Virus record (IMG/VR): IMGVR_UViG_3300021431_000090
Span: 1 to 64,000 of that record
Source of the DNA: a virus
Lineage: Duplodnaviria > Caudoviricetes
Reading direction: 5' to 3' (one strand)
DNA: 64,000 nucleotides
The notes beneath the pieces were generated by a model. The model made no database searches. It was not told where the DNA came from and saw only the letters and a program-made list of their open reading frames with translations. The translations under genes were made by a program, and so were the position numbers. How positions within the stretch are numbered: position 1 is the stretch's first letter; each line of letters starts with the position of its first letter. Of the stretch, positions 1 through 64,000 are shown one piece after another.

Positions 1-124
1 TCGTCCTGTCGGGCGGTCGCTTCTCTCACCCTTAACCGCAAGGGGTGGGGTGTGGTCTGCTGTCGTCCTGTCGGGCGGTCGCTTCTCTCACCCTTAACCG
101 CAAGGGGTGGGGTGTGGTCTGCTG
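1..124. repeat. Tandem direct repeat, two exact 62-bp units (1-62, 63-124); may continue beyond the left edge
   Basis: The unit tcgtcctgtcgggcggtcgcttctctcacccttaaccgcaaggggtggggtgtggtctgctg is read twice in succession. Confidence 0.95.
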
Positions 125-136
125 TCGGTTTTTGGT

Positions 137-165
137 AAAAAAATGGCCGCCCTTTTCGGGCGGTC
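137..165 (-). terminator. Intrinsic terminator after the HTH gene
   Basis: Minus strand GACCGCCC-gaaaa-GGGCGGCC then ATTTTTTT, just past the stop at 178. Confidence 0.8.
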
Positions 166-177
166 GGTCGGGGTCGG

Positions 178-1086
178 TCACTTGGTCGGGGCGGTCAAGC
201 CGAGGGCGGCGGCTTTTTTCTGAATTGCTTTGAAAAGGTCTCTCACGCTGTCGGGTCTGATGCCGAGGGCTGTTGCTATGGCCTTGTAACCATATCCCTT
301 GAAACGATAGGTTAAAGCTGTTTTCTGTCTGTCGGTCAATTTAAGATCTGCTATTAATTTGTCAAGGTCTCTGACCGTCGTTTCATCTGCCGTTGTTGGT
401 ATGGTCTCTTTTCCGTTGAAGTCGCACACATGGCCGCCGAGATCGGCATATTTCGGAAGACGTCTATAAATTGTCACGTTGTCGGGGTTTTCGCTGTCGG
501 GGTCGGTCGTCGTTTCTTCAATATAGGTATAACCATTTCGGGGGTCTGTTTGACAAGCTCGACTGTTGTCTATCCATCTACGAACGGCCTTGTATGCTTC
601 CCTTATGGGGGTCGTTTCGACCTCTTCCCACCCGTTCACGCTGTCGGCGGTCTGAATGTATACTTTTCTCTTCAAACGACGGATTGTATACGGCCTTTCA
701 AGGTCGGTCGGCTCGGTCGGCTCGGCGGTCTGCTGTCGCTCGGTTTCTTCCAAGAGGGCAACGGTCGCAACCTGCACAAGGTCGTAAGAGTCGCCGATAT
801 ACGTTCCGTAATGGGTCGCGTTTTCATGGGGGTCGTTGTTGCTGTTGGCGGTCTGATGCTTCCGCATCTCATAGGCCAATTCTTGACGGAGTGCCTTAAT
901 AGTGGGGTCGGCTGTTTTGGTCTCGATCTTTTTCGTGACCGCATAAGCAATGGCCACGGAAAGACGGGTTAAGGTCTCGGGGTCGGTCGGGTTTGCATTG
1001 TATGCTTTGATTGCATCCTTAAAGGGGTTTGCTGTCGCTGTCGTGGTTTCGGTCGTTGCGGTCGGGGTCGTTGTGATGGTTTTCAT
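178..1086 (-). CDS. Protein with C-terminal LuxR/sigma-region-4-like HTH (putative regulator or sigma-like factor)
   Basis: C-terminus LTDRQKTALTYRFKGYGYKAIATALGIRPDSVRDLFKAIQKK fits a GerE/sigma4 HTH; start reassigned to ATG 1086 after GAAAGGAA, because the track start 1176 is the -35 box. Confidence 0.7.
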   Translation of the reverse strand: MKTITTTPTATTETTTATANPFKDAIKAYNANPTDPETLTRLSVAIAYAVTKKIETKTADPTIKALRQELAYEMRKHQTANSNNDPHENATHYGTYIGDSYDLVQVATVALLEETERQQTAEPTEPTDLERPYTIRRLKRKVYIQTADSVNGWEEVETTPIREAYKAVRRWIDNSRACQTDPRNGYTYIEETTTDPDSENPDNVTIYRRLPKYADLGGHVCDFNGKETIPTTADETTVRDLDKLIADLKLTDRQKTALTYRFKGYGYKAIATALGIRPDSVRDLFKAIQKKAAALGLTAPTK

Positions 1087-1147
1087 GTTTTTGTTTCCTT
1101 TCGTAACTTTTTGTAATATTTTGTTTGACCCCTTGGGGGTCATGCTT

Positions 1148-1176
1148 ATTATAAAGGAACGAAAAGCAATTGTCAA
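1148..1176 (-). promoter_or_regulatory. Perfect-consensus sigma-A/sigma-70 promoter driving the leftward gene
   Basis: Minus strand TTGACA-attgcttttcgttcctt (17 nt)-TATAAT. Confidence 0.9.
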
Positions 1177-2098
1177 CGATTTTTTAACCGCAAGGGGTGG
1201 GGTGTCATGCTAAAAATAATGGGATGAAATGAAAAAACGCATTTTTGAAAACTTTCCAATAGGTAAACATGGCCTCATATCGTTGTTTTTGTCTGTTTTC
1301 ATGTACAAAAAATTTTTTTCAGTCGATATGTTGACATGATATCAATTTTCGCTTGTGCGGGGTTTTCGGGTCGGGGTGGTATCTATTCACGTTTTCGGCC
1401 TCATGCGCTTGTAGGGCCGTTTTCGTGCCATTTTGGGCCGTTTCTGTTTTAGGGTCTGTTTTGGGTCTCTCGGTCGCTTTGTGGGTCGTTCTGCTGTCGG
1501 TCGGGTGGGTCGCTTGTGTCTCTTGGTGTTATGGTCTGATGGGGTGATATGGTTTGATCGGTCGGGGGTGGGTCGTTGCGGTCGGTCGCTGTCGCTCGGC
1601 GGTCTCTCGGTCTCATTTCGTGACATAAATAAATGTTTATGCGGTGAGGATGTGTTTATTGTCGGTTTGTTGGTGGGGTGGTTGGGGTGATGGGGTCGCT
1701 GTCGCTTCTCTTGGTCGCTGTCGGTCTCACCCTCTCGGGGTTTTCTTCAATCGTTCACGGGGTCGGGTCTGCTGTCGGGTCTGATGCGGTCGGGGTGGGG
1801 TGTCTGATGGGGTGGGGTCTATTTCGTCTTTTCACACTTCACGAAATGGGGGCGGGGTGGTTATGGTCTTTTCACCCCATGCGAGGCCGGAAGAGCGGGA
1901 AGTTGCCTCTTCTCCCACACCCAGTCTCCACATCTTAATCCTCCTCAAAAATCACCCCTGAAACCAAACTTCCAAAATCAAAAGAACCCGCCTATAAATA
2001 TTTGCTTATTCTTTTTTGGAAAATTTACATTCTTGTTCAAATTCAGCAGCAACCGAACAAATTGTTCATAAAATTTTCAAAGAATTGGGGTGGTTTTC

Positions 2099-2128
2099 TT
2101 GACTCTGGAAGAACGGATTTGTTATAAT
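2099..2128 (+). promoter_or_regulatory. Rightward sigma-A promoter with extended -10
   Basis: TTGACT-18 nt-TATAAT with TG-n-TATAAT, upstream of the 2377 operon. Confidence 0.7.
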
Positions 2129-2263
2129 GGTCATGCTAAATATACCGACTGCTCAACGGTGGTCTGATGGCGACGGAGACATACTTCAACTGGCCGAAGG
2201 CGTTTAACCTCTATTGGATTAGATACCCATCGCAAGATCTGTCTCCTCTTTAAGGACGAACCT

Positions 2264-2283
2264 ATTTTCCCCTGTGGCACAGG
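2264..2283. promoter_or_regulatory. 20-bp site with palindromic core CCTGTG-n-CACAGG (copy 1)
   Basis: attttcccctgtggcacagg is the exact reverse complement of 7933-7952; both copies are intergenic. Confidence 0.6.
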
Positions 2284-2376
2284 CAAACTTTCAAAAAAAA
2301 AGTACCACCTTGGTACTAAAAAGTTCTAAAACGCTTTTCCGACCCTTATGAGCAGCATCAATACAAGGAGGGTTTT

Positions 2377-2925
2377 ATGACTCTGGAAGAAACAAAACAA
2401 CGTAACCGTGAACTGTGCGAACGCTTCCCTTTCCTGATCCCATTCAACAGATGGAGCGGCAAGCGGATTACTGACTGCTGCGGTCCTGATGGAGAGGAAG
2501 GATTCTGGCCAAACCATCCAGAAGCTCATCCGGACGATTTTGACTATGAGTCAACCGAGCTGGACGATATGCCGGACGGGTGGCGCAAGGCTTTCGGTGA
2601 GCAGATGTGTGAGGAAATCATGGAAGAACTTGTCGCGCATGACCTCGTGGACAAGTACCGCGTGGATGAGATCAAAGAGAAGTATGGAACTCTGCGATGG
2701 TATGACTCATACTCGACAGACAAGATCTGGAGCGAGATCATTCCAAAGTATGAGGAGCTTAGCTGGCACACCTGTATCCGTTGCGGCAAGCCAGCGACGC
2801 AGATGTCCCTCGGCTATATCTCTCCCTATTGTGACGGGTGCGCCGAGGAGCTTAGTGATCGTGTCGTATTCAAACCTATTCACAATGACGAAGATGAAAT
2901 TGATACGGAGGATGCTCCAGACTAA
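2377..2925 (+). CDS. Conserved phage hypothetical protein (KEKxGxLRxY motif, C-terminal CxxC..CxxC)
   Basis: RBS AAGGAGG; EIKEKYGTLRWY followed by CIRC...CDGC. Confidence 0.75.
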   Translation: MTLEETKQRNRELCERFPFLIPFNRWSGKRITDCCGPDGEEGFWPNHPEAHPDDFDYESTELDDMPDGWRKAFGEQMCEEIMEELVAHDLVDKYRVDEIKEKYGTLRWYDSYSTDKIWSEIIPKYEELSWHTCIRCGKPATQMSLGYISPYCDGCAEELSDRVVFKPIHNDEDEIDTEDAPD

Positions 2926-4167
2926 ATGGTAAAAGTATGTGATGCGATAATGGGGACTGGGAAAAGCTCCGCCGCTATTACATATATAAATGAGCACCCA
3001 GACTATAGGTTCATCTATATCACTCCTTATCTGGAAGAAGCTGCCCGTATAAAGAAGAACTGCCCGGACGCGCATTTCGTTGAGCCGAGCGATAAGCTGA
3101 AGCAGTATGATTTCAAGAAGTCTACCCATACGGCGGCTCTGATTCAGGAAGGCCGGAATATCGCCACAACCCACCAGGCATTTAAATGCTATACGCCCGA
3201 TACGCTGAAGACCGTCAGAGAGATGGGGTATACGCTAATCATCGATGAGAATGTTGATGTGCTGGAAACATTCGATATGCACCCGGACGATCTCAAGATA
3301 GCTGTCGACGCCGGGTATATTAAAGAGGAGAACGGATTGTACTCAGTGGCGAATGAGGATTATAACGGTCGTGCACTGCGTGACCTGTTCTATATGATGA
3401 AATCCAGAGAGCTTGTCAGGATTACAGATGCAAACGAGAATACATTCTACTATTGGGCGCTGCCACCTGATCTGGTAACATCATTCCGAGATGTGTTCAT
3501 ACTTACATACCTGTTTGACGGCCAGAGTCTCCACCACTTTCTGGAGATATACAATATACCTTATGAGTATATCGGCATCGAGAAGCGTGACGGTGGCGAG
3601 TTCGCCTTTTGCGAGTACCCTGGTTATACCCCGGAGTACGTGTACCATATGAAGGATATGATACATATAGTCTCAAAGCAGAAGCTGAATGATATCGGCG
3701 ATGATTATTACGCGCTGTCAAAGAGCTGGTTCGACCGTGGCGGCGATGATGTCGAGCAGTTGAAGCGTGATTTACATAACTGCTACATCAATCTGTGGTC
3801 GGATGCGCCTGCTGATCATAGGCTCTGGGGTACATTTAAGAATGTGTATGGCGTGATGCGTGGTAAAGGTTACTCGAACGCCTTCCTGACATTCAATGCG
3901 AAAGCGACAAATAAATACCGAAAATGCGACAGGCTGGTGTATATAACAAATGTCTTCATGAATGTGAACGAGAAGACATTCTACCAGATGCACGGTATAG
4001 AGGTTGACGAAGATAAATATGCACTGTCGATTATGGTTCAGTGGATCTGGAGATCTGCCATAAGAGACGGCAAGGAAATTTATGTGTTTATCCCAAGCAG
4101 GCGGATGAGAACACTGCTGATAAACTGGATTAATTCTTTTAATGATGGAGGTACAAAACATGACTGA
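2926..4167 (+). CDS. P-loop ATPase, SF2 helicase-like
   Basis: Walker A DAIMGTGKS, motif Ia-like YITPY, Walker B LIIDE, C-terminal QWIWRSAIR. Confidence 0.7.
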   Translation: MVKVCDAIMGTGKSSAAITYINEHPDYRFIYITPYLEEAARIKKNCPDAHFVEPSDKLKQYDFKKSTHTAALIQEGRNIATTHQAFKCYTPDTLKTVREMGYTLIIDENVDVLETFDMHPDDLKIAVDAGYIKEENGLYSVANEDYNGRALRDLFYMMKSRELVRITDANENTFYYWALPPDLVTSFRDVFILTYLFDGQSLHHFLEIYNIPYEYIGIEKRDGGEFAFCEYPGYTPEYVYHMKDMIHIVSKQKLNDIGDDYYALSKSWFDRGGDDVEQLKRDLHNCYINLWSDAPADHRLWGTFKNVYGVMRGKGYSNAFLTFNAKATNKYRKCDRLVYITNVFMNVNEKTFYQMHGIEVDEDKYALSIMVQWIWRSAIRDGKEIYVFIPSRRMRTLLINWINSFNDGGTKHD

Positions 4168-4339
4168 GATGTGTTCCGTCTGCCCCGCTGCGGAGCGTTG
4201 CCCTTACTTCGGACAGGATTCGTATTATTGGAATCAGAGAGGTGAAGACCGATGCGATGAAATCATCAGTGAAGCAATCGACCGGACGAGAAAAGAGTTC
4301 TATGCTGCGTGGCTGGAATACATAAATGACGACGATTAA
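4160..4339 (+). CDS. Small Cys-rich hypothetical protein
   Basis: RBS GGAGG, ATG 4160; CxxC-x5-C. Confidence 0.6.
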   Translation: MTEMCSVCPAAERCPYFGQDSYYWNQRGEDRCDEIISEAIDRTRKEFYAAWLEYINDDD

Positions 4340-4389
4340 TTTTTTTTGAATCGTCTTGCTAATTCTAAAGTATGGAATGAGGTGTTATT

Positions 4390-7116
4390 ATAAGCAAGCA
4401 ATTAGCATGTCAGAAATTCATATACAAAATACATAGTAATCGCCTCAGGAATGCGAAGTGGAAACTGTCTCTCCCGATTGACGAAGCGCGTAGGAATGAC
4501 GAGGTAATATCGCTTGCAGACAGCCAGGTTCTCCGTTGGATCGATGAACTGAACGGAGTGGTGGATGCGGACGACAAGGCACGGAATATCAAGCTTAGTA
4601 TAAAGGAATTGAAGAAACAGCCGAGCAGCGCACAGAATAAACGTGCAATACGTCAGCTGTATAAAGATCTTGATGATCTCCAGTTCCAGAAGGATTACAT
4701 GTGCCTGATCATCGACAAAGAGAAAGACTATCATCGCGCATGCAAAGGGTTCTCTATAAACGGTGTCGAGTACAAGCGTCTGCTTGGAACAAACGGCGGG
4801 ATCAAGAATTCTACGATTGTGTTCGTCAGTGAGCGGCTTGCGCCGGAACTCAGACGCAGGATTGAAAACGGTCGCGACCAAAGCAAAGAGCTTGTAACGG
4901 CAAAGCTTGAGGCCTACAAGGCATTAACGTGCAGCGCTTCTATCCCGGTGTCTCTGCCTAACGGTATCCTTGTCGTTGATGATGCGGAGACGGAGTTTTA
5001 TTCCGACTATATATATCTTACCGATGAGGGTGAAGGTGAACCTCTTATGGAGGCGCGTTATAACGAACTTGTTAAGATTGATGCGTCTGACGGGTATGGT
5101 CTTATGCTCCCCTCTCTTGCGGAACGGTGGAGTTCTGAGCTTGGCCTTGATTATATGGTGTCCGGGTGTAATACGCGTTTCTCGTGGGAAAAGGGTATGG
5201 TCTTCACGTTTGACTTTATCGACTTCGCTGAAAAGATTGCAGGAGCGTACACCGTTAAGGATGCATGGGGTAACGACGTCGACATCAGGAACGTGGAGCT
5301 TATCCTGACAACTTCCATGGTAAAGCTGTATGATTCCTATAAGAGTTGTGATGATTATGTCAATACTTCCATATCAAATGGCTATACATTCGGTATCGCC
5401 AAGACCTGCCCGGAGACTCTTGAGAATGAGCGATGCCTGAATTATCAGTTCATCCAGAGCTATGACCTCGATGATGATGATATCGAGGAACTGATCAGGC
5501 CTACGATGGACGAGATCAGAGATGTGCTTGGCGGCGACTGGAGAAAGACGGTTCTGTTCCTGAAAGGGTCTGGCCTTACCGAACGGAATATTGAGCGGCA
5601 GGAGAATGACTTCGCCAAGGCTATCATGATCGATCAGCGTATGGTGAATGATCCATACATCCAGAGTACGATATATCAGCTGATTAAGAATCGTATAAAC
5701 GAGGCGAAGGTGGGCGTACTTAAAGTTCACGGGAACTACTCTATTGTAGGTGGCGACCCGTATCTTCTCTGCCAGAGCATCTTTGGCCTAGAGAAAACAG
5801 GGCTTCTTAAGGCAGGTGAGATCTATAACCAGTACTGGGCAGACTGCGGAGCGAAAGAGCTTGCATGCTTCAGAGCTCCAATGACGTGCCATAATAATAT
5901 CAGACTTGTGCACCCTGTCGATAATGAGCAGGTGCGGTACTGGTTTCGGTATATGCACACATCGACAGTGTTTAATGCGTGGGATACGGCGACAGCCGCG
6001 CTTAATGGCTGTGACTACGACGGCGACCTTACTATGCTCACAGACAACAGCGTACTCGTCGGAAAGTTACGCCCGCTCCCAGCTCTGATGTGCGCACAGC
6101 GCAAAGCGACAAAGCGCATATCAACCGAGGACGACTTCATCAGATCAAACATTGATAGCTTTGGAAATGAGATAGGCGCGACTACAAACTGGATCACAAG
6201 TATGTTTGAAGTAAAGTCTCATTTCAGCCCAGGATCTAATGAGTACGAGACTCTTGAGTATAGGATCAGATGCGGACAGACATATCAGCAGAATTCAATT
6301 GACAAAGCGAAAGGGATAGTATGTAAGCCAATGCCGAGATATTGGCACGACAGAAGAGCAATAGCGGATGCCGACCCAGCGGAAAGAGAATTGTGTAAAC
6401 GCATCGTCGCCGATAAGAAGCCATACTTCATGAGGTATATCTATCCCGCTCTCATGAAGGAATACAATACATACATAAAGAATACCGACCGGAATGCTCT
6501 GAGGGAGTTCCAACTCACAGTGAAGGAACTGCAGGCTATCCCGGATGATGAGCGAACAGAGCGGCAGTCAGAATTTTTGTTCTACTACAATCGGCATATG
6601 CCGGTCGGCGTCGGCGGTTGTGTTATGAATAAGATCTGCAGGCGTTTCGAGGAAGAGTTCGACGGGACAGAGATGCGGCATAGAATTACAGGCAAGTTCG
6701 ATTATCGCATTATGTCCAGTGATGCCGAGTATCAGGATCGGCAGATGTCTGCAATTAAGAAGCTCAGGGAAGATTATAATAGGCGGCTCAGCAGCTATGC
6801 TGTATTTGCTGACTACGAGAGAGTCGACGCTGACGAATCTGCATCCGCTCTTGCAGTGATGAACGAGGAGTTCCAGAAAGAGTGCTCAATAGTATGCCCG
6901 GAAGAACAGGCGCTCTGCAATATAATTCTGGATCTCTGTTATACGCGGAGTGCAACTAAGCGATTCGCGTGGGGGATGTGCGGGAATGCCATCATTACGA
7001 ACCTCCTTGAAATACATGATGGCATTATACGCTTCCCTACTCTATGCGACGATGGCGACTTTGAGTATTGTGGCAACAGGTATAGGATTGAATCGAAAAG
7101 GATTGAGGTGGGTTAA
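4390..7116 (+). CDS. YonO-like single-subunit two-barrel phage RNA polymerase (cellular RdRP-like), about 908 aa; probable ATA start
   Basis: Catalytic NGCDYDGD (DxDGD), upstream RAP motif (FRAPMTCHNN), DGYG, IDKAKG; the frame is open 56 codons upstream of the track start, back to GAGGTG-5nt-ATA. Confidence 0.85.
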   Translation: MSKQLACQKFIYKIHSNRLRNAKWKLSLPIDEARRNDEVISLADSQVLRWIDELNGVVDADDKARNIKLSIKELKKQPSSAQNKRAIRQLYKDLDDLQFQKDYMCLIIDKEKDYHRACKGFSINGVEYKRLLGTNGGIKNSTIVFVSERLAPELRRRIENGRDQSKELVTAKLEAYKALTCSASIPVSLPNGILVVDDAETEFYSDYIYLTDEGEGEPLMEARYNELVKIDASDGYGLMLPSLAERWSSELGLDYMVSGCNTRFSWEKGMVFTFDFIDFAEKIAGAYTVKDAWGNDVDIRNVELILTTSMVKLYDSYKSCDDYVNTSISNGYTFGIAKTCPETLENERCLNYQFIQSYDLDDDDIEELIRPTMDEIRDVLGGDWRKTVLFLKGSGLTERNIERQENDFAKAIMIDQRMVNDPYIQSTIYQLIKNRINEAKVGVLKVHGNYSIVGGDPYLLCQSIFGLEKTGLLKAGEIYNQYWADCGAKELACFRAPMTCHNNIRLVHPVDNEQVRYWFRYMHTSTVFNAWDTATAALNGCDYDGDLTMLTDNSVLVGKLRPLPALMCAQRKATKRISTEDDFIRSNIDSFGNEIGATTNWITSMFEVKSHFSPGSNEYETLEYRIRCGQTYQQNSIDKAKGIVCKPMPRYWHDRRAIADADPAERELCKRIVADKKPYFMRYIYPALMKEYNTYIKNTDRNALREFQLTVKELQAIPDDERTERQSEFLFYYNRHMPVGVGGCVMNKICRRFEEEFDGTEMRHRITGKFDYRIMSSDAEYQDRQMSAIKKLREDYNRRLSSYAVFADYERVDADESASALAVMNEEFQKECSIVCPEEQALCNIILDLCYTRSATKRFAWGMCGNAIITNLLEIHDGIIRFPTLCDDGDFEYCGNRYRIESKRIEVG

Positions 7117-7874
7117 TGTCGATCGTATTAGATGAGCATAAGTGGGCTGAGCAGATGATCGCGCAGCACTCGCTTGGTAAGAAACCTTTTGAGACTCTTA
7201 CAAGGGTCTCCAGATATTATCTCGATAATGGTGTACCTAAGAAGGATGTACGTAAGATGATGGACACATTTCTTGTCCAGTGCGACCCAACTGCTTCAAT
7301 ACCGAAGTGGTCAGGGATAATCGATAACGCTGTTTCTCTCGCTGGAAAGTATGATGCAGTTTCTGTTAAGTACATACCTGTTACGGATAAAGAGATTGAA
7401 AAGATCAAATCTCTGAGCGGGAAACAGCTCCAGAGACTTGCGTTTACGCTGCTGTGTCTTGCTAAGTATTGGGACGTCATCTCACGGTCTAAAGACCATT
7501 GGGTTAATAGTAAGGACAGTGAGATAATGCAGCTTGCGAATATTAACACGTCGATCAAGAGGCAGAGCTCTATGTACTATACGCTTAATGAGCTTGGAAT
7601 GATTCGTTTCTCCAAAAAGGTTGACAATACGAACGTGCGTGTGTGCTTCATCGAAGATGGAGATACCGTTATCAAGGTCAGTGATTTTAGGAACTTAGGG
7701 TATCAGTATCTCAAGTATCTCGGCGAGCCGTATTTTGAGTGCGCAAACTGCGGGATAGTAACGAAGTACAATGATCCAAGGAATAAGCGGAAGCAAAAAT
7801 ACTGCAAGAACTGTGCGGCTGAAATAGCGATCAAACAGAGAATCGACTCGGTGATGCGGTCGTATCGGGCTTAA
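7116..7874 (+). CDS. Hypothetical protein with C-terminal Zn finger, translationally coupled to the RNAP
   Basis: TAATG overlap; CANC...CKNC. Confidence 0.75.
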   Translation: MSIVLDEHKWAEQMIAQHSLGKKPFETLTRVSRYYLDNGVPKKDVRKMMDTFLVQCDPTASIPKWSGIIDNAVSLAGKYDAVSVKYIPVTDKEIEKIKSLSGKQLQRLAFTLLCLAKYWDVISRSKDHWVNSKDSEIMQLANINTSIKRQSSMYYTLNELGMIRFSKKVDNTNVRVCFIEDGDTVIKVSDFRNLGYQYLKYLGEPYFECANCGIVTKYNDPRNKRKQKYCKNCAAEIAIKQRIDSVMRSYRA

Positions 7875-7932
7875 TGATTTTAAACATTAGTACATAACGC
7901 AATATTTTGAAAGTTATAAAACACTAAATTGT

Positions 7933-7952
7933 CCTGTGCCACAGGGGAAAAT
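7933..7952. promoter_or_regulatory. 20-bp palindromic-core site (copy 2, inverted)
   Basis: cctgtgccacaggggaaaat. Confidence 0.6.
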
Positions 7953-8030
7953 TGCACATTTGATGAGGTGCTTTAAATGAAGGGGAGAATACGCTTCTCC
8001 CCTATTATTGAAGAAAAGGAATGATTTTTT

Positions 8031-8252
8031 ATAGTACTCATTACAAAGTCTGAGAAGAAAGAACTCAGCGAAAGGTACCAGAAAGTAAAGTTTGTAAGGA
8101 CGATGGTTCAGCGGTCACACCGTGGACATTACTACTGCGTTGAAGAGCCGTATCTGATGAAGGCTCTTAGAGACCTGCGCAGAGAGAATGTTGTCGAGGA
8201 TCATCCGCCGCGCAAAAAGGATAATAAGAAAAATTGGGGCAATCGCAAGTAA
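8031..8252 (+). CDS. 73-aa basic protein with ATA start, absent from the ORF track
   Basis: AAAGGA upstream; IVLITKSEKKELSERYQKVKFVRTMVQRSHRGHYYCVEEP...; its stop overlaps the next ATG (TAATG at 8250-8254). Confidence 0.6.
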   Translation: MVLITKSEKKELSERYQKVKFVRTMVQRSHRGHYYCVEEPYLMKALRDLRRENVVEDHPPRKKDNKKNWGNRK

Positions 8253-9457
8253 TGGCTGCAGACGAATTATTAAGACGTGACGGAGAGTCAGATCTTGATT
8301 ATCATAAGAGGCTCATATACGGAAAGCTCGTTGATAAGACACTCGCAGATATAGACTATTCTGAACTTGCAGAAGCGGTATACGGCAAACCGTATTCAAG
8401 CGATGTAGCTAGGAGAATGTGCTACGGCAGTAAACATACACTTGAGCTTATGGATAGCGAGGTGTTTGATACCGCTGTTTCTAAATCAAATATTGATATA
8501 ATAACTGAGCTTGAAAACAAAAAGATGGAACTCGCAAAGGAACGTCAGAAGTTTTATGACCAAAGAATGGCCTTTACAAAAATGCTTCGCGACCGTTCCA
8601 GAGAAGAGGAGCTTAACGAAATAATTGAGAACTGCATTTCAAACGGCGATCTTCCTGAACTTATTTACGAAGAAGGAATTCATAAGTATGGCAACAATGA
8701 TTTGCTCATATCATTGAACGACATACACTACGGAGCAAACATAGATAACGCGTGGTGCAGGTATAATTCTACTATATGTGCTCACATGATGAGCGAGTAT
8801 CTCGATAAGATCATAAGCATTGCAAACACACATAATAGCGAGAATTGCATAGTGTGGTGCGCGGGTGATCTGATCAGTGGGAATATACATAGATCTATTC
8901 AGGTAACGAACAAAGAGAATGTGATCCAGCAGCTTATGGGTGTTTCTGAACTCATAGCAGAGTTTCTGGCAGAATTGAGTGGGCACTTCAACACCGTTAG
9001 ATTTGTGAGCGTCGCCGGGAATCATAGCAGGCTTGAAGCTAATAAAGATAACGCTGTGCCGGGCGAACGACTTGATGATGTGGTCGAGTGGTATCTGTCC
9101 GCGAGAATGCAGAATTTTGAAAACGTTCTGATTGATGACGGGCACAAGCTTGATCACACAATATCGTTATTCTCAGTTCGTGGTAAAAACTATGCGATGG
9201 TGCATGGAGACTACGATTCGCCCAGTAAGGCTCATGCGCTGCAGGCGATGATTAAAGAGCCGATCTACGCAATGCTCTGCGGGCATCTGCATCACAATCA
9301 GACTGATGTCATACAGGGAATCAAAACGGTGATGGCCGGTAGCTTCCAAGGAGTCGACTCGTTCTGTATAGAGAAGCGGATATACGGAAAGCCACAGCAG
9401 ATGGTTTGTGTTTGCGACGAGACTGGCATTGTGTGTCACTACGACGTCGATCTTTAA
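8252..9457 (+). CDS. Calcineurin-like metallophosphoesterase with N-terminal coiled coil
   Basis: Motifs DIH, GD, GNH, HGD and GHLH in canonical order. Confidence 0.85.
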   Translation: MAADELLRRDGESDLDYHKRLIYGKLVDKTLADIDYSELAEAVYGKPYSSDVARRMCYGSKHTLELMDSEVFDTAVSKSNIDIITELENKKMELAKERQKFYDQRMAFTKMLRDRSREEELNEIIENCISNGDLPELIYEEGIHKYGNNDLLISLNDIHYGANIDNAWCRYNSTICAHMMSEYLDKIISIANTHNSENCIVWCAGDLISGNIHRSIQVTNKENVIQQLMGVSELIAEFLAELSGHFNTVRFVSVAGNHSRLEANKDNAVPGERLDDVVEWYLSARMQNFENVLIDDGHKLDHTISLFSVRGKNYAMVHGDYDSPSKAHALQAMIKEPIYAMLCGHLHHNQTDVIQGIKTVMAGSFQGVDSFCIEKRIYGKPQQMVCVCDETGIVCHYDVDL

Positions 9458-9479
9458 ATCTTAGCAAGGAGGTAGCGTG

Positions 9480-10508
9480 ATGGGGCGTAAGACAAAGATG
9501 ACTAGAATCACGAGCCCGGAAAAGACCGCATTGATAAACAAAAACAACATGCGGCTCAAGGACGAGTTTCTTATGTATCTGAAGTCTGTTCAGAGAAGCT
9601 CTGGCACTATCTCCGGGTACGATAGCGATCTGTTAATTTTATTCACATATATTCTTGATAACTTTGACAACAAGGATTTTCAGAGATTAACCAAGCGAGA
9701 CCTGATTAACTTCCAGAACTGGCTTGTTTCTAATGGTAACTCTAGTGCAAGAATTAGAAGAATTAAAGCTGCAATTAGTTCTTTATCTAATTATTGCGAG
9801 AATATTCTATCGGATGACGACCCAGACTTTGATGGGTATCGATCCATAGTAAAGAAGGTCGAGAACCCTCCGCTTCAGCCCGTAAGGGAGAAGACGGTAT
9901 GGGAAGACGAAGAACTTGAGGAGTTGTTATCTAAGCTTGTTGATAAGCAGCAATACAATAAAGCGTGCTGCCTAGCTCTCGCTATGTACAGCGGCAGGAG
10001 AAAGGCTGAGCTCACTCGATTCAGAGTTGATGACTTTACAGACGACAGGCTTGTCTGCGATGGGGCGTTATACAAGAGTTCTCCAATACAGACAAAAGGT
10101 CGCGCTGGCGGCAAATATATTCCATGCTACACACTCGCAAAGAAGTTTAAACCATACCTTGATCTTTGGATGGAAGAACGTGAGCGTTGCGGTATTGAGA
10201 GTGAATGGCTCTTCCCGCTGCCGGAAGATCCTAACGAGCATATCGGAATATCAATGTTGAATAGTTGGGCTGAAACATTTTCTCATATACAGCAGAATGA
10301 TTTCTATTGGCACGCCTTAAGACATTATTATGCAACAAGTTTGGCTCGAGCCGGTATCCCGGACGGTGTTATTCAGAGCATCGTTGGTTGGGACTCTGCT
10401 GATATGGTTAGAGTGTACAAGGATATTGACGCTGACGAAGAAATAGGAATGTATTTTAAGGATGGTGATATCTCCGTCCCAGACAAAAATGGATTCGGCG
10501 ATATCTGA
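9480..10508 (+). CDS. Tyrosine recombinase (no. 1)
   Basis: SAM-like N domain, GRRKAEL (R), KG, HALRH, C-terminal Y (VRVYK). Confidence 0.9.
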   Translation: MGRKTKMTRITSPEKTALINKNNMRLKDEFLMYLKSVQRSSGTISGYDSDLLILFTYILDNFDNKDFQRLTKRDLINFQNWLVSNGNSSARIRRIKAAISSLSNYCENILSDDDPDFDGYRSIVKKVENPPLQPVREKTVWEDEELEELLSKLVDKQQYNKACCLALAMYSGRRKAELTRFRVDDFTDDRLVCDGALYKSSPIQTKGRAGGKYIPCYTLAKKFKPYLDLWMEERERCGIESEWLFPLPEDPNEHIGISMLNSWAETFSHIQQNDFYWHALRHYYATSLARAGIPDGVIQSIVGWDSADMVRVYKDIDADEEIGMYFKDGDISVPDKNGFGDI

Positions 10509-10524
10509 GCAAAAGGGTGATTGA

Positions 10525-10983
10525 ATGAATAGAAAGGAATTTGTTAGGCGTGTTACTTCTGTAATGCGCGAAAATGATATAAGGAAGCCTATATCAATGC
10601 CGAAGCAGGTATTCCATATATCAGATGATGAAGGGAATCAAAAGGATTTCGTTCTCCAGAAGAAAGATAAGACTGCAATATTTACTGTAGATGATGTGGA
10701 CGCTGTTATAAACACATGTCTATATGTAATTGGGGAAGCTCTGAAAAAAGGCGACCATGTATCCGTTCGCGGATTCGGCGAGATAGGATTGAAGTATCGC
10801 AAGCCAAGAACACTCCGGCATGTTGAGACAGGCGAAGAGGTCAGAGCGGATGGACGCTACGTCCCGAAGTTTACTTTCGGCAATGACTTACGCATGTGCG
10901 CGAAAGTATATGAGCTATCACTTGCCGACAAGGAAATTGAAGAGGAAGAGCCCGACCTCAGCGGTTTGGATGGTGACATTTAA
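10525..10983 (+). CDS. HU/IHF-family DNA-binding protein with N-terminal insertion
   Basis: MNRKEF..., ALKKGDHVSVRGFGEI, ETGEEV, VPKFTFG. Confidence 0.85.
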   Translation: MNRKEFVRRVTSVMRENDIRKPISMPKQVFHISDDEGNQKDFVLQKKDKTAIFTVDDVDAVINTCLYVIGEALKKGDHVSVRGFGEIGLKYRKPRTLRHVETGEEVRADGRYVPKFTFGNDLRMCAKVYELSLADKEIEEEEPDLSGLDGDI

Positions 10984-12032
10984 TGTCGTTGTCAATGGTG
11001 TCCGAGAAGTGCTATTGCCCGAGGTGCGGTAGAGCTTACGGATCTAGAAAGACTGCTTTTCAGACCAGTTACGCTGCCCTCCATAAAGGTGTCGGCTATC
11101 TTCCAATATGCAAAGAGTGTGTGTCTTCCCTATTTAATTCATATCTCGAACAATGCGGTGACCAGAAGGCTGCCGTAAAACAGATGTGCAGGAAGCTCGA
11201 TCTCTACTGGAGTGAGCAGGTATATGAATATGTAGAGAAAAAGAGTTCGCAGAGGACAATTCTGTCTCTCTACATACAGCGGACGAACAATGTCTACTAC
11301 GCTGGGAAGTCGTATGATGACACATTAATAGAGATGGGTACCTTATGGAGTGATCTCCCGCCTGATGCCAAGAAGGCGCAGGAAGATGAAACTCAGGCCG
11401 AATCTGACAAAGATGACGAACAGACATCTCAGAAGTACATCGTCCACGAATTGCCTCCCATAGAGATAACAGAGGACGTAGTCGCGTTCTGGGGGCCGGG
11501 GTATACACCAGAGATGTATATTGAGCTTGAACAGCGGCTCCAATACTACAGATCACAGATGGAAGACACTCAGCAGGACATGAGCACAGACGCTCTGCTG
11601 CGGCAGATAGTAATGCTTGAGATAGATATTAATAAGGCCAGAGCTGATGGCAGAGCTGTTGACAAGATGATGTCAACGTTTAATTCTCTGTTGTCTTCTC
11701 TTGTTAAGCCGGTCAAGAAGTCTGATGACAATATGTCCGGCTCTTCTAATACACCGCTTGGCGTGTGGATTAAGCGCTGGGAAGATGAGCGCCCGCTCCC
11801 TGAAATTGACGATAGCCTGAGAGATGTAGATGGAATAGTAAAGTACGTTCTTACTTGGGTTTACGGGCATGTTGCTCATATGCTTGGTGTCCGTAACAAT
11901 CATTCCAAACTATATGAAGAGGCAATAGAAAAGTATCGTGTTAGTCGGCCAGAGTACGACGAAGAGGATGATGATACGATGCTATATGACATCTTCCAAG
12001 ATAATGGTGGTTCAGGTGACAAAACGGGATAA
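10983..12032 (+). CDS. Zn-finger protein preceding TerL; putative small terminase
   Basis: CPRC...CKEC; lies immediately upstream of and overlaps the large terminase. Confidence 0.55.
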   Translation: MSLSMVSEKCYCPRCGRAYGSRKTAFQTSYAALHKGVGYLPICKECVSSLFNSYLEQCGDQKAAVKQMCRKLDLYWSEQVYEYVEKKSSQRTILSLYIQRTNNVYYAGKSYDDTLIEMGTLWSDLPPDAKKAQEDETQAESDKDDEQTSQKYIVHELPPIEITEDVVAFWGPGYTPEMYIELEQRLQYYRSQMEDTQQDMSTDALLRQIVMLEIDINKARADGRAVDKMMSTFNSLLSSLVKPVKKSDDNMSGSSNTPLGVWIKRWEDERPLPEIDDSLRDVDGIVKYVLTWVYGHVAHMLGVRNNHSKLYEEAIEKYRVSRPEYDEEDDDTMLYDIFQDNGGSGDKTG

Positions 12033-13794
12033 GATTGCAGAGGGTGCTGCGTATTGGGGAGCCTTCTACCGTGCCAACCCATGGCGGTTCGTACGCGATT
12101 ATTTACATGTAAACTTAAAACTGTTTCAAAAGATTCTGTTGACGATGATGATGTTGTCGTCAACTTTTGCTTTTATTGCTGCACGTGGTATCGGGAAGAC
12201 ATACTTGAGCGCAATTTATGCGACAGTACGATGCATACTGTACCCTGGTACAAAGTGCTGCGTTGCATCTGGTGTACGTAGTCAGGGCGTTGCGGTAATA
12301 GACAAGATACGACTTGAGCTTATACCAAACTCACCAGAGCTTGAAGCAGAAATAGAGAGCATCAAAATCAATGGCACAATCTGTGAAATAGTATTTAAGA
12401 ACTCTAGCTTCATTCGTGTTGTAACGGCAAGTGACTCAAGCCGTGGTAACCGTGCAAACGTCCTGCTTCTGGACGAATGCAGAATGATCAACCCAAATAC
12501 GATTGATGTTGTCCTTAGGAAATTCTTAACCCAGAGACGTATGCCAAGATATTCGGAACTTACTCCCGAAGAACGAGAAAAAGAGTACGACAAAGAGAAG
12601 AATATTATCATGTATCTCACATCGGCTTACTGGCAGGACTCGTGGGTTTTCAATAAGTGTCGAGACATCTTTGTTAATATGCTTGACGATCATAAGCATC
12701 AATTTGTGTGTGGCTTCCCGTATCAATTATCTCTTGCTGAAGGTTTACTCGATAGAAGCCTGATAGAGGATGAAATGACGGAAACAGACTTCAATGAGGT
12801 TAAGTTCTCTATGGAGTACTGTGCAGAGTTCTATGGGTCGTCCGATGGGTCGTTCTTTGATTTTGGGTCAATCTCAAAGAATAGAAAGATAAAGTATCCA
12901 ATGTGTCCAGACAGATTATCTTCTAAGCTTTCCGGTAACCAATTGAAAATAACGCCGAAGCAAAACGGAGAGATACGAATCATCTCTGCCGATATCGCCT
13001 TGATGTCTTCGAAAAAGAATCACAACGACGCAACGGCAATATTTATCAATCAGATGATGCCGACGAAGGCTGGGCGATATACAAGCAATATTGTATACGC
13101 TGAAGCTTCAGAAGGATTGCATACAGAGGATCAAGCTCTGGCTATTAGGAAATTATACGACGAGTATCAGTGCGACTATATTGTGCTTGATACGAATGGT
13201 ATAGGTTTGGGCGTGTTCGATTGTCTCGTTCGTGACATAGTCGATTCTGACTCAGGAGAAGTCTACCCTGCCTTATCTTGTTATAATGACAAGACAATGG
13301 CAGACAGGTGCTCATCTCCAAATGCTGATAAAGTTATTTTCTCTATCAAAGCAAGTGCGCAGCTGAACTCAGACTGCGCAGTTCTATTAAGAGAAGGATT
13401 TAGAAGCGGGAAGATTCGTCTACTTGCTGACGACTACGACGCTGACGAGCTACTCAGCGAAGTACGTGGATACAACCAATTGAACCCAGCAGAAAAGCTA
13501 AAATATAAAGAGCCGTACATTCACACAACATTGCTCATAAATGAATTAATCAATTTGAGGCATGATGAAACAGGCGGCAAGGTAAGAATATTTGAAAAGG
13601 CTGGCATGCGAAAAGACCGCTATTCCAGTTTGTCTTACAATTATTATGTGGCGTTGCAATTAGAGAATAGGATGGTTAAAAGAAACAGTAACTCTAACAA
13701 TTCTGATTTCTTTATTATCAAGCCACCATCATCACATACGGGAAAGGCGGTGAATGCTACAAATGGCAGAAACAGAGAAACAGGCTGGAGTTAG
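12016..13794 (+). CDS. terL: Terminase large subunit
   Basis: Walker A ARGIGKT, SRGNRANVLLLDE (Walker B), nuclease ISADIA and KDRYSSL; start probably GTG 12016 or ATG 12004. Confidence 0.92.
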   Translation: MTKRDKIAEGAAYWGAFYRANPWRFVRDYLHVNLKLFQKILLTMMMLSSTFAFIAARGIGKTYLSAIYATVRCILYPGTKCCVASGVRSQGVAVIDKIRLELIPNSPELEAEIESIKINGTICEIVFKNSSFIRVVTASDSSRGNRANVLLLDECRMINPNTIDVVLRKFLTQRRMPRYSELTPEEREKEYDKEKNIIMYLTSAYWQDSWVFNKCRDIFVNMLDDHKHQFVCGFPYQLSLAEGLLDRSLIEDEMTETDFNEVKFSMEYCAEFYGSSDGSFFDFGSISKNRKIKYPMCPDRLSSKLSGNQLKITPKQNGEIRIISADIALMSSKKNHNDATAIFINQMMPTKAGRYTSNIVYAEASEGLHTEDQALAIRKLYDEYQCDYIVLDTNGIGLGVFDCLVRDIVDSDSGEVYPALSCYNDKTMADRCSSPNADKVIFSIKASAQLNSDCAVLLREGFRSGKIRLLADDYDADELLSEVRGYNQLNPAEKLKYKEPYIHTTLLINELINLRHDETGGKVRIFEKAGMRKDRYSSLSYNYYVALQLENRMVKRNSNSNNSDFFIIKPPSSHTGKAVNATNGRNRETGWS

Positions 13795-15280
13795 TACTAA
13801 GTCTGCTCCAAAGGACTTCCCTACTAATGTTTTTGGTATCTCGCAAAGATTCGCCATATTAAATAGGCTAATAACGAGAGACCTTAATAACGTTACTAAT
13901 GCTCCTACTTTTTCTTTATTTACGAAAGACGATATACAAAAATATCTTACAGACCCATATAAATATGAAAAGCAGTTAAGGAAAGCTGTCATATACATAT
14001 ACGGCGCAAGCTCTCATTTCAGACGCCTTATTCAGTACTTCGTTGGGTTGTCCGATTTGTCATATATTGTTGAGCCTTATCGAATTGATCCGAGGAAGGC
14101 AAACAAGAAGATGACAAATAATAACTACAGAAAAGTTTTGAATATGCTGTCGTCTATGAGTATTAAAACGCAGTTCCCAAAGATACTGACTGTTTGCCTC
14201 AGAGAAGATGTGTATTATTGCACAACATGGATAACTAGCGATAGCATTACATTCCAGCAGCTGCCTAGCGATTACTGCGCTATTTCTTCGATTGAAGGCA
14301 ATGTGCCGAATGTAACTTTCGACTTCTCGTATTTTGATACTCGAAGGGATCTTCTGCAGAATTATCCTGCAGAGTTTACTACAAAGTATAACCAGTACAA
14401 GAAAAGCAAGAGGCTTCGCTGGGTGGAGCTTGACGCTCCGACATCCTTTGCTATCAAGTGCAATACCGATATCATGGATTATGCGATCCCGCCGTTTGCT
14501 GGGCTACTCAGAGAAATATTTGATCTTGAAGATTACAAGCAACTCAAACTGACAAAGGAAGCTATTGAGAACTATGCAATGATTGCTATGAAGCTTCCGA
14601 TGGATGATGATGGTAGTTGGGGTATTGATCTTGATAAGGCAAAAGAGTTCTGGATGAATTTGGATTCTGTACTCCCTGAAGAGGTAGGATCTATCCTGAC
14701 TCCGATGGATTTATCCAAGATCAGCTTTGAGAAGTCTAATACGGCTGACACCGACACGGTTGCAAATGCGGAGCAAAATCTATTCACGGCTGCAGGCGTA
14801 TCCTCCCTCTTGTTTAATAATGAGAAGGCTAGTGCGAACGCTCTTCTTCTCAGTATTAAAAACGACCAGGAAATTACGTACGGGATAGTAAAGAGCATTC
14901 AGGATGCAATCAATAGATTGATTCAGGCTCAGAGCTATGGGAAGAACTTCACAGTAAACTTCCTTGATGTAAGTACTTATAACAGAAAAGAAGTAGGAGA
15001 TGCATATCTCAAGGCCGCTACGTACGGTTTGCCAACTGTAAGCGCTTATGCTGCATCGCAAGGAATAGGCCAAGCTGAGTTAGACGGTATGAGCTTCTTA
15101 GAGAATGAAGTACTTGGCATACACGAGTTATTCAAGCCGCTTATGAGTTCTTCTCAAATGAGTTCTTCCGCGCAAGAAGAATCTCAGGGAGCAACAGACG
15201 AAGGTGGTGCTCCAGAAAAAGATATCGACGAGCTCACTGACTCAGGGGAACAATCTAGAGAAGACGGTGACGATTGGTAA
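13763..15280 (+). CDS. Portal protein
   Basis: About 505 aa directly after TerL, acidic C-terminal tail (GGAPEKD). Confidence 0.8.
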   Translation: MAETEKQAGVSTKSAPKDFPTNVFGISQRFAILNRLITRDLNNVTNAPTFSLFTKDDIQKYLTDPYKYEKQLRKAVIYIYGASSHFRRLIQYFVGLSDLSYIVEPYRIDPRKANKKMTNNNYRKVLNMLSSMSIKTQFPKILTVCLREDVYYCTTWITSDSITFQQLPSDYCAISSIEGNVPNVTFDFSYFDTRRDLLQNYPAEFTTKYNQYKKSKRLRWVELDAPTSFAIKCNTDIMDYAIPPFAGLLREIFDLEDYKQLKLTKEAIENYAMIAMKLPMDDDGSWGIDLDKAKEFWMNLDSVLPEEVGSILTPMDLSKISFEKSNTADTDTVANAEQNLFTAAGVSSLLFNNEKASANALLLSIKNDQEITYGIVKSIQDAINRLIQAQSYGKNFTVNFLDVSTYNRKEVGDAYLKAATYGLPTVSAYAASQGIGQAELDGMSFLENEVLGIHELFKPLMSSSQMSSSAQEESQGATDEGGAPEKDIDELTDSGEQSREDGDDW

Positions 15281-15285
15281 CTAAT

Positions 15286-15462
15286 ATGGAGTATTCATTT
15301 ATATACGTCTTCAACGCCGATGATAAAGAGAAACTTATAGAGAATTCATACAATTTATTGAAGGCTGATGAAGATAATAATATTTATGTGTTTGAGCACA
15401 GTGACGACGAGTTTGAAAAGCTTGGCGTCACTTTTGTATTATCTAACACTTTGACGTTTTGA
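15286..15462 (+). CDS. Small hypothetical head-region protein
   Basis: 58 aa between portal and protease. Confidence 0.6.
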   Translation: MEYSFIYVFNADDKEKLIENSYNLLKADEDNNIYVFEHSDDEFEKLGVTFVLSNTLTF

Positions 15463-15505
15463 CAATGCGGATGCAAGGAAAGAAACAAATTTGGAGGTGG
15501 TCATC

Positions 15506-17065
15506 GTGAACCATTTGATGAAGCTTCGTTTTGATGACGCTTCTATTACTAACCTTGAAGATATTAATCAGTCGTTTGCATGCGGAAATCTCAGGGTTAT
15601 GTATACAGGAGAGAATCCGAACGGAACAGATTTTTCAAAGGAAGTAATTGAGGCCGCTCTTCCTACTATCCGTAACGTACCGATAGTCGCCCATTATGAC
15701 ATTGAGGAAAACGAGATTGGGTCTCATGACATGGAAGTTGTTGCAGACAAGGATGGTAATCTTCGTCTTCGCAACCTGACTGAACCATGCGGTGTTGTGC
15801 CAGAAAGTGCTGTTGCTACTTTTGAGATAGCAACCGATGCGTCTGGTGTTAGCCACGAGTACCTCAATATCTCTCCAGTAATTTTATGGAAGCGGCAGGA
15901 AGTATATTCCCATATTGTTAATGACCTTGATGGCAAGGTCGACCACTCTATGGAGGTTAATGTAACTGCATATCATAAAAATAAAGATTCGAATACTGTC
16001 GTTGTAGACTCTTTCGAATTTCAAGCACTTTGCCTGCTTGAGAGCGCAAGACCGTGCTTTGCTGGCAGCGAGCTTGAACTGTATTCCATCGGTTCGTTTA
16101 AAGAAAAGATGGACAATATGATGGCAGAGCTCAAGGAGGCTTACTCCCTGGGCGAAATTCAGGTCAATGCTTCGGAAACGGAGATTGATATAAATGCTGA
16201 TTACGATACGGAAGGAGGAAGAGTTTTGGACGAAAAACTGAATCTGCTTGAAGAGTACGCAATTGACAAGGACACTCTGGATTTTTCGCTCGACGATTTC
16301 TCTCTTGAAGAGCTGCGTGAAAAGTTTGAAGCAATAAAGGAGGAGCGGGCCGAGGCGGAGCGTGTTGCGAAGTTTGAGCTGTCTTCCAATATGCGTAAAG
16401 CTCTCTGCGATGCTCTTCAGGAAAAGACAGTACAGAAAAACTGGGGTGAGTACCAGCAGTACTGGCTTGAAGATTTCGATATGGATGCCGGAATGGTGTA
16501 CGCATGCGATTGCGACAACTACAACATCTACGGATTTTCCTATGCAATGGACGGCGATGTAGCTGTCATTGATTTTGAATCCGGCAAACGGATGAAGCGC
16601 GCATTTGTTGAGTATAACGAAGGCGCTGAAGATGATGTTGTTGCCACTATGTTTGCTGACATCGAAAAGCACTATACCGAAAGTGAAGCGCAGCTTAATG
16701 AAAAATATAATGCTGTCTCTGATGAGCTTGAACAGCTCAAAGAGTCTACTGCTGATATTGCAGAGCTGCGGAAATTTAAGGCCGATGCAGAAGCTTCTAA
16801 AGCAGAAGCTGATCGTGAGGCTGTGTTCGCACAGTTTGAAGATCTGAGTGGCATCGACGCTTTTGAAGATCTCCGTCAGAATAGTGCGGAGTATGAGCTT
16901 GAAGCTCTTGAAGAGAAGTGCTACGCAATCCGTGGTAGAAACGGGTTTAGCGCTAAATTCTCCACAGAAGAGAAAGCTCCGAAGATCATGGTCGTAAAGA
17001 CCGAAAAGAAAGTTGGACCGTACGGCGATCTGTTTGAGCGTTACGGTACCAATGCAAAAGATTAA
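15506..17065 (+). CDS. Prohead protease fused to scaffold
   Basis: N domain with NPNGTDFS, SMEV and ALCLL motifs typical of phage prohead proteases; acidic coiled-coil C-terminal half; RBS GGAGG before GTG 15506. Confidence 0.75.
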   Translation: MNHLMKLRFDDASITNLEDINQSFACGNLRVMYTGENPNGTDFSKEVIEAALPTIRNVPIVAHYDIEENEIGSHDMEVVADKDGNLRLRNLTEPCGVVPESAVATFEIATDASGVSHEYLNISPVILWKRQEVYSHIVNDLDGKVDHSMEVNVTAYHKNKDSNTVVVDSFEFQALCLLESARPCFAGSELELYSIGSFKEKMDNMMAELKEAYSLGEIQVNASETEIDINADYDTEGGRVLDEKLNLLEEYAIDKDTLDFSLDDFSLEELREKFEAIKEERAEAERVAKFELSSNMRKALCDALQEKTVQKNWGEYQQYWLEDFDMDAGMVYACDCDNYNIYGFSYAMDGDVAVIDFESGKRMKRAFVEYNEGAEDDVVATMFADIEKHYTESEAQLNEKYNAVSDELEQLKESTADIAELRKFKADAEASKAEADREAVFAQFEDLSGIDAFEDLRQNSAEYELEALEEKCYAIRGRNGFSAKFSTEEKAPKIMVVKTEKKVGPYGDLFERYGTNAKD

Positions 17066-17084
17066 TTTATAGGAGGAAAATACT

Positions 17085-17603
17085 ATGGCTTATGCTGTTG
17101 TTCGTACGGACAAACTGATGGGCACGGATGTTCGTTCCATGCTCGAATCCGTTAAGTACATGGGTGCAGGCTCCACTGCGACTGCAATTCAAAATGGTAA
17201 TGTTGTGAAACTCGACGGCTCTCTGCTGGCTGACTCCGATGGAGTGACCATCCGCGAGATTAAGAAGGGTGTTACACCCGCTGCAAGTTCCAAGCTCGAT
17301 GAGATCGTTCTGGTCGCTTCTCCTGAAGTGATTTATGACGAGTCCGTTCGCGGCCTTGAGAAGTACATCAATGAGGCTGGCAAGATCGTGCGTGGCTACC
17401 ACCTGCACTCCGGCGACATCTTCTCCGTGACTGAGGAAGCATTCGCAAATGCAAACCCCGCTGTTGAGCAGGTTGTTGAGCTTAAGGCTGACACCAAACT
17501 GAATAACGTTGCTTCCGCAACTTCCGGTTCTACCGTGATTGGCAAGATCATTGCTAAGGACGTTGTTGGCCGCCTTACCTTCTACGTCATTCAGGTAGCA
17601 TAA
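17085..17603 (+). CDS. Head decoration / capsid stabilising protein
   Basis: 172 aa between scaffold and capsid, strong RBS, highly-expressed codon bias. Confidence 0.65.
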   Translation: MAYAVVRTDKLMGTDVRSMLESVKYMGAGSTATAIQNGNVVKLDGSLLADSDGVTIREIKKGVTPAASSKLDEIVLVASPEVIYDESVRGLEKYINEAGKIVRGYHLHSGDIFSVTEEAFANANPAVEQVVELKADTKLNNVASATSGSTVIGKIIAKDVVGRLTFYVIQVA

Positions 17604-17633
17604 TTTATTATTACAAGATTGGAGGATATTACA

Positions 17634-18647
17634 ATGGCTGATATGAAAGATATTGTAAAGCTCGCTGTTGATAATTATCGTGGCAAAGTACAGCAGTACT
17701 CTGCAGGCGAGGCTAATGAAGTTCTCCGCCAGGCTCTCATCGAAGCCAACGGCGGTTCCACTAAGCTGAACTATAAAGCAATCCGTGATGGCAAGTGCAA
17801 CGGTCTGTTCGCTCTCGTAGAAGAGATTCTGGCTGCTACCATCGTTGAAGGCATTCAGGAAAATGATTTCTTCATGAACATGGTGGACTTCCACAATGTT
17901 GCAGAAGGCGACTCCCCTGTTTTCGTTACCGAAGACAGCACCCTTTTTGTTGTTGCTGAAGCAGCAGACGGCACCCAGGGCATCCGTCGTCAGCGTCTCC
18001 CTGGCGAGAATGAGTACACCATTCCGACGACCTTCAAGGCTGTTCGTATTTATGAGGAACTGAATCGCGTTCTGTCCGGTCGCGTTGATTTCAACGAAAT
18101 GATCAATCGTGTTGCTCAGTCCTACCAGCAGAAGATTCTTGATGACGTCTATGCTGTGTGGAGCAACATCACCGCTGCTCAGCTTGGCGGCGCTACTTAC
18201 TATGTTTCTTCTGGTTCTTACTCCGAGAGCGATCTGCTTGACATGGTAGCTCATGTTGAAGCAGCTGCTGGCGGCAGAGTTGCAACTCTGATTGGAACCA
18301 AGAAGGCTCTTCGTACAATCGCTCCCTCTGTTCAGGGCATCGATTCTCAGAACGATCTGTATCACCTTGGCTACTACGGAAGCTTCTACGGCTCTCCTGT
18401 GTTTGCTGTTCCTAATCGCCACAAAGTCGGCACCACCACTTTCGTTCTGCCCGATGATGTTATCACCATCGTTGCAACCGACGAGAAGCCGATTAAGTTC
18501 GTCTACGAGGGCGATCCCCTTGTGATCATGGGCGACCCGAAAGCTAACGGCGACCTCACCCAGGAGTACTTCTTCGGCCAGAAATACGGTCTTGGCATCA
18601 TCCTCAGCGGTGACAAGAATACCGGCATTGGCCGCTACGAGTTCTAA
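17634..18647 (+). CDS. Major capsid protein
   Basis: About 337 aa, position, strongly biased codons, followed by a terminator. Confidence 0.85.
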   Translation: MADMKDIVKLAVDNYRGKVQQYSAGEANEVLRQALIEANGGSTKLNYKAIRDGKCNGLFALVEEILAATIVEGIQENDFFMNMVDFHNVAEGDSPVFVTEDSTLFVVAEAADGTQGIRRQRLPGENEYTIPTTFKAVRIYEELNRVLSGRVDFNEMINRVAQSYQQKILDDVYAVWSNITAAQLGGATYYVSSGSYSESDLLDMVAHVEAAAGGRVATLIGTKKALRTIAPSVQGIDSQNDLYHLGYYGSFYGSPVFAVPNRHKVGTTTFVLPDDVITIVATDEKPIKFVYEGDPLVIMGDPKANGDLTQEYFFGQKYGLGIILSGDKNTGIGRYEF

Positions 18648-18669
18648 TTATAGTACTGTAGCAAATTAC

Positions 18670-18696
18670 AAGCGGGGCTAACAACCCCGCTTTTCT
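18670..18696 (+). terminator. Intrinsic terminator after the capsid gene
   Basis: AAGCGGGG-ctaacaa-CCCCGCTT TTCT. Confidence 0.8.
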
Positions 18697-18717
18697 AATG
18701 GATTAAAGGAGATTAAT

Positions 18718-19254
18718 ATGGCACCAAGAAAAACTACTACCGCAAAACAGAATGTTGAGCCTAGTGTAGAAGAAGTGGTTGAAGAGCCGAAAAAGATCGT
18801 TGCAAAAGAGATTGATATGCATCAATACATAACCGTAAGAAACGGTTCGATCGGTCGGCTTATTTATATCAGCCCTCGCACTGGTGAAAGATTCGTATGG
18901 GAAGATTTTGGAGACGAACAAGAGATGGAGCTGCAGGAATTGCGTAACGCAAAAGCTGCAAACAAAAAGTTCTTCGAGCGAAACTGGTTCATGTTCGACA
19001 GCGACTTCGATTGGGTGATCGACTTCCTTGGCGTTCGCGCATTCTACAAGCATTCAATTGGCATTGACAACTTTGATGACTTGTTTGAAAAGAAGCCTGC
19101 TGAAATTGAGAAGATTGTAAAAGATCTCTCCGACGGGCAGAAGCACTCCGTCTCGTATAGAGCAAGACAGCTTATCGCAGAAGACGCTATCGATTCCAGA
19201 AAAGTGATCGAGGCTCTTGAGAATTCTCTTGGCGTTGATCTGATTGAAAAATAA
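18718..19254 (+). CDS. Hypothetical virion-morphogenesis protein
   Basis: RBS AAAGGAG; follows the capsid gene. Confidence 0.65.
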   Translation: MAPRKTTTAKQNVEPSVEEVVEEPKKIVAKEIDMHQYITVRNGSIGRLIYISPRTGERFVWEDFGDEQEMELQELRNAKAANKKFFERNWFMFDSDFDWVIDFLGVRAFYKHSIGIDNFDDLFEKKPAEIEKIVKDLSDGQKHSVSYRARQLIAEDAIDSRKVIEALENSLGVDLIEK

Positions 19255-19268
19255 AAGGAGGCGCTTCT

Positions 19269-19718
19269 ATGGGAGTCTCCTATGATGTTTTTGTAAATGC
19301 ATTCTTAGGTAAGATCTCAGAATATGAGTTTATGGATATGTCCGGCGTCGCAAGAATCGAGACTGTTGATGGCTATCTAAAGCGTGCTGTCAGTGCGTTT
19401 AAAAAGAATTGTAAGTACGATCTTTTTACTACACAGGATGATGAACAGCGTGAATTCGCAGTTGAAATAGATGCCGAGGATATGGATGAGCTTGTAGATA
19501 TCATATCAGAAGGAATGGTTGTACAGTGGTTTAAGCCGTACATATACCAACAGGAACTTCTTCAGAATATGATGAACACTCGTGACTATACAATGTACTC
19601 CCCTGCCGAGTTATTGCTGCGTGTCGGGAACGCATATAAGCAAGTACAGAAAGACTATACTCAAATGATACGTGAGTATAGCTACAATCATGGGGATCTT
19701 ACGGACCTGCATATATGA
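19269..19718 (+). CDS. Putative head-tail adaptor
   Basis: Size and synteny. Confidence 0.5.
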   Translation: MGVSYDVFVNAFLGKISEYEFMDMSGVARIETVDGYLKRAVSAFKKNCKYDLFTTQDDEQREFAVEIDAEDMDELVDIISEGMVVQWFKPYIYQQELLQNMMNTRDYTMYSPAELLLRVGNAYKQVQKDYTQMIREYSYNHGDLTDLHI

Positions 19719-20068
19719 TGATTGACACTGTTGCCGGTATTCCGGTTACAGAAGAGCTTCTTCAAAATTATTTTACCAGACTCGTAAATCAGTTTTTTAA
19801 GATTCTCCCGATGCGAGAAGAGGAAGAAGAGTCTCTTGGCGCATATATGCGAGGTCTCCAGATAGAACTACTGGGGTGTCAGAACTTTGTAAGTTCATTG
19901 AGTGACAGCCCATTTTATATGTCTCTGTTGTCGATTTTGCAGTACCTCATTGACACACCGAGCTGCTCTATTGCAGAGGTGCGTCGAGAAGTATTCAACG
20001 CTATCAACATTTGCTATAAACTCAAATCGTCTTATGGAACTGCCGACGAAATGGAGGCTAAACAATGA
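19715..20068 (+). CDS. Hypothetical head-tail region protein
   Basis: ATGA coupling on both sides. Confidence 0.6.
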   Translation: MMIDTVAGIPVTEELLQNYFTRLVNQFFKILPMREEEEESLGAYMRGLQIELLGCQNFVSSLSDSPFYMSLLSILQYLIDTPSCSIAEVRREVFNAINICYKLKSSYGTADEMEAKQ

Positions 20069-20859
20069 GTCCGTGGGAGAATTATAGCGAGCGAATGAAT
20101 GTTCGCGGGATAACAAAAAGAGACGCATGGCTCAATAGAGAATCCAAAACTATACATCGCAAATTGCCTGACAACTTGTCATATCAGGATGTCGTAATTT
20201 ATGATTGCCCATACGGGGTTGATATAGAATCTGATGCGATGTCTGAATACGCTATTGAGCGCAATGTCGGGATTATTAACTCTGATAACCTCGACGAAAA
20301 AACAATTATTTCGATGCCCGGTGAAGATATTATAGCTGGGTCTCTTGTTGAGTGGATGGATCAGCATTGGCTTGTCACAGAGCGCGATGCAAACACCACA
20401 ATATACACGAGGGCAAAAATGCTTCAGTGCAATTATCTGCTTAAATGGGTCGATGATGATCATCAGATCCATGAGCAATGGTGTGTTATTGAAGACGGCA
20501 CAAAGTATCTTACTGGCTATTATGAAGATCGTAATTTCATAGTGAAGCGTGGTGACTCACGTATTGCTATTACAATGGCAAGAAATCCGTACAGCGTAAA
20601 ACTTGATCGAAAGAGCAGATTTCTCGTCGATGATATTGGGAGTAATCATATGCTTGCATACTCGTTGACGAAGCCGCTTAAATTCGCACAGGTTTATAAT
20701 GGTGTAGGTGTATTCAAGTTTGTTCTTCAGGAGGTTGTTACGACTGATTATGATAATCTTGAGCTCGGCATTGCAGATTATTATAGGCACTTCCCGATAG
20801 ACGATCCGCCCGAGATCCCACCTGATGGCGGCGGTTTAGAAAGGAGGCAGTGGTTATAA
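20065..20859 (+). CDS. Putative head-closure (stopper) protein
   Basis: Beta-rich GSLVEW..WLV pattern; synteny. Confidence 0.5.
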   Translation: MSPWENYSERMNVRGITKRDAWLNRESKTIHRKLPDNLSYQDVVIYDCPYGVDIESDAMSEYAIERNVGIINSDNLDEKTIISMPGEDIIAGSLVEWMDQHWLVTERDANTTIYTRAKMLQCNYLLKWVDDDHQIHEQWCVIEDGTKYLTGYYEDRNFIVKRGDSRIAITMARNPYSVKLDRKSRFLVDDIGSNHMLAYSLTKPLKFAQVYNGVGVFKFVLQEVVTTDYDNLELGIADYYRHFPIDDPPEIPPDGGGLERRQWL

Positions 20860-21356
20860 TGTATCTCGACGAATTCTTTAATTATAAGAATCAGTTAATG
20901 GAAGATCTATTAACGGAAGAACGAATAGTTAAGTTGATTAACGATGATGTAAGCGTCGACGACGCTGCGGAGTTGGTATATACACAGGTGTTTCCATATG
21001 AATATGTCCCGGATACTGTTGAACATGGCAAAACGTTTGTATGCGCCGATGTAGACATAACATCAGCTCCGAATAGTACACTCTATTACCCGACGCTATA
21101 CATATGGATTTTCACACATAAATCATTGTTGAGGTTACCAGAGGGTGGTGTCAGGACTGATAAACTTGCGCATGAAATTGCAAAAAAGATTAACGGAAGT
21201 CGGTACTATGGGCTTGGCGAGCTTGATCTGCGTAGTGTCAAACGCTTTGCACCAATGACTGACTATCAGGGTAAAGTTTTGATATTTGATGCGGAAGACT
21301 TCAACAGACTGTCGCCTACTGGCAAACCTATACCAGCGAATAGAAAGAAGGGCTGA
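20859..21356 (+). CDS. Putative tail terminator / completion protein
   Basis: VFPYEYVP...RTDKLAHEI; synteny. Confidence 0.5.
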   Translation: MYLDEFFNYKNQLMEDLLTEERIVKLINDDVSVDDAAELVYTQVFPYEYVPDTVEHGKTFVCADVDITSAPNSTLYYPTLYIWIFTHKSLLRLPEGGVRTDKLAHEIAKKINGSRYYGLGELDLRSVKRFAPMTDYQGKVLIFDAEDFNRLSPTGKPIPANRKKG

Positions 21357-21358
21357 TA

Positions 21359-22075
21359 TTGGCTATCAATCTGCTGTATAAGCATGAATGGCCTATTAAT
21401 AGTAAGCTTAATATCGTCATACCAACAGTCGGAGAGATCATTGCTGATGAAGACAAGTACTATGGTCTTGTCGGATCGCTGACCGCCTCCCCTCTCGATA
21501 TGATGGTTGCTCTTGATGATGCTGGTATAGACTTCACTAAACTTAACGATTACGATTTGTTTATTATATTGTTTAATGGCATAAGGTCTACAGACACTCA
21601 CCTTGTCTTTGGAGATATAGATCTGAGCAAATTTCAGCTTGCTAAAAGCGACAAGAATGATCAGATAATACTAGTCGATAAAGAGAATGATATCATTATC
21701 GATAGAGCCATACATAACAAAATTGCTACTTCATTAAGAACGATTCATGGTCTTAAAAAGAACATTAGAAAAGTCAACGATGAAGACACTAAAAAATATC
21801 TACTTGAGAGAGAACGCCTGAAACAGCAGAGACGTAAAAATAGAAATACGACTCAGATGTCACAACTTGAACCTCTCATTGTAGCTATGGTGAACACTGA
21901 ACAGTATAAGTATAACTACGAAGAGACTTTGTCTCTGACAATTTATCAGTTCAATGAAAGTGTCCGCCAGATTATAAAGAAGGTTGATTACGACAACCGA
22001 ATGCATGGTATATACAGCGGTACTCTAAGTGCTAAAGATATATCGAAGGACGAGTTAAATTGGCTCGTCCATTAA
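21359..22075 (+). CDS. Hypothetical tail-assembly protein
   Basis: LTIYQFNES motif resembles tail chaperone C-termini; precedes the tail tube gene. Confidence 0.5.
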   Translation: MAINLLYKHEWPINSKLNIVIPTVGEIIADEDKYYGLVGSLTASPLDMMVALDDAGIDFTKLNDYDLFIILFNGIRSTDTHLVFGDIDLSKFQLAKSDKNDQIILVDKENDIIIDRAIHNKIATSLRTIHGLKKNIRKVNDEDTKKYLLERERLKQQRRKNRNTTQMSQLEPLIVAMVNTEQYKYNYEETLSLTIYQFNESVRQIIKKVDYDNRMHGIYSGTLSAKDISKDELNWLVH

Positions 22076-22095
22076 TATTATAGGAGGGAAATATC

Positions 22096-22917
22096 ATGGT
22101 AAAAATTGGTGATATTGCCATTACCAGTCTCGAAACAATCACTTGTTTTGATATCACTACCGGAGCATATATGTTTATGCTGGATGAGCTCCAGAATGCA
22201 AATATTTCCCAGACCGAAGAGAAAGTTGACATCACTGGTAAACAGGGCCGCAAGATTACCTCTCTGAAGCGTAATAAGGCTGTAACTGTTTCTGGTGACA
22301 ATGGTCTCGTCTCCGCTGGTCTGTGGGAGATGCAGACTGGTTCTGCATTCGAAGACAGCAATACTGCTATTGTTGAATGGACTGACTATCTGACCGTTGG
22401 TTCCGGCAATGAAGCAACTACTTCTTATATTGCTGTTGGCACCGCAGGTGCTGAAATTGAAGGGTGCTTCATTAAAGACGCAGAAGGTGTTCTTAGCACC
22501 GAGCTCGAGCAGGCTAGCGCTGCAGCAGCCGGTAAGTTCGCTTACACTCCTTCTTCCAAACTGCTTAAGTTCCATACTGATGTTGCAGCAGGAACCGAGA
22601 TTGTTGTGTTCTATAAGCGCCGTATCCAGGCTTCTGTTCTGACCGACTATAGCGACAAGTACTCCGGCAAGTGCAAGATGTACATCGATGCTATCGGTGA
22701 AGATAAGTGCGCCAACATCAAGCGCGTTCAGATTTACATTCCGAAAGCAGACTTCTCTGGCGAGTTCTCCTTCGATATGGGCGACAACCAGACCATCCAC
22801 TCTTTCGAGATTGAAGCTCTGTCCGGTGGTTGCGGCGAAAGCAACATGTTCTTCACATATACTGTGTTTGGGCAGGATGCTAAAGACCGCGACGCTTCCG
22901 GCAACGAGGTCACCTGA
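22096..22917 (+). CDS. Major tail (tube) protein
   Basis: 273 aa, highly-expressed codon bias, IYIPKADFSGEFSFD motif, synteny. Confidence 0.75.
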   Translation: MVKIGDIAITSLETITCFDITTGAYMFMLDELQNANISQTEEKVDITGKQGRKITSLKRNKAVTVSGDNGLVSAGLWEMQTGSAFEDSNTAIVEWTDYLTVGSGNEATTSYIAVGTAGAEIEGCFIKDAEGVLSTELEQASAAAAGKFAYTPSSKLLKFHTDVAAGTEIVVFYKRRIQASVLTDYSDKYSGKCKMYIDAIGEDKCANIKRVQIYIPKADFSGEFSFDMGDNQTIHSFEIEALSGGCGESNMFFTYTVFGQDAKDRDASGNEVT

Positions 22918-22943
22918 ATCTAACATCAGAGGTGGTGAGGTAA

Positions 22944-23201
22944 ATGGCTAATGTAACAAAGGTTTGTAAAGTCTGCGGGAAGAGTTACCTTGGGTGCACA
23001 AATGCTGAAAAGTATGACGGCATTTTCAGGTATCAGACCGTTGCCTGCTCCCCTGAGTGCGGGGCTATTTATCTTGCACAAGTGATGGAGTCTAGAGGTA
23101 TTAAGCAGGAATCTGCCGAACCTGAACAGAATGTCAAGGCTACTAAGGCAAAGAAAAAGTCTTTAAAAAAAGCTGAGCCTGAAGAGTCTGAAGAGGTTTA
23201 A
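22944..23201 (+). CDS. Small Zn-binding protein
   Basis: CKVC...CSPEC with a charged tail. Confidence 0.65.
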   Translation: MANVTKVCKVCGKSYLGCTNAEKYDGIFRYQTVACSPECGAIYLAQVMESRGIKQESAEPEQNVKATKAKKKSLKKAEPEESEEV

Positions 23202-23260
23202 CCAAATTAATTAGGAGGTGGCTATTTGAGCCATCTCCTATTTTTCAGTGAGGCGATTAA

Positions 23261-23761
23261 TTGAATGATATAAAGCTTGTAATTGATAATTCAACTTTAG
23301 AGGAATATGAGAAGTATTATTTTTCTATACATACAAAGGCTAAAAAGAAACCTATTGATCATCCATACCACGAATCAATAAATGTGTGGATGGTAATGAA
23401 ACGTCCAATGATGAATGCGTTAAAGCAGAGATGGAAAGACTTTATCGTATGGTTTATAGATAACCAAGGTTACACTAACCTACACATAGATAAATGTGAA
23501 CTAAGCTTCGCTACATTTTACCAAACTCATCGTAGACACGATATTGATAACTCTGTGGCTAAGTTTCTTATAGACGGTTTGGTCGAGAGTGGATTCATTA
23601 TTGATGACGACAGTAAGCATATCACCAAATTGACATTGGAATGTTTTGTTGATGCAGACAACCCAAGGACAGAAATAATGGTTAATGTTTTGAATCAAGA
23701 AATAAAGGAGAAACAATATGAAGAAGATAGCAATAAAAGCGTGGAGAGAAGTTGTGAATAA
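23261..23761 (+). CDS. RusA-family Holliday junction resolvase-like protein
   Basis: RRHDIDN..K..IDGL..G.I.DDD motif. Confidence 0.75.
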   Translation: MNDIKLVIDNSTLEEYEKYYFSIHTKAKKKPIDHPYHESINVWMVMKRPMMNALKQRWKDFIVWFIDNQGYTNLHIDKCELSFATFYQTHRRHDIDNSVAKFLIDGLVESGFIIDDDSKHITKLTLECFVDADNPRTEIMVNVLNQEIKEKQYEEDSNKSVERSCE

Positions 23762-24314
23762 GCCCGCAGAATCTGAAGTAGATTTTCACGGCCTGAAACT
23801 TACAATCAAGCATAGACTCTCTCTCGAAGAGATGGTTCGTTTTGTCAACGAGTGTGTTACACCTTGCTTTGATAATGATGATCATAAGTTTGATGCTGAG
23901 ATAAAAGACTTCGTATTAAAGTCTAACATTGTAGAATATTATACCAACCTTACATTGCCTGAGAATATGTCTGACCGTTATGACATGCTTTATAAACTGT
24001 GGGAGAATTCTAAGTTTTGTGAGCTCCTCTACGGTAATATAAATCGCGACCAATATGAACGTATGCTCGAGGCTATCGATTCAAAAATTGATGAAGAAAA
24101 TTATATGAATGAGCTGCTGTTTTCAAACAGAATAGCGAAAATCGCTAATTCCATTGAAACACTGATCAATTCTATTGGAGCAGCCATGTCCTCCGTGAAC
24201 GAAGATGACGTTGCAAAGCTAATCAAAAAACTGAAGGACGACGGGTTTGACGAAGAAAAGCTCGTCGAGGCAGTGTTAGAGCACGAGGCGAAAGAGGATG
24301 GCGGGGCTAAGTAA
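23718..24314 (+). CDS. Hypothetical protein, possible tail chaperone
   Basis: RBS AAGGAG; upstream of the tape measure gene. Confidence 0.55.
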   Translation: MKKIAIKAWREVVNKPAESEVDFHGLKLTIKHRLSLEEMVRFVNECVTPCFDNDDHKFDAEIKDFVLKSNIVEYYTNLTLPENMSDRYDMLYKLWENSKFCELLYGNINRDQYERMLEAIDSKIDEENYMNELLFSNRIAKIANSIETLINSIGAAMSSVNEDDVAKLIKKLKDDGFDEEKLVEAVLEHEAKEDGGAK

Positions 24315-24774
24315 GTTTGATCTCAACGGCGTTCTTAACTCGTTTGAGATAGATACAGGCATCGCCAGAGAGATAGCGCTGCAAGCCCTACCAGATGCTG
24401 CAAATGAATTAAAAAGGATGATTGTAAGCGCGGCTAATGCTCAATTCGTATCGAGTCAAGCATCGATTATGAAGCATATAGAGAATATAGGCGTTGGATC
24501 AATCTCCGAAGTACCTGGTGGATATACCGTAGATTTATCTCTCGGTGGCGATATTTCACGACCATCACTCAATCCAAATAATGCAGGAGCGTACGATATC
24601 GTCGGCCTGTTTATCAATGGGTGGAATTTAAATAAAAAGAGACCTTGGGGTATGTGGCACGGGATGAAAGTTGGTGCTAGAACTTCTTGGGGCGGTATGA
24701 GTTTTTTAGAGGATGCAATTGACGAATTCAATGCTAAGTACGCAGGATCTGGCATTCACGCAGAAATGGGATGA
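24298..24774 (+). CDS. Putative tail completion (HK97 gp10-like) protein
   Basis: C-terminal SFLEDAIDEF pattern; synteny. Confidence 0.45.
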   Translation: MAGLSKFDLNGVLNSFEIDTGIAREIALQALPDAANELKRMIVSAANAQFVSSQASIMKHIENIGVGSISEVPGGYTVDLSLGGDISRPSLNPNNAGAYDIVGLFINGWNLNKKRPWGMWHGMKVGARTSWGGMSFLEDAIDEFNAKYAGSGIHAEMG

Positions 24775-24851
24775 TATGTAAAGGGTGATTCTGTGAGCCA
24801 CCCTTAATAAACCTATTCTTAGGTAATACTAAAGGTGGTGAAAAGAAATAA

Positions 24852-27800
24852 ATGTCTAAAAGAATAGGCAGTGTGTACCTTGAACTTGATAAGGGTATGA
24901 CTACGAAATCCTTTAAAGGGTTGCAAGGTATTGTTAATGGTGTAGTAAATAATCTTAAACCAGTCACACTAAAGCTTGACGTAAAGAATACAACAAAGGA
25001 ATTTAACGAGCTATCAAAGGTATTAAAAGATGTTGCAAGTAATATCAACAAAATAAATACCTCAAAAATAGCCGGTGGCAGTGGTGTAGCAAAAGAGATC
25101 AATGAGGCAACAGAAGCTTTTAACAGAATGAGAAAGCTTCAGGCCGAAATGTCTAGTTTGGCTAAAGACCTCAACAAAGCAGATCCGTCATCTGGAGCTG
25201 CAAAGACAATGAGCAGGCAGCTTGAGGAGCTTAGTGCAAAATATGCTCAGATGAAGAGCATGTTCTCAGACATGTTTACACCAAAGCAAAAGAATACGCT
25301 GAGCGATGAGTGGGAGAAACTCAGCAGATCAATTGAACTTGTGCAGAGCAAAATGGCCGATAAAAGATCGGCACAGGAAGCTGCTTCGGCGCAAAGGGCA
25401 GCGGCTGAGGCCGCTAAGCAAGCTGCGCAGGATCAAGCGCAGGCAGATAAAGAAGCAGCGCAAGCAGCAAGGGATCAAGCGAAAGCTCAAAAAGAGGCAG
25501 AGCAAATAGAGAAACAACGAGCCAATAGCCTTAAAAATTTATATAATATGCTAAGACAGATTCGCCAGCTGGAGACGTCTGTTAAGAACGGAAAAGGCGG
25601 AGAGGGCTCACAATCATATCAAGATTTACTAATGCTTGACAACGCAGTAAGCGACGCTATCGCAAGAGGCGGAGCTACTAGCGAAGAGATGAACGAGTTT
25701 AGAACTAATTTAAGTGCTACGAGGCTTGAAATAGACGGAACTGGCGATGCGATCAGGAATATGACGAGTCCGTTAGACGCGCTTGAATCTAGACTTGTTT
25801 ACATGGTCAGCTTGTCCAATCTTGTAATGCAGGCTGTTCGTCAGTTCAAAGAGATGTTCAACACCGTTGTTGAACTAGACTCTGCAATGACGCAACTCAG
25901 GATCGTTACAAATAATACAGAAGCAGAGTATGCGACATTTGGAAAGAACACATCTCAGGTTGCTCAGGAGATCGGTGCTTCTACAAAGGATTTAATTGAT
26001 TCTACAACTACATTTGCACGACTTGGTTATTCACTATCAGAGTCAAGTGATCTTGCTAGATTAACTGCAATGCTGTCGAAGGTTGGCGACGTTGACGTAT
26101 CGTCTGCGCAGAACGCAATGACAGCAATAACAAAGGCATTCAAAGATGTAGATACCTCCAACATTGAGTCAGCAATGGATAAGATGGTTACTGTTGGTAA
26201 CAACTTCCCGATCAGTGTTGCTGAGCTTGCAGAAGGTATGAACAATGCCGGTAGTGCGTTGGCAGCATCAGGCAATAGCTTTGATCAGTCTGTTGCGTTA
26301 CTGACAGCAGCTAATACTACTATTCAAAATATATCAAAATCATCTACTGGTCTTAGAACAATCACTGCAAGAATTAGGAAGACTAAGGTCGAGCTTGATG
26401 ATTTAGGTGAGACAATAACAGAGGCATCCTACCAAAATGTCCTTGACCTTCTTACTGGAAAGGGCGTCAGCCTTACGGATGAGAATGGTTTTAGATCGAC
26501 ATACGATATTTTGAAAGATATCGCAGCAATTTGGGATGAGTTAGACACGAAGTCTCAGGCTGCTGTTGCTGAGCAGCTTGCTGGCAATAGACAGCAAAAC
26601 GTATTCTTCTCGATTATTGAACAATTCGGTGAAGCTGAAAAAGCAATGACCGCAATGCAGAACAGCCAGGGCGCTATGGCATCGGCGTATGACGAGCGAA
26701 TGGAAAGCATAGAAGCTCATATGGACACCTTCAAGGCTGCATATGAAGAGCTTGCAAACAGCTTTATTGATAAGGATATTTCAAAAGGCGTAATTGATTT
26801 CGGGACAGCACTTCTAAATATTTTAACTGCTGTTTCTGACGCGATGGGTGGAATGAAATCGGTCGCGCCAATCGTGACCGGCGCACTCGCCACATTTATT
26901 TCTGCGTTTTCGAAATCTAAAATGTTCGGGAATCTTATGAATGCTTCTGGCATTTCGTCAATTGCCAAATCATTCAAAGACCTCGGTGCCGTAATCGCTG
27001 GTATCGGAAAGTCTGGCTTTAGTTTATCAAGTCTTCTCGGAATATTTTCAACTCCAGCAGGAATAGGAGTTGTTGTTGCGGGCATTACTGCTGCTGTATA
27101 CGCATTGTCAAAGTTACAGGCAAAGGTTCAGGAACAAACGTATGCTGGCAGAACGAAACATGTAGGTGAGCTATCAGATCAACTTGCACAAGATTATGGA
27201 GAGGGTTCAAGGTATGACGAGTTAATCCATAAGACTAGGCTTTTAACGGAAGCTGAGAGGCAAGAGCTCATAATGCTTGAGGCGCAGAAGACTGCGCGTG
27301 AAGAGAATCTTAGGCTTGCAAAGGAGCAGCAGTTTGCTGCTTTCCAACGAGAGCAAGGGAAAGACAGCCAGATATATGACTACGAAAAAGGCAGCCATAA
27401 TTTCCTTGAATGGTTTTTCGCTACAAAGCCAGAAGATAGATACAATGTAACTAGTGGCGACGTAAAGACTTTTGAAAATATTCAGAATGCCGTTGCAGAT
27501 CTTGATGCTCAGTATGAAGAACATAAACTGCATATGGACGAGTATGCGAAGTCTCTTGATCTAGTTATAGATGGTAACAGCGAATATTACAAAGTTCTCA
27601 AAGAACATCAGAATGATGAGAGTCTATCTCAGTCGCAAAGAGACTTCATAAAGTTTTATGAAGACTTACTCGACAGACAAAACGAGTTAAAGAAAACACT
27701 TGAAAATGACCCGTTAGCAGTTGCGAAGAGAAATCTCGAGGATTATGTTCTAGCACGTCAGGCCAAAGGTGACACAATTTTCGATATTCGTCAGCAAGAA

Positions 27801-30800
27801 GAATACATCAGGCTGCAAGAAGAATATGCCAATGCTATGAAGTCTGCTGGTGATGCTACAGATGAAGCCGGGAACAAGATAAAGACAGCTGCGGAGACTG
27901 CTAAAGAATCATTATCTGAGCTATGGGATTCTGAAGATTTTGCCGAAACAAGGGTAGAATTAGAGGAGATAGCAAGAACAACAGGTTCAATATCAGCAAA
28001 TAAGATAGAAGAGCTTGCGAATAAAGGCGGCGTATTAGCTGGTATTATGGACGAAACCGGCATGAGCGCAAGGTTCCTTGCTAATGTGCTTAGTCATGAG
28101 GTATTAAATGGCGACGGTTTCGATTTAATTACCGATAAGGCGCTTCGCGTGGATGCCGCGATGCAGGCGATTATAGATAGAACTGCTGGTGCTAAGGCGG
28201 CCATAGATGAATTTAATGCGGCTACAGCATCGGACAATGCTGATGCGGCGTCATCATACGCACAGGCTTATCAGAAATTCTTTGCAGATTGGGACGCTGG
28301 AAGAACTGGCAGCACTGCTGTTCAAGCGGCTGTTAATACATTCTTCTCTCCAGATCAGCTAGAGCAAATGGGATGGGATTTGCAGGCAGCTGGCGAACAA
28401 CTGTCTTCTGATTTCTTCCAAGCTATCTTTTCTACCGAAGGAGACCCAGGTGCGAACTTCGCATCGTATGTCAGAGACCACTATACCGAGGCATGGCAGG
28501 ATGCTGTCGAAATAACAGAGAATGCAGACGGTACATTTGACATAGCAGTTACATCGGCTCAAGCACTTGCAGATGCGATGGGCACTGATATAAATGTTGC
28601 CAACGCATTTATTGAGGCGATGGGTGCTTGGGGCACACACCTATTTGCTACTGGAGAAGAATTAGAGAATCTTGCTACAGAGCTCGGACTAGTCGGCAGC
28701 AATGCCTCGAATGTTGAAAGCGTAGTAAATGCTATTAATTCGTTGGCACTCGACGGTCTAGATGGAACTCAAATTAAGGCAACGCTCGACGCATTGTCGG
28801 ACGCTGGGTATATTGATACGTCTGGAATAGAAGATCTGGATGGCAAGATTACAGCAGCAGTAGAAAATTATAACGCACTTGATCAAGCTGCGCCTGATGT
28901 TGAGGTGACGACAAACCTTGATGAAGTGGATGCTGCAATTGCTAACACACAAAGCAAAATAGATAGCTTACATGGCAAGCATATAGTAAATACTGTTGAG
29001 ACAAGACATGTAGGCGGTAATATAGAAGACACTCAGGCGTCTGGCACAAAGAACGCTCCGGGTGGTAGAACACTGGTTAACGAGCTCGGCCCAGAGCTGA
29101 TATCTCAGAACGGACATGCATTTATTGCAAACGGCGGTAAACCAGCAGTTGTCAATCTTGATAAGGGTGCAGTAGTACTTAATGCATCCGATACCAGAAG
29201 CGCTCTACGCGGTGGCAGTGTATCTGGCGTCATCGGCGCTATGGCGAGCGGTTCCAGAGCAACATTCCCGACAAACTATAATCCAGGTGGTTATGGTGGC
29301 GGTGGAGGCGGCGGATCATCTGGCAAATCGTCTGGGTCTAGCTCAAGCAGTAATTCTTCGTCTGCTAACAAAGAGAAAACTTGGTTTGAGCAGCAGTATG
29401 ATTACCACAAACACCTTGTTGAGATGGATCAAGAGCTTCAGTCTGACTTTCTTGATTGGCTTGATGAGGCGTATAAGAAAGCATATGCGGAAGGTATTAT
29501 CGACCTCGAAGAGTATATGCAGCATGAAGAGGAAGTCTACAAAGGTCGCCAAGACCAATTCAAAGACTATCTCAGTGATCTCGATTATTCGATCGATATG
29601 GCGAAAAAGGCTGGTGCGAGTTCTGAAGACGTCGCGAATATGTACCAGCGAATGCTTGACGAAATCAACCATGCTCTCGAAATTGCGTTTGCTCGTGGGC
29701 TCGATGAGAATGATGACTACGTCCAGTACTTGCAGAATCAGTGGTATACTTATTACGATAATCTGAAAGATGCCCGTGAGGATGCACAAGACGATGCAAT
29801 GGACGCTGTCGACGATCTTGTCCAGTACCGCATCAAGATGCTCAAGCAATACATCAAAAATGAAGTTGATGCGCTAAAGGAAAGGCTTAGCAATCTTAAA
29901 GACTTCTACTCGAAGCAGAAAGATATGCTTAAGGATGTCGCCGACACTGAGGACTATCTTGATGAGCAGGCAGAAAAACGGAAGAGTGTTTCGGATATTG
30001 AGTCTCAACTCTCCATGCTTGAGCTGGATAATTCTGCTTGGGCTCAGAAGCGTAAAGCAAAGCTTAAAGAAGAGCTTGCTGATGCTCAAAAAGAACTTAG
30101 TAAGTTTGAACGAGATCACGCAATTGATGTTGCCTCTGACCAGCTTGACGCAGCATACGAAGTACAAGAACGTGCTATCAATGCAAGAATAGATCAACTT
30201 AATGATCTCGCCGATAATCCTAAAGCACTGTACGATCAGGCCTTAAAGGACGTGCAGAATAACTCTATCGAGCTCTATGAAGAGATGATAGAGTTTAATA
30301 ATAAGTACGGCGACGGGATTCAGAAGACTATTGTTGATATGTGGGAGCAGGCATACATTTCTCTTAAAAATTATGCTGAGCTATACCATGAATTCTATAA
30401 CGGCGTTGATCTCGTAAATGCAACAAACTATCAACCCGGCACGGCAGGAAACGTAGGCGGGAATGTGATTGCTCGTAACCCTGGTGGAAGTGCCGTTAAG
30501 GTCGTTGGCACTTTACCAGAAGAAATCTCAACTGCTGGTACACCGGGTTATTCCGACATTGATCCAGCCGTTCAAGCACAGATTGAGGCAGCACAAGCAG
30601 CAATGCAGGCTCAGCTTGATGCGGTAATGAATAACATTCAGGCAGCTACCAGCGGGCTTCTCGATCAAGTAGCGGCGAATACTCAAGCGACACTGAGCAA
30701 TCTTACTAATAGCTATGCGCTCGGCGGTGTTAATATGGGAGATATTATTATTCAGGGCAATGCAACTCAGGATACTATTTCTGAGATTCGTAGAGCACAG

Positions 30801-30854
30801 AGAGATAATATTTCAAATATGCTCCGGGCTTTAAACACTTTAAACAACAAATAA
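24852..30854 (+). CDS. Tape measure protein (TP901-family core), 2000 aa
   Basis: ELDSAMTQLRIVT...FARLGYS core, Ala-rich helical repeats, hydrophobic segments, VNELGPELI motif. Confidence 0.92.
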   Translation: MSKRIGSVYLELDKGMTTKSFKGLQGIVNGVVNNLKPVTLKLDVKNTTKEFNELSKVLKDVASNINKINTSKIAGGSGVAKEINEATEAFNRMRKLQAEMSSLAKDLNKADPSSGAAKTMSRQLEELSAKYAQMKSMFSDMFTPKQKNTLSDEWEKLSRSIELVQSKMADKRSAQEAASAQRAAAEAAKQAAQDQAQADKEAAQAARDQAKAQKEAEQIEKQRANSLKNLYNMLRQIRQLETSVKNGKGGEGSQSYQDLLMLDNAVSDAIARGGATSEEMNEFRTNLSATRLEIDGTGDAIRNMTSPLDALESRLVYMVSLSNLVMQAVRQFKEMFNTVVELDSAMTQLRIVTNNTEAEYATFGKNTSQVAQEIGASTKDLIDSTTTFARLGYSLSESSDLARLTAMLSKVGDVDVSSAQNAMTAITKAFKDVDTSNIESAMDKMVTVGNNFPISVAELAEGMNNAGSALAASGNSFDQSVALLTAANTTIQNISKSSTGLRTITARIRKTKVELDDLGETITEASYQNVLDLLTGKGVSLTDENGFRSTYDILKDIAAIWDELDTKSQAAVAEQLAGNRQQNVFFSIIEQFGEAEKAMTAMQNSQGAMASAYDERMESIEAHMDTFKAAYEELANSFIDKDISKGVIDFGTALLNILTAVSDAMGGMKSVAPIVTGALATFISAFSKSKMFGNLMNASGISSIAKSFKDLGAVIAGIGKSGFSLSSLLGIFSTPAGIGVVVAGITAAVYALSKLQAKVQEQTYAGRTKHVGELSDQLAQDYGEGSRYDELIHKTRLLTEAERQELIMLEAQKTAREENLRLAKEQQFAAFQREQGKDSQIYDYEKGSHNFLEWFFATKPEDRYNVTSGDVKTFENIQNAVADLDAQYEEHKLHMDEYAKSLDLVIDGNSEYYKVLKEHQNDESLSQSQRDFIKFYEDLLDRQNELKKTLENDPLAVAKRNLEDYVLARQAKGDTIFDIRQQEEYIRLQEEYANAMKSAGDATDEAGNKIKTAAETAKESLSELWDSEDFAETRVELEEIARTTGSISANKIEELANKGGVLAGIMDETGMSARFLANVLSHEVLNGDGFDLITDKALRVDAAMQAIIDRTAGAKAAIDEFNAATASDNADAASSYAQAYQKFFADWDAGRTGSTAVQAAVNTFFSPDQLEQMGWDLQAAGEQLSSDFFQAIFSTEGDPGANFASYVRDHYTEAWQDAVEITENADGTFDIAVTSAQALADAMGTDINVANAFIEAMGAWGTHLFATGEELENLATELGLVGSNASNVESVVNAINSLALDGLDGTQIKATLDALSDAGYIDTSGIEDLDGKITAAVENYNALDQAAPDVEVTTNLDEVDAAIANTQSKIDSLHGKHIVNTVETRHVGGNIEDTQASGTKNAPGGRTLVNELGPELISQNGHAFIANGGKPAVVNLDKGAVVLNASDTRSALRGGSVSGVIGAMASGSRATFPTNYNPGGYGGGGGGGSSGKSSGSSSSSNSSSANKEKTWFEQQYDYHKHLVEMDQELQSDFLDWLDEAYKKAYAEGIIDLEEYMQHEEEVYKGRQDQFKDYLSDLDYSIDMAKKAGASSEDVANMYQRMLDEINHALEIAFARGLDENDDYVQYLQNQWYTYYDNLKDAREDAQDDAMDAVDDLVQYRIKMLKQYIKNEVDALKERLSNLKDFYSKQKDMLKDVADTEDYLDEQAEKRKSVSDIESQLSMLELDNSAWAQKRKAKLKEELADAQKELSKFERDHAIDVASDQLDAAYEVQERAINARIDQLNDLADNPKALYDQALKDVQNNSIELYEEMIEFNNKYGDGIQKTIVDMWEQAYISLKNYAELYHEFYNGVDLVNATNYQPGTAGNVGGNVIARNPGGSAVKVVGTLPEEISTAGTPGYSDIDPAVQAQIEAAQAAMQAQLDAVMNNIQAATSGLLDQVAANTQATLSNLTNSYALGGVNMGDIIIQGNATQDTISEIRRAQRDNISNMLRALNTLNNK

Positions 30855-30925
30855 CTATGATATATAAAAACATAACCCCCATCGTAAAGGTGGGGGTTAC
30901 TATAATATGAAAGGAGGGCTGCATT

Positions 30926-31756
30926 TTGGATCTTGCTGGATGCCATTTCACTTATGCAGACAAATCGTCCAGAGAATTCAGCTTGTGGTTCGCACATTGC
31001 GATACATCAGATTACACAGCTACCAATGGCACAACCAAGTCCCTAACCGTATTCAACTCTCGTGGGAACAGGCGGTATTTTGTGGCCGATTCCTATACTG
31101 ACTCCCCTATTTCAATTGATGTTGAATTCATTACGGATAATGATCGTACTTTATCTGTACAGGAAATTCGTGATATTGAAAGATGGTTATTCAATCGTAA
31201 AAACTACTACAAACTTTTTGTAGATATTGCTGACGACTGCCTCGCAGAATCATACAAGATTGTTAATGGGGTAGAAAAACGGTTTTATTTTAACTGCCGT
31301 TTTGTTAATCCGTCGAAGATTTACGGCAACGGTGGGACTGTTGGATTTAAAGCAACAATGGAGTGTGATAGTTATGTTTTATGGCAGGAAGCGTTAGATG
31401 CTGAGTTTAACCTTGGACATACTTCTGAAGATGGCAGCTCCGTTGTTTCCGTAAACATCGATAGTGAAGTCGATGACTATGTATACCCGAAAATTACTAT
31501 CACTATGGCAGAGGCCGGTGGTGATATTTATATTACAAATAATACTGACGATTCTACAAGAATTACGTCATTCAAGTCGCTTACAGGTGGTATTGAGTTC
31601 ACAATGAATGGGAACCTCAACTACATCTCTGGAGACAACTATGTTAAGTTTTATGACAGGAATTTTGTTCGATTTATCCCTGGCATTAATAACATTGGTG
31701 TTATTGGTGCGGTAGATAAGATTAAATTTGAATGGGAGAATCGTAGATACTTATAA
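30926..31756 (+). CDS. Distal tail protein (Dit)
   Basis: Follows the tape measure gene; YVYPKITIT and FIPGINNI motifs. Confidence 0.75.
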   Translation: MDLAGCHFTYADKSSREFSLWFAHCDTSDYTATNGTTKSLTVFNSRGNRRYFVADSYTDSPISIDVEFITDNDRTLSVQEIRDIERWLFNRKNYYKLFVDIADDCLAESYKIVNGVEKRFYFNCRFVNPSKIYGNGGTVGFKATMECDSYVLWQEALDAEFNLGHTSEDGSSVVSVNIDSEVDDYVYPKITITMAEAGGDIYITNNTDDSTRITSFKSLTGGIEFTMNGNLNYISGDNYVKFYDRNFVRFIPGINNIGVIGAVDKIKFEWENRRYL

Positions 31757-31771
31757 AAGGAGGTGGCATGA

Positions 31772-34700
31772 TTGATTGCCAGATTTAACAGCTATCGGGA
31801 ATTTGAAACGCCGATGCTGTATGTGTGCGCTCCGGGCTGCAAATATGTAGACGGAATGCTTACGAACACATCGGGCATCCTGACAGATGTTAGTGATATT
31901 GAAATCATTCCAACTTTCAATGCCACTTCTGAACTGAACTTCAGGTGCTATAGGGTCAACCGCGAGGACGCGGAAGAGAACGCTCACTTCTACAGTCTGT
32001 TTCGCTCTTTGCGTAACCGTAGGTTGATATATGTTGAGGATATAGGATTCTTTGTAATCACTAATGTTGAAGACGGATATGACTTAAGCATTGGTACTGA
32101 CTATAAGGATATATCATGTGAATCTTGCGAAGAAGAGCTTCGCTCGAAGAATATACCTTATATCGATGACGGCACGTATAAGTTCTTTACTGGAGAAGAA
32201 GGGAATCCTGGTATGCTTGAGAAGCTCGTACAGACAACTCCGCTTTGGTATATCGGAGAGGTCGATACGGAAGTTGCAAACAGATACAGGACTTTTGAGG
32301 ATGTCGATTACACGGAAAACGTCCTCGGTTTTATGTTGGAAGATTTACAAAATGCGTATGAATGCATTTTTGTTTTTGATATCCAGAACAGAATCATAAA
32401 TGTTTACGATCAAGCAAATTATGTCCATGAAACTGATATCCATCTTACGAGAGATGATCTGATTACGGGTATTAGCGTCACTGAGTCGTCTGATGATCTC
32501 TATACCGCGCTTAGCGTCACTGGTGAGGACGAGCTTAGCATAAACGCAGTTAATCCAATCGGCACTAATGTAATCTATAATTTCGACTATTACCTTGACT
32601 GGATGACGCCTTCGCTTAGCGCTAAGGTAAGAGAATGGCAGGAGCTTGTTGCGTCGTACAGCGAGCAATATTACAACTTGCAAATGGCAAGATATTCAGG
32701 GCTTACTTCCCTATCGACGCTTAATGCAGAGCGAGATCAGCTGAATACTCAACTCACAATGTACAAGCGGTGCCGCGAGAATATGGTAGCAGAAGCTAGC
32801 GACGAACAGATTGCAGAATATAACTCTGTTATTACTTCTGTCGGCGGCACGCCGATCCCTGAGGATCTTGGATATTTATGGATTATGTTTGGCGATGATG
32901 CGTCTGGAACAAATATAACAACTAATCCATACGGCAAACGTTACATTGGCCTTGCTTGGGATAAAGGTACGAATGTTGCAAGCAATAACGCATCTGATTA
33001 TAGATGGTTCACGTTTAGAAGTGGAGAAAGCTTCCCAAGGCAGAAGGACGGAAAGACTCTTTATACATGGGTTGTATTCGCAGACTCTGTAACATCCGGG
33101 ATGTCAAATACGCCAGAAGACGTCGCTTCGTCTACGGCCAAACCGTATATAGGAATATCTGTAGATAATGATTCGTCGACGAAATCTTCCGTATATGACG
33201 ACTATACATGGTCTCTGACAAATGTCGGTGGCATCAGTGTAAGCGAAGCCCTTGGCACGATTGATGAACTGATTAAACAAACAGAGGCTGCCATCACGGC
33301 AAAAGACGCGGAGATAGCCGAGGGCGACGAGTACATGGATACAAGTGAAGCGAGTGTAATTAATATACATAACGCCGTCGCTATGCAGGGTTTCTTCACC
33401 GAGGAGGAGTTGGACGAACTTAGCAACTACATTGTTGAAGGTACATACTCTGACGATTATATTGGGATCACAGACAGCATGTCGTACAGTGAAGTATTTG
33501 AGCAGATGAAAACGTTATATGATCGTGCGGTTTCTCAGCTCAAGACTGTATCAGTTCCTACACAGCAATTCACAATTGATGTTGAGAACTTCATTTTCAT
33601 CAAAGAGTTTGAACGTTGGAGCGATCAACTCGAGACTGGATGTTTAATCAATGTAGAGTTATCCGAGGGCGATGTAGCGCAGTTATTCCTTACATCATTT
33701 GAGGTTAACTACGAAGACAAGAAACTGTCGATGACATTTGGCAACAGATATAATCGATTCGACTCTAAGGCACTGTTTGATAAGTTCCTTGGAAATATTT
33801 CTAGAACTCAAAACACTCTGTCTTATATTCGCAGCACAATCTATCCGATTAAGAATGGCGAATTTAACCAGATGAAAGAGGCTCTTGAAACGTCTAGGAC
33901 GCTAACTAAAAACGCGGTTTTATCATCCACGAACGAGCAGGTCATCATAGATGATACTGGTTACACAGGGCGCAAGCTTCTCCCTGACGGGTCGATTGAT
34001 CCGCACCAGATTAAGATTAATGGTAGAAATATCGTATTCACAGACGATGCATGGGAAACGTGCAAAACTGCAATTGGAGAAATAATTCTTGGCTCTGGCG
34101 AAGCAAAATATGGGATAAACGCCGAGATCGTTCTTGGCAATTTAATATACGGTAACGAGCTTCATATTATCGATAAAGATGGTAAGGATATGTTTCAGGT
34201 TACCGAAGATAAGATAATGTTGAGTATTGGCGATATCTATGCAGAGAAAGCAGATACTATTTCCGGCGTTGAAGTGATGTATTGTAGAGCTTCGTCAAGC
34301 ACAGCATGTAATATTAGCACAATGACCACACCGTGGAGTGTCACAGCACCAGAATGGGTCGACGGTGAGTATATATGGCAAAAGACTGTTACAACATATG
34401 ACGACGGGCACACAAGCGAGTCTGCTGCGACTTGTTTAAGTGGGTCTCGCGGTCAAGCTGGTCGCGGTATTTTGTCGACTGTTATTAGATATGCAAAGTC
34501 GTCTGATGGTGTTAACCACCCAACCAATGAAAGTGACTGGTACGCAGACATACCAGATTATGCTCAAGGTGAGTATGTATGGACTCGAACTGTAATGACT
34601 TATACTGATAATTCGACATCAACCTCATACTCTGTAAGCAGAAATGGTGTGAATGGCGACCATAATGCTGTTGTGTATCTGTATAAAAGATCTGGCACAC

Positions 34701-37700
34701 AAGCAACAATAGATTGGACGAACCCAATTGTATATGACTTTCAGCTGCACACATTATCGCCTATACCAAGTGGCTGGAGCACGACTGTTCCGGCGGGGGT
34801 AGAAGCGCTGTATGTTACTGCTGCTACTGCGAGTTCTAAAACACAGACCGATACAATAGCGTACACAGAATGGTCTACACCGAATGCACTTGCGCAGAGT
34901 GGTGTAAATACTGCTGCTGTATTTCTATACAAACGAGCAGATAGTGCGTCTGATATACAACAGCCAACATCATCACTCACATATACATTCGCAGATGGGT
35001 CGCTCGACTTATCTCCTCTGAGTATTACTGGGCATACAGTTGAGGCACCTGACGACAATCTGGTTGATAATTTATTCTTCACCGTAGGAGAAGTACTTAG
35101 ATTGACGTCTAGTGTGACGGGGACTGGATATACATACCAATGGTATTATAAGACACCGAACAGTTCATCATTCTCACCTGCGTCAGATACGTCTGCTAAA
35201 ACGCAAACATACTCGATTACAACGCAGTCTTATCATGACGGATATCAGTTCTACTGTTCGGTAACAGACACATATGGAAATGTAACAAACACTAAAGTTG
35301 TAAGAATTAACGCTGGGAAATGGTCGCAAAACATTCCAGCATCTGATGGCACACCTTGTTATGTAATTCAAGCTACTGCTATAAGTATTAATTCTACTGA
35401 CGCAATTGAATATACCGAGTGGAGTACTGCAACTAAACTTGTAGATGATGGTATTGGGATAAGCGGCACCGCAATAACATATGCTACTTCAACAAACGGT
35501 GCAACACCTCCTCAAGCTGCGTCTTCATGGTCTGGTACGTTCCCTGGTGAGCTCGAAGAGGGAGAATATCTTTGGACGAAAACAGTTACGACATACACGG
35601 ATGGAACAGATTCAACTGTTTATTCTGTTAGTCGTAATGGTGTAATCGGTCATGACGGCAGAGGAATAACTCATGTATCTAACAGATACGCAACGTCTAC
35701 AGATAGCTCAACAGCACCGTCTGTTTGGGTTGACACGCCGCCTAATCTTACGCCAACTAATAAGTACTTGTGGAATTATGAAATCATAACATACACAGAT
35801 AATACAACAGACGAGACGGAACGTCGTATTATTGGCGTGTATGGCGATCAGGGAGCAACCGGAAATGGCATAGACACAATTACAGAATACTATCTTGCAT
35901 CCCCGCTAGATAGTGGTGTTACGGTTGCTACAGCAGGATGGACAACTACCGTACAACAAGTAACCGGCGTAAATAAGTATTTATGGAATTATGAGGTTGT
36001 GACGTATACAAACGGAAATTCGTTTACTGGCACGCCTGCGATTATAGGAATGTTCAGTAATGGTATCACATCAACCTCTGTACAATATGCTGCATCGAAT
36101 AGTGGGACATCCGTCCCGTCGTCTGGATGGCAAAGTTCTGTCCCTAGCGTTTCTTCTGGTGAATATCTATGGACTCGCTCTACCACTACATATACTTACG
36201 GAGAGCCGAGTATTTCGTATTCTGTCAGTAGAAATGCCGTAAATGGCAATCACACGGCGGTTGTCTATCTGTATAAAAGATCAACGAGTCAAGTGTCTAT
36301 AGATTGGACTACCGAGCTAACTTATAGCTTTCAGACTAATAAGCTAACATCAACACCGACCGGATGGTCGGAGTCAGTCCCGTCAAATAGTACTGACCCG
36401 ATTTATATGACGGCAGCAACTGCAAGCTCAAATACAGACACAGACACAATAGCTTATACAGAATTCGCTGTGCCTGTGTTAATAGCACAAAATGGTTCAA
36501 ACGGTTCAAACGGTTCAAACGGTGTAAATTCTGCTACAATCTTCTTATATCAGAGATCGTCCAACCCGACAACACTTACAAAACCTTCTGGTAATCTCAC
36601 GTACACTTTTTCGACTGGCACACTAGAAGGATCTCTCGGTGGATGGGCGCAAGTAATCCCTGATACGGATGGCACCCCTTGTTATGTTATTCAGGCAACA
36701 GCCGTAAACTCAGAGGCAACAGATATTATACTCCCGTCTGAATGGAGTGATATTCGTGCGCTTGTAGCTGATGGTGACGGTGTTGGGATTGAAAGCTCTG
36801 CGATTGCATATGCGACGTCAAATGATGGTGCTAACCCACCGACAGATGACTGGTCTGATATTATACCATCTGATGTAGGTGATAAGAAGTTCATGTGGAC
36901 TCGTACCACTACCAACTATACTGACGGGACACAAACAGTTGCTTACTCCGTGAGTTCTAGCGGTGTTGGTATCTCTGAAATTATTACAGAATACTATCTA
37001 TCCACGTCGAATGTTGAACTTATTGCTGGCGAATGGTCAGACACTCCGCCGTCATGGACGAGTGGAACATATATATGGACTCGCAGTCATCTATATTGGG
37101 ATAACGGCGACGAAAGCACCACGACGCCAGTATTGGATAATTCGTTGAATCAGCTTAACGCAGATGTCTATGATTGTCAGACAGATATAGAAGTAAACAA
37201 ACAAGGTATCCAGCAGAATACACAGTACTATCAGGAGCTGTATGGGCAGGTTGCGAAAATCAATGCCTATATTCAGACTGGTGTTATTGGCGTAGATGAA
37301 ACTGGTAAATCTTCTTTTGGCGTAAAGATCGGCGAAAATCTTTCGACGGTAAATGCATATATTATTAATGGATCTGTGGCCTTTTCCGAAGGATGGCTGT
37401 CTTCTACGGATGGCGGTGTCCCGCTCTCCCCTGACGAATCTGTGCTCTATCAGGTTCAAACACCTGGTTCTTACTTCGGGAAGACATACAGATGGAATGG
37501 CTCAACATATTCAGAGGCAGAGTCAGAAGGTACGCTTTCTTCGATCTTCACGTCGAGCGAACTTGGATTTTATGATACTGGCGAAAAGACAGCATATTTC
37601 TCGAATAAGAATCTGAACGTCACGACAGTAAGAACCACACGTATTCTTCTAAGCCGAGATGTAATCTCGGATGTTTCTTCTAACAACTGGCAGATTGGCA

Positions 37701-39250
37701 TAGATAATGGGTTCTACCTGAAATGGGTTGGCGCAGCAGATGGTGGTAGCGGCGACGATACAGAAGAGGATACTGCATCTACATTCACTGCTACATCGCC
37801 TGTCACTAATAACACCGACGCTTGCACGATTACGATCACGAGAGCTAAGAATACATATATTCACTCTCTGCAGTATTCGACTGATGGGTCTAACTGGACG
37901 ACTATCACAGCATCGACTACAGGCGAAAGTGCAATTTCGTGGACTCCAAATCTCACCTTCACTGGTAGCGACACGAGTATTTCTTGTACTGTACGGTGCA
38001 TAACATATAAAGGCAGTGTCGCCGCAAGCAATCTTGTTGGCAGTTATGACAGAATTGTTGTTGTCAATAAAGAAAGTTCTGTCGTAGCCCCGACAATAAC
38101 GTCTCACCCGAGTAATGTTACAACGGCGCCCGGCACGACTGTAACATATGGTGTTATAGCTAATGGTAGCGATCTTACATACAATTGGCAATTCGAATTA
38201 AGTAATGTCAGTGGGTACGTTAATATGAGCGGGTACACAAGTGTCTACACCGACTGCTATTCTGGGTATGATACAGCGACTTTGACGATAACAGACACGA
38301 CATATTTCAATGGCGTTAACTTCAGATGCGTTGTGACTAACAGCGCCGGTTCTGTAATAAGTAATTCTGCTTCACTAACGATTCAGGAAACAGTAACAGC
38401 CCCAACAATTACGTCGCATCCGTCAGACACAACGGTTGATGAGGATGTCGACGCTTTATTCTCAGTTGCAGCGACTGGCACTAATCTCAGCTATCAGTGG
38501 CAATCTGCAAGCAGTAGTTCGGGGACATTCTCAAATGTTACGAATCTTACTGGGTATAACACTGCAAATCTGACAGTCCCAGGGACATCGACATATAATG
38601 GAATGGCATTTAGGTGTGTTGTAACGAATAGCGCTGGCAGCGCGACAAGCAACGCTGCTACTCTGACTGTACAAATAAATATGGCGCCTGTTATAACGAC
38701 GCAACCAACATCCACTCAAATAAACACAAACGGTGGTAGTGCGACATTTTCCGTGACTGCATCAGGTGAAGATTTATCGTATACATGGTATTCGAGAGCA
38801 GGGTCCCAATTTGCTTGGGGTGAGATGGGCGCTCCATATACAACAGCTACTATCCAATTGTCTGATTCGAGGTATTATGACCGTGACTTTTATTGTAAGG
38901 TGTGGAACGAATACGGCTCCGTTGATAGCGATATTGTAACATTAACGTCTATCGATACACCATATATCACATCTCAACCGACAAGGTCTGGGAACAACTA
39001 TAGTATTTCGGCAAATGGTGTACTTTATTATCGGTGGGAATATAGCAGCAACGGCGGAACTACTTTTGAATACATGGGGAACGCAACGGCGGTCGAGAAA
39101 AGTAATTTTGTAAATTATAGTTCAGCAACTGTTACGGTGAGAAATGGCATATTCAATTACTATTCTACTGTCTATATACGCTGTCGGCTCATTAATAATT
39201 CTGGGGAGACGTATAGTGATCCGATACAGGTTGTTAACACAGGCAGCTAA
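31772..39250 (+). CDS. Very large Tal/tail spike protein (2492 aa) with antireceptor-type repeats and C-terminal Ig-like domains
   Basis: Tal-like N domain, coiled coil, many YxWTRTxTxYTD / YLWNYExxTY modules, repeated APTITSHPS...W...FRCVVTNSAGS Ig domains. Confidence 0.8.
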   Translation: MIARFNSYREFETPMLYVCAPGCKYVDGMLTNTSGILTDVSDIEIIPTFNATSELNFRCYRVNREDAEENAHFYSLFRSLRNRRLIYVEDIGFFVITNVEDGYDLSIGTDYKDISCESCEEELRSKNIPYIDDGTYKFFTGEEGNPGMLEKLVQTTPLWYIGEVDTEVANRYRTFEDVDYTENVLGFMLEDLQNAYECIFVFDIQNRIINVYDQANYVHETDIHLTRDDLITGISVTESSDDLYTALSVTGEDELSINAVNPIGTNVIYNFDYYLDWMTPSLSAKVREWQELVASYSEQYYNLQMARYSGLTSLSTLNAERDQLNTQLTMYKRCRENMVAEASDEQIAEYNSVITSVGGTPIPEDLGYLWIMFGDDASGTNITTNPYGKRYIGLAWDKGTNVASNNASDYRWFTFRSGESFPRQKDGKTLYTWVVFADSVTSGMSNTPEDVASSTAKPYIGISVDNDSSTKSSVYDDYTWSLTNVGGISVSEALGTIDELIKQTEAAITAKDAEIAEGDEYMDTSEASVINIHNAVAMQGFFTEEELDELSNYIVEGTYSDDYIGITDSMSYSEVFEQMKTLYDRAVSQLKTVSVPTQQFTIDVENFIFIKEFERWSDQLETGCLINVELSEGDVAQLFLTSFEVNYEDKKLSMTFGNRYNRFDSKALFDKFLGNISRTQNTLSYIRSTIYPIKNGEFNQMKEALETSRTLTKNAVLSSTNEQVIIDDTGYTGRKLLPDGSIDPHQIKINGRNIVFTDDAWETCKTAIGEIILGSGEAKYGINAEIVLGNLIYGNELHIIDKDGKDMFQVTEDKIMLSIGDIYAEKADTISGVEVMYCRASSSTACNISTMTTPWSVTAPEWVDGEYIWQKTVTTYDDGHTSESAATCLSGSRGQAGRGILSTVIRYAKSSDGVNHPTNESDWYADIPDYAQGEYVWTRTVMTYTDNSTSTSYSVSRNGVNGDHNAVVYLYKRSGTQATIDWTNPIVYDFQLHTLSPIPSGWSTTVPAGVEALYVTAATASSKTQTDTIAYTEWSTPNALAQSGVNTAAVFLYKRADSASDIQQPTSSLTYTFADGSLDLSPLSITGHTVEAPDDNLVDNLFFTVGEVLRLTSSVTGTGYTYQWYYKTPNSSSFSPASDTSAKTQTYSITTQSYHDGYQFYCSVTDTYGNVTNTKVVRINAGKWSQNIPASDGTPCYVIQATAISINSTDAIEYTEWSTATKLVDDGIGISGTAITYATSTNGATPPQAASSWSGTFPGELEEGEYLWTKTVTTYTDGTDSTVYSVSRNGVIGHDGRGITHVSNRYATSTDSSTAPSVWVDTPPNLTPTNKYLWNYEIITYTDNTTDETERRIIGVYGDQGATGNGIDTITEYYLASPLDSGVTVATAGWTTTVQQVTGVNKYLWNYEVVTYTNGNSFTGTPAIIGMFSNGITSTSVQYAASNSGTSVPSSGWQSSVPSVSSGEYLWTRSTTTYTYGEPSISYSVSRNAVNGNHTAVVYLYKRSTSQVSIDWTTELTYSFQTNKLTSTPTGWSESVPSNSTDPIYMTAATASSNTDTDTIAYTEFAVPVLIAQNGSNGSNGSNGVNSATIFLYQRSSNPTTLTKPSGNLTYTFSTGTLEGSLGGWAQVIPDTDGTPCYVIQATAVNSEATDIILPSEWSDIRALVADGDGVGIESSAIAYATSNDGANPPTDDWSDIIPSDVGDKKFMWTRTTTNYTDGTQTVAYSVSSSGVGISEIITEYYLSTSNVELIAGEWSDTPPSWTSGTYIWTRSHLYWDNGDESTTTPVLDNSLNQLNADVYDCQTDIEVNKQGIQQNTQYYQELYGQVAKINAYIQTGVIGVDETGKSSFGVKIGENLSTVNAYIINGSVAFSEGWLSSTDGGVPLSPDESVLYQVQTPGSYFGKTYRWNGSTYSEAESEGTLSSIFTSSELGFYDTGEKTAYFSNKNLNVTTVRTTRILLSRDVISDVSSNNWQIGIDNGFYLKWVGAADGGSGDDTEEDTASTFTATSPVTNNTDACTITITRAKNTYIHSLQYSTDGSNWTTITASTTGESAISWTPNLTFTGSDTSISCTVRCITYKGSVAASNLVGSYDRIVVVNKESSVVAPTITSHPSNVTTAPGTTVTYGVIANGSDLTYNWQFELSNVSGYVNMSGYTSVYTDCYSGYDTATLTITDTTYFNGVNFRCVVTNSAGSVISNSASLTIQETVTAPTITSHPSDTTVDEDVDALFSVAATGTNLSYQWQSASSSSGTFSNVTNLTGYNTANLTVPGTSTYNGMAFRCVVTNSAGSATSNAATLTVQINMAPVITTQPTSTQINTNGGSATFSVTASGEDLSYTWYSRAGSQFAWGEMGAPYTTATIQLSDSRYYDRDFYCKVWNEYGSVDSDIVTLTSIDTPYITSQPTRSGNNYSISANGVLYYRWEYSSNGGTTFEYMGNATAVEKSNFVNYSSATVTVRNGIFNYYSTVYIRCRLINNSGETYSDPIQVVNTGS
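36490..36523 (+). repeat. In-frame 9-bp tandem repeat encoding (NGS)3-NG, a collagen-like linker
   Basis: aatggttca aacggttca aacggttca aacggt. Confidence 0.7.
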
Positions 39251-39271
39251 TGAATTAAAGGAGGTGAGTTA

Positions 39272-40867
39272 GTGGCAACATATACTGGAGTAAGAGATAT
39301 AACTGTAAGTAATGCTACTTTAAGATTTAATTATCGTGAAGTTGTAAATGAATCAGCTGGCACATCTACTGTTACTATAACCTCTGTACAGGCGAAAGTA
39401 CCAGTATCCGGTACGTTGACTCCGTGGGGGTATGTATCATTCAATGACGATGTATACGTAGAATTTGGCGAGAACGCAAGGACTTCTTGCACTGCTGGTA
39501 CATACACGACATTGTACTATTCTGGAACTATGTCTGGAACATTTACAAATAATGGAGTTAATTCAACTGCTGGGATACAGCTAATAGCCGGTCCGACAAT
39601 TTCTGCATTTAGGTTCTTACTTGAGACTAGTACATCACAGCAGGTGTACGATTTTAGCCCTGGTGTTTATTATATTTCTCTTACGAATTACACGACTGAT
39701 AGTTATTCTACTCTGTCAGCACCTACTGGCGTAGTACTTGGAGAAGACATCACAGCAACGATTACAGTAAAGAATACGTCGTATACGCATACACTACAAT
39801 ATAGTTGGGATAATGCGTCGTGGACTAATATTGTAACTGGGCTAAGAACAAGTGGTAGCAGCACACAGATCGTATATGCGTGGGATACCGACAACGTAGC
39901 TTCTTATTTTGAGCGAACAACTGGCGCGACCTGTTATATTAGATGTCTATCATATAACGGTAATTCTTATATTGGTTCTGCTCAGGTATCTGTGGTGATC
40001 TCGTCTTCTGGTAATCCGGTAATATCAGATATTGTTATAACACCTGTTAATGACGACCAGACTGTCAACAGCTGGAATAACGGGGATATATTTGTTCAGG
40101 GTTATACCAGAGTGCAGATCCAACCGCAATTTACTTTGGCTGCTGGTGCAACATTGGCTGCTTGCAAGATATACATCAGCGGCATGCAGGTCGCCGAATA
40201 CGGTTCTGAAGCATCAAGCTTTGTGTACACATCTTCGTCACCCATGACCGATTACGGTACAGTTGAAATTAGTGCACTCATTCTCGACTCAAGAAACAAC
40301 TCGACAACTGCCAGAAAGTCTATCTCGATATACGCATATTCTAGACCGTATGTTACAGATCAAGAGGTGTTCAGGAGCGGTAATGACGCAAGCACAAAAG
40401 ATGATGAAGGTTTGTATATAAGCGCAAAGGGCTCTGTAAAGTACAGCTATGTTGGCGGTTATAACACACCTGGGCTGAAGGTCAGATACAAAGAGCCAGG
40501 TGGAACTTGGTCTACTGCTGTAGACTTTGGCTCCGGGACATCTACGTATACGCACATCAATTCGAGTCTGTGTAGTATCGATAAGACGTATATTGTACAG
40601 TTTCTTGCGTACGATAGTCTTCATACTCTAGAAACAGACCCGTCAACATACGAAGTAACACTTGCCACTAATGCCGTTCTTATACATGCCGCAGACGGAG
40701 GCAAAGGAATCGCATTCGGTGGATATAACAATATCGAGGCGATTCAGAATTGGTTAGACACGTATCTCTATGGGAAACTTATACTTCCATCTGGCATGTA
40801 CAACACGACTGAACCGTCTACAACGGGCGCTGTCGTTGGACAGATTTACTTCCAGCTTATTGACTAG
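39272..40867 (+). CDS. Baseplate / minor tail protein (DUF859-like)
   Basis: SYTHTLQYSW, VQGYTRV, YAYSRP and GKGIAFG motifs. Confidence 0.6.
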   Translation: MATYTGVRDITVSNATLRFNYREVVNESAGTSTVTITSVQAKVPVSGTLTPWGYVSFNDDVYVEFGENARTSCTAGTYTTLYYSGTMSGTFTNNGVNSTAGIQLIAGPTISAFRFLLETSTSQQVYDFSPGVYYISLTNYTTDSYSTLSAPTGVVLGEDITATITVKNTSYTHTLQYSWDNASWTNIVTGLRTSGSSTQIVYAWDTDNVASYFERTTGATCYIRCLSYNGNSYIGSAQVSVVISSSGNPVISDIVITPVNDDQTVNSWNNGDIFVQGYTRVQIQPQFTLAAGATLAACKIYISGMQVAEYGSEASSFVYTSSSPMTDYGTVEISALILDSRNNSTTARKSISIYAYSRPYVTDQEVFRSGNDASTKDDEGLYISAKGSVKYSYVGGYNTPGLKVRYKEPGGTWSTAVDFGSGTSTYTHINSSLCSIDKTYIVQFLAYDSLHTLETDPSTYEVTLATNAVLIHAADGGKGIAFGGYNNIEAIQNWLDTYLYGKLILPSGMYNTTEPSTTGAVVGQIYFQLID

Positions 40868-40878
40868 GCGGTGGTGTT

Positions 40879-42168
40879 GTGGCAGAAACTAGATCTTTTT
40901 CATTTGCTGGGTTCAACGCCGGAGCATACGCTGGGCTACAGACCGTGTACTGGACTGTTTCGTGGAATCTTGGATCTACAGAGTTTACAGTTACGGGGCA
41001 TGATTCTGGTTCACCAGCTGATCTAAGTGTCGGTAAGTGGCAAGTATATATCTTCTGGGATAACTTTAATACTGCTGTTACATCTGGCAGACAGGGTAGA
41101 GATTACGATTATTATGAGTTCGGCCCTGGTGAAGGACAAACATCATATGGGCATATGTTCTATTTATCGCGAGTCCCAACAGATACAACGACAATTGGTG
41201 TACGAATTTATCCAACCGCATCATATATAGCGACTGGCTATACACATACTCAAGACGGAACAGCGCTCGTAAGCGAAAGCTCTTTACGTGGATCATGGAA
41301 CCCGGCTTTTACTGTAACAGTATATGATGCGAAGAAGGTTCAAACGAATCTTTTCCGAGACGAGACTGGTGCAATTCAGACAAACTCATGGAGTCAACAT
41401 GTTGTCGAAATGCACACCAGTTGGCGTTCTGATGATTTGAGATACCCTAGTCAGCACCCGCATAATGGCTATACGTACAATTCACAAACTGGTTATACAA
41501 GCGTAAACAACATAACGAAGAATACTATCCTTTATAACATATACTTCCCTAATACATACACAGCAACATACGTTGCGAATTCTGATGTGGACACTGTGTA
41601 TAACATTCCTTCAAGTGGTACGGTCGAATTTGAGAGTATTATCCCGCCAGACGATGATGATGTTAAACCAACAAAGGTGTATGTTGTGACTCTTGATCCG
41701 AAAGGCGGTTATGTAACTGACACATTTCTCCGATCGGAAGTGCCTTTCAATTATTGGCAGGCAACGATCAACGGAGTGATAACGCAGGTACAAGGTGGCT
41801 CATCCTATGTTTGGACTCAGAACGTAACATTCACAGCGCAATGGGGGTCAGTACCAGCGGTCAACTTGCCTGTGCCAAAACGTGCCGGTTATAAGTTCGC
41901 TGGATGGGGCTGGGAAGATGGCCTATCCCCGGATACATCATACAAGTATCCAGCTGGCGATCTTGTGCCGCAAGGCAATATAACCCTGTACGCGCTATGG
42001 GAAGAAAGTGGAATTGTCCACATCTATAGTGATGGTCAATTCAAGGCATATGCTGTCTGGATATATCTTGGTGATGGGGGTGGCCCGAATCAAGATGGGT
42101 GGCATCATGCTACACCTATGATTTACTGCACTATAAACGGGACAACAGGATTTCATATGTGTGGATAG
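40879..42168 (+). CDS. Tail-associated protein with Listeria-Bacteroides (InlB B) repeats
   Basis: VTLDPKGG, PKRAGYKFAGW, NITLYALW. Confidence 0.65.
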   Translation: MAETRSFSFAGFNAGAYAGLQTVYWTVSWNLGSTEFTVTGHDSGSPADLSVGKWQVYIFWDNFNTAVTSGRQGRDYDYYEFGPGEGQTSYGHMFYLSRVPTDTTTIGVRIYPTASYIATGYTHTQDGTALVSESSLRGSWNPAFTVTVYDAKKVQTNLFRDETGAIQTNSWSQHVVEMHTSWRSDDLRYPSQHPHNGYTYNSQTGYTSVNNITKNTILYNIYFPNTYTATYVANSDVDTVYNIPSSGTVEFESIIPPDDDDVKPTKVYVVTLDPKGGYVTDTFLRSEVPFNYWQATINGVITQVQGGSSYVWTQNVTFTAQWGSVPAVNLPVPKRAGYKFAGWGWEDGLSPDTSYKYPAGDLVPQGNITLYALWEESGIVHIYSDGQFKAYAVWIYLGDGGGPNQDGWHHATPMIYCTINGTTGFHMCG

Positions 42169-42278
42169 TAGTTGATTTATATTAATGGCCAAGAAACTGC
42201 GGCAGCTCAGTTGTTCGAGACGCGGGGTAACTCCTGCGACTCGTCGTTTATAACTGCCAACATGTTATATCATTAAAC

Positions 42279-42305
42279 AACCCGCTCCGTAATAGAGCGG
42301 GTTTT
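42279..42305 (+). terminator. Intrinsic terminator
   Basis: AACCCGCTC-cgtaata-GAGCGGGTT TT. Confidence 0.7.
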
Positions 42306-42330
42306 ACTATATCGAAAATGGGGTGAGAAA

Positions 42331-43041
42331 TTGAATTACACACGCCAAATTAAACTTGATGTAAATGCGACGTCCGCTGTTACAGTCGTCAAGGCAAAAG
42401 AGGGTGATGACTCTCTTCGATATATAAATGTTGTTCTTATGAAGGATGGCGTACAGACTCCTCCAGACAATGGTTCAACAGCTATCTTTAGGCTTGAGAA
42501 GCCGGACGGCCACGCCGTAGTAAATAACGCAACAATCGAAAGCGACGGTACTGTTACCATCCAGCTTACAGCTCAGTGTACAGCTTGTGTTGGAAGGTGC
42601 AAAGCGGACGTTCTTATTATGGATGGTGGAGAAACAATTAGTTCTGCCGTATTTGTGCTTGAGGTTGTGAAGTCTCCAGACGTATCCAATCAGGTAAATT
42701 CTAGCGACGAGTTCACGGCGCTTACTGAAGCCATAGAACGGGCAGAGAGCGTTGTTGATATAGGAGAGACAAAGGCATTTGAGATCACACTTGGCACATC
42801 GTGGTCTGGGTCGTCTAGCCCGTATTCGCAGGTAATAACATTACCAGGCTACTCCCCTTCTGCGAACACCAGAGTTGATTTAACTTGTGACGCTGCAAAT
42901 ATCAACAAGATGATTGTGGACGGCGTAGACCGTATTTATGTAGTTAATAACAATGGGGTACTGACTGCATACGCTACAAATAACAAGCCGACTCAGAGCA
43001 TTACGGTGCAGGCAGTCGCATCAGAACAATACATTATGTAA
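42331..43041 (+). CDS. BppU-like baseplate upper protein
   Basis: AKEGDDSLRYINVVL, RLEKPDG and EFTALTEAI resemble the BppU N-terminal domain. Confidence 0.75.
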   Translation: MNYTRQIKLDVNATSAVTVVKAKEGDDSLRYINVVLMKDGVQTPPDNGSTAIFRLEKPDGHAVVNNATIESDGTVTIQLTAQCTACVGRCKADVLIMDGGETISSAVFVLEVVKSPDVSNQVNSSDEFTALTEAIERAESVVDIGETKAFEITLGTSWSGSSSPYSQVITLPGYSPSANTRVDLTCDAANINKMIVDGVDRIYVVNNNGVLTAYATNNKPTQSITVQAVASEQYIM

Positions 43042-43054
43042 GGGGGTACCAATA

Positions 43055-43222
43055 ATGGCAATAACTCATGTAACTAGTCCTGGTCAGACGAACCCTTATT
43101 TTGGAAAATCTTCGGACACGAAGCCTGTCGAGAACGTCCCAAACGCAAGTGTGTTCTATGAGATGGACACAGGCGACGTTTATATGTTTGACGACGAAAC
43201 AAAGACATGGCTGAAACAGTAA
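43055..43222 (+). CDS. 55-aa tail-region protein (not in track)
   Basis: MAITHVTSPGQTNPYFGKSSDTKPVENVPNASVFYEMDTGDVYMFDDETKTWLKQ. Confidence 0.65.
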   Translation: MAITHVTSPGQTNPYFGKSSDTKPVENVPNASVFYEMDTGDVYMFDDETKTWLKQ

Positions 43223-43258
43223 TAACGTTTAAGCTCAACAAGGAGGTGCAAAGGAATT

Positions 43259-43615
43259 ATGACTCCTGAGGATCTTGTTCTTCTTGCAATGTGTAAGAAA
43301 GCATCCGGCGGCGGCGGTGGAGGCGGGGATGATGCAGGTTCATATGGCACATCAGGAACTATCTCCCTTCCTGCGCAGTGGACTGCTGGGAGCAATGGAA
43401 CGTACACCGCAACGGCAACTGCAAATGGTTATAGCGTTACTGGGAAGACGGTTGTAAACCTTGTCACAGACGCTGCCGTCATTTCACAGATGCTTGCTGA
43501 CGGTGTAAGGCAAATTTATGTTAGTAATAGCGGCGCTGCCCTTACAGCAGTAGCAATAGGCGGCTATCCGTCGAATGCGATGGAGCTGCAAGCAATTTTT
43601 TCGGAGGTAAGCTAA
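43259..43615 (+). CDS. Tail-fibre accessory protein, paralogous to the C-terminus of 42331-43041
   Basis: RBS AGGAGG; alignable domain. Confidence 0.6.
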   Translation: MTPEDLVLLAMCKKASGGGGGGGDDAGSYGTSGTISLPAQWTAGSNGTYTATATANGYSVTGKTVVNLVTDAAVISQMLADGVRQIYVSNSGAALTAVAIGGYPSNAMELQAIFSEVS

Positions 43616-43616
43616 T

Positions 43617-45308
43617 ATGGCATTAATTGGTAATCCGATTATAGCTGGTAATGGTGGAGCTGGCAACGGGTATGGTACTTGCTCAACTGCAGCTGGTACC
43701 GCAGCAAAAGTGGTTCCTCTTGCCAACTATAATCTCCAGAATGGTGGAATGGTTTCTGTTAAGTTCACAAACGGAAGCACATCCACAAGCATGACCCTTA
43801 ACATTAACAGTAAGGGCGCAAAGCCGGTTCAGTACAAAGGATCTGCAACTCTCGCAAACGATCTGATAAAAGCTGGCGACATAGTAACATTTAACTATGA
43901 TGGTACAAACTATAATATCCTCTCTATCGATAGATGGGGTAAGGAAGTAAGCGACGTACAGAGTACGCTTGATACAGCAGTCGCTGATATTCGTGAAGAC
44001 TGCGAAGCAATGGTCTCCCCCGCTGTGAACACTTGGTTGGAAACTAATATTACTAACCCGGATAGTCCACCGCTGGATCGGTCATTAACGAATAATAATG
44101 CAGCTGCACCTGCCGACCTGGTTGGTGACTTAAAGGAATCAATTAATATCTTAAAGCAGTTCCACAAAGATGAACTTTCATGGGCGCAGATTCAGCAGAT
44201 CGTTCAGAGTGGAAACGCACAGGACTGGTTTAACATCGGCGATCAGCTTGAAATAAATTGGACTAAGAACGGTACGGTTCATAAACTTCCGTTTGATGTC
44301 GTTTCTTTTGACTCTGTTCTGAAATATGGTGAAAGTGCAGAGAAGCCGGGTCTTTGGCTTCAGAGTCATTATGCAGGAGATGGCGTTCAGTTCAGTGCAT
44401 CCAATGCTCTGTATGTTGCAACTGAAGCACTTCCTGCCGGGACGTATCATTTCACTATTGGCACAAACTGGGGTACTCACTGCGTAGCAGGGAAGTCCTA
44501 TCAGTTCACAACAACAAAACAAATTCCTGCTGGTGGGCAGATTATGGTAGGTAGAAATAATGAATACTACACTTGGGGTGCACCTGATCAGGCTGTTTCT
44601 GGATGGCGTGTGCACACTTTTGAAAGTAGCGCGGCTACAACTCCTCTTGATTCTAATATTGGACTCACTGAAGGCACTGACGGAACTGATCTCGGCACTA
44701 CTACCTCAAGTATAAAGTATAGCGCCAGTGGTATTAATAACCTTCAGAGAGCAGCATACGGCTATAACAGATGGAGTCAGAGTGCAAACCGGCAGTATTA
44801 CAACAGTGCAGCGGCAGCGGGCGCATGGTGGACACCTCAGAATCCGTTTGATAGAGCACCGCAGCAGCTTGCATCTCTTGCAGGATATATGTCTGGATTT
44901 GATGCAGACTTCCTCGCAGTTCTTGGCAAGATTAAAGTTACCACAGCACTGAACACGGTTTCTGATAGTGAGATTGGAACGACAGAAGACACATATGATA
45001 CGTTTTTCCTTCCGTCTCTGGAACAGGAGTATATCGTTTTTCAGTTGGCAGGTGTTGAAGGCGCTTACTGGCCGTATTGGAAAGAACGTCTTGAATTAGA
45101 TACTCCGCAGAAACAGGGTGGTGACGGTACGAATGCCAACCATATCCGTTATGCATATGACGCACGTACATCAGCCCAGGACTGCCGGTTGCGCTCTGCG
45201 CGTCGTGGCGATGCGCTTTATACGTGGAGTGTGGGCGCCAGTGGTTCCGCCAGCTTCAACACCGCCGCGACCGCGACTCGTGGGTGTCCGGCTTGCGTCA
45301 TCTGTTAA
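43617..45308 (+). CDS. Tail fibre / adhesin with C-terminal DUF6273 / C-type-lectin-like domain; DGR target protein
   Basis: Fibre N-terminus (YGTCSTAAGTAAKVV), DWFNIGDQ, NRWSQSANRQYYN, DTFFLPS, and VR-like end RLRSA...W.V...G......A....GCPACVIC. Confidence 0.8.
   Translation: MALIGNPIIAGNGGAGNGYGTCSTAAGTAAKVVPLANYNLQNGGMVSVKFTNGSTSTSMTLNINSKGAKPVQYKGSATLANDLIKAGDIVTFNYDGTNYNILSIDRWGKEVSDVQSTLDTAVADIREDCEAMVSPAVNTWLETNITNPDSPPLDRSLTNNNAAAPADLVGDLKESINILKQFHKDELSWAQIQQIVQSGNAQDWFNIGDQLEINWTKNGTVHKLPFDVVSFDSVLKYGESAEKPGLWLQSHYAGDGVQFSASNALYVATEALPAGTYHFTIGTNWGTHCVAGKSYQFTTTKQIPAGGQIMVGRNNEYYTWGAPDQAVSGWRVHTFESSAATTPLDSNIGLTEGTDGTDLGTTTSSIKYSASGINNLQRAAYGYNRWSQSANRQYYNSAAAAGAWWTPQNPFDRAPQQLASLAGYMSGFDADFLAVLGKIKVTTALNTVSDSEIGTTEDTYDTFFLPSLEQEYIVFQLAGVEGAYWPYWKERLELDTPQKQGGDGTNANHIRYAYDARTSAQDCRLRSARRGDALYTWSVGASGSASFNTAATATRGCPACVIC
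44125..44150 (+). other. Putative tyrosine-recombinase crossover site A, in frame inside the fibre gene
   Basis: GTGACTTAA|AGGAATCA|ATTAATATC; left arm shared with sites B and C. Confidence 0.4.
45174..45308 (+). other. DGR variable region (VR)
   Basis: None of the last 44 sense codons ends in A; presumed variable positions are NNC/NNT, as expected from mutagenised AAY codons. Confidence 0.75.
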
Positions 45309-45319
45309 TCAATCATCTT

Positions 45320-45336
45320 GCGCCGCCACGCGGCGC
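45320..45336. promoter_or_regulatory. DGR target-recognition hairpin/cruciform
   Basis: GCGCCGC-cac-GCGGCGC, 11 nt after the target stop. Confidence 0.75.
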
Positions 45337-45350
45337 TAAGAGGAGGAAGA

Positions 45351-45764
45351 ATGTCAGTACCCGCAAATGAAAGAAGTCACGGGAAATTAGAAGCAAGCGT
45401 AAAAGCGCACGCATTATGCTGTTATACGTTACAGATTACAGCAAACGAGAAAGTGTTTGACCATCAATTTCAAGCATCCTTAACCAACAGAATAGTGGAT
45501 ACTGCGATAAGTATCCACACACTCTGTTGGAGTGCAAATAACGTTCTTGTTAATAGCAAGGAAGATTTGCGGGAAAGAACATCTTACCAAGAACAGGCAG
45601 CGGTTCAGTGCAATGTTTTATTAAGTTTAATCGAGATAGCGAAAAAGATTTTTCATCTATCCACGAAACGAGTGACATATTGGAGCGGACTTGCAATTGA
45701 TGCAAGAAATCTAATCCGAGGATGGAGAACAGCAGACTTAAACCGCTACGCATACTTTAAATAA
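45351..45764 (+). CDS. avd: DGR accessory variability determinant (four-helix bundle)
   Basis: RBS AGGAGG; 137 aa helical protein, MSVPANERS...LEA, ANNV, R...QEQA, YW.GL....RNLIRGW; directly after the VR and hairpin. Confidence 0.75.
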   Translation: MSVPANERSHGKLEASVKAHALCCYTLQITANEKVFDHQFQASLTNRIVDTAISIHTLCWSANNVLVNSKEDLRERTSYQEQAAVQCNVLLSLIEIAKKIFHLSTKRVTYWSGLAIDARNLIRGWRTADLNRYAYFK

Positions 45765-45785
45765 GTTTTATATGGGGTGATAATA

Positions 45786-45971
45786 ATGGTAGCAATCAAC
45801 AGAAAACTGACCCCTGCTGAACGTGCCAACCTTGACAACGCTCGTGCAGGTGCAGAGCAAAATGCCGTCAGCATTGATGACATCATGAATGCGATGGTAG
45901 AACTTGGAGAACTGTTCGCCGAGCAGGATGATGCTCTGGTAGAACTGGCTGAACTTATTGAGGAGGCTTAA
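45786..45971 (+). CDS. Small acidic tail-fibre chaperone-like protein
   Basis: DDALVELAELI motif. Confidence 0.6.
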   Translation: MVAINRKLTPAERANLDNARAGAEQNAVSIDDIMNAMVELGELFAEQDDALVELAELIEEA

Positions 45972-45973
45972 TA

Positions 45974-46087
45974 ATGGCTAAGATTTATTACAATCGTATC
46001 AAAGCAGGTATCATGACCATCGAGGAAGTTCCTACCAGATGGAGAGCAGCTGTTCAGAAGTTGCTCGATGAGGACGAAGAAGAGTGA
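45974..46087 (+). CDS. CD1375/XkdX-like small protein (37 aa, not in track)
   Basis: RBS GGAGG; MAKIYYNRIKAGIMTIEEVPTRWRAAVQKLL. Confidence 0.75.
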   Translation: MAKIYYNRIKAGIMTIEEVPTRWRAAVQKLLDEDEEE

Positions 46088-46263
46088 AAACCACTACGAG
46101 CGTAACTCTTGAAGGAAAAGAAGTCAGAGCAATCATTGCAAAAGCATTGAACGTTCCAATTCCGAATGTGAAACCACTTCGGTACAATTTCGCAATTGAA
46201 GGAATTGCGCCGGAAGTTGTGGAACAGAAGATCAAAGATTTTCTTGGGCAGTTAGTTACTTAA
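46084..46263 (+). CDS. 59-aa hypothetical protein whose stop lies in recombination site B
   Basis: GTGA overlap; MKTTTSVTLEGKEVRAIIAKALNVP... Confidence 0.55.
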   Translation: MKTTTSVTLEGKEVRAIIAKALNVPIPNVKPLRYNFAIEGIAPEVVEQKIKDFLGQLVT

Positions 46264-46521
46264 ATGGAGCTATTCATCACTACTGTTGCACACTGATACA
46301 CACTGATACACATGGATAAAGCAGACTTGAAATCTATGATGGTAGTGGTCGAGCGACTGCCTCTCCCGCCCTGCGTTGACAGACAAGCGAGAGATCGTTT
46401 AACGGTTAAAGACCATAGATAAAACAGACGGGTTCCGCTAAGCTCGTGAGTGATTGTGGCGAAGATTAAAGCGATGGTAGTTAAGGGGCATCCGCCCGTC
46501 TGAATTATTATGAGGTGACGT

Positions 46522-46617
46522 ATGAGATTTGATTGGGATAGTTTTTGCCTTGGCATTTGTGCAGGGGTAGTATTTGCGGCGATTGCGACGATTGCTGTGA
46601 TATGCGTATGCGCCTAA
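46522..46617 (+). CDS. 31-aa single-TM hydrophobic peptide (type I toxin-like; not in track)
   Basis: RBS GAGGTG; MRFDWDSFCLGICAGVVFAAIATIAVICVCA. Confidence 0.55.
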   Translation: MRFDWDSFCLGICAGVVFAAIATIAVICVCA

Positions 46618-46620
46618 TTA

Positions 46621-46652
46621 AAAAACAAGGGGCATCAATACCCCTTGCTCTT
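46621..46652. terminator. Terminator between the convergent peptide and RHH genes
   Basis: A-run, then CAAGGGG-catcaata-CCCCTTG. Confidence 0.55.
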
Positions 46653-46817
46653 GAGCCACTCGTCCAACGCTTTCTGGATGCACCATGACCGAGGACGCTC
46701 TTCCTCTTCCATGAACTTATTCAGACGTTCGACAATAGACGGTGGCAGAGAGATTTGATATCGCTCATATCCTTGCTCTTCAATGCCACGGAGTGAGCGA
46801 CCACCATTGATGCCCAT
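46635..46817 (-). CDS. Ribbon-helix-helix (CopG-like) regulator
   Basis: RYQISLPPSIVERLNKFMEEEERPRSWCIQKALDEWL; RBS GGAGG. Confidence 0.8.
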   Translation of the reverse strand: MGINGGRSLRGIEEQGYERYQISLPPSIVERLNKFMEEEERPRSWCIQKALDEWLKSKGY

Positions 46818-47129
46818 TGGCAACCACCTCCCACTATCAATATTATACAGTGTGTGTCAATGTGTACTGATACACAACGTGTGTATCGATAAGCAACTTT
46901 AGTATGGAGCTTTAAGTAAAAGACATTTCCTTCACAGGTAAAAAATAAATGAATAAATCAGCCGTATTATGCGCATATTTTCACAAGCATGCATGTACGG
47001 CTGGTTTTATAATTAGGTTGAGTTTACAATTTGTTTACAGGATTTATGGCGAAATTCTTGATTTCATACCATCCGACTTTGCTATAATTCAATTAAAAAG
47101 ATTAATTATTATAGCAAAGGAGAAATAAA

Positions 47130-48116
47130 TTGTCAATAGTTTCCAAGCAAATTTTTTTGTCTGAAATTGAAGAAAGCCTTTCGGATTATCTAACGGTCAC
47201 ACAGCTCAAAGGAGTCATTGATAATCTAACGGCTACGCTCGGTAAGTATGATATGGAACGCAGCGCTGACGATTCCTGTGAACAAGAGTTTGATGATATG
47301 ATACAGGTATTCTTAGAGGCGAAGCGTGTATCAGGCTTATCTGAAGGAACATTAGAGAGATACGTATACATACTTAAAAAGTTTAGAGAAGCTTGTTCGA
47401 CTCCAATTCGTAGAATTACCGTGTTTGATCTTCGTTGCTTTTTGATGAAAGAGAAGACTCGCGGTATTTCTACAAGCACAATCGAAGGATATAGAGATGT
47501 GTTCTCAGCGTTCTTTGGATGGGTTGCCCGTGAAGGCCTCTTACCGTATAACCCATGCGGGAATCTTGCGGTAGTAAAAAGCAAGAAAGAGGTAAGGCTC
47601 CCTTATAGTGACGTTGATATCGAAAAATTAAAAGAAGCTTGTCAGTCTATAAGAGATAAGGCGATGATATGCTTCCTGTTGTCTACTGGATGCAGAATCA
47701 GTGAGGTGTGTGCGTTGAACAGAGACGATGTGGATCTACTCAACAAAGAATGCATCGTGCTCGGAAAAGGTAACAAAGAACGTAGAGTTTATATGGATGA
47801 TATCTCCGTGATGATGCTCAAAAGGTATCTCGATGAGCGTACGGATGATTCAGAAGCGTTGTTTGTCGGGAAAGGAACTGAAAGAATACAACCGGGTGGT
47901 GTAAGAGCGATGCTGAAAAATATCGGTGAAAAGGCTGGGGTCGAGAATGTTCACCCGCATCGATTCAGAAGAACTCTTGCTACAAATCTTATCAACCGAG
48001 GAATGCCAATTCAGGAAGTTGCCCGTGTTCTTGGACACGAAAAAGTCGACACAACTATGAAATACATTTATATTAACGATGATAGTGTTCGCACTTCTTA
48101 TCGTAAATGTTCTTAA
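47130..48116 (+). CDS. XerC/D-like tyrosine recombinase (no. 2)
   Basis: TGCRISE, GKGNKER, HPHRFRRT, LGH...TTMKY. Confidence 0.92.
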   Translation: MSIVSKQIFLSEIEESLSDYLTVTQLKGVIDNLTATLGKYDMERSADDSCEQEFDDMIQVFLEAKRVSGLSEGTLERYVYILKKFREACSTPIRRITVFDLRCFLMKEKTRGISTSTIEGYRDVFSAFFGWVAREGLLPYNPCGNLAVVKSKKEVRLPYSDVDIEKLKEACQSIRDKAMICFLLSTGCRISEVCALNRDDVDLLNKECIVLGKGNKERRVYMDDISVMMLKRYLDERTDDSEALFVGKGTERIQPGGVRAMLKNIGEKAGVENVHPHRFRRTLATNLINRGMPIQEVARVLGHEKVDTTMKYIYINDDSVRTSYRKCS

Positions 48117-48145
48117 GGCCGCTGCATAATTGCACGGCCTTTTTT
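48115..48145 (+). terminator. Intrinsic terminator
   Basis: AAGGCCG..TGCA-taat-TGCA.CGGCCTT TTTT. Confidence 0.7.
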
Positions 48146-48176
48146 GAATGAAATGAATTTAAAGGAGGTGTTTCTA

Positions 48177-49235
48177 ATGACGAAAGTCGAAAGATACACT
48201 CAAGATGCTATTAATGTCGCAAATGATGATTCGCACGGCTATAGCATGGAAAACAGAAATGGTGATCCAGACTATGATTGCTCTAGCCTTGTGTGTGCTG
48301 CTGTAGACAGAGCTGGAATCCCAGTAAAAGCAGCTGGTGCAAGCTGGACTGGCAATATGCTTGACGCGTTCCTTAAGTCTGGGTTTCAGAATATTATAGG
48401 GAAAGTAAACATCGACAACGGGGCTGGTATGAAGCGCGGAGATGTCCTCCTTAACGAGGATGCACACGCTGCTCTGTATATCGGCAACGGCGAAATGGTT
48501 AACGCTGGCGGTAACGACGGGCATCCTGAACCGGGCGACCAGACTGGCAGAGAGATAAGAGTGATGAAGTACTGGAATGGCGGGTGGAATGCTGTACTCC
48601 GCTATATGGGCACAGAAGAATATACCGGTGGAGACGACGCCGAGCAGCCTGAAGCACAGCTTTCTGATGACATTATATATCCGCGACCGGACGCACCGTG
48701 GGCAGCAGAGACAAATAACTTTGACTACCCTGAAATCCTGAAGTATGGCGACGCCGGAACTGTTGTGCAGGAAATGCAGGCTAAGCTTAATGCTCTCGGA
48801 TATCCGTGCGGGAAGACAGATGGTATCTTTGGAGATAAGACGCTCGAAGCCGTAACCAACTTCCAGACTCAGAAGCGACTTCTCGTCGATGGAGAAGCCG
48901 GGCCGGAGACTCTCGGTAAACTGCATGAATGCTACAAGGCACTCACTGGCAAAGACGAGGCGTACTATGCTCAGTGGGAGAAGACGCCAGAAGAAAAAGC
49001 TAAAGCAGATAAACCGCATATCGGTGGATTGTATTTAGGTGATACTGTTGAGTTTATTGGCGGCAATGCATATCTGCTTCCCAATGGATCTGTTAGCAAG
49101 ACATATGAAGCAGGAGCTGCAAAGATCACCAGTATAAATGAAAAAGCAAAACATCCGATTCATCTCGTATTTGTGCGTGGAGCAGCTACGAAAGTTTATG
49201 GATGGGTTGATGTTGAAAACGTAAAGAAAGCGTAA
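48177..49235 (+). CDS. Endolysin: NlpC/P60-like Cys peptidase with a peptidoglycan-binding domain
   Basis: DYDCSS...H; DGIFGDKTLEAVTNFQ...VDGEAGPET; C-terminal VYGWVD. Confidence 0.85.
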   Translation: MTKVERYTQDAINVANDDSHGYSMENRNGDPDYDCSSLVCAAVDRAGIPVKAAGASWTGNMLDAFLKSGFQNIIGKVNIDNGAGMKRGDVLLNEDAHAALYIGNGEMVNAGGNDGHPEPGDQTGREIRVMKYWNGGWNAVLRYMGTEEYTGGDDAEQPEAQLSDDIIYPRPDAPWAAETNNFDYPEILKYGDAGTVVQEMQAKLNALGYPCGKTDGIFGDKTLEAVTNFQTQKRLLVDGEAGPETLGKLHECYKALTGKDEAYYAQWEKTPEEKAKADKPHIGGLYLGDTVEFIGGNAYLLPNGSVSKTYEAGAAKITSINEKAKHPIHLVFVRGAATKVYGWVDVENVKKA

Positions 49236-49241
49236 TTATAA

Positions 49242-49535
49242 ATGAAAGAAGAACTAAGCTTTTCGAAGAAGTATTTCGCATATCTGATTGCGCTTGAGTT
49301 CTTTGTAATAGTATTGACAGGGGTAATGGTCGCGATCACATTCGACCCCTCCCCTCTTCAATGGGTAATCGTCGCTTTGTCGGCTGAGATCTCTGTATAC
49401 TCATCATTTTATCTAACCAAAAGTCGTTACGAGAATAGGCATAAATACGCGCAAATCTACGTTAAAGAGATAGCTGAAAAATACGGAATCGATATGGCCG
49501 CTAGAATAGCGGAGGTCGTATTAAGGGATTCGTAA
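49242..49535 (+). CDS. Two-TM membrane protein, holin-like
   Basis: Two hydrophobic segments; follows the endolysin. Confidence 0.55.
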   Translation: MKEELSFSKKYFAYLIALEFFVIVLTGVMVAITFDPSPLQWVIVALSAEISVYSSFYLTKSRYENRHKYAQIYVKEIAEKYGIDMAARIAEVVLRDS

Positions 49536-49944
49536 TGCCAGTAACAGAGAATTGGAAAACGTACAGGCAGATACATAATGCTCACAGAAAAGGCGTATCG
49601 TTTGATGATATTGCGTTAGAGTATGATGACACGCCAGAGAATGTAGAAGATTTTTGGTATATACGGATATAAGAAAACTAAGGTTCGATTTCTATTTGGA
49701 TGAATTAAATGCAGTTATCGAAGTCGATGGCGAACAACACTTTTCACCAGATAGATGCTTTGGTAGTGATGAAAATGAGAGATTAGATAGGTTTGCATGC
49801 ATTGTAAAACATGATCAGATTAAAGATAATTACTGCCTTTGTAATGCCATTCCGATAATTCGAGTGTCCTATCTCGATTTTAAAAGCAAAGAATGGAAGT
49901 CATTGATCGATAATTTTATTGCATTATTTGATGATGTCGCATAA
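49535..49944 (+). pseudogene. Broken PD-(D/E)xK / DUF559-like endonuclease remnant
   Basis: A 45-aa ORF (49535-49672) is out of frame with the C-terminal fragment LRFDFYL...IEVDGEQHF...D.IK..YC...IIRV; the junction is at a T5 run. Confidence 0.5.
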
Positions 49945-49962
49945 AGAATGAAAGGAGTTCAA

Positions 49963-50157
49963 ATGATTAAGTTTTCCAGATGGCAGGTTTTCAAACGTCT
50001 GCATGACGAGATGGTAGTCTGCAAAAATTGTGAGAAAACATATTTTCTTGAGAACGGCACCGAGGAAGCGCGTGTGTGGTTTAGACTGCCTAGACGTTGT
50101 CCTAACTGTCATGCGTTCATGATTACAGATAAGTGCTGGTTCCCTCCGAAAGAGTGA
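49963..50157 (+). CDS. Small Zn-ribbon protein
   Basis: CKNC...CPNC; RBS AAAGGAG. Confidence 0.55.
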   Translation: MIKFSRWQVFKRLHDEMVVCKNCEKTYFLENGTEEARVWFRLPRRCPNCHAFMITDKCWFPPKE

Positions 50158-50161
50158 TTAA

Positions 50162-50401
50162 ATGAGAATTCGTCTTAATCCAGACCACTCCGAGCAGATT
50201 ACATGCTCTCGGTGTGGAAAGGAATTTACGTCACGTGGCATTGCAGATTTTGCGTTTGCATATATGAAGGATGGTATCCCGGTATATGTACAGCGCCCAG
50301 GAGTACTTTGCCCGGATTGTGAGGAGAATGAAAAACGGGAATCTGTAAAAGATAATTTTATAGGCGGCCCGTTAGATAAGGAGAACGAAAATGCAAATTG
50401 A
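50162..50401 (+). CDS. Small Zn-ribbon protein
   Basis: CSRC...CPDC. Confidence 0.55.
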   Translation: MRIRLNPDHSEQITCSRCGKEFTSRGIADFAFAYMKDGIPVYVQRPGVLCPDCEENEKRESVKDNFIGGPLDKENENAN

Positions 50402-50696
50402 TCTTACTCAGGTTATCATTGCTCTCATCGGACTCATTTCGATCATAATCACGTCGTGCGTTGTTCCGTACCTGAAAAGTCGTCTTACGGTTAGCCAGTA
50501 TCAGAGTTTAGTTGGTTGGGCTAAGATAGCAGTCGAAGCCGCCGAGAAGATGTTTAACGAAAGCGGTACTGGCGATGCAAAGAAAAAATATGTGAAGACG
50601 TTCCTTACTGAAAAGGGATTTGATTTAAACGATACAGAAGTAGACGTAGTGATCGAAAGCGCTGTCCTTGAGTTGCAGCGTGCACTTGCGGCTTAA
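50391..50696 (+). CDS. LL-H-family holin
   Basis: N-terminal TM, AVEAAEK...G..KKKYV, IESAV. Confidence 0.85.
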   Translation: MQIDLTQVIIALIGLISIIITSCVVPYLKSRLTVSQYQSLVGWAKIAVEAAEKMFNESGTGDAKKKYVKTFLTEKGFDLNDTEVDVVIESAVLELQRALAA

Positions 50697-50712
50697 GAAA
50701 GTGAGGCATATA

Positions 50713-51141
50713 ATGGATGCTATTATGGGTCTCACGCTCAGCCAGTTGATTGGAAGGATTGCAGGGATTGTTGCGGTGGCGTCCATTTTTATCGAGATCA
50801 CGCCTATTAAAGTCAACCCGATTTCGCATATACTGAAATGGATTGGCTCGCAATTGAACAAAGGATTAACTGAAAAAATAAACAAGATGGAAGAAAAGAT
50901 CGATGTGCTTGAGCAATCTAATGTTGTGTCATGCAGAGTAAGGATACTACGGTTTGCGGACGAACTAAGACGAGGGGAAAAACACTCGCAAGAGATGTTT
51001 GATCAAGCACTATCCGATGTCGACACATATGATAAATATTGTATAGAACACCCAGAGTTCAAGAACAATAAAACTGTAATGGCAAGGAAAAGGATCTTAG
51101 AAGTGTATTCCGATTGTCTTGAAAATAATACTTTTCTATAA
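50713..51141 (+). CDS. Holin-like / lysis-associated membrane protein
   Basis: IEITPIKVNP.S, RVRILRFADE, HPEFKN motifs common in Clostridial lysis cassettes. Confidence 0.65.
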   Translation: MDAIMGLTLSQLIGRIAGIVAVASIFIEITPIKVNPISHILKWIGSQLNKGLTEKINKMEEKIDVLEQSNVVSCRVRILRFADELRRGEKHSQEMFDQALSDVDTYDKYCIEHPEFKNNKTVMARKRILEVYSDCLENNTFL

Positions 51142-51168
51142 TGATTAGGAGAATGAAAGGAATTAGCT

Positions 51169-51780
51169 ATGGACGATAAGTCCAATACTTATTACTCGGC
51201 AAGCATCGCTGTTGCTATCTGCGGAATGGACTTCTGCATGCTTGCGACAGACGTTAAAACTAAACAGAATATTATTAAGGTAAATGATAACATACTATTC
51301 GGTGGTGTAGGAAACTTCTGGAATGATGAGGAGATCTATGAGCCGATAAAGCATAGGATGAACGACAGACTTTCTATTGTTGATGCCGTCGAACTAACAG
51401 AAAAATATATGTACGATAATTTGGCATATGTGATGACAATGAAGCGTAATTACTTTATTACTGGTAGGGATAATGACGGAATTTTTTATCTGATACGAGT
51501 CAGTCTTAACGAGGAAGAGAAAAGCGTTCAGGTTATCTCATACGTCCCAAAGGATAAAAAGCAGTTGGCAAATATGATAGCGCTTCCAAATTCACTGAAT
51601 GATATTGCGTATGTCTCGAAGTATAATTCAATGTTGAATATGATATGCAGAGACTCAGAATACATCCCAGATGTATATCTTGGTTGCGCTAAAATAATCA
51701 AGGAAGCAGCAAAGGATGATACGTCACAATCGATAAGTGACAAGCTATCACTTCTTACATTGCGAACAACCGAACTATAA
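51169..51780 (+). CDS. Ntn-hydrolase fold protein, proteasome-beta/HslV-like
   Basis: SIAVAICGMDFCMLATD...IIKVNDNILFGGVG...YFITGRD resembles the proteasome beta N-terminal signature. Confidence 0.5.
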   Translation: MDDKSNTYYSASIAVAICGMDFCMLATDVKTKQNIIKVNDNILFGGVGNFWNDEEIYEPIKHRMNDRLSIVDAVELTEKYMYDNLAYVMTMKRNYFITGRDNDGIFYLIRVSLNEEEKSVQVISYVPKDKKQLANMIALPNSLNDIAYVSKYNSMLNMICRDSEYIPDVYLGCAKIIKEAAKDDTSQSISDKLSLLTLRTTEL

Positions 51781-52039
51781 AAAATAAGCGTCCACTCTCA
51801 CTGTATCTGTGAGATGATGGGCGCTTTTCTTTCCCGCATGGTGGCTCGACGCTCTACTGTGCGTGTATCTAATAGTAAAGTTGGGCTGGGTGACAGGCAA
51901 AAAGAAAGCCTCCCAGAACGCAAGCTGACGCGAACTGAGAGGCTTATTATTTATAAATGAAAAGAGCGTTTAGTCGCTCTGATATCAAAACAATTTATGT
52001 ATGAGCAAGAAGTACATATATGTCATAGCTTCTGCTCGT

Positions 52040-52330
52040 AGTTCTAACAAAGTTCTAACCAATGTGGTTTCGAATTTTTCCAAGAATTCTTGGCTTTTGT
52101 GAATACAGCACAAATTTATCAGGTTTTTTAATATAACAGATTAAACAGTTTTTGTGTAGATTACACTAAATTTAAATGGATTAGAAATCGGACGTTGGGT
52201 TCGGGACCAAGAGGCCTCGGGTTCAAATCCCGACACTCCGACTGAAAAGTACCTGATTTCGTAAGAAGTTGGGTACTTTTTTCATGCATTTCTGAAGAGT
52301 TCTAACAAGAGTTCTAACAGAAATTCTAAA
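52040..52330. other. attP: core is the 3' half of tRNA-Pro(CGG) (52198-52241), flanked by arm-type repeats AGTTCTAAC
   Basis: ggttCGGgacc, aagaggcc, T-arm TCGGG-ttcaaat-CCCGA, cactccga; no 5' half; arms at 52040, 52051, 52298, 52310 and degenerate 52322; abuts the integrase 3' end. Confidence 0.85.
52245..52282. terminator. Terminator after the tRNA 3' half / integrase
   Basis: AAAAGTACCTGATTTC-gtaa-GAAGTTGGGTACTTTT TT. Confidence 0.75.
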
Positions 52331-52338
52331 ATGTACTG

Positions 52339-53496
52339 CTACAAAAGCTCTGCACATAGGTCTGAGCCGACCGTTTTTAAGTGCTGATTCGTCAAATGTC
52401 CATAAATATTGCCGGTTGTTTGGATATCAGAATGACCAAGCCACTCCTGAACATCTTTAAGATTATGCCCGGATTCAAGCAATATACTCGCACACGAATG
52501 TCTTAAATCGTGTAGCCGTATATCCGGCATACCGTGTCGTGCAAGAATCTTATGAAAAGTTTTCGTGATATAGTCTGGCGAGTATGGCCTCCCGTCATCC
52601 CATTTGAAGACATAATCATTTTTAACGTATCTGTCGCCGAGAAGCTTTTCATTGTTCTCCTCTTTCGCTTTCGCATCAGCGAATATCTTCTCGATCTCTG
52701 GCGTCATTGGATATGTTCTGTAGCTATCGTCTGTCTTGGTGTCGTCTTTCTCTACCAGCTTGCTGCATCTGCACACGACGTGTTTGATTACGACGCGCTT
52801 ACTTTCAAAGTCTAGACTATCCCATTTTAGTCCAAGCAGTTCGCTTCTCCTTAGTCCATACAACGCCGTGACGATGATAAGAGGAGCGAGAGGCTCGTCT
52901 TTGACAGCTTTAAACAGCTCCTTCATTTGGGCTGACGCATAGAACGACGGTTTAAATTTTTGTTTCTTCGGCCGTTTGATTCTGTCGACAGGATTATCTT
53001 GGATACGCTTCTTGTCTACAGCGTCGGCACAAATCACACTCAACACAGTGAGGTAATTTCTAACCGACTTATTCGATAGCGAACCGCCTGTTTTAACATT
53101 GCCGTATTCTGAGAGATGACTAGCAAATTGTTGTACCGCTTCAGGCGTTAAGTCCTGTATGTCAACCTTGTGCTGCTTGAAATATGGGACGATATGTTTT
53201 TCGACGCCTATCTTATAGCCTTGATATGTGATTGGGTCGTAAATGTGCTCGGCGTATTTAATCCATTCTTCAGCATAGTCTGCTACAGGAATCTTTTTCG
53301 TTGCCAATACTTCCGACGATACATCACGATACTCTTCAAGCGTATCATCGAGGAACTTCTTTGCGGCACGTTTGTTATGCCCGTCAATGCTCAGCTTGGT
53401 GGATATCCATTTCTGTTTCCTATTGCCATTCTCGTCCGTAATATTGAGTACGGCATAGTACATATTCTTTTTAATTTGTAAGCTTCCTGTTATCAT
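52339..53496 (-). CDS. int: Phage integrase (tyrosine recombinase no. 3)
   Basis: N-terminal arm-binding domain, GLRRSELLGLKW, LHDLRHS, LGHSDIQTTGNIY. Confidence 0.93.
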   Translation of the reverse strand: MITGSLQIKKNMYYAVLNITDENGNRKQKWISTKLSIDGHNKRAAKKFLDDTLEEYRDVSSEVLATKKIPVADYAEEWIKYAEHIYDPITYQGYKIGVEKHIVPYFKQHKVDIQDLTPEAVQQFASHLSEYGNVKTGGSLSNKSVRNYLTVLSVICADAVDKKRIQDNPVDRIKRPKKQKFKPSFYASAQMKELFKAVKDEPLAPLIIVTALYGLRRSELLGLKWDSLDFESKRVVIKHVVCRCSKLVEKDDTKTDDSYRTYPMTPEIEKIFADAKAKEENNEKLLGDRYVKNDYVFKWDDGRPYSPDYITKTFHKILARHGMPDIRLHDLRHSCASILLESGHNLKDVQEWLGHSDIQTTGNIYGHLTNQHLKTVGSDLCAELL

Positions 53497-53561
53497 ATTA
53501 CACCTCCGTTGAACGGAAGCCATGACATATATGTATTTCGATTATAAATGACGGAGGAAGA

Positions 53562-53744
53562 TTATTCAAGTACAGAGACAGCCACAAACCTAATCACCTC
53601 TGATTTTGGAATAAGGTATGGTTTACCAATATCGAGTCGTTTAATTTTCTTTTCTTTTACAAGCTGATATGCTCTATATTTTTTAACGTGCAGCATTTCT
53701 GCTAGTTCATCTATGTCAACTACATCTTTAAATTGTTCAAACAT
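53562..53744 (-). CDS. xis: Excisionase-like HTH protein
   Basis: DVVDIDELAEMLHV...AYQLV...YLIPKSEV; upstream of int. Confidence 0.8.
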   Translation of the reverse strand: MFEQFKDVVDIDELAEMLHVKKYRAYQLVKEKKIKRLDIGKPYLIPKSEVIRFVAVSVLE

Positions 53745-54060
53745 GCACTTCTCCTAAAAAAGCTGCAGAAATTTTATGACTTTGTGTAGTTTTCTGCAGC
53801 TATTTTCTATTCATTTGTGTGTCCCTATCTTCGAAATAAGGCTCTATTTAAATGCCTATCGTTTCTCCTGTTCACAATGTCTTCACCAGACGTTTCATTG
53901 TGCCCATCTACTCCGATAGGCATTAAAGACATTTAAGTTACTGACAACATATAACCAAAGTTTGCGCTATTTTACATATTGCTATGATTATTAAACAGAT
54001 CCCAAATAATGTAGAATCAAACTGTCCATTTAAATTACTACCAATTTACTTTCATAGAAG

Positions 54061-54204
54061 CTATGACTTGAGCAATATTAAGTAACCAATCATTCCCAGT
54101 ATTATTTGTCTTACTTCTGAAAAATTATACATATCGTCTGGGTCAAGGTCCTTCAACATCCACTTCGCATAATCAATCGCTTCATCGATTTTTTCGTTTT
54201 CCAT
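54061..54204 (-). CDS. 47-aa hypothetical protein (not in track)
   Basis: RBS GGAG; MENEKIDEAIDYAKWMLKDLDPDD... Confidence 0.5.
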   Translation of the reverse strand: MENEKIDEAIDYAKWMLKDLDPDDMYNFSEVRQIILGMIGYLILLKS

Positions 54205-54213
54205 ACTTCACTC

Positions 54214-54402
54214 CTAAAGTTCCCATATTCCAACAATAAGAATACAACAGGTATAAAGGGTAAATACCAACATTGAACCTGCTGCCACTTTATGAATCCA
54301 GTGTCTCTCATTGTCTTCATTGACAATTGATGAACCCACTAACAGCGGTGTCAGAAAAAATAGCGTATACCACAGTTTTGCCACAACTTCCACAATATCC
54401 AT
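54214..54402 (-). CDS. Small two-TM membrane protein
   Basis: Two hydrophobic segments. Confidence 0.55.
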   Translation of the reverse strand: MDIVEVVAKLWYTLFFLTPLLVGSSIVNEDNERHWIHKVAAGSMLVFTLYTCCILIVGIWEL

Positions 54403-54411
54403 ACGTTCACA

Positions 54412-54663
54412 TCAATCTGGATAAAAAGCAATGCTACTGTATATGAGGCCTTCATACTGGAGAACATGATATTCAATATCTTGCGATTGTTCTTGATTCA
54501 TAGACATTTCAGAAACTTTACATATAGAATTATCCATCTGTTTTATTGCAAACTCATTGTAACTTGTACTGTTCGACTGCTTTTCATTTTCTTCATCGTA
54601 CCTCGTACGAGGGCAAACATAGTAACGGCATCTGCCATACATTATACAATCTTCGCACATCAT
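54412..54663 (-). CDS. Hypothetical protein, N-terminal Cys cluster
   Basis: CEDC..C....C. Confidence 0.5.
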   Translation of the reverse strand: MMCEDCIMYGRCRYYVCPRTRYDEENEKQSNSTSYNEFAIKQMDNSICKVSEMSMNQEQSQDIEYHVLQYEGLIYSSIAFYPD

Positions 54664-54721
54664 ATTATTTTTGCCACTTCTCGAATACCAAGTCTATAGT
54701 ATCTATTACACACTTATGTTT

Positions 54722-54919
54722 TCAATCATCTTCATCGACCTTCGGACTATAGCAGCTCATAAACGGGTCGCTAGGCTCGCAGGCACTACACGGTTTGCCG
54801 TCACCAGAAGACGGCGGCTCAAATACACATCCATCACACGACCATGTATTTTTTGTTACATGGTCGTTTTCTTTTCTCTGTTTCATAAGTTTGTTAAATA
54901 TGTCAAGCTCAAGGCTCAT
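54722..54919 (-). CDS. Small Cys-rich protein
   Basis: CDGC...PPSSGDGKPCSAC. Confidence 0.55.
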   Translation of the reverse strand: MSLELDIFNKLMKQRKENDHVTKNTWSCDGCVFEPPSSGDGKPCSACEPSDPFMSCYSPKVDEDD

Positions 54920-55542
54920 TAGTTATCGAACCAGAAGACAATTCTGAAATTCTTCGCATTATCATTATACTTCTTCTCTTTTTCTTCTTCACTTAAGAAG
55001 TCCCAGATCCAGAACTCTTCTGCCATCCTTCCTTTAATTGCGTCCACAAGGCCGTCTAACACAGAGTATGGGACAAGCCAGCTTCTCTGTACATAGCTTT
55101 TGTCAGAAGTCCATCTGCACCATTCTTTCGGGATCGTGCCGAACTCATCAAGATAGAACGCATCTGTGCTGGAAATCATCCCGGTTACTTTATAAAATGG
55201 CCGTTTTGCTTTGTATGCGAATAATTCGCTAGCGAGAAACCAACTATGTGAATGCCCATCTGCTCCCCACCACTCTGACTCTTCCTTGACCTTTTTGCTT
55301 ACGTCAACAGGCAGCCCTCGTGGATCATCTATTGGCGTTACGTCTCCGCTGTTTCTAACGTCAGCGAGTGTAGCGAATAGTGTATAATTTCTGTCGCTGA
55401 ATATAGGCTCTACGATCCACTCTCTCTCACGAGTGTATGTATCATCCTTCTCATAGTATGGATTCAGTTTAAAATGATCACAACACCACCATTTGCCGTC
55501 AGGCAGCTTACATTCTGTGTAAACGTGGATATCGCATCCCAT
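54919..55542 (-). CDS. Conserved phage protein (MGCDIH...RNY.LF..LA.VRN...RIVFWFDN family)
   Basis: Characteristic motifs; RBS AGGAG before ATG 55542. Confidence 0.7.
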   Translation of the reverse strand: MGCDIHVYTECKLPDGKWWCCDHFKLNPYYEKDDTYTREREWIVEPIFSDRNYTLFATLADVRNSGDVTPIDDPRGLPVDVSKKVKEESEWWGADGHSHSWFLASELFAYKAKRPFYKVTGMISSTDAFYLDEFGTIPKEWCRWTSDKSYVQRSWLVPYSVLDGLVDAIKGRMAEEFWIWDFLSEEEKEKKYNDNAKNFRIVFWFDN

Positions 55543-55553
55543 ATGTAATACTC

Positions 55554-55775
55554 CTATTCTTTTGTAGTGTGCACTGTGAATACTGACGAGAGCAGTATTA
55601 GGATAAGCCATACTCCAAATGAAACTTTCCATCCAAACCACGACTGTCCAAATGCACACATAATAAGATACAACATACCTGTTGTAAGCAGGTAACTAAG
55701 TGCTAACCCACCAACCAGTATGATTATTATCAATGCGGCTGTAATCCAGCCGCTATGATCTTTCTGACTTTTCAT
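55554..55775 (-). CDS. Small membrane protein
   Basis: Two TM segments; coupled to dut. Confidence 0.6.
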   Translation of the reverse strand: MKSQKDHSGWITAALIIIILVGGLALSYLLTTGMLYLIMCAFGQSWFGWKVSFGVWLILILLSSVFTVHTTKE

Positions 55776-56221
55776 GATCCTGTTGATCCAAACCCTCCTT
55801 CGGCGCGTTCAGTTTCATCTAATTCATCGACAGTTATGAACTCCATTGGCATATATTCAATAACGACAAGCTGGGCGATTCGCTCACCGCCAACAACCAT
55901 CTGTTCTACTTCGGAGTCGTTATGCAAAGCGACAATTATCTCACCTCTGTAGTCGCTATCGACAACACCAACAGCGTTAGCAGGTCTGAGTCCGCGTTTC
56001 GTTGCTACTCCGCTCCTGGCGAATATAGCACCGAAGTATCCTTCTGGAATACTCATCGCAAGCCCTGTATGTATCTTTACTGTCTGATGCGGCTTGATTA
56101 TGACGGATTCGTTATTATCCATGCATGCGTACAGGTCGTAGCCAGCCGCATACTCCGACCCGTGAGTAGGTACAACAGCGTTTTCGTTCAGTTTCTTTAC
56201 TTTGACTTCAGACTTCTGCAT
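55772..56221 (-). CDS. dut: Trimeric dUTPase
   Basis: AGYDL, RSG, GVVDSDYRGEI, RIAQLV, RAEGGFGSTG. Confidence 0.97.
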   Translation of the reverse strand: MQKSEVKVKKLNENAVVPTHGSEYAAGYDLYACMDNNESVIIKPHQTVKIHTGLAMSIPEGYFGAIFARSGVATKRGLRPANAVGVVDSDYRGEIIVALHNDSEVEQMVVGGERIAQLVVIEYMPMEFITVDELDETERAEGGFGSTGS

Positions 56222-56361
56222 TAGTTTTCGTCTCCATCGAATACAATTATTGTATATATGTTATCAATAAGCATCTCACATGCTTCCTGGCTATTATATG
56301 AACCTTCATAATAACCGCCAAGAAGTTCGTTGATGAGACTAAGTTTAATATCATCGCTCAT
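56221..56361 (-). CDS. 46-aa hypothetical protein (not in track)
   Basis: RBS AAGGAG; TAATG coupling to dut. Confidence 0.5.
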   Translation of the reverse strand: MSDDIKLSLINELLGGYYEGSYNSQEACEMLIDNIYTIIVFDGDEN

Positions 56362-56476
56362 AGTTTAAGTTATGTACTCCTTAAAATCTGTAATTATTAT
56401 TGTTCTGTGAATATATGTATGCCAGCCCAACCATCAGCAAGACCCAGATTGCGAAGTGTATCGTCTGCATATTGGA

Positions 56477-56749
56477 TTATCCTTCTGTGTATCGCCAAAT
56501 GATATCTTCCAGCTCATCAGTCCAGTCTATAGGGAATGATTTGTCGGCAATCATATAGCGATGCATCGCGTCAGCAATCTCAATAAGTCTCTCTGTGTCT
56601 CGAATTTTTCTGGGTTTGATCCCAAGAGGCGGCTTCACTCCTACTGTTTGCTTTCCCTGTTCATTCGGCATATTCAGTATCTCCATTCCGATAATCATCC
56701 TCTTCTTCCTCCGTATGTATATAGGTACTACGACGTAATTCTTCATCAA
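56477..56749 (-). CDS. Hypothetical protein (KPPLGIKP motif); start uncertain
   Basis: KPPLGIKPR...RL.EI..A..RY...P..W..EL. Confidence 0.6.
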   Translation of the reverse strand: MMKNYVVVPIYIRRKKRMIIGMEILNMPNEQGKQTVGVKPPLGIKPRKIRDTERLIEIADAMHRYMIADKSFPIDWTDELEDIIWRYTEG

Positions 56750-56898
56750 ATGCTTTCATCTCTCTGCTAAATATCTTATCCGAAACATCGGAATACTCTG
56801 ATACTATTTTTTGAAATTCGCTAATACGTATCTCATCATTGAGTGTTTTATTTTTTAGCTCAGAGAAAAGATTTCTAGCCTCAACGCTTGTCATTGAA

Positions 56899-57078
56899 TC
56901 ATTGAAATATGACATCGCCTTCATCTTCCTCTTCAAATATGTAGTATTCTATTTCCGCTCCGCAATTCGTACAGTGGCACGTGTGTATAATGCCTGGCCT
57001 TGCTATACCATAATCTGATGTATCGTAATCGGCGTCCCAAATTACGGTTTTCTCGCCGCAGTGGAAGCATTCGTACAT
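56899..57078 (-). CDS. Small Zn-ribbon protein (not in track)
   Basis: MYECFHCGEKTVIWDADYD...CHCTNCGAEIEY. Confidence 0.65.
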   Translation of the reverse strand: MYECFHCGEKTVIWDADYDTSDYGIARPGIIHTCHCTNCGAEIEYYIFEEEDEGDVIFQ

Positions 57079-57080
57079 AT

Positions 57081-57293
57081 TTATTCTTCTTTTGCCGTCG
57101 CGCAGAGCTTCATGAAATCTGGCTTGGATTTTTGATGGATGATACTCTGCATCTTTTCAGAAGCAAGCTCATGTGTTAAAACGGGACGTCCGAGCAACTC
57201 CTCAAGATATTGGTATGCATATTTTGTATTATCCCCGCTTAGCATACAGTACCCTGTATAAGCTTCTACAATTGCGCATTCTCTTATAGTCAT
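57081..57293 (-). CDS. Conserved phage hypothetical protein
   Basis: AYTG...Y.E.LLGRPV.THEL. Confidence 0.65.
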   Translation of the reverse strand: MTIRECAIVEAYTGYCMLSGDNTKYAYQYLEELLGRPVLTHELASEKMQSIIHQKSKPDFMKLCATAKEE

Positions 57294-57553
57294 TCAATCA
57301 ATCCTTCATACCCGAAGCTATCGAGTAGTCCTTTTATGTTGCTTTTAAATAAGTACGTATTAAGCATGACGCTTACACAGCCATCCAGATTTAGTATGCT
57401 TACACTGTCGATATCCATATCATACGTCTGGTCGCGATCTGTGTCCCCATGGTCAAGGCATATGTGAATATCTGCATCACCGTGTCCAGCCTCAATAACC
57501 CCGTTAAGGAACCCAGCGAGCTCCTTAACGGCCATCTTATTTGATTTAGACAT
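57290..57553 (-). CDS. Hypothetical protein
   Basis: Coupled ORF in the operon. Confidence 0.55.
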   Translation of the reverse strand: MSKSNKMAVKELAGFLNGVIEAGHGDADIHICLDHGDTDRDQTYDMDIDSVSILNLDGCVSVMLNTYLFKSNIKGLLDSFGYEGLIE

Positions 57554-57558
57554 AAGTC

Positions 57559-58761
57559 TTAGCCAATAACGGTAATACCATCAATGATAAGGTCAAAGTA
57601 CGGCGCAGACCTTGTCTCGGACTCGTGGAAGAATCCGTCCCAGATGCATTCATTACCTTCATAGAAAGCAACCTGGTCATATGTCGTCATCGTTTCTCCG
57701 TCTTTTGTCCACGTTGCGGTATCGAACACATGAAGTTCTCCGTTAAGGATAAGAGACTTAACTTCCTCAAGAGCATATGCTGTGCCATCTGCGGCAACTT
57801 TCTCGTTTAATTCAGTAAGCTCGACACTACCGGCCTCGATTGTTCCGCACCAATCAGTAGCATAATTACTGCCATCCTTAACAGAGCTAATTGCATACTC
57901 GAAATACGGCTGCCAATTGATTCTGGAAGAGATAATGTATGTATTCGGGCAAGCTGCAAGAGTAGAGCCATTGTAAGATACATTCGGAACACCAGCTGAC
58001 TCACAAGCATTAGGTGCACCCATAGAGTCTGCGTGCTGAGAAATAAGAACTGCGCCAGCGTCAATCAGCGCATTCGCGGCTTCCTTTTCTGCTGTTTCAT
58101 CAAACCATGATCCAGTGTAGATTACTTTCATAGTTACGCTCGGGCAAACGTATTTTGCACCGAGGTAGAAAGATGTGTATCCAGAGATGACTTCTGCATA
58201 AGGGAGAGCGCCTACATAACCAATAATAGCTTCTTCTGGCGTAATCTTTTCTGCTTCGATCATCTCATTGATTTTCATACCGGCAGCTACACCAGCGAGG
58301 AAACGTCCCTCAAAGATCGTGGCAAATGCGTTATGGTAATTGGCGATTCCTGCACTATTTGCGGTATCACCAGTGCATGACGTGAACTGAGTATCTGGGT
58401 ACTCCTGTGCAGCTTGCATGATAAATTGTTGATGACCATAGCTGTCAGAAAATACCACTGCGCATCCATCGTCAGCTAACATCGCAGCGGCTTCATATGC
58501 TTCGGAGTTCTCACCGACAAGAGTTTTAATTACAGGTGTTGCACCAGTCTGCGCACAAGCCTCTTTGAATGCTGTAATAAAGTTTGCATCATAACCGGAG
58601 TTTTCATCATGCAGGCAGATCAACCCGGCTTTGATTGGAGCGGTCGTTTCTTCAGCAACCGTTTCAACAGGCTCAACAACCGTAGCTGTCTTCTCTGAGC
58701 CGCAAGCAACAAGTGTGAGCGCAAGTACGCAGACTAAAACAAGTGAAATAATCTTCTTCAT
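57559..58761 (-). CDS. BMP/PnrA-family nucleoside-binding lipoprotein (ABC substrate-binding protein)
   Basis: Lipobox LVAC; EGRFLAGVAAG, IGYVGA, YTGSWFD..EKEAA.ALI, ISQHADS. Confidence 0.9.
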   Translation of the reverse strand: MKKIISLVLVCVLALTLVACGSEKTATVVEPVETVAEETTAPIKAGLICLHDENSGYDANFITAFKEACAQTGATPVIKTLVGENSEAYEAAAMLADDGCAVVFSDSYGHQQFIMQAAQEYPDTQFTSCTGDTANSAGIANYHNAFATIFEGRFLAGVAAGMKINEMIEAEKITPEEAIIGYVGALPYAEVISGYTSFYLGAKYVCPSVTMKVIYTGSWFDETAEKEAANALIDAGAVLISQHADSMGAPNACESAGVPNVSYNGSTLAACPNTYIISSRINWQPYFEYAISSVKDGSNYATDWCGTIEAGSVELTELNEKVAADGTAYALEEVKSLILNGELHVFDTATWTKDGETMTTYDQVAFYEGNECIWDGFFHESETRSAPYFDLIIDGITVIG

Positions 58762-58781
58762 TTCGTTTCTCCTTTATTCAA

Positions 58782-59375
58782 TTAATTATTTGTTTCAGAG
58801 TCATACAGCTCTGTGAGATGTTTCATAATATCGTCGAAGTTTTCAAAATCTCCGTTTTCTGCCGTATACAGAATCATTCCATAAAGAAGCTGATTGATGC
58901 TAAAACTTCTTCTCCAGCCCTTTTCGTTGAGCTGTGTATTACGAATATCGAAATAATGGAAGAAGTCTTTTTTGTCTGCAATCCGTTTGATCTCTTCTAC
59001 AAGATGGTTGAGCACATCCTGAGTGTCGCCTTTCTCGTTATCGATGATATCTAGCAGTTTCTGTGCCATCCATTTCCACCCAAAGAGGCATCCTGTTTCG
59101 CACATCGACCCAATTGCACTCTGTTCTGGAGACATTACAACGAAGTCGCTGTTCCATAAGCGGTTGATATCTGCTTCCGTTATTTTCTCAGCGAGCTTGT
59201 TATTCTCTTCTTCCGTTACGGAATTCTTGTCATTGATTGATTTGTTCTGTACCGGGCTGTATACATTCACGTTCAACCCGAGCTCATTAAATTTGTCGTA
59301 TTCATACTGTCTGGCAAGATTTGAGCCGAAGCTCATAATATCCCCGCCAAGATATCCGAGAGGTTTTTTATCCAT
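58782..59375 (-). CDS. Nucleoside 2-deoxyribosyltransferase / N-glycosidase-like protein
   Basis: YLGG, YSP, D...L..SD, GSMCETG signature. Confidence 0.7.
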   Translation of the reverse strand: MDKKPLGYLGGDIMSFGSNLARQYEYDKFNELGLNVNVYSPVQNKSINDKNSVTEEENNKLAEKITEADINRLWNSDFVVMSPEQSAIGSMCETGCLFGWKWMAQKLLDIIDNEKGDTQDVLNHLVEEIKRIADKKDFFHYFDIRNTQLNEKGWRRSFSINQLLYGMILYTAENGDFENFDDIMKHLTELYDSETNN

Positions 59376-59568
59376 TAAGTTCCCTTTCAAATTCCGGCAT
59401 TGCATAATTCTGAAATTTTTCAGACTTTTTGCACTGTTCTTTTTGTTTTAGGCCACAGTATGGGCAGTAATCAAACAGCTGCTGCCCATAATCTGTGTCC
59501 CAGTATGCTTCGTGTCTGCAACGCGAGCATTCCCAAAACCCGTAATTCTTATCGTTAGTTCGCCACAT
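59368..59568 (-). CDS. Small Zn-ribbon protein
   Basis: CSRC...YCPYCG. Confidence 0.6.
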   Translation of the reverse strand: MWRTNDKNYGFWECSRCRHEAYWDTDYGQQLFDYCPYCGLKQKEQCKKSEKFQNYAMPEFERELNG

Positions 59569-60808
59569 CTTCTTTAAGGAGGAGATTTATTACGACGCCG
59601 CAAACAAGCGCAAGTGCTGTTCCACTCAGTGCAAATGTCGTTCCGCCTACAGCGATTCCGCTAATACCAATCGACAGAGGAATTGCTACGGTCAAAAGAT
59701 TTTTCTGATTGTTAAGATCGACATTTTTCAGCATCTTTACACCACTAATTGCGATATATGCGTAGAGGATAATCGAGCATCCACCGAACACGCAGCTCGG
59801 AATAGATGCGATAAATGCCTGAACTGGCGCAAGGAAAGCAAGCATCATTAGGAATAAAGCGGCGACGAACGTTACAATTGTCGATGCTACTTTAGAGAAT
59901 CCTACACATGCCACACCTTCTCCATAGCTGCAGATACCAAGTCCGCCAAATACAGAGCCAACAAGATTTGCTACACCTTCGCCGATGAAGATCTTGCCAA
60001 GACCAGGTTCTTTATATAGGTCTACACCAACGACTCCACTGAGTGCTGCATGGTCGCTCAAGCATTCACACATTGCGCTTACCGTATAAGCAATGTAAAC
60101 AACAATAATCGGTAAAATCGTTGCAAGCGGGACTATAGTCCAGTGTTTAATTGCAAGATCCGGCAACGCAAACAGCCTAAGGTTCTGGAATACACTGAAG
60201 TCAACTATCTGGCAAACACCTGTTACTGTAAGAAGTACTGCAACGGCATATCCAGCAAGCGTACCGATAAGGAACGGCAGTATCTTTGCGAGCCCTTTTG
60301 CATAGTGGCTAACAAGTGCCGTAATCAATGCAGTAAACAGCGCAATACCTACACCGTACATATTTGTTACGCCATTAATCTGAACGTATGTATTAATGAA
60401 TCCCATCAGAGAGATACCTATAACCATAGTGACCGCACCGATTAATGCCTTTGGAAATACTTTATAGATATTTTCAACCGGGATTCTTGTAAAGATTGTT
60501 CCGAAGATGCCGTATACAATACACGTTACAAGCCCGCCAACTGCAACTGCCGAGTAGCCTCCAGCCGCAAGTGCCATCATTACAGGTGCAACAAACGCAC
60601 CAGAATTAGACACGAACATTGGCGATTTAAATTTGGTAACTATGCAGTAAATAATCGTGGCAAGTCCAGCACCGAATAGTGCTCCGCTTACTGCAACACC
60701 ACATATATTTGCGATTAATACTGTTGCAACAAACACAGACAAAAGCATCTGTAATGAGTACAACAGGAGTTCGCCAATCGGCGGCTTATCGTCTATTTTG
60801 TAAATCAT
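59555..60808 (-). CDS. NCS2 uracil/xanthine permease family transporter
   Basis: Many TM segments, SNSGAFV, E...DH, SYGE, ASIP..V.GG. Confidence 0.9.
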   Translation of the reverse strand: MIYKIDDKPPIGELLLYSLQMLLSVFVATVLIANICGVAVSGALFGAGLATIIYCIVTKFKSPMFVSNSGAFVAPVMMALAAGGYSAVAVGGLVTCIVYGIFGTIFTRIPVENIYKVFPKALIGAVTMVIGISLMGFINTYVQINGVTNMYGVGIALFTALITALVSHYAKGLAKILPFLIGTLAGYAVAVLLTVTGVCQIVDFSVFQNLRLFALPDLAIKHWTIVPLATILPIIVVYIAYTVSAMCECLSDHAALSGVVGVDLYKEPGLGKIFIGEGVANLVGSVFGGLGICSYGEGVACVGFSKVASTIVTFVAALFLMMLAFLAPVQAFIASIPSCVFGGCSIILYAYIAISGVKMLKNVDLNNQKNLLTVAIPLSIGISGIAVGGTTFALSGTALALVCGVVINLLLKEDVAN

Positions 60809-60971
60809 AATTCTTCTCCTTCCCGGTCAGCATGTTCCACATATTCTCCCGATTTCTCTTTATAAATTGTCTGCGTTCAAATAAAAACCGCATTTTATTA
60901 TTGAGATAACCGAGAAACTGTATCTGCCTTGCTGCTTCTTCAGGTGTTAAAACTACTTCCTTTTCTTCCAA
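60786..60971 (-). CDS. Hypothetical protein
   Basis: RBS upstream; fills the operon. Confidence 0.45.
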   Translation of the reverse strand: MEEKEVVLTPEEAARQIQFLGYLNNKMRFLFERRQFIKRNRENMWNMLTGKEKNYDLQNRR

Positions 60972-60983
60972 TAATCACATCTC

Positions 60984-61463
60984 CTAACTTATACGCTCTC
61001 CATACTGGTTCGGAGAAGCGAGAAAGACACCAAGTACTTTATCGAAGTGCCTGTCATAATGTGGCAGGTACCGCCCATACTTCATCACTATATTCTCATA
61101 CTTCTGAAGTTCTGCTACCTGATCTTCTATCTCATCTTTACTATATCCTGTATAGATAACGATATCATCTTTACATTTGAACTTCTTTCGAAGTGACTTT
61201 GTAAATGCGAGGATTTCATCAAATGAATCCATTGGCTCAAGCCCGGCGAATACAATTGCGTGAGTGATGTCGTTTGACAGGTATCTGTTGATGATATCAT
61301 CGTTTTTCATCGTGATTGTTTTCTGAGTCGCGAGCGCACTATTTTGGCACCAGCGGCCACCGCTCTCTATATCACATTTAAATGAACATATGCTCGTTGC
61401 AATGTACATTGACGGTATCTTGTAGTTAATAAAATCCTCGTCAAGAATCCCCTTTAGATGCAT
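60984..61463 (-). CDS. nrdG: Anaerobic RNR activating enzyme (NrdG-like)
   Basis: CSFKC...CQN, GLEP, IVIYTGY, LASPNQY; near nrdD. Confidence 0.85.
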   Translation of the reverse strand: MHLKGILDEDFINYKIPSMYIATSICSFKCDIESGGRWCQNSALATQKTITMKNDDIINRYLSNDITHAIVFAGLEPMDSFDEILAFTKSLRKKFKCKDDIVIYTGYSKDEIEDQVAELQKYENIVMKYGRYLPHYDRHFDKVLGVFLASPNQYGERIS

Positions 61464-61750
61464 TCGTCACCGCTGTATCTTTCTTTTAAGTTCTTGACGT
61501 ACTCTTCGCCTAACGGAGTAAGTGAGAACAAAGCATCGCCTGGTATATATCCATCTTGCGCCTCTTTGATTGCGTCTCTTACTTCCTTGTAATCCAGTGT
61601 CGTAGAGACAGTTCTAATGTCGCCATCGTAATAAATCTTTGCTTCGATTTTCACTTCCAGAGCTGTCTCTGGGATTGCAAGTACTATGTACTCCTGGTCA
61701 AGCTCTATTTCTTCCCCTTGGTTCCATTCATTTGTATTCTGTTTGCCCAT
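61454..61750 (-). CDS. Hypothetical protein between nrdD and nrdG
   Basis: RBS GAGGTG. Confidence 0.55.
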   Translation of the reverse strand: MGKQNTNEWNQGEEIELDQEYIVLAIPETALEVKIEAKIYYDGDIRTVSTTLDYKEVRDAIKEAQDGYIPGDALFSLTPLGEEYVKNLKERYSGDECI

Positions 61751-61759
61751 ACACACCTC

Positions 61760-63685
61760 TTACTGCATAACACCATCATTCGACAAGACGTTCATCCAAC
61801 GTCGTTTGTCAAATTCTGTCTTGCGAATCTTCTGGTAGCTACTTGTTGGAGTGTAGAATCCGACTACGCGAGCGTAGGTGTCCGCTATTGGTTCTCCGCA
61901 TACTGGACACTTTGGCTCACCAATAAATGCATGCTTGTGTTTGCATACACTGATCTTGGTTGTAAATGCAAAGTAGATAACGCCGTGCGAAGCCACATAA
62001 TTCAGCATATCCCAAGCAGTCTCTTCATTGGAAAAACGATTTTCGATATTGATATGTGCGATACATCCTCCGCCACATTTCTTATCGAAGAGAGAGCCGA
62101 GTCTACACTTCTCCTGAATCGTACATTTCTCCATAAGAGGAATCCACTGGTTACTGTAGATGAAGTATTTGTTCTGTTCGAAGAGCAGGTTGTCTGCCTG
62201 GCAGATAACACCAGCACAGTTTTCTGCCGGAATCATCTCAATATTAAATGAGAAGTCGCAATCAAAGCTGTCTTTTACTTCGTTCATCACATCAAGGATT
62301 TCAGATGCGAAATCTACTGCATCATCGGAGTAGCTCTTGCATCCAAGCTCGTCTGTGTTGATTAGTCCAAACAGATCCATCACTTCGTACATACCAATTC
62401 CGCCAATTGTGCAGAACTGTTTGTCTAATTCTACAGCGCCATCCTGATAATTAGGCAAAAGCCCCTTTTCGATGTTGCGTTTTATGATATGTCGCATAGA
62501 TGTAAGGGCTTTGCAGTCAAGAAGAACTCTGTCGCGGAGGATTTTAATATATTTTTTCCTATTCAAACCACTCTCATATGCTATTCTCACGAGGTTTATT
62601 GTACTTACACGACAAGATCCTACAGAAAGCGCTGTGCCGCCGATCGAATTAATGAATGCGTCAAGCTTTTTAGTATCACTCAGCAGTCTACAGCAGTTGG
62701 AAAGCACACCAACATTATCACTGACAAAGAAATTCGAGTCAGACCACTTGATATTATGCGCAGAGCACCACCGCGCAAACGGTTCATCGACAAATTTGCT
62801 GTCCTGATAGAGCAAAGAATACGTCAAGACCGGGTAAGTAAACATATTTTGCTCTCTCGTTTCGCTTACAACGTCCATAAAAACCTTCTGACACTCAATC
62901 AGGTCTTCGATATGGTCGATTGCAAGCGTACCATCAGGGAAAACCGTGCCGCCGAACAGAGATTCGAGGTACGGCCTGTCAAAAACAGACACATTTGTGA
63001 ACGCGCTCTGGTCAATTCTGAGAAACGGTTGGTTCAGCCGGTAGATTAACTTCTGGAATTGCTGCCTCAGGTAGTAATCCGGGTCTTTCATGTAGTAACC
63101 TTCTTCTACATCCTTCTTCCAGAAGTACCACGCCCAAATTAATACGTTCGGCATACCAACGGCACCGCTCTGCCTATTGGAAAGGAAGCTTACAAACTCG
63201 ATTACGTCGTCAAAGTATGTAGTAAGGTGTTTTGGCGGCTGATTATTATAGTTATCAAGGAAGAAAAGTCCCTCTGTTGCCAGTCTTGTAAAGTCATTCG
63301 CCCAACAGTACGGGAAATAGCTTGCCGTTGTGCTGTCGTTTAGGTAAAATGCGCGGCTGAATTCCGCTTCGAGCCATTGCTTTGCGGTTCTGAGGCCCCA
63401 CATCTTTTTGATCTCTGTAAAGATCTTGTTCAGACCAAATAATTTATCTTCGGCCTTGCCTTTTTCTGTCATAAAACTTCGGATGTCTTTATGATTCGCA
63501 TTCGCGTTCGGGTCGATACTGGAATCCGCCACCGTGTCTTTGTCTACGAAGTTATCTATAAATTCAGAGAAGTCAAGCTGGCTCGGATGAAGGCCGTTGA
63601 TGTACTCAAAATCTTCTCCGTACTTCTTTTTTAACTCTTCAAGGCACCTCTCAAAATCTCTGGAAAGTTTCAGTTGTATATCCAT
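61760..63685 (-). CDS. nrdD: Class III anaerobic ribonucleoside-triphosphate reductase
   Basis: PYC, FTYPV, SNCCRL, PAEN, CPVCG, glycyl-radical RVVGF. Confidence 0.95.
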   Translation of the reverse strand: MDIQLKLSRDFERCLEELKKKYGEDFEYINGLHPSQLDFSEFIDNFVDKDTVADSSIDPNANANHKDIRSFMTEKGKAEDKLFGLNKIFTEIKKMWGLRTAKQWLEAEFSRAFYLNDSTTASYFPYCWANDFTRLATEGLFFLDNYNNQPPKHLTTYFDDVIEFVSFLSNRQSGAVGMPNVLIWAWYFWKKDVEEGYYMKDPDYYLRQQFQKLIYRLNQPFLRIDQSAFTNVSVFDRPYLESLFGGTVFPDGTLAIDHIEDLIECQKVFMDVVSETREQNMFTYPVLTYSLLYQDSKFVDEPFARWCSAHNIKWSDSNFFVSDNVGVLSNCCRLLSDTKKLDAFINSIGGTALSVGSCRVSTINLVRIAYESGLNRKKYIKILRDRVLLDCKALTSMRHIIKRNIEKGLLPNYQDGAVELDKQFCTIGGIGMYEVMDLFGLINTDELGCKSYSDDAVDFASEILDVMNEVKDSFDCDFSFNIEMIPAENCAGVICQADNLLFEQNKYFIYSNQWIPLMEKCTIQEKCRLGSLFDKKCGGGCIAHINIENRFSNEETAWDMLNYVASHGVIYFAFTTKISVCKHKHAFIGEPKCPVCGEPIADTYARVVGFYTPTSSYQKIRKTEFDKRRWMNVLSNDGVMQ

Positions 63686-63700
63686 ATTAAATTACCGACC

Positions 63701-63904
63701 TCACTGTTCATTAGCCCATTTTATTGCGTCAACAAAACCCAGAAGCTTATCGCCAACCTTCAGAGCTGGCGCTGATACCATTCCAAGCTTCAGCATCTCA
63801 TCTACGTCGTAATTAATAATGAAGTCGATGCCCTTCTCTTTCAATCTCCCCTCTAGCACTGCGCATTTTGGACAGTTCGTAGAGTACATTACAATATCAT
63901 CCAT
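63701..63904 (-). CDS. Glutaredoxin / NrdH-like redoxin
   Basis: YSTNCPKC, SAP motif. Confidence 0.85.
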   Translation of the reverse strand: MDDIVMYSTNCPKCAVLEGRLKEKGIDFIINYDVDEMLKLGMVSAPALKVGDKLLGFVDAIKWANEQ

Positions 63905-64000
63905 CAACATCACTCCTTGTCAAAAATATCGAAATCAAAATTCATTCTTTTATCACTACCGGCGATCTTTTGAATTTCGTTATATATTTCAAACCAGCTT

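Follow-up and report, generated by a model that had tools for sequence, protein, structure and literature searches.

The fibre locus and its three sites

The window, a stretch of 64,000 nucleotides from the 107-kb genome of a rumen phage, carries a tail-fibre or receptor-binding gene (563 amino acids; 43617–45308, + strand) and, 1.8 kb after it on the same strand, the gene of a Xer-like tyrosine recombinase (328 amino acids; 47130–48116). The fibre has a constant stalk up to about residue 170, an exchangeable tip starting at a short sequence denoted site A, and a DUF6273-type C-terminus that ends in the variable region (VR) of a diversity-generating retroelement (DGR). Between the two genes lie the DGR accessory gene avd, three small open reading frames (ORFs) and a 640-bp cassette. 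The three ORFs (64/61, 37 and 59 amino acids; 45777–46263, + strand) are constant companions of the DGR module, with the same gene order in the relatives L008, L010 and L040–L043, and had no match in Pfam or PHROG. An Rfam search of the window found no family, and no near-identical record was found among GenBank phages.

Three related sites, all on the + strand, were found where a preliminary description of the locus had placed them. Site A (44125–44150) consists of a strong arm GTGACTTAAA (44125–44134), the spacer GGAATC (44135–44140) and a weak inner arm (44141–44150), and reads in frame within the fibre gene as G-D-L-K-E-S-I-N. Site B (46255–46280) has a strong arm GTTACTTAAA (46255–46264) that contains, as had been described, the stop codon of the upstream 59-residue ORF, followed by the spacer TGGAGC (46265–46270) and a weak arm (46271–46280) forming the left end of the small cassette. 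In site C (46895–46920) the order is reversed, with a weak arm at the right end of the cassette (46895–46904), the spacer TGGAGC (46905–46910) and the strong arm TTTAAGTAAA (46911–46920). Sites B and C have the identical spacer in direct orientation, whereas that of site A differs, and each of the three has one good arm only, which counts against the exchange platform proposed below. A division into 10-bp arm, 6-bp spacer and 10-bp arm fits the sites better than 9-8-9 does, with a 6-bp spacer in place of the 8-bp core proposed earlier, and the 10-bp arms are candidate binding arms for the recombinase. Counting both strands, the 107-kb genome has only three copies of the 9-mer G[TG][TG]ACTTAA, those at A and B and one more at 54078. 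For the bare 8-mer ATGGAGCT there is no such rarity, with four copies in the window against 2.3 expected; the sites exceed chance because independent homology breakpoints fall on them, not because of the rarity of this 8-mer.

The VR (134 nt; 45170–45303, + strand) is 83% identical to the template repeat (TR) of L010, with 23 of 23 mismatches at template adenines, and is followed by a GC hairpin and then avd (45351–45764, + strand; phrog_3206, E 6.5e-12). A target gene ending in a VR, the hairpin, avd and the adenine-specific substitutions relative to the template of relatives are features also of BPP-1-type phage DGRs, from which the present case differs in having neither TR nor reverse transcriptase (RT). 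No TR copy and no DGR-type RT were found anywhere in the 107-kb genome; its only RT, at 95.6 kb, is retron-type (NF038233, 163 bits), and a 44-nt repeat near the latter was rejected as a TR/VR pair. Relatives carry the TR and the RT gene (about 1.3 kb) at the position corresponding to 45771–45779 of the window, with the RT between avd and the small ORFs, and the window retains there, on the + strand, a single copy of the 9-nt repeat TATGGGGTG as a deletion scar. TR and RT were thus removed by a microhomology deletion between such direct repeats and independently of the sites, so that the earlier suggestion of the sites explaining gain or loss of DGR parts was not upheld. The DGR of this phage is orphaned, its mutagenesis kit crippled and, because TR and RT have been deleted, its tip frozen, which illustrates the decay of a DGR once its module has been fixed.

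Homology breakpoints and tip replacement

At least four unrelated phage backbones share the segment from A to B, with the fibre tip, VR, avd and the three small ORFs, at about 97% identity, and homology breaks at A and B each time. Positions 44130–46270 of the window are 97% identical in L010, with unrelated DNA on either side, and this applies likewise to L040–L043 and to contigs of three other studies; L010, X2, X4 and X5 share the stretch from 44130 to about 46270 only. Homology to L010, L011, X2, X4 and X5 begins at 44121–44130, and homology to L010, L040–L043, X2 and X4 ends at 46270–46274. The X1 and X2 contigs stop at 46910, and X5 parts from the window after 46917. The preliminary description had proposed asking whether synteny in relatives breaks at A, B and C, and the independent breakpoints do coincide with these sites.

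In Logan contigs of the source run, breaks fall at 44125 and 46910. Those in the ENA assembly of this phage, at 44179 and 46856, are probably the same two points shifted inward by 54 bases, as an assembly graph with k=55 would give. A second phage context in the source sample carries 44125–46910 without differences. The shared piece has a depth of 89.9, while the flanks have 79 and 82, and either side of it has a loose end, of which the left matches L011. The lack of any change between the two copies suggests a recent exchange.

The converse, many tips on one backbone, was seen in L213, L214, L216 and L218. These have an identical recombinase protein (60% identity to that of the window), flanks of 96–99% identity and four different tips, each lying between the arm with GGAATC and the sequence TTAAA-TGGAGC-TTTAA. 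The arm and spacer of site A are conserved letter for letter ahead of each of these tips, and the same stalk end with site A precedes five different tips when the window is included. The stalk end at 44097–44140 is 87–91% identical to those of L044, L046 and L213, and L044 and L046 show the same kind of tip replacement, with other spacers. A constant N-terminus is in these cases joined in frame to variable C-termini at the site, in agreement with the in-frame exchange at A that had been postulated; site A, then regarded as the weakest part of the model, is not so, since its arm and spacer are unchanged in a lineage with a recombinase as divergent as this.

Such joints could also arise by general or short-homology recombination between co-infecting phages. 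The sites would then be conserved connecting sequences at which such events happen to be resolved, one of them a coding motif where the stalk ends and the other an intergenic element that follows the module, and the recombinase would be a bystander, perhaps left over from an earlier shufflon. That phages are mosaics joined at conserved boundaries is well established, and the loss of TR and RT from the same module arose by 9-nt microhomology. The module is moreover present in backbones having no recombinase nearby: L020 has none within 12 kb downstream, the only homologue in L040, 45% identical, is 10 kb distant, and no homologue was found in L010, L011 or L020, although all three are fragments of 19–31% completeness. 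Backbones of this kind, which carry the same module and site with no recombinase at the locus, count also against the exchange platform that we propose below. The joints, however, share only about 16 nt, with a geometry of inverted 10-bp arms around a 6-bp spacer, insertions duplicate exactly the spacer, a palindrome of this form is enriched and clustered beside the recombinase gene, and gene order is kept across lineages down to 32% identity; we thus consider recombination at mere connectors unlikely, though not negligible as an alternative.

It may further be asked whether A and C represent a single site in two opposite orientations, so that the 2.8-kb segment between them could flip and turn the fibre tip ON or OFF, given that both contain ACTTAAAG, on opposite strands, that their arms are inverted relative to each other and that DNA inversion is seen among relatives of the recombinase. 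The spacers, however, differ when read from the strong arms (GGAATC and GCTCCA), inversion would join the stalk to about 60 out-of-frame codons, and the relatives show replacement, not inversion. No inverted contig was found in four runs either, nor any B–C excision joint or circle junction, although contigs drop rare forms and such absences are uninformative either way. Altogether, a switch of this kind is very improbable.

Small cassettes at the right-hand site

The small cassette (46271–46910) measures 640 bp with one spacer copy included, and comprises a non-coding left part, a hydrophobic ORF of 31 amino acids (46522–46617, + strand), a ribbon-helix-helix (RHH)/CopG gene (46635–46823, − strand), GATACACA-type boxes and, close to either end, imperfect inverted repeats of 25 nt, which are not conserved in the cassette of L040. 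A structured RNA at 46318–46512 was considered and rejected, its fold being no better than those of shuffles (z = −0.73). Pieces of the cassette were found with other flanks in X2 and X5, and a further cassette follows site C in the second context of X1.

In relatives the right-hand site is either empty or holds other cassettes. Comparison of L041, where it is empty, with L040, where it has an insert of 861 nt, showed both flanks to be at least 97% identical and the insert to be bounded by a duplicated TGGAGC spacer. The RHH cassette of the window occupies this same site, splitting the full two-arm site into B and C, and the earlier proposal that small accessory cassettes are captured here is thereby strengthened. 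The symmetric empty site predicted from excision between B and C exists in nature, having been found in L041 and L043 (Logan and ENA contigs) with one or two letters differing in the right arm. The exact empty-site strings had no match in IMG/VR, and the left cassette end, used there as a 17-mer pattern, gave matches at chance level of which only L010 and L020 were real. L025, L027 and L031, which have a similar string, were rejected as lacking nucleotide similarity to this genome, and L025 and L031 had no recombinase homologue. A metagenome search with the 59-residue ORF yielded one distant match only.

The recombinase and the proposed exchange

The recombinase has a core-binding and a catalytic domain (Pfam SAM_4 and Phage_integrase), no arm-binding domain, and conserved catalytic residues that are invariant in 27 homologues. 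Its nearest NCBIfam models are Xer-type, and it is not of the integron type (TIGR02249, 60.5 bits against a cut-off of 265; NF011946, 34 against 435). It belongs to a large clade placed between fibre and lysis genes, an order conserved across lineages down to 32% identity and including a cultured Terrisporobacter phage, in the AT-rich locus of which no clear repeated sites were found. Homologues at 36–47% identity sit among multiple inverted sites at fibre genes (distant loci L101, L105, L106, L116, L118 and L125), and between L105 and L106 a 330-nt segment has actually been inverted. The family is hence tied to rearrangement of fibre tips, in line with the link to host-range modules made in the preliminary description.

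Full sites, with two inverted arms around a spacer of 6–8 bp in a simple lox/dif-type geometry, were seen in L041, L043, L044, L049, L128, L132 and L213, and L132 has an arm homologous to the strong arm of site C, equally far upstream of its recombinase gene. The palindrome TTAAA-N6-TTTAA occurred 21 times in 872 kb of recombinase loci compared with 2.3 times in shuffles (about 9-fold enrichment), with about 12 of the 21 copies at most 450 nt from the recombinase gene. No conserved 8-mer was found upstream of 70 recombinase homologues, which indicates co-variation of the sites and the recombinase.

In most close relatives a single palindromic site is present, 100–450 nt from the recombinase gene, an observation counting against the exchange platform and fitting also a pair like Cre/loxP or Xer/dif that resolves or cyclises replicating genomes, with cassette capture and mosaic joints as by-products and the exchange at A otherwise caused. 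In P1, loxP likewise lies by cre, and NCBIfam places the present protein nearest to Xer proteins. The phages considered here, however, carry their own lysogeny integrase and integrate, the site always borders the fibre module on its 3' side, the fibre gene itself contains a perfect arm with a conserved spacer at the very point of tip change, and the distant homologues are fibre invertases. A role confined to genome resolution consequently seems quite unlikely.

Shufflons are among the closest known systems. The Rin shufflon of Bifidobacterium prophages (Mavrich et al. 2018, PMC6109161), which has also been reported for Eggerthella lenta prophages (PMC8778435) and BV01-like Phocaeicola phages (PMC13596623), similarly has a phage XerD-like tyrosine recombinase without arm-binding domain adjoining the receptor-binding gene, short sites both within this gene and directly behind it, and a constant N-terminus fused in frame to variable C-termini. 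Rin, however, uses several identical 11-bp inverted sites and stored promoterless tips for inversion within one genome, whereas the present locus has direct sites, two docking sites with different spacers, replacement between genomes, and insertion or excision of small cassettes. No stored alternative tips were found on either strand of the window, where only A, B and C are present. The R64 plasmid shufflon also swaps a C-terminal adhesin part in frame, at asymmetric sfx sites having one conserved arm and a spacer, as seen here, but its recombinase Rci acts on inverted sfx sites only, in a plasmid pilus gene.

Integrons share with this locus a recombinase gene beside a primary site, promoterless or small cassettes inserted there, and empty and filled states and arrays with presence/absence polymorphism. 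The strong outward promoter of integrons, at the 5' end of the recombinase gene and pointing into the cassettes, may have a parallel here in a sequence match described below. Integrons differ in using IntI and attC sites, long imperfect palindromes that act as folded single strands, where we find short double-strand-type palindromes and joints made of a 6-bp spacer with short weak arms, and the cassettes here include part of an essential structural gene. Of the integron/shufflon-like label given earlier, the cassette states at a primary site therefore remain, but the integron-type recombinase and, in the window, the inversion geometry do not. Cre/loxP and engineered recombinase-mediated cassette exchange (RMCE) with heterospecific spacers resemble the locus in having inverted arms around a short spacer and two sites with different spacers flanking a replaceable segment, a site pair from which directional in-frame replacement without deletion is predicted. 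RMCE is a laboratory design, and our literature search found no natural counterpart at a phage host-range locus.

Sequence comparison directly shows the sites and breakpoints, the empty and filled states, many tips on one backbone, the same tip on several backbones and a relationship of the recombinase family to fibre shufflons. We therefore regard the locus as probably a platform at which cassettes for the host-recognizing end of the tail fibre are exchanged site-specifically, with the adjacent recombinase as its likely catalyst. The backbone would provide two docking sites, one inside the fibre gene (the A arm GTGACTTAAA with GGAATC) and one about 220 nt upstream of the recombinase gene (the arm TTTAAGTAAA with TGGAGC), and everything between them would be the exchangeable module, in this phage the tip domain with its orphaned DGR and then, separately, the 640-bp RHH cassette. 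We infer that the recombinase itself catalyses the exchange, most likely by binding the 10-bp arms and exchanging strands across the 6-bp spacers, and both the exact cleavage points and present activity of the system are inferred likewise. The small cassette should be excisable because B and C share their spacer in direct orientation, and could depart in circular form and later insert again at the palindromic site restored by its loss. The essential tip, owing to the different spacer of site A, could not be deleted against B or C; the same difference excludes a simple single-crossover origin of the tip module, so that a double exchange with another genome carrying the same site pair has to be assumed for its replacement.

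Known routes by which phages alter their host range are point mutation, DGR hypermutation, inversion shufflons and untargeted mosaic recombination. The present locus would add a targeted route, in which whole receptor-binding modules move in frame between unrelated backbones via short standard connectors, carrying no risk of tip deletion and each able to bring its own DGR. This would explain the presence of one tip module across many ruminant gut samples amid differing phages, and would give a simple rule for predicting exchangeable parts of gut phage genomes. A compact natural recombinase and site pair with heterospecific spacers might also find use in the engineering of phages of anaerobes.

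We see about an even chance that the arrangement extends to a widespread clade of gut and rumen temperate phages, in which a dedicated Xer-like recombinase and a standard heterospecific pair of docking sites (with spacers such as GGAATC and TGGAGC) would serve natural exchange of tip cassettes, whole DGR units included. The right-hand site would in addition work much like an integron, capturing small regulator cassettes whose expression would be driven by an outward promoter within the recombinase gene. A pattern match in the window gave a candidate promoter with perfect sigma-70 consensus (TTGACA, 17 nt, TATAAT, with TG; 47108–47136, − strand), matching at 12 of 12 positions, that overlaps the recombinase start and points toward site C and the cassette, and the same arrangement could be read in L132 and L048.

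Gene order and sites at the fibre locus

The virus record, derived from a ruminant gut sample, is complete at 107,085 bp with terminal repeats, and the window makes up its first 64 kb. A gene for a BppU-type baseplate protein precedes the fibre gene (43617–45308, 563 aa), the product of which has a DUF6273-type domain as its C-terminus, and then come avd (45351–45764), three small ORFs, a 640-bp stretch holding a 31-aa hydrophobic ORF together with a minus-strand ribbon-helix-helix (RHH) gene, the gene for a Xer-like tyrosine recombinase (47130–48116, 328 aa) and, 3′ of the latter, endolysin and holin. Since a conventional 394-aa integrase is encoded at 52339–53523, on the strand opposite to the fibre and recombinase genes, the 328-aa recombinase is an additional one and not the lysogeny integrase. 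Tyrosine recombinase genes are also found at 9477–10508 of the window and at 78828–79382 of the genome, giving a total of four in this phage.

Three related sites upstream of the recombinase gene, as first noted in the preliminary description, were indeed present with the sequences reported: A within the fibre gene (44125–44150, spacer GGAATC), and B (46255–46280) and C (46895–46920) with the spacer TGGAGC. The 8-mer ATGGAGCT is by itself ordinary, with four occurrences in the window versus 2.3 expected; the arm G[TG][TG]ACTTAA is unusual, in that both strands of the entire genome have it only at A, B and 54078.

Empty and filled forms of the right-hand site and breaks in homology

A symmetric empty site, as would be left by recombination between B and C, had been predicted, and it was found in two related contigs (L041 and L043), where the strong arm, TGGAGC and the inverted strong arm follow an identical 59-aa ORF, with deviations from the prediction in only one or two letters of the right arm. 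Another empty form was seen in L042. Contig L040 has flanks 99.5% and 97.5% identical to those of L041 and carries between them an 861-nt insert with TGGAGC at each end; related inserts occur in L010 and L020, and in inserts of this type a minus-strand RHH gene comes first, whereupon the cargo varies. The 640-bp unit of the window (46271–46910) occupies the equivalent place, between B and C. As read from this comparison of empty with filled forms, the right-hand site is composed of 10-bp inverted arms and a 6-bp spacer that is duplicated upon insertion, a parse that replaces the arm–8 bp–arm structure originally suggested. Neither an empty junction nor a circle junction of this phage itself was seen in the contigs examined.

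The 640-bp cassette has, close to each of its ends (46283–46312 and 46851–46889), boxes of the GATACACA type together with imperfect inverted repeats of 25 nt; these may serve the RHH protein as operators or act as accessory sites in recombination. A structured RNA in the non-coding part of the cassette at 46318–46512 was considered and rejected, as its fold energy was not better than that of shuffles (z = –0.73) and no Rfam match was found. In X2, a run of another study, the sequence left of 46512 is different, and none of the contigs examined covers 46329–46511.

The homology of other contigs to the window was found to begin or end at the sites (44125–44130, ≈46270 and 46910), which is what the synteny check proposed at the outset had looked for. 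In Logan, the contigs of X1, the probable source run, divide the region into three pieces, one ending at 44154, one of 2,786 nt covering exactly 44125–46910 and one starting at 46881, with overlaps equal to k–1 = 30 bases in the assembly graph. Depth is 89.9 in the middle piece, compared with 79 and 82 in the adjoining pieces, and further contigs join the middle piece to unrelated sequence before 44121 and after 46910; it follows from this branching and depth that the sample has a second genome with an unchanged 44125–46910. The left flank of this second context matches IMG/VR contig L011, and the DNA after site C, in which there is a box similar to the GATACACA type, resembles the left end of another cassette. 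This phage was also assembled independently in ENA (104,378 nt), with 46856 as the first position and 44179 as the last, and we infer that these ends are the X1 branch points moved inward by 54 bases, as from a k=55 graph. Three runs of other studies had only 44130 to ≈46270 and pieces of the 640-bp unit, at ≈97% identity, with stalk and recombinase absent from their contigs, and 44130–45779 and 45771–46270 of the window were 97% identical in L010, where the DNA on either side is unrelated.

Recombinase lineages and replacement of fibre tips

More than 5,000 proteins were homologous to the recombinase at E < 1e-20. Among the 120 homologues listed, nearly all had 325–336 aa and most exactly 328, and the catalytic Arg, His-x-x-Arg, His and Tyr were invariant in 27 homologues. 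In NCBIfam the enzyme scored far under the integron-integrase cut-off, with Xer proteins being nearest. Homologue genes with available context always lie between fibre and lysis genes, in temperate phages having another integrase, including a cultured Terrisporobacter phage. No recombinase is seen at the locus in some backbones that carry the module from A to B: none lies within 12 kb downstream in L020, and the only homologue in L040 is 45% identical and 10 kb off.

Lineage P0011 (60% identical) has one recombinase protein with four distinct tips, the fibres having 727, 648, 606 and 548 aa, on backbones that are 96–99% identical. Homology there stops directly after the exact arm and spacer of site A and picks up again at TTAAA-TGGAGC-TTTAA, having the spacer of B and C, so that site A, initially regarded as the weakest part of the model, proved instead to be the strongest. 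Similarly, in lineage P0006 (65% identical) one recombinase protein is found behind two different tips, and its loci L044 and L046 differ only in the stretch bounded by the stalk site (arm and spacer) and by a palindromic site that precedes the recombinase by ≈430 nt. The palindrome TTAAA-N6-TTTAA occurs 21 times in 872 kb of homologue loci versus 2.3 in shuffles, and for about 12 of the 21 the recombinase gene is no more than 450 nt away. Three other explanations were weighed against these findings, namely that general recombination makes use of conserved connectors, that a lox-like system for resolution gives cassette and mosaic events as by-products, and that A and C form an inversion switch, and we argue against all of them on the basis of site geometry, spacer duplication, palindrome enrichment beside the recombinase gene and the pattern of replacement.

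True shufflons were found with homologues at 36–47% identity, in which the recombinase gene is surrounded by three to nine copies of a 10–11-bp site, occurring on both strands, and a 330-nt segment is in inverted orientation between L105 and L106. In the latter two loci (5918–7110 and 5012–6204, respectively) inverted copies of a second motif, TGGGAATTTAAT, bracket the recombinase gene, which may for that reason be located on an invertible or exchangeable segment. In L132, the closest context available (71%-identical recombinase), the 3′ part of an apparent tRNA gene lies upstream of the site (1–70), and a 112-aa ORF, not a long fibre gene, follows the putative tRNA end. On the minus strand, a predicted promoter with a perfect sigma-70 consensus (47108–47136) overlaps the ribosome-binding site and TTG start of the recombinase and points to site C; it could act as an outward promoter of the Pc kind or provide antisense control of the recombinase. 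The element is readable in L132 and L048 too, and, in our reading of the sequence, it is faced by a predicted plus-strand promoter at 47059–47090, within a 12-nt inverted repeat.

A model for cassette and tip exchange, and the orphaned DGR

Most likely, excision, capture and tip exchange are carried out by the recombinase at these sites. The backbone would retain the strong outer arms and spacers, with weak inner arms coming with the cassettes. As B and C are direct repeats with a common spacer, their recombination would free the 640-bp unit in circular form and leave a restored full site behind, and the reverse reaction would capture cassettes. The different spacer at A would guard the tip against deletion, and would make its replacement directional and in frame, by double exchange with a genome having both sites; the four-tip lineage and the second context in X1 are traces to be expected from such exchange. 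Among described systems, that closest to the window locus is the Rin shufflon found in Bifidobacterium prophages (PMC6109161), and BV01-like phages have a tail-fibre shufflon flanked by a recombinase (PMC13596623). In both, stored tips are inverted within one genome, whereas the window locus has direct sites, two different spacers and no stored tips, with replacement between genomes and capture of small cassettes in place of inversion. No paper on tip replacement and cassette capture of this kind was found in the literature searched.

The two homology blocks of L010 are separated by a 134-nt template repeat and a gene for a reverse transcriptase (RVT_1), and all 23 differences between this template and the variable region of the window (45170–45303) are at template adenines. 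These two elements, about 1.3 kb in L010, are missing in the window exactly between two copies of a 9-nt repeat (scar at 45771–45779), so that the diversity-generating retroelement (DGR) has been orphaned via microhomology deletion and not through the sites. Recombination at the sites had been offered as a possible explanation for such loss; with that set aside, the earlier reading stands in part, for the predicted empty site and the breaks at the sites. No template repeat copy was found anywhere in the 107-kb genome. Its sole reverse transcriptase, at 95.6 kb and outside the window (genome 95655–96251, minus strand, 387 aa), is of retron type (NF038233, 163 bits, below cut-off) and was rejected as the DGR enzyme, a nearby 44-nt repeat being no template–variable pair. 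L043 has another deletion, which also took out most of avd.
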